Notes: generated from the letters alone by a model not told the origin. Shown: positions 1 through 31,645, counted from the stretch's first letter. The stretch is DNA of 31,645 nucleotides from Promethearchaeota archaeon (GCA_019058365.1 JAHPZE010000039.1:1-31645), one strand, 5' to 3'. Program-made: numbers and translations.

Positions 1-190
1 ATAAAAAGTCAATGTTCAATAGGATTTAGAGATCTACTTCCTTTGGTACTGTTATCAAAGTTTTTTTAACTTAAATTTTATTTTGACTAATTAACATTAT
101 TATATATAAATAGATTCAAAACAAGCTTCAAAATTAGAATTATCTTAAAAAATATTTTTTTTTCTTAAATCGTAAAATTGTGCTTCATAC

Positions 191-538
191 ATGATTGAAG
201 AATTAATAAGGGTCCGTGGCATTGGTCCAACTGCGGCTGAGAGACTAATGAATGCGGGAGTTAAAAGCATTGAGGAAATTGCCCAATCTAAGGCTGAGGA
301 ATTAGCTTGGATTAAAGGCATTGGTATGATCTCTGCAAAGAATATAATTCAAAATGCTAAAGAATTACTTAATTTAGAAAAGGGAATACAAAAAGTATTA
401 AATTCAATTAAGGAAAATTTTTCGAAAACTTGTCCTAAATGCGGAGGGGAGATGAATGAAAGATTAATAATTCTTGGACCTGAGAGGAGATTAAGAGCAA
501 ATCAATGTGTATTATGTAAATTTTATTTACCAAAATAA
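191..538 (+). CDS. Tandem helix-hairpin-helix protein with C-terminal C4 zinc ribbon (putative nucleic-acid-binding protein)
   Basis: Two HhH motifs (LIRVRGIGPTAAERL, LAWIKGIGMISAKNI), as in RadA/Rad51 N-terminal-type domains; CPKC-x21-CVLC zinc ribbon at the C-terminus. Confidence 0.75.
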   Translation: MIEELIRVRGIGPTAAERLMNAGVKSIEEIAQSKAEELAWIKGIGMISAKNIIQNAKELLNLEKGIQKVLNSIKENFSKTCPKCGGEMNERLIILGPERRLRANQCVLCKFYLPK

Positions 539-635
539 TTATTATTATTTATTAAACCACAAAAATTATTAGTATAGAAAAAATAGAAAATTTTGAAAAT
601 GATTTACCTTAATGAATAAATAAAATCGATGTATT

Positions 636-1616
636 TTGTTAAAAAAAGACGAGATTTATAAAGAGGATATAAAAGGAATAGAATTAATTTGTCCTGTATG
701 TCATAAGAAAAAATTAGTGAATGTACCTAAAAAAGTGGTGGAAAATTCTAAAACTCTTTTAACTATTTCGGTCCCTTCAAATTATATATGCCAACATGGC
801 TTTCAAGCGTATGTAGATAGATCGTTCAGTGTCAGAGGTTATCAAAATGCTGACCTTGAAGTAGAAAATCTAGAAATTTATGAAACAGGTAGTAAAATTA
901 TTGAGGAAATTGTCACTTATGCTGTTTCTTTAGTCATTAAAAAAATTATTAATAATTTAAAGAAACATGAGGAAGATGGAGTAATTCTGGGAGGTACATT
1001 ATTTAATCAAAAAGGAAACGTCTTATATTTTTCTTTGCCTGATGAGATCTTTCTTAATATGATAGAACAGTTTGAACTTCAAAAAGTAAATCGTGAATTC
1101 AAACTAAAGAAAATGATTATTGAATTGGAAAATAATCAGAAAATAATATCCGAATTTCTAAAAGTGGAAAATTCCACACTAACTCTTGTTATTCTTTTTC
1201 CCTCTGTTGTTAGTATCGCTGATGCAGAATCCTATCTGAATGTTTTTAAAAAATTTGTTATGGAGTATGAGGATCCTATAGAAGTAAAAAAGAAAGAACA
1301 ATTAAGAATGAAACAAATAGAGGACGCCCAAAAACGAAAGGCTAAAGGGAAAGCACTATCAAAATTTTGGGTTTATTCAAAAATAACCAGTGAAGTGCCT
1401 TTGGAAGAATTAACGAGTATTTATATTGATACATTAGGGATCGAAATTGATAAAAAGAATATCTTAAATATAGAAGAAATTATAGAGATTAGTAAAAGTA
1501 AAATATTTGAAGGAAAAATTTATTTGTCTTACAAATTTGTAAATTTAATGGAGGGTTTAGCATTAACCATGAAAGATGCATCAATATTATTAAGTAAATT
1601 AAATAAAAAATCATGA
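636..1616 (+). CDS. Hypothetical protein with an N-terminal CxxC...CxH zinc module and a central roadblock/longin-like domain
   Basis: CPVC...ICQHGF...VD...VRGY module shared with the ORF at 18190-19050; central helix-VILGGTLFNQKGNVLY-helix-three strands pattern resembles roadblock/longin folds; TTG start. Confidence 0.55.
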   Translation: MLKKDEIYKEDIKGIELICPVCHKKKLVNVPKKVVENSKTLLTISVPSNYICQHGFQAYVDRSFSVRGYQNADLEVENLEIYETGSKIIEEIVTYAVSLVIKKIINNLKKHEEDGVILGGTLFNQKGNVLYFSLPDEIFLNMIEQFELQKVNREFKLKKMIIELENNQKIISEFLKVENSTLTLVILFPSVVSIADAESYLNVFKKFVMEYEDPIEVKKKEQLRMKQIEDAQKRKAKGKALSKFWVYSKITSEVPLEELTSIYIDTLGIEIDKKNILNIEEIIEISKSKIFEGKIYLSYKFVNLMEGLALTMKDASILLSKLNKKS

Positions 1617-1647
1617 GAAATATTATTTCTTTATATCTAATTTAAAT

Positions 1648-2616
1648 TCATATCCAAAATGTAAACAGAAATATATAAGATGTAAAATAAAGCGATATAA
1701 ATAGAATTCCTGCTTTTTTATCTATTTTCCTTCTTATAGCAATTGTTATAAAAACGATGAAACTTGCCATTAAAGTATACAAGACTGTAGGAACAGCAAA
1801 TGCAGCTGTTATATAATTAGGATTTTGATTAAATACAACATGTCCTATACCAATAGAAAGCGTAGAATCTACTATGCAAGAGCCTACTATATCACCTATA
1901 GCGATTTGATGATGCCCCAATCTTAAAGCATTGATATCAACTGCCAGCTCTGGAAGCGAGGTGCCTAGAGCAACTACAAAGAAACTCACGATGTATTCAT
2001 GGATGTTTATGTAATTTGAAATAAATATAACTGATTCTACAATCATAAATGACGCTAAAGTTACACCAACAAAACCCATTGCTGCTATTAATAGGTGAAA
2101 CTTTTTACTTTTAGGGGTTTCAATTTTTTCAATCATTTCTACTCTATGTAAAATACTCTCCTTATTAGCGTTATAAATTAACCAGATATAAATTCCTAAA
2201 CATCCGACCATTAAAATGGCATCTAATCTAGTAATATAACCTTTCTCAACGATAGTAAAGATTAATACTAATGATAAAACTTCACATGCTCCTAAAACAA
2301 TTATATCCTTTCTATGAATATAGAACATTCCAGAAACTAATGGTAAAATTCCAAAAATTAAAGTAAGTTGCGTCAAATCTGAACCTACAGAATCACCAAC
2401 ATCAATATCACCATGCCCTAATGCAACAGATATAAGTGAATTAAAAATTTCTGAAATATCCGTTCCTATAGAAACTAGAGATACTCCAATTATTAAAGGT
2501 GAAACTCCTAAGGCAGCAGCAAGAATAGCAGAATGTTTAACAGCTTTAATACTAGAGTAAATAATAAGAGCTATTCCACCAATAAGAACCAAAAAGGCTA
2601 AAATGATTTGAAACAT
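1648..2616 (-). CDS. Sodium:calcium antiporter, CaCA/YrbG family
   Basis: About 10 hydrophobic segments in two repeats; alpha-repeat motifs GTDISE...GDSVGSD and GTSLPE...GDIVGSC. Confidence 0.9.
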   Translation of the reverse strand: MFQIILAFLVLIGGIALIIYSSIKAVKHSAILAAALGVSPLIIGVSLVSIGTDISEIFNSLISVALGHGDIDVGDSVGSDLTQLTLIFGILPLVSGMFYIHRKDIIVLGACEVLSLVLIFTIVEKGYITRLDAILMVGCLGIYIWLIYNANKESILHRVEMIEKIETPKSKKFHLLIAAMGFVGVTLASFMIVESVIFISNYINIHEYIVSFFVVALGTSLPELAVDINALRLGHHQIAIGDIVGSCIVDSTLSIGIGHVVFNQNPNYITAAFAVPTVLYTLMASFIVFITIAIRRKIDKKAGILFISLYFTSYIFLFTFWI

Positions 2617-2659
2617 AATCCACTTTTTTAATCTTTTGAAGTTTTTTTTAATCCCTATA

Positions 2660-2733
2660 AATGAGAGATTATGTAAATGATGGAAGTCCTCAGTGTTTCA
2701 ATTGTATAAAATTATGAATGAGAGATTTTGTAA
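2660..2733. repeat. 17-bp imperfect direct repeat AATGAGAGATT(A/T)TGTAA at 2660-2676 and 2717-2733
   Basis: 16/17 identity read directly from the sequence; each copy is close to a TATAAA (2656-2661, 2705-2710), which reads TTTATA on the antiporter strand. Confidence 0.7.
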
Positions 2734-2794
2734 TCAAAGAACTTCTATGCTATAATCGTCCAGATTTAATAATGTTAAATTAGTATATATAATT

Positions 2795-2831
2795 ATCCAT
2801 TTTTCATCCAAAAGAATCCATAGAGAATCCA
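2795..2831 (+). promoter_or_regulatory. Four ATCCA pentamers phased at 10-11 bp, a candidate operator
   Basis: ATCCA at 2795, 2806, 2816 and 2827 (spacing 11/10/11), just upstream of a TATA-like TTATTATA (2845-2852) that precedes the RHH gene. Confidence 0.5.
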
Positions 2832-2875
2832 AAAAAGAGTAAACTTATTATATCAAACTGTTCATGAAATGACTA

Positions 2876-3031
2876 ATGGAAAACGAAAAACATGAATTTC
2901 ATATTGCTCTTGAAAAAGATGTATTTGATAAATTAGAAACAATCAAAGAATATCATGGAATTAAAAATATAACTGAAATTATTAGATTTCTAATTACTAA
3001 AGAACATAGAGAAATAAAAAAGTCTGAATGA
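2876..3031 (+). CDS. Small ribbon-helix-helix (CopG/Arc/MetJ-like) DNA-binding protein, 51 aa; absent from the ORF track
   Basis: Manual translation MENEKHEFHIALEKDVFDKLETIKEYHGIKNITEIIRFLITKEHREIKKSE*: alternating strand (EFHIAL), helix A, G-x-x-N/S-x-x-E-I-I-R turn and helix B; TATA-like box about 24 nt upstream suggests a leaderless transcript. Confidence 0.8.
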   Translation: MENEKHEFHIALEKDVFDKLETIKEYHGIKNITEIIRFLITKEHREIKKSE

Positions 3032-3065
3032 ATTTAGAAATTTCTTTTAAATCCTAAATTTTATT

Positions 3066-3821
3066 TCAAGAATTTATTATTTTAAATAATTCAGTAAATA
3101 TTTCACCAGCACTACCTTTTAAAAATACATCCGCTAGATTATCCATAATTGTATTTTCTCGATTTATGAAAATAAGCTGAGCACCATATTGCTTGGCTAT
3201 TGATGGCATAAAATTAGCCGGTGACACTAAAAGAGAACTTCCTACAACGATTAGACAGTCTGCATTGGTACATTCATTCATTGCACCTTCTAAAACACCA
3301 TGAGGGAGGGATTCACCAAATAACACAACTTTCGGTTTAATATACCCAGAACACTCACATACAGGATAATCCACGTCTTTAGTATTGATTTCATCAAAGT
3401 TAAATTCTTTATTACATTTTACACAATGAAGTTTTCCGTATTCTCCATGTAATTGATAAATATTTGCTCCATATTTTCCACTTCCTGCTTTTTGATGCAA
3501 CATATCGATATTTTGAGTAATAACTGCTTTTACTTTTCCCATTTTTTCTAATTCAGCAATAGCTATATGTGCTTGATTAGGATCTGCTGTACCAACTAAA
3601 TCTTCAACTTCCTTATGCATTTTCCAAAATAAAGAAGGATCTTCTAAAAAGTATTGATAACTTGCATATATATTAGGATTATATCTTTCCCATAAGCCTC
3701 CTGGGCTTCGAAAGTCATCAATTCCAGATTCTGTAGAAATACCTGCTCCAGAAAATACAACAATATAACTAGAATTTTTGATTATGAGAGCTGCATCGAA
3801 TAATTTTTCTTGATCAATCAT
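3066..3821 (-). CDS. cobB: NAD-dependent protein deacylase, sirtuin (Sir2/CobB) family
   Basis: GAGISTESGIDDFRSPGGLW, ITQNIDMLHQKAGS, catalytic LHG, Zn ligands CVKC/CEC, KPKVVLFGE, VGSSLLVSPA. Confidence 0.95.
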   Translation of the reverse strand: MIDQEKLFDAALIIKNSSYIVVFSGAGISTESGIDDFRSPGGLWERYNPNIYASYQYFLEDPSLFWKMHKEVEDLVGTADPNQAHIAIAELEKMGKVKAVITQNIDMLHQKAGSGKYGANIYQLHGEYGKLHCVKCNKEFNFDEINTKDVDYPVCECSGYIKPKVVLFGESLPHGVLEGAMNECTNADCLIVVGSSLLVSPANFMPSIAKQYGAQLIFINRENTIMDNLADVFLKGSAGEIFTELFKIINS

Positions 3822-3857
3822 AGTAATAAAACAAAATCATCAAAGAAATTATTTAGA

Positions 3858-4532
3858 TTAAAAATTATAAAATTTTCCTTTATCTTTCAAATGGAAAACT
3901 CCAAATCTTTGCCTTCGTACTTCTCTCATAGCTTCAGTTTGCCATCCCATATCCTTAGAATAAAATTGGGATTTATGTATTTTTAATGCCTCATACACTT
4001 TAAATCTTAAATCTCCTAATTTGATCTTAATTAAGTGATCTCCTTGAGCTTTTAATGGATTATAGAGTGTATAAACGTAGAATTCAAGATCTTTTAAATT
4101 GAGCTCTTCAGCAATTCTAACTGCAATATCATGAGTAGCTTGATGATCATGGTGTTTATTGTTATTACTTGGAATTACAAATCTATCAGCACCCCTCACA
4201 ATATCTCTAATCTGCTCGACAGCTTTACCAATATTTTTATTTAATTCAGAATCATAAAATTTCAGAAAATATCTATTTTCCTTTTTTACCCCTAAGAACT
4301 CACCCGCAGCATTTGCTTCAGCTAATCTAATTTTCGCAAGTTCCTCCTCTGTTATTCTTGTTTCTTCACAATCCTCAAGTTTATTCTCTTTTCTTGCTTT
4401 TCGATATCCCGCTCTACCATCAGTAAACCAAATAATGTGAAGATCGTGACCTTCTTCGATCCACTTCATAATTGAACCCCCAGCGCCATAACTTTCATCA
4501 TCAGGATGTGGAGCAAAAACAATTATTTTAAA
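3858..4532 (-). CDS. PIG-L/LmbE family metal-dependent deacetylase; true start lies upstream of the ORF-track ATG and is uncertain (4526-4532)
   Basis: The frame extends upstream of 4469 as KIIVFAPHPDDESYGAGGSIMKW (HPDDE motif); also TDG and HHDH motifs; AGGTGA RBS at 4544-4539. Confidence 0.9.
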   Translation of the reverse strand, partial: FKIIVFAPHPDDESYGAGGSIMKWIEEGHDLHIIWFTDGRAGYRKARKENKLEDCEETRITEEELAKIRLAEANAAGEFLGVKKENRYFLKFYDSELNKNIGKAVEQIRDIVRGADRFVIPSNNNKHHDHQATHDIAVRIAEELNLKDLEFYVYTLYNPLKAQGDHLIKIKLGDLRFKVYEALKIHKSQFYSKDMGWQTEAMREVRRQRFGVFHLKDKGKFYNF

Positions 4533-4713
4533 AAAATTTCACCTGTTAAATCAAATTTGATACAAGAATTATACTAAAACTATCTGGCAATAATATTAAG
4601 AAGTAAAATAATTTTTGTATTTGAAATCATTAATTTAAAATATCTCTTCATAAACAGTAGATTATATTGTTGAGAATTAAAAAATTAAAATATATTGATG
4701 AGAAGAAAAAAAT

Positions 4714-6114
4714 ATGGTTGAAAAATGTGATATTCTTATTGTGGGTGCTGGAACTGCTGGTACCTATTTAGGATGGCTCCTTGCGAAAAAGGGATTTTCA
4801 GTGGTTATTATCGAAAAGGATAAGAGAGAAGATGTAGGAAAAAGATTAGATGTGATTCATTTTGAATCAGATAGAATTGAAAAAGCAGGAATTCCACCGT
4901 TTCAAGTAGGAGCTTCAGATTGTATTGAAATTAGGGACGTTTCGACAGTGGTTACTCCAGATTTCAAAAAAGAATTAAAAATCAGAGCTTTACAAACTAT
5001 TGTACGTTTAACACTATTTTTAAACAAGATGTATAAAGTATTAGAATCTGATGGTGTTAATTTGGAATTTAATTGTAAATTTAAAAATCTGATCTTTGAA
5101 AAAAGTAGAATTATTGGCTTAGAAGCTGAAAAAGCTGGAGAGAATATAGAATATCGAGCACAACTAGTCGTAGATGCTTCAGGTAAAGCTGCTGTTATTA
5201 GAACATCCTTGCCTGAAGATTATGGTGTAGAGAATTTCAAATTAGGTCCTGATGACGTTATGTACGTCCTCTTACAATATATCAAATGGAAAAACCCAGA
5301 AGAACCTCACCCAGCTATAGACACGGGTTATAATTGGTGGTTATTATGGTTTGGCCCCTCTTATGAGCCAGAAGGAGCAATATTAGGGGTTGGTCAACCA
5401 GGATCTTTTGAAAATGCCCGTTTAGCTCGTGAAGATTTTCTTAATAGAGCAAATCTACCTCCTTATGAAATAATCAAAAAAGAACAAGGAAGTACTCCAT
5501 ATAGAAGACCACCATATTCTTTAGTTGCAGATAGATTTTTATGTATTGGAGACGCTGCTGCAATTACCTACCCTTTTTCTGGCCATGGTGTAACTGCAAC
5601 TTGGGTATTATGCATGATTGCTTCAGATGTTATAGAAAAAGCTTTGAAGAATGGAGAGGAATTAACTAGGGATGTACTCTGGGACATCAATGTGAAGTAC
5701 TTTAGAGATCAAGGCGCTAAATTTGCAGGTCTTTTTACACAATTGTCTGGAGTTTTAAATTTTAATGAAAAGGAATGGAATTATTTTCTAAAGAAAGGTT
5801 TGATTTACCAAACTGGTGAGGGAGATGATATTCCCGAACCAAACAAAGAATATGAAGAAGAGATGAGTGTAGTTGAAATGTTAAAATTTATTTTTAAAAT
5901 CTTAGGAGGATTAATCAGAAGAAAATTATCCTTCAAACATATGAAAAGACTACTACAAGCTAATGGACTTGCTGGAAAGATCAAAAAACATTATGAAAAT
6001 TATCCAGATAATATAAGTCAGTTTGATAATTGGGTTAAAATAGCACAGGAGTTATGGGATCAGAAAAGATTAGCAATTAAGAGACTCTCCACAGTTCAAA
6101 TTGAATATCATTAA
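4714..6114 (+). CDS. FAD-dependent oxidoreductase, geranylgeranyl-reductase-like family
   Basis: DILIVGAGTAG Rossmann motif, VVDASG, IGDAA...PFSGHGV; substrate not assignable. Confidence 0.85.
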   Translation: MVEKCDILIVGAGTAGTYLGWLLAKKGFSVVIIEKDKREDVGKRLDVIHFESDRIEKAGIPPFQVGASDCIEIRDVSTVVTPDFKKELKIRALQTIVRLTLFLNKMYKVLESDGVNLEFNCKFKNLIFEKSRIIGLEAEKAGENIEYRAQLVVDASGKAAVIRTSLPEDYGVENFKLGPDDVMYVLLQYIKWKNPEEPHPAIDTGYNWWLLWFGPSYEPEGAILGVGQPGSFENARLAREDFLNRANLPPYEIIKKEQGSTPYRRPPYSLVADRFLCIGDAAAITYPFSGHGVTATWVLCMIASDVIEKALKNGEELTRDVLWDINVKYFRDQGAKFAGLFTQLSGVLNFNEKEWNYFLKKGLIYQTGEGDDIPEPNKEYEEEMSVVEMLKFIFKILGGLIRRKLSFKHMKRLLQANGLAGKIKKHYENYPDNISQFDNWVKIAQELWDQKRLAIKRLSTVQIEYH

Positions 6115-6260
6115 TTTGACTTAACTGATCAATTCTATATATTACTTCATCCAAAACTATACTCTTATAAATATTCAAGTTTAAATCAAATACAATATTA
6201 AATTTTAAAAAAATATACATCTTAAGATTTTTGAGTGTATTTAAAAAAGGAGATTTAAAA

Positions 6261-7697
6261 TTGACAGAAACACAAAAAGAAAAATATACTTATAAAAAAC
6301 GAATAATGGCTTCATATGGGGCGCGTGAACTTGCGAATCAATGGATATATGCTGCTTTCGGTTTTTCTGTGTTCTTTTTCTATGAAAGCGTCATCCAGTT
6401 GCCTACATTATTAGCAGCATTAGCTTTTGTAATCTACTCTATTTGGAATGCCGTAAATGACCCTTTAGTTGGATGGTTACTTGAGAAAATCCATATGCCA
6501 TGGGAAAAAAAAGGCTATAAGCGATTTCCTTGGATTGTAATCACTGTAATTCCATGGTTAATATCATATTTATTAATTTATTTAGTACCAGCTCAATGGT
6601 ATGGAACACCAACAATAGTTCAGCAAAATCAGTGGTCAATTTTTGGCTGGTATGTAGGTACATTATGTTTTTATGATACGCTGGTTACACTTTATGATAC
6701 AAATATCGTTTCTATATACCCAGATAAGTTTAGGACATTAGGTGAAAGACGCACAACTCAGGGTTTCGGAACTATCCTTGGTATATTAGGTTTAGTATTG
6801 GCTGCAGTACCACCAATGTTCTTCGTAGGTGAAGAAACTCTTGTTGCTTCTGGTTATATAGCTAATGCGTGGTTTAGTGTAGGATTTGGAGTAATTTTAT
6901 TTTTGTTTACTTTACCAGGGATATTCGAAGATAAGCATGTGAGAGCTTTACGGCTTCAACGTAAAGAGTCAGGTCAAATACAAGAATTAGAACCATTTCT
7001 TAAATCCACGTTAACTGTTGTAAAAGATAAAAATTTTATGTTAAAAATGACTCACTTCTTTGGTTATCAAGTTGGTGCTGTAATGACTCAAACTTCTGCG
7101 TACTATGTTGTTACTTATGTTTTATTAAATCAAACGAGTATTACCGTTTTATTACTTTCTATGTTAGTTGGATCTTTAGTCTCAGTGCCCCTATGGACAT
7201 TCGTAGCTCATAAAGTAAATGATAATAGAAAAGTAGGTATAATCGCCTGTGCTGTATTATTTATAACCTTTATACCATTAATCTTTGTTACTGATTTAAT
7301 AGGTTGGGTCATTGGTTTGATCCTATTTGGAGTAGGAATTGGAGCAAATTGGTATATTGATCCACCTATGATGGGGGATGTGTTAGATGATGTATCAGTT
7401 CGTACGGGAAAGACTCAATACACAATCTATTATGGATTCCAAGCATTTTTCATTAAGTTTGGTCAGACTTTCATAGCGATTACAATAGCATTAAGCCATG
7501 TGTTAACAGGTTTTGATCCCGCTAAGCCTATACAAACTGGTTACGCATTATTTGGTATTCGGGTTCACACTGCAATAGTTCCAGCTATTTTAATGCTCAT
7601 AACACTGCTCATCTTTTGGAAATGGTATGATATTACACCTAAGAAAGTTGCAGAGAATAAACGAAAGTTAATAGAGATTGGCTTAGAAAGACAATAA
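6261..7697 (+). CDS. MFS transporter, GPH/MelB-like (MFS_2) sugar or glycoside:cation symporter
   Basis: About 12 TM segments; WNAVNDPLVG, R.PWI and GDVLD motifs; start placed at TTG 6261 after an AAGGAG RBS. Confidence 0.9.
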   Translation: MTETQKEKYTYKKRIMASYGARELANQWIYAAFGFSVFFFYESVIQLPTLLAALAFVIYSIWNAVNDPLVGWLLEKIHMPWEKKGYKRFPWIVITVIPWLISYLLIYLVPAQWYGTPTIVQQNQWSIFGWYVGTLCFYDTLVTLYDTNIVSIYPDKFRTLGERRTTQGFGTILGILGLVLAAVPPMFFVGEETLVASGYIANAWFSVGFGVILFLFTLPGIFEDKHVRALRLQRKESGQIQELEPFLKSTLTVVKDKNFMLKMTHFFGYQVGAVMTQTSAYYVVTYVLLNQTSITVLLLSMLVGSLVSVPLWTFVAHKVNDNRKVGIIACAVLFITFIPLIFVTDLIGWVIGLILFGVGIGANWYIDPPMMGDVLDDVSVRTGKTQYTIYYGFQAFFIKFGQTFIAITIALSHVLTGFDPAKPIQTGYALFGIRVHTAIVPAILMLITLLIFWKWYDITPKKVAENKRKLIEIGLERQ

Positions 7698-7723
7698 CTT
7701 TTTCTTTTTTTTTCCTTTTTTTT
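7698..7723 (+). terminator. Archaeal T-rich intrinsic terminator
   Basis: CTTTTTCTTTTTTTTTCCTTTTTTTT immediately after the transporter stop codon. Confidence 0.65.
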
Positions 7724-7759
7724 AATTAATATTTACTAATTTATATCTTAATCTCAACA

Positions 7760-7918
7760 ATGAGATGTATAATTATTGGTTCTGGTCTATCAGGGTTAGC
7801 CGCAGCAGCTTTATTAGCTAAAGAAGGTTTTGATGTTATCGTTTATGAACAACATGAAAAAATAGGCGGTGTTACAGCAACATTAGAAAGAGAGGGATAT
7901 CGATGGGATCGCTGGTAA
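7760..7918 (+). pseudogene. 5' fragment (52 aa) of a phytoene-desaturase-like FAD-dependent oxidoreductase
   Basis: MRCIIIGSGLSGLAAAALLAKEGFDVIVYEQHEKIGGVTATLEREGYRWDRW*: GxGxxG plus E...GG...GYRWD signature, truncated directly after it. Confidence 0.85.
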
Positions 7919-8108
7919 TTTTAAAATTTCTGAAGTGCAAGATCTTTGTTAAGAAGTGGGTATAATCAATCTTATAGTACATCATTTTGGTATGTTTGCT
8001 TATAATACGGTTAGTTACGATGATTTAGATCAACTTAAGAAAAAAAGTTCTAAAGCACTTCAAATTATTGTATCAGAGGTCGATTTTGTATATAAAATTA
8101 ACAGGTGA
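7905..8108 (+). pseudogene. 3' fragment of an MBL-fold metallo-hydrolase (UlaG-like lactonase) with an internal stop
   Basis: The frame from 7905 reads GIAGNFKISEVQDLC*EVGIINLIVHHFGMFAYNTVSYDDL...YKINR*; GN...HHFGMFAYNT resembles the UlaG-type C-terminal motif; TAA at 7950-7952. Confidence 0.6.
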
Positions 8109-8178
8109 TAATTTAAAAAACGAAAATTAATTTCTATATTCAATTTAATCTTGAAAATTTGTATGTTTGTGTTTAAAA

Positions 8179-8826
8179 ATGGATGTATTTGAAAAAATCA
8201 AAGAATTTAAAATTATACCCGTTGTTATTATAAATAATGTGAATGACGCGATTCCATTAGGAAAAACCTTAATTGAAGCAGGACTTCCAGTTATAGAAGT
8301 TACGTTTAGAACTGAAGCAGCTGCTGAATCCATTAAAAAACTTACTAAAGAACTACCAAATCTTTTTGTTGGAGCAGGTACAATTCTAAAAGTTGATCAA
8401 GTTAAAAAAGCTGTAGAAGCTGGTGCTCAATTCATAGTAACTCCAGGCTTCAATCCTAAAGTTGTAGATTATTGCGTAGAGCAAAATATTCCCATTATTC
8501 CTGGGCTGAATACTCCAACAATGGTAGAATGGGCACTTGACCGGGGTATAAAAGTAGTAAAATTTTTCCCCGCTGATCTTTCTGGTGGACCAAAAATGCT
8601 TAGAAGCTTAGCAGGTCCCTACCCTGATATGAGATTTTTACCTACAGGAGGAATAAATAGTGATTCCTTGAATAATTATTTGGAATTACCTAATGTAATT
8701 GCTTGTGGAGGCAGTTGGATAGTAAGAAAAGAATTAATCTCTGAAGGTAAATTTGAAGAAATCAAGAAGTTAATAAAAGAAGCACTTTCTTTAATAATTT
8801 CAAGAACTGAACATAATATGGTTTAA
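8179..8826 (+). CDS. eda: KDPG/KHG aldolase (bacterial-type Eda)
   Basis: IIPVV, EVTFRT, GAGT, FIVTPG, Schiff-base KFFPA, PTGG and GGSW motifs; ATG 8179 preferred over TTG 8167. Confidence 0.93.
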   Translation: MDVFEKIKEFKIIPVVIINNVNDAIPLGKTLIEAGLPVIEVTFRTEAAAESIKKLTKELPNLFVGAGTILKVDQVKKAVEAGAQFIVTPGFNPKVVDYCVEQNIPIIPGLNTPTMVEWALDRGIKVVKFFPADLSGGPKMLRSLAGPYPDMRFLPTGGINSDSLNNYLELPNVIACGGSWIVRKELISEGKFEEIKKLIKEALSLIISRTEHNMV

Positions 8827-8828
8827 AT

Positions 8829-9743
8829 GTGCAAATGAATGGTATAATATTTGACATTCAAAATTATGCGATATATGATGGACCTGGCATAAGAACTCTA
8901 ATCTTTTTGAAAGGATGCCCTTTAAAGTGTGTTTGGTGTCAAAATCCTGAATCACAAAAACTAACTCCCCAAATATCTTATTTTGAAGAAAAATGTTTAA
9001 AATGTGAAAGTTGTATTAACGCTTGTCCTAATAAGGCTCTTCAATTACAAAACGATAAAATTGTGAGAAATGAAAAACTTTGTACAACTTGTGGAACTTG
9101 TGTCGAAGCATGTCCAAATCAAGTTATGGAAATGGTTGGAAAAGAAATACTAATTGAAGAATTAGTTGAAATTGCGCTTAGAGATAAACCCTTTTATGAT
9201 AATTCGGGAGGAGGAGTGACGATTTCAGGAGGAGAACCTACGACGCAGATAAAATTTCTCTTAAAATTACTTAGAGCTCTGCAAGAAAAAGGGATCCATA
9301 CAGCAATAGAAACATGTGGCTATTTTAACGATGATATAATAGAAGATTTAATTAAAAATGTCGATTTGTTTTTATTTGATATTAAGCATATAGATTCTTT
9401 AATTCATAAAAAATATACTGGTGTCCAGAATGATAAGATTTTAGAAAACTTCTCAACCTTGCATTTAAAAATCGGTAGTGAAAGAATAATTCCTCGTATA
9501 CCCTTAATTCCAGGAGTAAATACAGACAAAAATACACTTAACAGTATAGCATCCTTCTTGAATAAAATAAATTACAATGGACCAGTACATCTAATGCCAT
9601 ATAATAAATTAGCAAAAACCAAATATGAAAAAGTAGGAATGGGGAATTTATATAGAGATATGGGAGAACTCTCAGAAGAAAATCTTCAAAATATTACACA
9701 TCTTTTTGAACAACATTCTTTTCATGTTGTTATTAATCATTAA
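8829..9743 (+). CDS. Glycyl-radical enzyme activating protein (radical SAM with 2x[4Fe-4S] ferredoxin insert)
   Basis: DGPGIRT, GCPLKCVWCQNPES, CLKCESCINACP, CTTCGTCVEACP, GGVTISGGEP, HTAIETCG; start at GTG 8829 or ATG 8835. Confidence 0.95.
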   Translation: MQMNGIIFDIQNYAIYDGPGIRTLIFLKGCPLKCVWCQNPESQKLTPQISYFEEKCLKCESCINACPNKALQLQNDKIVRNEKLCTTCGTCVEACPNQVMEMVGKEILIEELVEIALRDKPFYDNSGGGVTISGGEPTTQIKFLLKLLRALQEKGIHTAIETCGYFNDDIIEDLIKNVDLFLFDIKHIDSLIHKKYTGVQNDKILENFSTLHLKIGSERIIPRIPLIPGVNTDKNTLNSIASFLNKINYNGPVHLMPYNKLAKTKYEKVGMGNLYRDMGELSEENLQNITHLFEQHSFHVVINH

Positions 9744-9905
9744 ACTGACGACTCTTTTATTTCTCTTAATTTATCCCAAAATAACAAATTATAAATATTT
9801 CTACTATATAGTTTTTAATTAGATTTAAGAAACTTTAAGTTATTTTTAACAATTTTATAACAATCTAAATCTCTAACAGTTTACCTTAAAATGTGGTAAA
9901 AAATT

Positions 9906-12488
9906 ATGGAATTTATTGATAATGCGAGTGAGAGAATAAAAAGAATAAGAAGAAGATTTCTTGATGATACTCCTTTAATTTCAATAGAGAGAGCACAACT
10001 TTATACAGAGAAATGGAAGGAAACTGAAAACAAAGATTTTTCTCTTGGTGTAAGAGTTGCACTTTCAATGAGGAATGTTCTTGAAAACATGACTATATAT
10101 ATAGATCCTGATGATCAAATAGCGGGAAAATGGACAGAAAACTTCATCGGAATACCAGTTGACATTGAACGTGGATTATGGAACAGAGTTTTTGAAATTG
10201 AACTTGATGCAAAAACAATGAAAAAGTATATGAAAGAAAGTAATAAAAACTACATGTCATATATGATAAAAAAAATTGGATCCGATGGCCTTCGTGAATT
10301 ACTTGAAAATACCAAAAAAATAGGAGCTCCTATTACAACACTTGGAACTGAAACGTTAGAGGAAAGAAAAATAAATCCATATACAATTAAAGACGAAGAT
10401 AAAAAACTCCTTCTTACAGAACTTATTCCTTATTGGAAAGAAAAAACACTCGCTGATATTCTAGAAAAAGAATATGCAAATTCTGAGGTATATACTGGGG
10501 AAGCATATGAATTTTTATCTCATTTACCCTTAAAAACAGCTCAAAATGATATAGTAATATCTCCTTGTGCAGTGATTGGTGTATGGCAAGGTCATCTAGT
10601 TCTTGATTTTGAAACGGTCTTGAAAAAAGGACTCTTAGTTATGGAGAATGAAATACAAGATGAGATAGATAATAATAAAGGTTTAAAGGATGGACAGAAA
10701 GAATTTTTACGATCCATTAAGATAACGCTAAATGCTGTAATAATTTATGCCCATAGATTAGCAGAAAAAATAAAGGAAGAATTAAATAAGACTAGTAATG
10801 TTAAAAGAAAGAAAGAATTATCAGAGATGTATGAAATTTGTAAAAGAATCTCAACTTATCCACCTACTACATTTCGAGAAGCTGTACAGTTATTTTGGGT
10901 TGTCAAAACAACTGTAGATTTAGCTATACCTTTTAATGTACATGGTCCTGGTCGTCTAGATCAACTTTTTTATCCTTTTTATAGTTCAGACATTGTAAAA
11001 GGTCTTATCACTCGAGAAGAGGCACGAGAATTACTTGAAGAGTTAGTTTTAAATATAATGAGTCATAATATTCGTCCTTATTCTAATGCTGTAAGCGATT
11101 TTAGCCAACGATTTGAAGGCTCAGAACCAGTGACAGTAGGGGGTTTAAACGAAGATGGTAAAGATGCTACAAACGATCTTACTTATCTTGTATTAGAAGC
11201 AGCTGATAGATCAAAAGCTTCCCTTAATTTTGCTGTCCGTTTTCATGATAAAACCTCTGAAGAATTATATATGAAGGTTGCTGAAATCCAATACAATGGA
11301 TATTCAAGCATATCTGTATTAAATGATAATGTATGTATTGAAGCATTAAAGAATCGAGGTATTACTGAAAAAGATGCGAATGCCTATTCAATCACTGGAT
11401 GTGTGGATATGTGCAGTCCAGGGAAAACAGGAGGAATTGGCTTTTCAGCTCTCTTATTGTGTAGAACTCTGGATATGACACTTCGAAATGGTAACTGCTT
11501 AACAATTGGGGGTTTAGTAAATGATGTTGGATTGAAGACGGGAAACCCTGACAATTTTGATACTTTCGATGAATTTCTCGATGCTTTTAATCAGCAAGTA
11601 AATTTTGTTATTCAGAAAATAGTAGAAGCAACTACTATTCGTGATAGATTATTTGCGAATTATTTTCCTGCACCTTTCATATCTGCATTCATGCGAGGAT
11701 GCTTTAAGACTAAAAAGGATGTAACTCAAGGAGGAGCATATTACGATGCGGAAGGAATACTTATAATGAATAGTATTGCAAATATGGTCGATTCATTATT
11801 TGTAATTAAAAAACTCATCTTTGAGCAAAAAAAATTTACGTTTAAAGATTTAATTGAGGCAATCGACAATAATTTCACCGATAAATATAAAAAAATCCAT
11901 AAACTAATTTTAGATCTTGGAGGAAAATGGGGAAATGGAAACCCTGAATGTGATGAGCTTGCTCGAAAAGTCACAAATCGAATATTTGAGGAAACTTATA
12001 ATTATAAAACTTATAGAGGAGGAGTTTATGCGCCTTTTATTATATCAATGACTTCTCACACGTATGATGGACGAATAGGTATCGCAACGCCAGATGGTAG
12101 ACTAGCGGGGAAACCATTTGCAGCAAGCTGTAATCCATATAATGTTGAGAAGAATGGACCAACAGGTGTCATGCGATCAGTAGCTGCTCTTGATTTTCAG
12201 CATGTTTGTGGCTGTGCAGTTAACATACGAATGCATCCATCTGGGATTGGAAAAACAAGAGAAACTAAAAAAAAATGGATATCTCTTTTAAAAACTTACT
12301 ATAGTTTAGGAGGTCAACAACTTCAACCTACTGTCGTATCTACAGAAGTACTAAAAACAGCTCAACAAAACCCAGAACCATATAGAAATATAATTGTAAA
12401 AGTTGGGGGATATTCCGCTTATTTCACTGATTTAGGAAAAGAAATTCAAGATGAAGTCATTTCTAGAACAGAACATACTATAATTTAA
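9906..12488 (+). CDS. Glycyl radical enzyme (PFL-like superfamily, not true pyruvate formate-lyase), substrate unknown
   Basis: GRLDQ, single-Cys loop ITGCVD (C499), ATPDGR, Gly loop VKVGGYSAYF (G835); 860 aa; adjacent to an activating enzyme. Confidence 0.93.
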   Translation: MEFIDNASERIKRIRRRFLDDTPLISIERAQLYTEKWKETENKDFSLGVRVALSMRNVLENMTIYIDPDDQIAGKWTENFIGIPVDIERGLWNRVFEIELDAKTMKKYMKESNKNYMSYMIKKIGSDGLRELLENTKKIGAPITTLGTETLEERKINPYTIKDEDKKLLLTELIPYWKEKTLADILEKEYANSEVYTGEAYEFLSHLPLKTAQNDIVISPCAVIGVWQGHLVLDFETVLKKGLLVMENEIQDEIDNNKGLKDGQKEFLRSIKITLNAVIIYAHRLAEKIKEELNKTSNVKRKKELSEMYEICKRISTYPPTTFREAVQLFWVVKTTVDLAIPFNVHGPGRLDQLFYPFYSSDIVKGLITREEARELLEELVLNIMSHNIRPYSNAVSDFSQRFEGSEPVTVGGLNEDGKDATNDLTYLVLEAADRSKASLNFAVRFHDKTSEELYMKVAEIQYNGYSSISVLNDNVCIEALKNRGITEKDANAYSITGCVDMCSPGKTGGIGFSALLLCRTLDMTLRNGNCLTIGGLVNDVGLKTGNPDNFDTFDEFLDAFNQQVNFVIQKIVEATTIRDRLFANYFPAPFISAFMRGCFKTKKDVTQGGAYYDAEGILIMNSIANMVDSLFVIKKLIFEQKKFTFKDLIEAIDNNFTDKYKKIHKLILDLGGKWGNGNPECDELARKVTNRIFEETYNYKTYRGGVYAPFIISMTSHTYDGRIGIATPDGRLAGKPFAASCNPYNVEKNGPTGVMRSVAALDFQHVCGCAVNIRMHPSGIGKTRETKKKWISLLKTYYSLGGQQLQPTVVSTEVLKTAQQNPEPYRNIIVKVGGYSAYFTDLGKEIQDEVISRTEHTII

Positions 12489-12580
12489 TTCCCAAATTTC
12501 TATATCATTTTAATTGATTTTTTCAAGCTATGGAATTATTCAAGTTAATACTTCGATTATATTGTAAATTCAGTATAAAA

Positions 12581-13606
12581 TCACCAACGCCAAAATATAT
12601 CTTCAGCATGACCTAAAATGTCTTTAATATGAATTTTCTCACCATTATCTAATATTATATCTCCAGTATATAATCCATGAAGTAGGGATGAATTTAGATA
12701 AATCAATCCAAAATTGAGTTTCTCTTTATGTGGAATGAGAGGTGTTAAAACCATATTGAATCTATCATCATTACTGGTAAACTTCCAAGGTTTAGTAGGA
12801 TCTCGATCCTCATGATGAAAAGTTACTTCATCGATTTTATGAGCTTTTCCATCATAAAAGATGATATTTTCCGTATGAGTTGATAAATCTCCAAAACCAT
12901 ATCCAATATTAAAGGCAACTGGTACTCCATTTACAATTCCACACGCTGATCCCCATAACCAATGTGTGTGATAAGGCCAAATTCCACGTCCCCAATCCAT
13001 CAGACCAAATGAAGTATCTGGCTTGAAAGAGTATTCTTTTTCGCCAATCTGAAGTGATCCTTCAGCCGGCATCATGTTTATTTTATGATTATAATAAAAT
13101 AGTCTAGGATCATCTTTATAACCAGTCGCTACTACGGTATTATCCCATTCTGGTTTATCATCAAGAATAATAGTTCCTTTAATACCTTTATCTAAGAAAG
13201 TTGGGTCATCAATAGTTATTATTCTCTGCTTTCCTTTTTTTTCAATTATTGCGCAAAATTTCTTGGAAGGAAATTCAATCGAATAATCTTCTAAAGAACT
13301 AAGTGGCAAGAGTTTAGATTTCGTAAAAAACTTAAATTGTCCTTTCCCTTCTCGTTCATTCTTCTCAAAATCAAGCCATACATAACTCATCTGAGTAAGA
13401 TATCCAATGTCCCCGATTGTAAGTTGAAATCCAAATTGATTGTTTAATACAGAGAAATGATCCCACTCTTTGATACGAGACCAACCTTTTCCAATATCTT
13501 CTTTATTATAACTTAATATTGGTTTTCTTGCCCACCCCCTCTGTACAAGGGAGCCATCTTTATTAAATAAACCTGAAGGTATTGTTATTTCGTTTTGTTC
13601 TCCCAT
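12581..13606 (-). CDS. DUF2804-family protein
   Basis: GWAR.P, RIKEWD, FYYNHKIN, DWGRGIWPY...WLW, FNIGYGFGD, EN and terminal AE...RW motifs recalled for this family. Confidence 0.8.
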   Translation of the reverse strand: MGEQNEITIPSGLFNKDGSLVQRGWARKPILSYNKEDIGKGWSRIKEWDHFSVLNNQFGFQLTIGDIGYLTQMSYVWLDFEKNEREGKGQFKFFTKSKLLPLSSLEDYSIEFPSKKFCAIIEKKGKQRIITIDDPTFLDKGIKGTIILDDKPEWDNTVVATGYKDDPRLFYYNHKINMMPAEGSLQIGEKEYSFKPDTSFGLMDWGRGIWPYHTHWLWGSACGIVNGVPVAFNIGYGFGDLSTHTENIIFYDGKAHKIDEVTFHHEDRDPTKPWKFTSNDDRFNMVLTPLIPHKEKLNFGLIYLNSSLLHGLYTGDIILDNGEKIHIKDILGHAEDIFWRW

Positions 13607-13673
13607 AGTTAATTAAACTTATTATTGTTTTAAACCGATAGTTATTAAAAGATTTAAAGCAAAATAATACTTA

Positions 13674-13681
13674 TTATATAA
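13674..13681 (+). promoter_or_regulatory. Putative TATA box for a leaderless aminopeptidase transcript
   Basis: TTATATAA 25 nt upstream of ATG 13707, with an A-rich BRE-like stretch upstream and no RBS. Confidence 0.4.
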
Positions 13682-13706
13682 AATGTCAATTTTTATTGTG
13701 AATTAA

Positions 13707-14969
13707 ATGTCCTCAGAATTCGAAAAAAATTTAGATAAATTTGCAGAAGTAATTGTAAAAATTGGTCTGAATGTTCAACCTAGACAACGTTTATTAATCG
13801 GTGGACCTACAGCATATAGTTACGGGACACCTATAGAATTAGCTCCTTTAGTACGGTTGATTACAAAAAAAGCATATCAAACAGGAGCTAGATTTGTGGA
13901 AGTCTTTTGGGATGACGATAATTTACGTAAAATTCGATTTGAACACGCTCCAAGAGATTCATTTGAAGAATACCCCACTTGGCGAACTGATTGTCAATAT
14001 AAATTTGGTAAAGAAGGAGATTCTGTCCTTCTTTTTGCTGCCTGGAATCCCGATTTACTCAAGGGTTATGATACAGAATTGATGTCAACTGCACGTAATA
14101 TGTATCTTAAACATCGAAAAACTTTTGGTGACTTAATTTCTCAAAGTGCAGTGAATTGGTCAGGAATAGCAGCTCCCGTTGATGGTTGGACAGAAAAAGT
14201 ACTTCCTGATGTTGCTCCGGAAGAACAAAAAGCGAAATTATGGGAGATAATTTTTGAAATATGTCGGGTAAAAAATGAAGATCCTATCGCTGCCTGGGAG
14301 GATCACATAAAACAACTCGCAGCTAGGAGTAATTATTTGAATAAAAAGCGATATGAATCACTAAAATTGGCTGGTCCTGGGACAGATCTCATAGTTGGGT
14401 TACCTAAAAGTCATATTTGGGGAAGTGGTCGATTTAGAACCCAAAGTGGTATTGATTTTGTAGGAAATATACCCACTGAGGAAGTTTTCACAACAACCCA
14501 TAAGGATAAAACAGAAGGTATTGTGACTGCTACAAAACCTCTACCCACTGATGTTATGATTAAAGATTTTAGTTTAACTTTTTCAAAGGGACAGATCGTA
14601 GAAGCAACTGCAAAAAAAGGAGAGGAATATCTAAATAAAATTCTTGAAACCGATGAAGGGGCTAAACGATTAGGTGAGGTGGCGCTCGTGCCGTATAGTT
14701 CCCCCATATCACAATCAGGATTGCTTTTTTATAATGTTCTAATTGATGAAAATGCTGCCTCGCACATTGCTATAGGTCGAGGTTTTAAATTTGCTTTGGA
14801 AAAGGGCAGAGAAATGTCTGATGAGGAGTTTTCTGCTGCTGGTGGCAATATTAGCAAAACACACATTGATTTTATGATTGGATCAAACAAAATGGATATT
14901 GATGGAATCTTAAAAAATGGAAAAATTGAACCAATTATGCGTAAAGGAGAATGGGCTTTTGAAATTTGA
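13707..14969 (+). CDS. Aminopeptidase, peptidase M29 (AmpS/AmpT) family
   Basis: GLNVQP, NIPTEEVFT, LGEVAL, DENAASHIAIG, HIDFMIG metal-ligand motifs. Confidence 0.93.
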   Translation: MSSEFEKNLDKFAEVIVKIGLNVQPRQRLLIGGPTAYSYGTPIELAPLVRLITKKAYQTGARFVEVFWDDDNLRKIRFEHAPRDSFEEYPTWRTDCQYKFGKEGDSVLLFAAWNPDLLKGYDTELMSTARNMYLKHRKTFGDLISQSAVNWSGIAAPVDGWTEKVLPDVAPEEQKAKLWEIIFEICRVKNEDPIAAWEDHIKQLAARSNYLNKKRYESLKLAGPGTDLIVGLPKSHIWGSGRFRTQSGIDFVGNIPTEEVFTTTHKDKTEGIVTATKPLPTDVMIKDFSLTFSKGQIVEATAKKGEEYLNKILETDEGAKRLGEVALVPYSSPISQSGLLFYNVLIDENAASHIAIGRGFKFALEKGREMSDEEFSAAGGNISKTHIDFMIGSNKMDIDGILKNGKIEPIMRKGEWAFEI

Positions 14970-14972
14970 AGC

Positions 14973-16379
14973 TCATTCGATTTTTTGACAAATATTATCA
15001 ATTTTTTGAATTGTTTTATCAATAATTTCATCTGTGTGAAGCATACAAGTGTAGAATCTACTACCTGCTACAGATATAATCTCTTGATCCACCAAAGCAG
15101 CCCCCATTTCACCCATAAAATCTTTTCTATTTGGAAGCTCTCCCGCTTGTTTTGGATCACCCAAATCAAGTCCGAATAGGCAACTAGTATGAAAATGAAC
15201 TGTTCCTCCGTAATTATATGAGAACCAAGGCAAATCATAATTTTCAAATACATTATTTAATCCATTAGATAATCTTGTACCAGCTTTTATAGCTTTTTCT
15301 GTTGCATTGGTTTCTTCTACAAATTTAATAGCATAATACGCCGCTGCACATGTTAATGGATTTGCTGCTATTGTTCCACCCGAATAAGCTTTCTTACCCC
15401 CACCAACTCCACCGGCACATACATTCATTACATCAGCTCTTCCTCCAATTGCAGCAGCGGAAGGAAAGCCATGTCCTACGATTTTACCAAACACTGAAAT
15501 ATCAGGAGTATAACCAAAATATGCTTGTCCTCCACCCATATGTAGTCGAAAAGCACATACAACCTCATCTGAAATCATTAAAGCTTTATTCTCATGACAT
15601 AATTCTTCTACTTCTCTATTAAATCCCGGTCTTACGGGGAGGCTTCCGGATTCTCCGCCCATAGGTTCAACTATTACTGCAGCAACTTTACGCTTCTCTT
15701 TAAACATTTGTCTTAAAGTGTCAATATCGTTGGGTGGGCATGAATCAATCCATTTGAATATTGATTTTGGAATTCCATGGGATTCTAATAGCTTTGTTCC
15801 AGGAACGTGCATATCATATACGAGTTGATCAGACCAACCATGATAAGATCCACCAATTTTGATTACCCATTTACGGTTCGTAAAAGTTCTTGCTATTCTT
15901 ATAGCAAGCATATCTGCTTCAGTTCCTGATTGTAACCATCTAATAATTTCACATGAAGGAAAATGTTTTTGCAGCTGCTCAGCTGCTAAATATTCATATT
16001 CATTAGTTATTCCATGGCAAGGCCCAAATTCTTGAATAACTTCAACAACTTTATCAATTAATGGTTTATATTGATGACCTAAAATAATTGGTCCACCACA
16101 CATTAAGTAATCTGTTAAGACTACATCATCTACAGTCTCCATATAGCAATCATATACTCGCTTACTTGCTAAGGGAAACGGATGATTAAAAGCAAGATTA
16201 TGTTCAACTCCACCAGGAATGATTTTACGTGCTCTTTCATACGCTTCTTTGGATTTAGGATGATTTTTATGATACCTTTCAATTATCCCCTTTATTTCCT
16301 CTTGTTTAAACTTTTTAATTGGTTGGTTCACAATGTTTTCAATCTTAGCTTTCATTTCTTCATATTTCATACTAGACAT
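14973..16379 (-). CDS. PLP-dependent class-III aminotransferase (GSA-aminomutase-like, function uncertain)
   Basis: IPGGV, GPIILGH, SGTEA, GSYHGWSD, DEVVCAFR, PLP lysine in FGKIVGHGFP, SGGTIAANP. Confidence 0.88.
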   Translation of the reverse strand: MSSMKYEEMKAKIENIVNQPIKKFKQEEIKGIIERYHKNHPKSKEAYERARKIIPGGVEHNLAFNHPFPLASKRVYDCYMETVDDVVLTDYLMCGGPIILGHQYKPLIDKVVEVIQEFGPCHGITNEYEYLAAEQLQKHFPSCEIIRWLQSGTEADMLAIRIARTFTNRKWVIKIGGSYHGWSDQLVYDMHVPGTKLLESHGIPKSIFKWIDSCPPNDIDTLRQMFKEKRKVAAVIVEPMGGESGSLPVRPGFNREVEELCHENKALMISDEVVCAFRLHMGGGQAYFGYTPDISVFGKIVGHGFPSAAAIGGRADVMNVCAGGVGGGKKAYSGGTIAANPLTCAAAYYAIKFVEETNATEKAIKAGTRLSNGLNNVFENYDLPWFSYNYGGTVHFHTSCLFGLDLGDPKQAGELPNRKDFMGEMGAALVDQEIISVAGSRFYTCMLHTDEIIDKTIQKIDNICQKIE

Positions 16380-16530
16380 AGTAAATCAAAATTAACATTA
16401 TTTTGGTAACTAAATTAATTAGTAAATTGTACCATCAAAAATTAAGTTTATTTTTATGTAATGATAAAAGATATATTTTAAGAGTTACCTAAAAAAATCT
16501 TTATTTACTTTAACATCATTAATATAAATT

Positions 16531-18153
16531 ATGTCTAATTCTCAAAAAAAATATATTTTAGCAATTGACCATGGAACGGGTGGTCCAAAATCTGCTATTG
16601 TTTCTACTGAAGGGGAGATCATTGAATGGGCTTTTGAAGAAACTCCGTTATATGCTCTTAAAGGTGGTTCTGTCGAACAAAACCCAAGTGATTGGTGGAA
16701 TGCTATAATAAAAACCTCTAAGAAAGTAATTGATAGTGGGAATGTTCCGGTTGATGATATTGTGGGGGTATGCAATACCAGTCAATGGAGCGGAACTGTT
16801 GCTGTTGATAAAGATGGAAATCACCTAATGAATTCAATAATTTGGATGGATACAAGAGGGGCAAAGTATATTGAAAAATTTTATAAGAGCCTAATTCAAG
16901 TTTCAGGATATTCGTTATCTAAAATTTTAAAATGGATAAAACGAACAGGAGGGGGTCCCAGTCAGACTGGGAAGGATCCTATAGCACATATATTATGGAT
17001 TAAGAACGAACTTCCAGAGATTTATAATAAAACTTTTAAATTCTTAGAACCACAAGATTTTATTAATTTAAAACTTACGGGAAAGTTTGCTGCTTCCCCT
17101 GCTTCAATTCACGTTCATTGGATAACAGATATCAGAGATATTAATAATGTAAAATATTCAAAAAAGCTTATCAAAGGCTTTAAAATAGACCCAGAAAAAT
17201 TACCAGAACTTAAATCCTCAATAGATATACTTGGATCACTAAAGAGTAGCGTGGCTGATGAATTAGGATTGAATAAAGACGTTAAAGTTGTTATGGGTGC
17301 TCCAGATCTACCAGCAGCATCAATTGGATCAGGTGCGGTTAATAATTATGAAACGCATATTTATGTTGGTACTTCTGATTGGATAACGTGCCATGTTCCT
17401 TATAAAAAAACAGATATTAATCATAATATGGCTAGTGCTCCATCTGCAATTCCGGGAAGATATTTTATTGCCAATGAACAAGAAATCGCTGGAGGTGCTC
17501 TATCATTTCTTAGGGATAACATATTGTATCATAAAGATGAGTTATTAAAAGAGGAAGTGGTTCCCGATGTTTATAAAATATTTGATCGAATTGTAGAAAA
17601 GGTTCCTGCTGGCTCAAATAATCTAATCTTTACTCCTTGGCTTATTGGAGAAAGAGCTCCTGTTGATAATCATACTGTAAGAGGTGGTTTATATAATCTA
17701 TCATTAGAGATGTCTCGTGAGCATATAATAAGAGCGATTTTTGAAGGCGTTGCATATAATATACGATGGTTATTTATGTATATAGAGAAATTTATCCAGA
17801 AATGGAAAATGCAAGAAAATCCGAATATATCAAAGAGAGATATTATAATTCCAGAGCTTAATATTATCGGTGGAGGGGGTCAGAGTAACATATGGTGCCA
17901 AATTTTTGCTGATGTTCTTAACAGAAAGATAAAAAAAGTAAAGAATCCAATTCAAGCACAAGCTCGTGGTGCTGCGTTTATTGCATCTGTAGGATTAGGA
18001 TACCTTAAATGGGAGGAAATTCAGAGATGTTGTGAGATATCAAACGTTTTTACGCCCAATCCAGAAAATCGTCAAATTTATGATAAACTCTTCAAAGAAT
18101 ATATAAATATCTACAAAATTATGGGAAAAACCTATAAAAATTTGAATCTTTAA
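16531..18153 (+). CDS. FGGY-family carbohydrate kinase (xylulokinase-like)
   Basis: LAIDHGTGGPK, EQNP..WW, IIWMDTR, GERAP, RAIFEGVA, GGGGQS..WCQIFADV. Confidence 0.92.
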   Translation: MSNSQKKYILAIDHGTGGPKSAIVSTEGEIIEWAFEETPLYALKGGSVEQNPSDWWNAIIKTSKKVIDSGNVPVDDIVGVCNTSQWSGTVAVDKDGNHLMNSIIWMDTRGAKYIEKFYKSLIQVSGYSLSKILKWIKRTGGGPSQTGKDPIAHILWIKNELPEIYNKTFKFLEPQDFINLKLTGKFAASPASIHVHWITDIRDINNVKYSKKLIKGFKIDPEKLPELKSSIDILGSLKSSVADELGLNKDVKVVMGAPDLPAASIGSGAVNNYETHIYVGTSDWITCHVPYKKTDINHNMASAPSAIPGRYFIANEQEIAGGALSFLRDNILYHKDELLKEEVVPDVYKIFDRIVEKVPAGSNNLIFTPWLIGERAPVDNHTVRGGLYNLSLEMSREHIIRAIFEGVAYNIRWLFMYIEKFIQKWKMQENPNISKRDIIIPELNIIGGGGQSNIWCQIFADVLNRKIKKVKNPIQAQARGAAFIASVGLGYLKWEEIQRCCEISNVFTPNPENRQIYDKLFKEYINIYKIMGKTYKNLNL

Positions 18154-18167
18154 CCTCTTTTTTTTTT
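18154..18167 (+). terminator. T-tract terminator after the kinase gene
   Basis: CCTC followed by a run of about 11 T directly after TAA, between convergent genes. Confidence 0.55.
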
Positions 18168-18189
18168 AAAAACCCTACTTCCTCTTATT

Positions 18190-19050
18190 TTAATCTTGGA
18201 TTTTTTGAGCTATTTCAGGAGACCTTCTTCTGTGAATAAACTCTTTAATAAAATCGACTAGGGTTTTTGTAACTGTTGATAAAGGAGACTTTTCTTTTAA
18301 GTTTTTTACTAATTCCTTCTTAGAGATTTTTTTAGTGGTTTCCAGAATAGAGATTGTTTTATCAACATCTTCCAAAAACTTAGTTAGGAAAAAGGTTAAA
18401 AATTTTAATTGTTCATCTTGATCCTGTTTTTTTAGTGCTGAATTAATTATTGACTGTTCAAGTTCAAGACCTGTTTTCCAAGGTTTTTGAACTATAAGTT
18501 TGCTGGGATTCATCAAAAAAGCAGATCTTTTCTGATTTTTGACTAAAGCATAAAAATAAGTAGCTGTAGGATAAATTTTATTATTAAATTCAATGATTTT
18601 CAAGGTTCTTCTATTTTTATATGCTTCAGGCATTATTTCATCAAGCATAGTATTTATAACATCCAGATTTACCTTAAATTCTTTATTTATAATAAGGTAT
18701 AAAGGATAGTTAAATAACTTTGAATGGATTAGACCCGCAAGGCAGTTAAATCCAATATCATCAATAAATCTTTCTAACTTTGTTGTTTTATCTTCAATAT
18801 CTATTTCTTCATGTATTTTTTTTTCAGCTGTTGTCTTTATTAATAAATCTACAGTTTCATATCCAATAACCCTCCCTTTGACATCTAAAAATACAATAAA
18901 TATATGATCTTGGCAAACAGCTCCTTTCGGGACTTGGATTTTTATATGTCCAAATTTTTTTTCAGCAAATAGTGTTTCTGGAACATGGATAGTTTTTTCT
19001 ATACCACATCGTGGACATGCTACCTCTATTGCATACTGTTGAACTTGCAT
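18190..19050 (-). CDS. Hypothetical protein with an N-terminal CxxC...CxxH zinc module
   Basis: Start moved to ATG 19050 (MQVQQYAIEVACPRC) after a GTGGGG RBS-like motif; module aligns by eye with the N-terminus of 636-1616. Confidence 0.65.
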   Translation of the reverse strand: MQVQQYAIEVACPRCGIEKTIHVPETLFAEKKFGHIKIQVPKGAVCQDHIFIVFLDVKGRVIGYETVDLLIKTTAEKKIHEEIDIEDKTTKLERFIDDIGFNCLAGLIHSKLFNYPLYLIINKEFKVNLDVINTMLDEIMPEAYKNRRTLKIIEFNNKIYPTATYFYALVKNQKRSAFLMNPSKLIVQKPWKTGLELEQSIINSALKKQDQDEQLKFLTFFLTKFLEDVDKTISILETTKKISKKELVKNLKEKSPLSTVTKTLVDFIKEFIHRRRSPEIAQKIQD

Positions 19051-19188
19051 AATTAACCCCACTAAAAGTAGAAAAAATAAAAAATTGTAAGTTAACCATA
19101 AAAACATATAAATATAAATTTATCTGGTTTTATATTTCCAGAATAATACAGACATAAAAATATTTAAAAAAAAGATATGAAGAAGTAA

Positions 19189-19719
19189 TTATCTATTTTC
19201 TTCTTTTTCATGATGTATCATAAGGACGATTCCAAGTATAAGCATAGCAGAATCATCATCTAAATCGGGAGACACTTTTACTCCATAAGTCCCCTTTAGT
19301 AAACTCTTAAATAATTTTTTACGAATTTCAGCGACTTCTTTATTATCTTTTAGGATTTTGAATTTTAAGGTTAAAATATTTCCCTTCATTGTAAAAACTT
19401 TGTTCTCATCACGATCCTCGAACCAATAGCTCGGCTTAACTGCCACAAGTTTTCTTTTTAATTTACCTATGTATTTATCCTCATCTTGCTCTCCACCTTT
19501 ATAGAATGTATAAGCAGAACGCATTGAAATTACTTTTTCATGAACAGTTAATACTGGATTCTCATCAAGATCTCTTATTCTGTAAGTGTTACCTATTTTT
19601 ATTACTTTTCCTGCGAATGTACCAATAACTTCTTTATTTAAGTTCATTATTTTACCTTTATCCCTTAAAGATATCATTTTTTCTTGAAGCATAAATTCTC
19701 TAGTTTTTTGTAGCGACAT
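19189..19719 (-). CDS. LURP-one-related / Tubby-C / scramblase-fold protein
   Basis: Repeated K..SL/SM beta-hairpin units, KGN...F.I...VAEI.KK...YGV, and a terminal hydrophobic helix (AMLILGIVLMIH). Confidence 0.8.
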   Translation of the reverse strand: MSLQKTREFMLQEKMISLRDKGKIMNLNKEVIGTFAGKVIKIGNTYRIRDLDENPVLTVHEKVISMRSAYTFYKGGEQDEDKYIGKLKRKLVAVKPSYWFEDRDENKVFTMKGNILTLKFKILKDNKEVAEIRKKLFKSLLKGTYGVKVSPDLDDDSAMLILGIVLMIHHEKEENR

Positions 19720-19891
19720 TTTTTTTGATTTTTTATTTATTTAATTTGTATAATAATTTTAGTACTACTTTAGGCTTAAAAATTTATTTAATATTATCTA
19801 TTAAATTTTATGAGTAAAAAATCATGAAGGAAAAATACAAATAAGAGAACTGAATACATTAATTCAATATTAAAAAAAAAAGAAAATTTCT

Positions 19892-20257
19892 ATGTCATTG
19901 CTTTTTAATTCAGAAGGATATTTCTGTGAAGGAGAAGTGGAGAGGGAATGGCAGTTCAAAATGAAATTTGGAAGGATATTATTAACAAATCAAGAATTAT
20001 CACTTTTTAGAAAATCAAATATAAATTTAACGGAAATAGAAACAATAATTGATAAATTCACTGATGGTTTTAAGATTCCCTTATTAAAAATTAATAATGT
20101 ATCTAATATAAAAATAGGAAAAATCTATGTCGTAAGAATTGAAACTACAGATGGTTTTTTATTTTCTATTACAATGGCAGATAATAAGAGTTCTGGGAAG
20201 AAGAGAAGTATGGAATTAAGTGAATTATTAAATGGGAATATATTAAGAAATACATAA
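19892..20257 (+). CDS. Small PH-fold (GRAM-like) protein, putative
   Basis: GRILLTNQELSLF and F.IPL..I..V strands followed by a C-terminal helix match the GRAM/PH pattern. Confidence 0.55.
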   Translation: MSLLFNSEGYFCEGEVEREWQFKMKFGRILLTNQELSLFRKSNINLTEIETIIDKFTDGFKIPLLKINNVSNIKIGKIYVVRIETTDGFLFSITMADNKSSGKKRSMELSELLNGNILRNT

Positions 20258-20318
20258 AAAAAATTGATATAAAAAAGTTAAAGTAAAAAAAGATTTAAAT
20301 TAATGGAAACTTAACTGT

Positions 20319-22184
20319 CTAACCTTTAATTGATTTTCCTTCCTCGAGTTTAGTTAAATCTTTTTCTTGCAATTCACGTCTTTGAACCTTACCTGTCATA
20401 CTAACCGGCATCTTTCTGACAAATTCAATATATTTGGGTGACTTCCATTTAGCCATGTTGTTTTGGCACCATTCTCTTAATTGATCACTAGTAATGTCTC
20501 TGTCAGCTTTGAAACCTTTCTTTAAAGTAACCCATGCTTTAACTGCTTCTCCCATCATTTCATCTGGTAATCCGGCAACAGCAACCTCATCTACCATTTC
20601 ATTTTGACCCATAAGTTCTTCTACTTCCTTTGGAAAAACTGAATGCCCTGCAACTTTAATAAGAGACTTCTTACGATCTCGTATCTCAACCCATCCATGC
20701 TCATCCATAAATCCAATATCACCTGTTAGCAACCAGCGTTTGCCACCCCACATCTTCAAATTATCTTCTTGTTCTTTTTGTTCTCCTAGATATCCTAACA
20801 TAATATGTGGCCCTGCACAGCAAATTTCTCCTGTATTTTCAATGCCAAAACCACCTCTTTCTTTAGTTCCATCAGCGATAGGACCTGCTTCAAAGTTATC
20901 AGAAGGAAATATAGCCCAATCTGCACCTGGAATTGGTAATCCTAATTTTCCAGATTTGGTTGGGCCCCAGAAAGGAGCTACACTTTGTATAGGTGAAGTT
21001 TCCGTTAATCCATATCCCGAACGTATTGGGCAAAATATTTCCTCAAAAGGATCCTTTACGTAAGAATGTAATGGGCCTGCTCCCTGCGTGGCATATTTCA
21101 ATTTCTTCCAAAAATCATATTTCTTTTTAAATTCATCAACACCCATTTCCTGTACAAAGTCTGTTAACCTTTTAAACAACATTTCGACTCCTGTATATAT
21201 TATTCCTTCAGGAGCATCTATCTTATTTATTGCTTCGCATAGAGCATCATCTGAAGGTGGCTTTGGGAAGAGAATCATAACCATTCCTATACCAAGAGCA
21301 GCATTCATGACACAAGTCATACCAAAGCTATGAAAAAAGGGGATAGAACCGATAGTCACCACACCTGGCCCAAGACCCGTCCAAGGTTTAACCATATTTA
21401 GATTAGCACTTAGATTAGCATGTGAAAGCATCGCAACTTTAGGAAGTCCAGTAGTACCCCCAGTCATTAGATATATTGCAGGATCTGTCCATGGATCTAT
21501 CTGAGTTTCAATTTCTTCTGGTTGTGTTTCCTTTATTATTTTATCCATCCAATATACTTTATAATTTTCAGTTTCGTTAGGTATCTTGTCTCGAGCACTT
21601 GGAACACCTAATTTCTCAATTGTAGCTTGATCTGCAGTGAAAAAGTCTACAAAATTTGAAGGTATCACATATTTTACGCTAGTTTTTGGAAGCACATCTT
21701 TAGGACCCGCGATATATAACATATCCATCATAACAAATACTTTGGCTTTTGTCATAGTTAATGAATGTAAAAGTTCCATTGGTCTATACTGTGGATTAAT
21801 CCCTTGTGAAATTGCACCAATATACTGACAGCCCATATAAGCAACCACAAAATTGATAGAATTAGGCAAATCAATAGCAACAACATCACCCTTTCTTATT
21901 CCCAAATTCTTATAGAGAAAGGTTCCAAACCGTTTTGCATAATCAAATATAGTTTTTAATTTTACACGTTCTATATATGGACCATATACAAATATACAAC
22001 TATCTTTATCCCATGTCCCGTATAAATCTGCAACACTTAAAAAATATTCCCACATTGGTAAAATTTCAACGTCTTCAACGTCTTTTAACTGTTTTGGTAC
22101 ACCTTCAGGCCAATAACCTCCAGTAAACCATACCTTATTCTCATCAACTAAAAATTCTGGATCATTTAAACTCTTCATCTTCAT
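20319..22184 (-). CDS. Long-chain fatty acid--CoA ligase (ANL adenylation family)
   Basis: YLMTGGTTGLPK, PFFHSFG, GYGLTETSP, TGD, RKK.LIKVAG, GKV motifs; start uncertain (22178-22187). Confidence 0.92.
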   Translation of the reverse strand: MKMKSLNDPEFLVDENKVWFTGGYWPEGVPKQLKDVEDVEILPMWEYFLSVADLYGTWDKDSCIFVYGPYIERVKLKTIFDYAKRFGTFLYKNLGIRKGDVVAIDLPNSINFVVAYMGCQYIGAISQGINPQYRPMELLHSLTMTKAKVFVMMDMLYIAGPKDVLPKTSVKYVIPSNFVDFFTADQATIEKLGVPSARDKIPNETENYKVYWMDKIIKETQPEEIETQIDPWTDPAIYLMTGGTTGLPKVAMLSHANLSANLNMVKPWTGLGPGVVTIGSIPFFHSFGMTCVMNAALGIGMVMILFPKPPSDDALCEAINKIDAPEGIIYTGVEMLFKRLTDFVQEMGVDEFKKKYDFWKKLKYATQGAGPLHSYVKDPFEEIFCPIRSGYGLTETSPIQSVAPFWGPTKSGKLGLPIPGADWAIFPSDNFEAGPIADGTKERGGFGIENTGEICCAGPHIMLGYLGEQKEQEDNLKMWGGKRWLLTGDIGFMDEHGWVEIRDRKKSLIKVAGHSVFPKEVEELMGQNEMVDEVAVAGLPDEMMGEAVKAWVTLKKGFKADRDITSDQLREWCQNNMAKWKSPKYIEFVRKMPVSMTGKVQRRELQEKDLTKLEEGKSIKG

Positions 22185-22217
22185 CAATTTAAGATAATTT
22201 TGTAAAAATTTTGTTAA

Positions 22218-22241
22218 AATCTTATTTATTATAATAAGATT
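22218..22241. promoter_or_regulatory. Perfect 9-bp inverted repeat AATCTTATT-N6-AATAAGATT in a divergent promoter region
   Basis: Read directly; lies next to the palindromic TATA-like TTATTATATAATAA (22248-22261). Confidence 0.4.
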
Positions 22242-22316
22242 GATTTGTTATTATATAATAATTTAACTTGATTAATTATTAATTCGTATCAATATAATTT
22301 GCAATTTTAAGCATAA

Positions 22317-23174
22317 ATGGGTTTTAAAGATAAACTTAAGGAACAATTAAAAAGTGAATTATCTGAAGAGGAACTTTCATTACTTCCAGGAGGATTTCAA
22401 ACTTTAGGAAAAGTAGTAATTCTAAAACTCAATCCAAACCTCCTTGAAAAGAAAGAAATCATTGGAAAAGCCTGTTTAGATATGTTTCCAAAAATTAAAT
22501 CTATCTATATTAACAAGGGCAAAATAGTAGGAACTTATAGAGAACCAGAAAAGATTGAATTTATTGCAGGAGAAAACAACCCTATTGTAGAACATAAAGA
22601 GCATGATGTAACTTATCGATTTAATATTACAAAAATCATGTTTAGTAAGGGAAATATCAATGAACGAAAATTTCTCACAACACTTATACAAAGTGGGGAA
22701 ATTGTTGTAGATATGTTCGCAGGAATAGGTTATTTTTCGTTACCGATCGCAAAGCATTCTTCAGTGGAAAAAATATATAGTATTGAAGTTAACCCTGAAT
22801 CGTATAAATTTTTAGTGGAAAATATCAAGATAAATCATTTAGAAGATAAAATTGTGCCAATCAATGGGGATTGTAAGGTTGAGGTAATAAAACTTAGTGA
22901 ATCAGGAATTAGAGCTAACAGAGTAATAATGGGAGTATTTCCCGCTCCAAAAGAATATATTACAGAGGCATTAAGCTTAGTTAATAATAATGGAACAGTG
23001 TTTCATTATGAAGGGGTGGCTGAAAAAGATAAATATATCGTGCTTTTTAACGAATTTAATGAAATCGCTCAAAAAGAAGGATATAATTGTGAGTTAAAGT
23101 CGCATAGAATTGTTAAAAGCTATGGCCCAAATTTATACCATATAGTTTTGGATATTTTTATATTTAAAATTTAG
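22317..23174 (+). CDS. taw2: tRNA(Phe) wyosine-pathway aminocarboxypropyltransferase Taw2/TYW2 (Trm5/TYW2 family)
   Basis: KIMFSKGNINER, VDMFAGIGYFSLP, EVNP, RVIMG (not the Trm5 NLP motif), VKSYGP..YHIVLD. Confidence 0.8.
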   Translation: MGFKDKLKEQLKSELSEEELSLLPGGFQTLGKVVILKLNPNLLEKKEIIGKACLDMFPKIKSIYINKGKIVGTYREPEKIEFIAGENNPIVEHKEHDVTYRFNITKIMFSKGNINERKFLTTLIQSGEIVVDMFAGIGYFSLPIAKHSSVEKIYSIEVNPESYKFLVENIKINHLEDKIVPINGDCKVEVIKLSESGIRANRVIMGVFPAPKEYITEALSLVNNNGTVFHYEGVAEKDKYIVLFNEFNEIAQKEGYNCELKSHRIVKSYGPNLYHIVLDIFIFKI

Positions 23175-23273
23175 ATAATTTTATTTATAGAATAGAAGAA
23201 ATATATCTTATAGAGAAGTAAAAAGAGACAACCAATTTTTTTTTGAATTCATAATTAATAAGAAGGATTAAAG

Positions 23274-24527
23274 TTGACTAGCAATATAACTATTGGTTTA
23301 GATTACAGTCATAATAATATTTTAACATTAGAATCATCTAGTTTTGGTGAATTTACACAATTTTTATTTACATCCGGATATAAATTGGGGAAAATTGAAG
23401 CCGGTTTTGTTTCTTTAGACAATTTAAAAAAGTATAATATAATAATTCTTTCAACACCAAAGAACTCAAATTTAACACCAAATGAAATTCAAATTCTTGA
23501 GAGTTATGTCAAACAGGGAGGTAGTCTCTTAATTATTAGTTCCACTGGGGGAGATTATACGAGTAGTACTAATTTAAATGAATTAACACAAAAGTTCGGG
23601 TTTGAATTTGAATCAGACGAGATTAATGATTCAGTAAATTATGTTAATCTTCAAAAGAGACCTATTATCACAAAATTTAATCCTCATGTTATAACAGAAC
23701 AATTAAAAAGGATTGTATTTTCAAGTTCTTGTTCTGTAAAAATCTTAGATTTTATTGAAGATGAGAAGAATGTAAAAATTGACTGGGTATTGAAGTCTGG
23801 ATTAAACAGCTGGCGGAAAAAATTTGATGGAGAATCTTGGATTGAAGAGGATAGCCCTAAAATTCCATTAATGGTTGTAGTTGAATATTTTAAAGGAAAA
23901 GTAGTTGGTTTTGGAAATATTAGTATTTTTTCATCTCTCGCACATGAATACGGTTTTTCTGCTTTAGATAATAATTTTTTAATAGCTAATGTTCTAAATT
24001 TTTTAATAGGAAGCTTGGATTCGGAAGGAAAAGCAGTAACAATAGAACTAAATTTAGAATTATATTATTGGGCAGATAAAATTATTAAACAAGAGAAATG
24101 GGATAATATTTCAGATCTTATTAATGTAAGTTTAAAATACTTCAAAGATAATTACAGTGAAATTATTAATGAAATTAAAAATTTACGAGTAGAGAGATTA
24201 AAGAAAAAGGTAGCATATGAAAAAGCTGCTAAAGAAAAAGTAAAAAGAGAAATTACTGAAGAAGAAGTTTTGGCAAAAGTTCCAATTCTCATAAGAAAGA
24301 AGGAAGATCTTGAAGATATTATGAGTGCTTTAGAGGATATTACAGGAGAGACGTATGAAATTTCTATAGATTTAGATGAGGAAGATATTGATGAGGATGA
24401 GGAAAAGCCATCAGTTGATTTTACAGACGAAGATATTATAGGGTTTGAGGAGACTTATCCTAAAAAAGCTATTTGGCACGGAAAGGCTACAAAGGCTTTT
24501 CGAGAATGGTTGAAAAAAAAACAATAA
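23274..24527 (+). CDS. GIFT-domain (IFT52/GldG-like) protein with RHH-like, coiled-coil, acidic and Trp-containing C-terminal modules
   Basis: DYSH, L..YNIIILSTP...T.NEI..L..YV..GGSLLI...GG.....NLNEL...FG, GKVVGFGN..IFS...DN..L..N...FL; no signal peptide. Confidence 0.75.
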   Translation: MTSNITIGLDYSHNNILTLESSSFGEFTQFLFTSGYKLGKIEAGFVSLDNLKKYNIIILSTPKNSNLTPNEIQILESYVKQGGSLLIISSTGGDYTSSTNLNELTQKFGFEFESDEINDSVNYVNLQKRPIITKFNPHVITEQLKRIVFSSSCSVKILDFIEDEKNVKIDWVLKSGLNSWRKKFDGESWIEEDSPKIPLMVVVEYFKGKVVGFGNISIFSSLAHEYGFSALDNNFLIANVLNFLIGSLDSEGKAVTIELNLELYYWADKIIKQEKWDNISDLINVSLKYFKDNYSEIINEIKNLRVERLKKKVAYEKAAKEKVKREITEEEVLAKVPILIRKKEDLEDIMSALEDITGETYEISIDLDEEDIDEDEEKPSVDFTDEDIIGFEETYPKKAIWHGKATKAFREWLKKKQ

Positions 24528-24604
24528 ACCACAACATTAGCTTAACTCGAAAAATAGAAATTGAATCTATTATTTTATTTTTTAGATAATGGTTTAATTT
24601 AATT

Positions 24605-26011
24605 ATGGAAAGATTTATTTTTGTGTTAGGTTCCAATTGGCAATTATCCTTGGCAGAATTGGATAATTATCTTAAGTATTCTAAGTATAAAGGGAGAATA
24701 ATTGACTATTCTGCGAATATAGCAATAGTAGAATTTAAGGATTTGCATCAAGATCCACATTATATTAATAAACTAATGGAGATTCAATTTAATTTAGGCG
24801 GATGTCAAAAAATCTCAAAGATTTTTGATTTTATCGATATTACTACAATCCAAGAAGCCTTTCCAATTCAAATGTACAAATTTAAACATGTAGAGAGGAT
24901 TAGAAAGAAGATCATTGATATTATTGATAACATTATTATTGGAAAAAAGGGAATCTTTCCTAAAGTTTATGAAAGTATGTTTTTTGCTGTTTCTATTTAT
25001 CCTAATCTTTATGACGACAGTTATTATACTGAAGTTCTGGTGAAACATTTTCTACCATTTCTAAATAAAGAAATTATGGAAATTCTTAAACAAAAGGGTG
25101 CGGAAAAAGCATTATACTATCAATATCCTGAAGAAAATATCAAATCAGGTAATTTGAATCCAATTTTTCCTCATCATTTAATCAAATATGACCTGCTTAA
25201 TGAAAATAGAGCAGAAATAATTTTTGGGTTTACAGAAGAAGGTGTGTATCTCGCAAGAACATTTACTACAGATGATCCAAATTTTAAAAAAGAGATTGAT
25301 GAAGGAAGACCTCATAAAGAATTTAAAAGTTCTATTTCTCCAAAGTTAACATTGACCTTGTTAAACTTTTTGAACATATTTGAAAATAGAGAAAATAAGA
25401 AAATTCTGGATCCATTTGTTGGAAATGGAACAATTGCATTGTTTGCTCTATTACAAGATTTTCAAATTTTTGGGTCAGATAATGATTTTATGAAAGTAAA
25501 TAACACAATTCGTAATATACATTGGTTATTGGAGTTATTGGAAGAAGAAATTCCTCCACTTACTCATCAAAGAATAGTAAAACAAGATGCTAGAAGTATG
25601 TCTAATAAATTTGAAGCTTATTTCTTTGATGGTATCTGCACTGAACCAGAATTAGGACCATATTATACAGAAAAACCATACTTTACGCAAGCTAGAAATT
25701 TAATAGAGACTGAATTAACGCCATTATATGATGATTTTCTCAAAGAAGCCTATAAAATATTAAAACCTAATTCCAGAATTTGTTTTATATCCCCAATTAT
25801 TAGTACTATTGATGGAAATGATATTCAAGTAAATATTGAGAAAATTGCTACTAAGAATAACTTTAGAATTGTACCAATGTTAGATCTCAGTAGGATAAAT
25901 AATAAATCTAATCCAAAACTTAAATTTCGCAAGCAACAAGTAAGAACTTTAATAGATGCCAAAAAGGGTCAAATTATAAAAAGAAAAATTTATGTCTTAG
26001 AAAAAAAATGA
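24605..26011 (+). CDS. SAM-dependent RNA methyltransferase, Trm11/TrmG10-like
   Basis: LSLAEL N-terminus, SSISPKL, ILDPFVGNGTI, GSD, DA, and ICTEPELGP in place of DPPY. Confidence 0.75.
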   Translation: MERFIFVLGSNWQLSLAELDNYLKYSKYKGRIIDYSANIAIVEFKDLHQDPHYINKLMEIQFNLGGCQKISKIFDFIDITTIQEAFPIQMYKFKHVERIRKKIIDIIDNIIIGKKGIFPKVYESMFFAVSIYPNLYDDSYYTEVLVKHFLPFLNKEIMEILKQKGAEKALYYQYPEENIKSGNLNPIFPHHLIKYDLLNENRAEIIFGFTEEGVYLARTFTTDDPNFKKEIDEGRPHKEFKSSISPKLTLTLLNFLNIFENRENKKILDPFVGNGTIALFALLQDFQIFGSDNDFMKVNNTIRNIHWLLELLEEEIPPLTHQRIVKQDARSMSNKFEAYFFDGICTEPELGPYYTEKPYFTQARNLIETELTPLYDDFLKEAYKILKPNSRICFISPIISTIDGNDIQVNIEKIATKNNFRIVPMLDLSRINNKSNPKLKFRKQQVRTLIDAKKGQIIKRKIYVLEKK

Positions 26012-26017
26012 GGAAAT

Positions 26018-26680
26018 ATGAATTATAATGAGATATTAGATGAAATTGAAAAACAATTAGAAGGAGAAGCTCATTTAGACGAATTAGCTAGAAAAAAGCA
26101 AGACCCTTTTAAAATATTAATCTCAACTATATTATCAGCACGGACTAAAGATGCAAATACTAGAATTGCAACTGAGAGATTATTTGCTAAATATGATACT
26201 CCAAAAGAAATCGCTGAAGCAGATATTGAAGAAATTGAGCAACTTGTAAAATCATCAGGGTTTTATAAGGTTAAAGCTGCTCGAATAAAAGAAGTATCAC
26301 AAGTTTTAATTGATAAATACAACAGCATTGTTCCAGAAAATTATGAAGAATTGATGAGTTTGCCTGGGGTAGGTAGTAAAACTGCTAATTGTGTATTAGT
26401 TTATGCCTTTAAAGTGCCTGCTATTCCAGTGGATACACACGTACACCGCATAAGCAACAGATTAGGATGGGTAGAAACCAAGAATCCTCTACAAACAGAA
26501 AAAGTATTAAGAGATACAATTCCTAAGGAATTTTGGTTAAAATTGAATAGATTATTTGTAAGATTTGGACAACAAATATGTATACCAATCAGACCAAAGT
26601 GCGAGATTTGCTCTCTTAATGAAGTTTGTCCAAAAGATTTTTCAATGGAGATAGCAATGAGAAGTAAAAAGAAGAAATAA
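26018..26680 (+). CDS. nth: Endonuclease III
   Basis: PFKILISTILSARTKD, HhH LPGVGSKTAN, VDTHVHRISNRLG, C-x6-C-x2-C-x5-C Fe-S motif. Confidence 0.96.
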   Translation: MNYNEILDEIEKQLEGEAHLDELARKKQDPFKILISTILSARTKDANTRIATERLFAKYDTPKEIAEADIEEIEQLVKSSGFYKVKAARIKEVSQVLIDKYNSIVPENYEELMSLPGVGSKTANCVLVYAFKVPAIPVDTHVHRISNRLGWVETKNPLQTEKVLRDTIPKEFWLKLNRLFVRFGQQICIPIRPKCEICSLNEVCPKDFSMEIAMRSKKKK

Positions 26681-26762
26681 TCGATCCTAAAGAGTGCTTT
26701 TATGAATTTAAGCAATAATACATACTTATGGTTTATGTTATGGCAGAACTATTAAATAAAAT

Positions 26763-27350
26763 TTAAGAAATAAATCTAATTTTCTTCTTGCGTGTATAAA
26801 ATAAGTAGCCAAATAGGATTCCTCCTGTTAGACCAAAAAGATGTGCCCAATAATTAATACCTGGAGTAAATGAATAAACAATAAAAAATATGAGATAAAA
26901 TAAAGCAAAAAACAGGAGTGGTTGATAATCTGTCGCAATCATGACAAATGCAACACCTAATAAGCCAAAAATAGCTCCTGAAGCTCCTAAGCTGATTGCA
27001 TCTAAAGGAAGTAGGAGTAATGAAAATATATTACCAATTAATCCTGAGACAAAATAAATTATTAAATATTGAACTTTTGAAATAAGAGTATTAGTTTCTA
27101 CAGTTGCACCGAATAATAAAAGGGCAATCATATTAGAAAATAGGTGTATTGGATCTGCGTGAAAAAACATGGATGTAAATAATCTCCAGATCTGGTAATT
27201 CTCTATTACATTTCTATTAATTTGAACAAAAATCAAAAAAATATCCACTGGAGCACCTAAGTTAAATAGAAAAAAAATCAAAACATTAATAAATATGAGA
27301 GTTAATGTTATTCTTGCATTCTTTAAATTCTCAATATCTAAAATCATCAT
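26763..27350 (-). CDS. Rhomboid intramembrane serine protease
   Basis: WRLFTSMFFH, HLFSNM, catalytic GASGAIFG and AHLFGL.GG; about 6 TM segments. Confidence 0.93.
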   Translation of the reverse strand: MMILDIENLKNARITLTLIFINVLIFFLFNLGAPVDIFLIFVQINRNVIENYQIWRLFTSMFFHADPIHLFSNMIALLLFGATVETNTLISKVQYLIIYFVSGLIGNIFSLLLLPLDAISLGASGAIFGLLGVAFVMIATDYQPLLFFALFYLIFFIVYSFTPGINYWAHLFGLTGGILFGYLFYTRKKKIRFIS

Positions 27351-27437
27351 ATGAATCGAAAGCGTACTGAAACAGTTAAGATTTATTATAACAAAGTATA
27401 ATAATTTGTTTTTATATTATTTTTTTAATATAAATAA

Positions 27438-28673
27438 TTGGGACAAATTTTGGACAGAAACGATAGAATTAAAGATAGCTTGAAATTAAAGAAAAAACGT
27501 TTATTAGATTCTTTAATTTTAAATGAAATCTTAAAAGATAAAAGATTAATTAAAGCTTTTATGGATGTACCTCTAGAAAAGTTTATTCCAGATAAATTTG
27601 TCAGTATAGTTAAATTATATGAAGATGTACCAAATTTATTTTATTATGATGAGCAAAATCCTAATAATTATAGAACAATTTCTGCTCCTCATATGATAAC
27701 AATAATGCTTCAAGGACTCTCATTAACAGAAAATGATGATTTGTTAATATTAGGAGCTAAAAGTGGATATATCGCAGCTTTAGCACATAAACTAGCACCT
27801 AAGGGAGAAATTATAATTCTTGAAGCAAATTCTGAAATCGCTAAATTTACCTCTGAAAATCTAAAGAAATTAAATTTAGATGATAATATTTCAATTATAG
27901 TAAAAAATCCTCTAAATGGAATGCCAGAATTAAGCCCATGGCAAAAAATTTTAGTAACTGGAGCAATTGAAGAATCGAAGATAAACCATTTGTTAAATCA
28001 ATTAGATGAAAACGGAGGAGTTTTATTTGCACCTATTGGACATGAATTTATACAAATGTACACTCAAATCTTACGACAAAATAATGAATTCTTTGGTAAA
28101 AAACAACTTCAAGTCAAATTTTCCCCTTTGATTACTAAAGTGGAATTGGGTGAATTAGAATTAATAACGGATCTTGATGATTATGAATTCGTAGATGAAT
28201 CTACTATAGTAAATGAAAATCTAAATCAACATTCAAATAAAATCAACATTAAATATACTTCAGATATACTTGAAGAGTTAGCTTCTGAATCAAGTTTTAA
28301 AATTGAATCAATCGATAAGGAACAACAAAAATTAGTAATTAGTTATTTAATAAGTATTGAATTGATCATAAAAAAATTGAAGAAAGAAGATAATATTGAC
28401 GAGTGCTTCAATTATGTTGAAAGTATTGAAACTAAGTTAGAAGATCTAAAAAAGTATAAGAAATTATTTGAAATTAAGATAAAAAGAATGCAAAACATAT
28501 TAAATCAGATTAGATCGTATAATATCGTAAGAAAAGAATTAGAGAAAAAAGATTTATCAGATTCAGAGATAATAGATAAAAAAATTGAAATAATTCATGA
28601 CCAAATTGAACAAATAAACTACTTTTTAGAAATTCTCAAAGATGATATCCATCGGGTTAAAACCTTATATTAG
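27438..28673 (+). CDS. Protein-L-isoaspartate O-methyltransferase-like domain fused to a long helical/coiled-coil C-terminus
   Basis: AF..VP.E.F, TISAPHM, degenerate motif I LLILGAKSGY, ILVTGA, QL..GGVL.APIG; about 170 aa K/E-rich helical tail. Confidence 0.8.
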   Translation: MGQILDRNDRIKDSLKLKKKRLLDSLILNEILKDKRLIKAFMDVPLEKFIPDKFVSIVKLYEDVPNLFYYDEQNPNNYRTISAPHMITIMLQGLSLTENDDLLILGAKSGYIAALAHKLAPKGEIIILEANSEIAKFTSENLKKLNLDDNISIIVKNPLNGMPELSPWQKILVTGAIEESKINHLLNQLDENGGVLFAPIGHEFIQMYTQILRQNNEFFGKKQLQVKFSPLITKVELGELELITDLDDYEFVDESTIVNENLNQHSNKINIKYTSDILEELASESSFKIESIDKEQQKLVISYLISIELIIKKLKKEDNIDECFNYVESIETKLEDLKKYKKLFEIKIKRMQNILNQIRSYNIVRKELEKKDLSDSEIIDKKIEIIHDQIEQINYFLEILKDDIHRVKTLY

Positions 28674-28701
28674 ATAATCCAATTACTATTTTTAATTTTC
28701 T

Positions 28702-29208
28702 TTAATGGTTAAGGAAATTCAAAACTGCTTTCATAAAATCAGGCAAATCACTTGGCATACGCGAAGTAATCAAATTATTATCTATCATCACGGGAGAGTC
28801 TTCGAATATAGCTCCAGCATTTAACATATCATCTTTTATTGCAAAATAACTAGTTGCTTTACGACCTCTCACAATTTTTGCAGAAATTAAAACCCAACCA
28901 GCATGACAGATGGCACCTACTAATTTTTTTTGTTCATTGACTTTATAAACAAATTCAAGCACCTCCTTATCCCTTCTAAGATAATCAGGATTCTTTGTAC
29001 CTCCGGGGATTATCACTCCATTATAATCATTAGGATTTGCGTCTCTTATTAATTTATCAGGTTTGATTGGATATCCATGTTTCCCTTTAATTTCTCTCCT
29101 ATGTAAGCTAATCAATTCCGTTTCATACCCCGCTTCTATCAATCTTATTCGTGGATAATGTAGTTCAAGATCTTCATAGCCATCTGTAGCTAATAATGCT
29201 ATTTTTAT
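28702..29208 (-). CDS. pfpI: PfpI/DJ-1 family protease/deglycase (168 aa; probable ATA start)
   Basis: Frame extends upstream of the track start as IKIALLATDGYEDLELHYPRIRLIEAG; IPGG, nucleophile AICHAG, TSR.P.DL; GAGGTG RBS 7 nt before ATA 29208. Confidence 0.9.
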   Translation of the reverse strand: MKIALLATDGYEDLELHYPRIRLIEAGYETELISLHRREIKGKHGYPIKPDKLIRDANPNDYNGVIIPGGTKNPDYLRRDKEVLEFVYKVNEQKKLVGAICHAGWVLISAKIVRGRKATSYFAIKDDMLNAGAIFEDSPVMIDNNLITSRMPSDLPDFMKAVLNFLNH

Positions 29209-29230
29209 TAGACACCACCTCTTTAATTCA

Positions 29231-29875
29231 TTAAATATTAATTATATTTGATAATCCAATATAAGCTACTATAATTCCCATAATTATAAATATGTAATTA
29301 TACGGAGGAGAAATTAGCCTATAAGGGATCTTTTTCTTGTATAACTTGTAATAATCTCCAAATTTTGGTGAAAGTAGATAATTTTCTTCTAGTAAGCATA
29401 AGATTTCTGTTAAAATAACTAAGATTGGAAACCAGAGTACAGCTATAAAAGAATCCATAATAAATGTAATGCCTAAATATATTAAAATCCATGATAGATA
29501 TTGCGGATGTCTTACAATTTCATACACACCCTTTTTTATTAATTTTAAGCTCTCTCCCTCATTTGTTTCAGCTCTTAACGACTTTTTTGCTAATAATTGA
29601 ATTCTGATTCCTAAAATAATTATGATTATACCTATTAATATAAACCATAACCAGTATTGATGAAAATAACTGACATTCTCATTAAAAAACAATTGGAACA
29701 AACTTGAATTTATGATTGGAATAAGAACTATACAAATAATCCAAATAAATGGAAATATTTTCTTATAAAATTCGCGAAATTTATGATAAATAGTTTTTTT
29801 TTTTAAAACAATTATCCAATAAGCGAGAATGTTTATAAGAAAGAGAATAATTAAAGCAAATATTATTATTAGCAT
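29231..29875 (-). CDS. Isoprenylcysteine carboxyl methyltransferase / PEMT-like membrane methyltransferase
   Basis: LIKKGVYEIVRHPQY, EE..L...FG..Y..Y; multiple TM helices. Confidence 0.85.
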   Translation of the reverse strand: MLIIIFALIILFLINILAYWIIVLKKKTIYHKFREFYKKIFPFIWIICIVLIPIINSSLFQLFFNENVSYFHQYWLWFILIGIIIIILGIRIQLLAKKSLRAETNEGESLKLIKKGVYEIVRHPQYLSWILIYLGITFIMDSFIAVLWFPILVILTEILCLLEENYLLSPKFGDYYKLYKKKIPYRLISPPYNYIFIIMGIIVAYIGLSNIINI

Positions 29876-29983
29876 AAAACCTTCTAATTCAATTTATAGC
29901 TTTAAAACTTGAAATTGTATTAAATAGTTATTTATATGTAAAATAATTTATTTTTATTATCTTGGTGTAATAAGCGAAATCAT

Positions 29984-31060
29984 TTAGTATATTCCATATT
30001 TCTTTACTGTATTTATGAAAATCCTTACATTTTTAAGGGAGATCTTTTGAAAAATAACAGTACTTGGACCTATTATAAAATGTCTATTTTCCTTTAAGAT
30101 ATCTATTAATTTCTTTACATGAAATTCAATTTGCTTTTGATCTCCAAATGGAAGGATATGACTAACGTCCCCAAATCCAATTATGACAAATTCCGGGAAA
30201 TGATCATTAATATATTGTGGATCCGCACCTCCTTCCCAACCTTGTAATCCTTTAAAACCTGCACTCTGAAATGAAGAAATTAATTCTGTGGGATTACCAT
30301 CAGTATGAATTATAGGAATTAAGTTTGCATCAAGAATCATTGATAAAATCTCTTTATAGCAAGGTAAAAAGTCTTGATTCCATCTTTCTTTAGATAACAT
30401 AGTGCGACCTTTAAATGCAACATCATCTAATAATGTGATTACTTTCCCTTTATCTCCAGTTGCGTTAATCAAACCTTCAATATTTATTCTAGCTAATTCA
30501 GCATAAAATTCTATTAGTCTTTTATAGAGTTTTGTATTTTTTCGGAAATTTCTACTAAAAAGAGACATTCCCATACTTCTCCAAACTCTATCAAAAATGC
30601 CATCGACAATTAATACTGGAAATATAAAAGGAGCCAATTTTTTAAAATGATTAATACTTTTTGTAATATTATTACTATTATCAATTATCTTTAACTTTGC
30701 CCATAAATCTTCCAAAATTTCAATTGAGTCAATAAATCCTCCTTCATAATAATCTGACTTTCGTTTTAATGATTGTCCATCTTCTTTAATTTTAATTATA
30801 TTTCCTTCTTTATCTAACACTTTAATTGATCTAATCTTATAACTTAATGGAAATGGAGCAAAAATTGATTCAAACCCTAAAATGTGAGGTATATCAAAAT
30901 ACATGTTGTTAAATAATGTTCCATGATAATCTTGCATAACTTCATGTTTATATTCGGAGATAAATCCCTCTGTTATATATTGAACATGCGTGGGAATTTT
31001 ATCTAAACTTTTCCGGTTTATATCATCAAAAACAGCAAGAAAACGCTCACGAGCATTCAT
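29984..31060 (-). CDS. Uroporphyrinogen-decarboxylase-family protein (URO-D/MtaA-like fold, function uncertain)
   Basis: MNARERFL, DDVAFK...MLS, HTDGN, terminal F...VKKYG.Y typical of URO-D-like paralogs. Confidence 0.8.
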   Translation of the reverse strand: MNARERFLAVFDDINRKSLDKIPTHVQYITEGFISEYKHEVMQDYHGTLFNNMYFDIPHILGFESIFAPFPLSYKIRSIKVLDKEGNIIKIKEDGQSLKRKSDYYEGGFIDSIEILEDLWAKLKIIDNSNNITKSINHFKKLAPFIFPVLIVDGIFDRVWRSMGMSLFSRNFRKNTKLYKRLIEFYAELARINIEGLINATGDKGKVITLLDDVAFKGRTMLSKERWNQDFLPCYKEILSMILDANLIPIIHTDGNPTELISSFQSAGFKGLQGWEGGADPQYINDHFPEFVIIGFGDVSHILPFGDQKQIEFHVKKLIDILKENRHFIIGPSTVIFQKISLKNVRIFINTVKKYGIY

Positions 31061-31160
31061 GAATATTTTTTTTTAAACACTTTTTTATAAATTAATTTAA
31101 ATTGAAATCAATTAAATTTAATTCTTAATTTAAGAATATAATATAAAACTCGAGGTAATC

Positions 31161-31517
31161 ATGATGGAAAAGGAAGAACCAAATTTAAGTAGAGAAGAAC
31201 AGGAATTATTCTACGAGGTGTTATTTAAAAGAATAATGGACATAATGAAAAAACCTGAAATGGAACAAGATCCATTTGGTGAAATGATAAATAGACTTTC
31301 AGTTTTATCTGGAATTTTTAGTTTTAGAGCTATGATTTCTTTAATTCCTGAAATAATTGCTGCTGCTATGAGGTATGGAATGATGATTGAACAAGCATAT
31401 GAAGAAGAACGGTTGGATTTAGAAGAAGATATACAAGGATTTGAAGAAGAAGAAGGAAAAAAGGAACGTATATCACGAATTCAAGAGGATGTTGATAAGC
31501 TAAATATATATTTATAA
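31161..31517 (+). CDS. Hypothetical helical acidic protein ending in an HbYX-like motif (I-Y-L)
   Basis: GAGGT RBS just upstream; helical core, E/D-rich tail, C-terminus DKLNIYL; T-tract downstream. Confidence 0.7.
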   Translation: MMEKEEPNLSREEQELFYEVLFKRIMDIMKKPEMEQDPFGEMINRLSVLSGIFSFRAMISLIPEIIAAAMRYGMMIEQAYEEERLDLEEDIQGFEEEEGKKERISRIQEDVDKLNIYL

Positions 31518-31532
31518 AAATTTCTTATTCGC

Positions 31533-31540
31533 TTTTTTTT
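31533..31540 (+). terminator. T-tract terminator
   Basis: Run of 8 T about 15 nt after the stop at 31517. Confidence 0.45.
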
Positions 31541-31645
31541 GATAAAATTATTCTATCAAAATAGCTAAAAAAAAAAATAAAATAGTTTTTGGTTAATTTT
31601 ATAGATGAATGATCAATTATAAATTAACCCCTTTTTTTATTTTCT

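Follow-up and report, generated by a model that had tools for sequence, protein, structure and literature searches.

A distinct clade of glycyl radical enzymes in Asgard archaea and anaerobic bacteria, its candidate role in sugar catabolism, and an eroded copy of its gene cluster beside eda

Does a glycyl radical enzyme (GRE) encoded, with its activating enzyme (AE, or activase), immediately behind eda supply a substrate to the aldolase? The question is raised by a stretch of 31,645 nucleotides (hereafter the window) from a genome of the Promethearchaeota (Lokiarchaeota, Asgard), in which all of the genes described here lie on the + strand. A first-pass annotation of the window had placed it in an archaeon, in agreement with syntenic contigs from Promethearchaeota MAGs whose GREs are 82–95% identical, and had proposed that the GRE may feed Eda in a radical catabolic pathway. 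In our assessment, it is somewhat probable that the GRE belongs to a clade (termed CXD here for its catalytic loop) that carries out a sugar-type radical C–O elimination followed by the action of a kinase and an aldolase, in a gene cluster that has eroded in the window genome.

The surviving genes are readily assigned. The GPH transporter noticed at first pass is a sugar:cation symporter of the GPH/MFS_2 family (6231–7697, +; Pfam MFS_2, 149 bits; TIGR00792 gph, 113 bits) with a dN/dS of 0.11–0.16. The eda gene (8179–8826, +; PF01081, 238 bits) encodes a canonical class I KDPG/KHG aldolase that passes the curated cut-offs (NF004325, 275 against 241; TIGR01182, 268 against 156); its motifs EVTFR, VKFFPA, PTGGI, and GGSW align to the solved Eda structures 1VHC and 4E38, and membership in the family was borne out when the Schiff-base Lys, the Glu/Arg pair, and the phosphate-binding loops were tested. 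It is the genome's sole PF01081 match, evolves at a dN/dS of 0.10–0.23, and is chimeric at its C-terminal tail, the foreign part comprising the last nine residues only. As first described, the eda stop codon (ending at 8826) is followed after 2 bp by the GTG start of the activase (8 bp to the ATG), and then by the GRE. The radical-SAM activase (8835–9743, +, from the ATG at 8835, with an alternative GTG at 8829; TIGR02494, 346 against 174) contains the CX3CX2C motif and two ferredoxin-type Cys motifs, with Radical_SAM and two Fer4 matches, while the GRE (9906–12488, +; 860 aa) matches the PFL-like (PF02901, 494 bits) and Gly_radical (PF01228, 73 bits) domains. Neither gene is disrupted, and purifying selection acts on both (dN/dS of 0.15–0.19 for the activase and 0.09–0.14 for the GRE); they are predicted to encode working enzymes.

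Two gene remnants lie between the symporter and eda. One (7760–7909, +) encodes residues 1–50, the N-terminus, of a CrtI/amine-oxidase-like FAD oxidoreductase (f22), with 58–73% identity by tblastn to the intact f22 genes of locus L028; in relatives, f22 is found upstream of a module of sugar-phosphate enzymes. The other (7899–8105, +), noted at first pass as lactonase-like, encodes C-terminal residues 218–286, interrupted by one TAA, of an MBL-fold, UlaG-like lactonase-type hydrolase, at 78–79% amino acid identity to the intact protein of the related locus L001. In intact clusters the MBL hydrolase gene precedes eda, and positions 7903–8179 of the window are 87% identical in DNA to L001 6693–6971. 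A first deletion extends from the N-terminus of f22 to the C-terminus of the MBL hydrolase, with loss of the module.

At the other end of eda, the window Eda terminates in ...EALSLI-ISRTEHNMV, compared with ...EALSLIK for the Eda of L001 and ...ISRTEHT(I/M)(I/V) for the GREs. The junction (8796–8834, +) consists of the 3′ end of a lost GRE paralogue (ISRTEHNMV*) and the old GRE–activase spacer, fused in frame to eda; its DNA matches L001 9729–9862, which follows a GRE remnant in that locus, and the GRE-derived tail is restricted to the window, L008, and L010. A second deletion extends from the 3′ end of eda to the 3′ end of the upstream GRE paralogue, with loss of the kinase; by fusing eda to the lost paralogue's tail, this event produced the 2-bp spacing of eda and the activase. 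Judged from these alignments, the junction is a deletion scar and the last nine eda codons are the tail of the lost paralogue, so that the caveat already attached to the first-pass reading, namely that the adjacency might be a by-product of rearrangement, was well placed. The window evidently holds an eroded copy of the cluster, in which the transporter, Eda, the activase, and the GRE remain; a search of the window genome found neither the module nor the cluster's own FGGY kinase. An FGGY kinase is encoded at 16531–18153 (+), with 28% identity to the L001 cluster kinase, and neighbours DUF2804-M29-aminotransferase genes, also in GRE-free relatives; it belongs to the conserved chromosomal backbone and is distinct from the cluster's own kinase, for which it could possibly stand in.

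The GRE itself shows the hallmarks of the superfamily—a PFL-like barrel, a C-terminal glycine-radical domain with the radical G835, the catalytic C499, and an adjacent activase—and was rightly called atypical at first pass. Its Cys loop reads G-C499-V-D501 (11397–11408), with CXD replacing CXE, and its Gly loop K-V-G-G835-Y-S (12399–12416), with KVGGY replacing RVxG (Arg to Lys), while the strand R402-F-E404-G-S-E-P represents an R-x-E-G-S-E-P motif specific to the clade. The motifs GCVD, QGH, RxEGSEP, and KVGGYS show no variation among 15 diverse clade members and hold across the sugar-context clade of a 94-sequence set; a sister clade keeps GCVE, has RxLGS, and is encoded beside ADC and acyl-CoA dehydrogenase genes. 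All characterised GRE 1,2-eliminases and isomerases (GD, PD, HypD, CutC, IslA, HpsG, YbiW, PflD, and HplG) keep CXE with its catalytic Glu (PMC13450708), which is absent from this clade, where C499-V-D501 is invariant. In the curated model search, the GRE scored under every NCBIfam cut-off for known GRE classes, the best matches being the PFL2-3 subfamily (510 against 678), HpsG (467 against 1000), HypD (450 against 1100), HpfG (423 against 1000), and CutC (393 against 1050). The possibility that the GRE falls in a characterised class unrelated to Eda substrates was thus examined, and the enzyme lies outside all characterised classes; by its motifs and scores it represents a distinct PFL2-type clade, as yet uncharacterised, with members in Asgard archaea and in anaerobic bacteria. 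Pyruvate formate-lyase was also considered and rejected (a G-C-V-D loop without two adjacent catalytic Cys; TIGR01255, 102 against a cut-off of 994). Among archaeal PFL-like GREs, structural work exists only for PflD of Archaeoglobus fulgidus (PDB 2F3O), whose function is debated (PMC13450708); it is likewise an archaeal PFL2-type GRE, at 320 bits to the window GRE, but belongs to a different clade, that of the window GRE being marked by motifs of its own and by a carbohydrate context.

That context emerges from the neighbourhoods of the clade. In archaea, a module of f22, unk317, cPGI (cupin phosphoglucose isomerase), 2-HADH, MBL, Eda, and FGGY genes adjoins GRE and AE across three subclades, in four different arrangements, with the 2-HADH and MBL genes fused in some genomes. 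The module's cupin scores 196 bits against the Pyrococcus cPGI, unk317 has the shikimate-DH fold, to which 5-ketofructose reductase also belongs, and the nearest relatives of the 2-HADH and MBL proteins are PGDH and ascorbate-6-P lactonase, respectively. Bacterial loci contain TetR, MFS_2, GRE (at times two), AE, FeADH, FGGY, and DeoC, the last being a class I aldolase (DERA) that scores 202 against a cut-off of 117. The GRE–activase–FGGY block is orthologous between Asgard archaea and anaerobic bacteria: archaeal and Desulfobacterales loci share 59% (GRE), 61% (AE), and 52% (FGGY) identity, the AE and FGGY alignments being gap-free, and on this comparison the three genes are co-inherited across domains. 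Of 86 loci, 33 have an MFS_2 gene beside the GRE, and the MFS_2 proteins of the window and of the bacterial cluster share only 21% identity, so they belong to a common family but are not orthologues. Minimal loci (MFS_2-GRE-AE and AFOR-GRE-AE-MFS_2) also exist. Sulfatase and anSME-like genes occur near some loci, and one clade member is found in a Hermodarchaeota MAG (L034).

A phylogenetic profile of 121 genomes of the class, which as related genomes are non-independent samples, places the GRE in 32 of them. Within this set of relatives, the GRE was found in 15 of 16 genomes with FGGY493, 15 of 17 with unk317, and 16 of 17 with full-length MBL. In 13 genomes no more than 10 kb separates Eda from the GRE; Eda is unmatched in seven of the 32 GRE-positive genomes and occurs in 38 of the 89 that lack the GRE, where none of 20 Eda loci contains the complete module. 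These comparative data support a real link of the GRE clade to sugar catabolism. Far from never co-occurring with eda, orthologues of the GRE recur with eda, an FGGY kinase, and sugar-phosphate enzymes in four gene orders. The proposal of a radical catabolism joining GRE and Eda is therefore upheld for the enzyme family, through co-occurrence with eda and the kinase and through DERA in bacteria, but not for the window as it was first read, where the junction is a scar, the module and kinase have been deleted, Eda is present in GRE-free relatives, and an SDR-UxuA is encoded.

From gene identities, clade motifs, synteny, co-occurrence, deletions, and purifying selection, we infer a reaction type, a substrate class, and an order of steps. 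The most likely function of the GRE is that of a radical C–O lyase, predicted to make a deoxy-keto sugar for phosphorylation by a kinase and cleavage by an aldolase. The radical Gly and the catalytic Cys are conserved in the enzyme, as is the His that in diol dehydratases protonates the leaving hydroxyl; Asp takes the place of the catalytic Glu of CXE, and a neighbouring strand of the active site bears a new Glu (E404). Its substrate would be an imported sugar-like polyol (an alditol, a sugar acid, or an O-substituted or anhydro sugar), from a carbinol carbon of which the thiyl radical would abstract hydrogen; elimination of the adjacent C–O bond would then leave a deoxy-keto sugar, with its carbonyl beside a methylene. 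The pairing of a GPH symporter with an FGGY kinase suggests that phosphorylation follows the radical step, and the co-inherited kinase would act on the deoxy-keto sugar before a class I aldolase splits it. In bacteria, DERA would do so directly, accompanied by an Fe-ADH; in Asgard archaea, the cupin PGI, the shikimate-DH-fold dehydrogenase, the MBL lactonase, and the 2-hydroxyacid dehydrogenase may convert a 3-deoxy-ketose phosphate to KDPG for Eda. The usual substrate of DERA is a 2-deoxy-aldose and that of Eda a 2-keto-3-deoxy acid, and a single GRE product serving both routes would need a hypothetical DERA homologue able to use a 3-deoxy-ketose phosphate. The most specific version of this scheme is possible but doubtful: a new radical sugar dehydratase or C–O lyase would install the deoxy position at the outset, making a 3-deoxy-2-ketose from a hexitol or an O-substituted sugar taken up by the cell, which the Asgard kinase and module would carry through KDPG to Eda as a "radical Entner-Doudoroff" route without Edd, and which a bacterial DERA homologue would split directly. 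If true, a function could for the first time be assigned to an archaeal PFL-like GRE, and the clade would provide the first eliminase-type GRE in which Asp and a relocated Glu replace CXE.

A precedent for such logic is provided by the E. coli "anhydroglycolysis" isomerases YbiW and PflD, GREs that cut a C–O bond of a sugar derivative: anhydro-sugar phosphates are opened, and the resulting deoxy-ketose phosphate is cleaved by an aldolase to GAP and a small carbonyl (PMC13450708). Unlike the window GRE, which scores only 280–297 bits against them, these enzymes keep CXE and act on PTS-phosphorylated sugars, whereas the clade studied here is accompanied by a GPH symporter, an FGGY kinase, and the aldolases Eda or DERA. 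The classical Entner–Doudoroff sequence (G6P dehydrogenase, lactonase, Edd, and Eda) is echoed by the isomerase, dehydrogenase, lactonase-type hydrolase, and canonical Eda of the Asgard module, and the genes found in relatives are consistent with a pathway of that type; the clusters differ in having no Edd-type dehydratase, with the GRE and an additional 2-hydroxyacid dehydrogenase instead. Such an Edd-less gene set would fit a deoxy position made first, by radical chemistry, and a 2-keto group made last.

Against the radical C–O elimination reading stands the alternative that GRE and Eda are functionally unrelated, with Eda as the genome's sole KDPG aldolase, serving hexuronate or mannonate breakdown, the GRE and activase acting on some imported compound, their product leaving through an aldehyde oxidoreductase or alcohol dehydrogenase, and the clustering reflecting a variable genomic hot-spot. 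The scarred eda–activase junction speaks for it, as do the GRE-positive genomes without an Eda match, the existence of AFOR-linked and MFS_2-only GRE loci, the GRE-free relatives that retain Eda on its own at the same chromosomal spot beside DUF2804-M29-aminotransferase, and the SDR-UxuA, which in the window genome offers Eda a conventional supply of KDG. We nevertheless regard it as unlikely, since module genes nearly exclusive to GRE-positive genomes cluster with Eda in four arrangements, the complete module is missing from every sampled Eda locus of GRE-free genomes, and the bacterial orthologous block is again accompanied by an aldolase.

The remaining alternatives assign a different chemistry to the GRE. 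The closest solved structures are those of the B12-independent glycerol (367 bits) and propanediol (381 bits) dehydratases (PDB 1R8W, 5I2A), GRE C–O eliminases that share the PFL2-type fold, the catalytic Cys (GDH C433, equivalent to C499), the radical Gly, the His equivalent to GDH H164 (H230), and an activase with extra Fe-S motifs. The window GRE differs from them in its KVGGY loop (RVxGY in these dehydratases), in an insertion of approximately 60 residues near 85–148, and in a context of sugar transporter, kinase, and aldolase without microcompartment or 1,3-propanediol genes. The GRE might be a small-diol dehydratase of the propanediol or glycerol type that follows the aldolase and acts on a cleavage product after its reduction, with the aldehyde passing to the AFOR or Fe-ADH whose genes adjoin the GRE in several loci. 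This is quite improbable, however: CXE is replaced by CXD and the diol-contacting positions by other residues (GDH H281-S282 by N344-V345, and W-H-D447 by I-G-F513), scores fall far under the curated cut-offs, and the kinase is co-inherited with the GRE. The clade's steadiest partner is the sugar-type GPH transporter, and the minimal loci consist of transporter, GRE, and AE only. A C–S or C–N lyase like those acting on isethionate, DHPS, or choline, tied to sulfo-sugar breakdown, is very unlikely. In E. coli, sulfoquinovose is carried by GPH transporters, which together with the sulfatase and anSME-like genes would suit such a role, as would the rank of HpsG as second-best NCBIfam model (467 bits) and the 362 bits to 6LON; yet the HpsG score is less than half of its cut-off, and the sulfonate triad Arg-Gln-Arg of HpsG (R183, Q187, and R672; PMC13450708) is absent, the region reading QGH and the R672 position being an invariant F711. 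Finally, Asgard PFL-like GREs have been annotated as alkyl- or benzylsuccinate synthases (Ass/Bss) on the basis of 29–33% identity (PMC8163825), and the Hermodarchaeota clade member could be cited in the same vein. This reading is disfavoured and has scarcely any probability for the window GRE: BSS and MasD reach 187 and 204 bits compared with 381 for propanediol dehydratase, no small subunits (of at least 70 aa), fumarate-pathway genes, or beta-oxidation genes were seen in 86 loci, and the genes that do surround the clade encode a transporter, a sugar kinase, and an aldolase.

The window encodes an intact glycyl radical enzyme (GRE) and radical-SAM activating enzyme (activase) of a new clade. 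All of the genes lie on the plus strand, namely a GPH/MFS_2 symporter (6231–7697), an eda gene for a KDPG/KHG aldolase (8179–8826; NF004325, 275 bits versus a cut-off of 241), the activase (from GTG 8829 or ATG 8835 to 9743, with CX3CX2C and two ferredoxin-type motifs), and the 860-aa GRE (9906–12488). Eda is canonical, its EVTFR, VKFFPA, PTGGI, and GGSW motifs aligning to solved Eda structures. These four genes are under purifying selection (dN/dS 0.09–0.23). The AT-rich, 162-bp spacer between activase and GRE (9744–9905) contains a T-rich stretch and TATA-like boxes, possible signs of a separate promoter for the GRE. The source assembly comprises 4.74 Mb in 54 contigs; contigs syntenic with the window, whose GREs are 82–95% identical, are Promethearchaeota/Lokiarchaeota MAGs, which bears out the archaeal host proposed in the first-pass annotation. 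The gene set it described is also confirmed.

The GRE scores under every curated cut-off (score/cut-off: PFL2-3 subfamily, 510/678; HpsG, 467/1000; HypD, 450/1100; CutC, 393/1050). Among proteins of solved structure it matches propanediol dehydratase (381 bits) and glycerol dehydratase (GDH; 367 bits) best; YbiW/PflD score 280–297 and succinate synthases 187–204. Fifteen diverse homologues share invariant C499-V-D501, Q-G-H230, R402-x-E404-G-S-x-P, S-C-N-P-Y-N-V, and K-V-G-G835-Y-S motifs. The clade-invariant GCVD and KVGGY motifs justify the earlier description of this GRE as atypical. H230 aligns with GDH H164, the putative proton donor to the leaving hydroxyl, whereas the diol-binding positions of GDH are not kept; nor is the sulfonate triad of IslA/HpsG, and a role as a sulfonate lyase (acting on DHPS, isethionate, or sulfoquinovose) was rejected on its absence. 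PFL was likewise rejected (93 bits), and succinate synthase was ruled out by score and gene context; published genome papers have interpreted Asgard GREs as hydrocarbon-activating succinate synthases (PMC8163825).

According to a 2026 review, all characterized eliminases and isomerases retain a CXE motif with the catalytic Glu, and none of the archaeal PFL-like GREs has a known function (PMC13450708). The present clade, with GCVD in place of CXE (the CXD clade), is an exception to the motif rule that occurs commonly among Asgard archaea and sediment bacteria; no characterization of it was found in the literature searched. In a tree built from 94 family members (86 loci), a deep sister clade keeps GCVE and has R-x-L-G-S, whereas GCVD and R-x-E-G-S-E-P mark the carbohydrate-context clade; E404 thus appears together with the replacement of Glu by Asp. 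In the alignment E404 occupies the same strand face as the counterpart of GDH Y339, and we infer that it probably lies in the active site. Genes around the sister clade (the L059–L085 group of loci, e.g., L059:538-5828 and L060:7277-14629), in which KVGGYS is also present, encode a TetR regulator, two NAD-epimerases/dehydratases, an acetoacetate-decarboxylase-like protein, and an acyl-CoA dehydrogenase; this is another uncharacterized GRE context.

Loci of relatives were fetched by exact-protein look-ups and a scan of species-representative genomes, after which neighboring ORFs were clustered; the homologue search was run without composition-based statistics and SEG filtering, as default settings hid AT-rich homologues. 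In its fullest form, the archaeal cluster reads MFS_2 – f22 – unk317 – cupin – 2-hydroxyacid dehydrogenase – MBL hydrolase – Eda – FGGY kinase – GRE – activase, and the module from f22 to the kinase adjoins the GRE in four gene orders and three subclades (L001/L025; L028/L029/L035; L026/L007; L031). Here, f22 is a CrtI-like FAD oxidoreductase, and the cupin is closely related to the Pyrococcus cupin-type phosphoglucose isomerase (196 bits). The nearest families of the 2-hydroxyacid dehydrogenase and the MBL protein are phosphoglycerate dehydrogenase and ascorbate-6-phosphate lactonase, respectively, and the two are fused into one gene in some genomes. For unk317, which has no Pfam family, sequence searches gave weak shikimate-dehydrogenase matches and nothing more; a fold search was informative, the predicted model (pLDDT 73) adopting a shikimate-dehydrogenase fold (Foldseek E about 1e-14); 5-ketofructose reductase belongs to the same fold family. 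A third archaeal locus type reads AFOR – GRE – activase – MFS_2.

The bacterial block, found in Desulfobacterales, Syntrophaceae, Dehalococcoidia, Spirochaetota, and others, is organized as TetR – MFS_2 – GRE (often two or three paralogues) – activase – Fe-ADH – FGGY – DeoC, with DeoC above the cut-off for deoxyribose-phosphate aldolase (DERA; 202 versus 117). Between one Loki and one Desulfobacterales locus, identity reaches 59% for the GRE, 61% for the activase, and 52% for the FGGY kinase (the latter two gap-free), and these three genes therefore form a co-inherited unit. The transporters share a family at 21% identity, are not orthologous, and were recruited separately. The GRE is thus co-inherited with a sugar kinase, and its linkage to class I aldolases and sugar-phosphate enzymes is recurrent.

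The CXD GRE occurs in 32 of 121 genomes of the class that were searched. Most carriers of the module's other genes also have it (cluster FGGY kinase, 15 of 16 genomes; unk317, 15/17; full-length MBL, 16/17), as do 25 of the 63 Eda-bearing genomes; Eda is present in 25/32 GRE genomes versus 38/89 GRE-free ones, and in 13 genomes Eda and the GRE are no more than 10 kb apart. These genomes are related and not independent, and the counts are given without a statistical test. Module and GRE lie on separate contigs in four genomes (G021, G039, G076, and G116), and in the main exception, genome G049, the module runs up to the end of its contig, at precisely the place predicted for the GRE. Conversely, the module is missing from roughly half of the GRE genomes. 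We read this asymmetry as a module that needs the GRE and a GRE that does not need the module, which fits a GRE acting upstream.

In the window, this cluster is eroded. The 480-bp spacer between symporter and eda holds two gene fragments: the first 50 codons of f22 (7760–7909) and the last 69 codons, with one TAA, of the MBL gene (7899–8105). The latter stretch shares 87% DNA identity with the module-bearing relative L001 over the intact gene's 3′ end and the spacer that separates it from eda, confirming the lactonase-like remnant noted earlier. One deletion lies between the f22 N-terminal and MBL C-terminal remnants, and neither unk317, the cupin, the 2-hydroxyacid dehydrogenase, nor the cluster kinase was found anywhere in the genome. 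At a second deletion, homology of eda to its orthologues ends at 8795, and from 8793 the window is colinear with the activase–GRE unit of relatives; a further match, L001 9729–9862, lies after the remnant of an upstream GRE copy. The window Eda ends in EALSLI-ISRTEHNMV, normal Eda in EALSLIK(S), and GREs in ISRTEHT(I/M)(I/V), which shows that an in-frame fusion joined eda to the terminal codons of a GRE paralogue since lost; the 2–8 bp between eda and activase are the old GRE–activase spacing. Evolved translational coupling was accordingly rejected as an explanation of the 2-bp gap. This chimeric tail occurs only in the window and in loci L008 and L010; other relatives lost the same genes via different junctions. 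The eda–activase adjacency on which the first-pass annotation had built is a deletion junction, as its own caveat of a rearrangement by-product anticipated.

In GRE-free relatives, Eda alone occupies the same position, adjoining DUF2804, M29 peptidase, aminotransferase, and another FGGY kinase genes. The corresponding window genes (12581–18153; DUF2804, M29 aminopeptidase, class-III aminotransferase, and a 540-aa FGGY kinase) make up a backbone that is conserved beside Eda in GRE-positive and GRE-free relatives alike; to our knowledge, DUF2804 has no known function. By Pfam search, eda is single-copy in the window's genome. The genome also carries an SDR–UxuA pair, a conventional KDG source, and Eda therefore has work without the GRE. 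L001 (9209–9862) holds N- and C-terminal pieces of an upstream GRE and an activase 5′ end just before the working GRE; given such remnants (see also L009 and L011), tandem GRE–activase–GRE arrays are ancestral in the genus. Upstream, window 4714–7697 (an FAD oxidoreductase and the MFS_2 gene) looks like a product of recombination or allelic replacement: relative to the closest relative, L008, dS is about 1.7 for MFS_2 versus 0.18–0.35 for the adjoining eda–activase–GRE, and the segment is closer, at 84% DNA identity, to L086, which comes from a congeneric genome lacking the GRE.

For the chemistry, we infer that the CXD-clade GRE is a dehydratase-type C–O lyase. Its thiyl radical would take a hydrogen from a carbinol carbon, Asp501 and/or Glu404 would deprotonate its hydroxyl, and the neighboring oxygen substituent would depart with assistance from His230. 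The product would carry a C=O beside a CH2 and a beta-hydroxyl, the pattern cleaved by DERA (in an aldehyde) and Eda (in a 2-keto acid). In archaea, the GRE might convert an imported substrate to a 3-deoxy-2-ketose, which the FGGY kinase would phosphorylate to its 6-phosphate and the cupin isomerase convert to a 3-deoxy-aldose-6-phosphate; the unk317 dehydrogenase would then yield a lactone, the MBL lactonase 3-deoxy-6-phosphogluconate, the 2-hydroxyacid dehydrogenase KDPG, and Eda pyruvate and GAP.

This seven-step scheme uses every conserved gene and comes close to the radical Entner-Doudoroff variant first suggested, although we consider it rather unlikely to be correct. Its weak point is the need for the bacterial DERA to act on a 3-deoxy-ketose phosphate; failing that, the enzymes of the bacterial block would make a 2-deoxy-aldose from a pentitol. 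Schemes starting from inositol-type compounds, 3,6-anhydrogalactose, uronates, or 2-deoxyribose were also considered; any of them may apply, although they employ the conserved genes less fully than the 3-deoxy-ketose scheme. The radical-pathway interpretation is supported for the ancestral cluster of the enzyme family, with its kinase and aldolase linkage, and fails for the local junction. If radical dehydration followed by aldol cleavage is the true logic, it would constitute a second, widespread "radical glycolysis" beside the YbiW/PflD pathway, for which our analysis supplies a concrete enzyme set for testing. The message for the present genome, where only GRE, activase, transporter, and Eda survive, is more modest.

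Some loci carry further genes. Genes for corrinoid proteins and MtaA-like methyltransferases (URO-D family) stand beside the GRE or Eda at six loci of several lineages (L001:13623-15403; L004:15232-18189; L042, L048, L075, and L097). These URO-D and B12-binding neighbors possibly point to O-methylated (O-methyl sugar) substrates, or may be chance adjacencies in genomes rich in such genes, given that the window's own genome encodes at least 13 B12-binding paralogues. In one archaeal subclade, sulfatase, radical-SAM/SPASM (anaerobic sulfatase maturase-like), and PIG-L deacetylase genes near the GRE cluster (L007:1339-2943 and 20681-21949; L026, L027, and L030) hint at sulfated glycan-derived substrates. 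The window's genome also encodes six more GRE paralogues, about 30% identical to the window GRE, and at least three more activases (C8:22121-28839, ordered Fe-ADH, AFOR, activase, GRE; C34:108265-111174 and 141787-146677; C16:284935-287307; C21:30677-33031; C35:231375-233729), which amounts to unusually many GREs for an archaeon.
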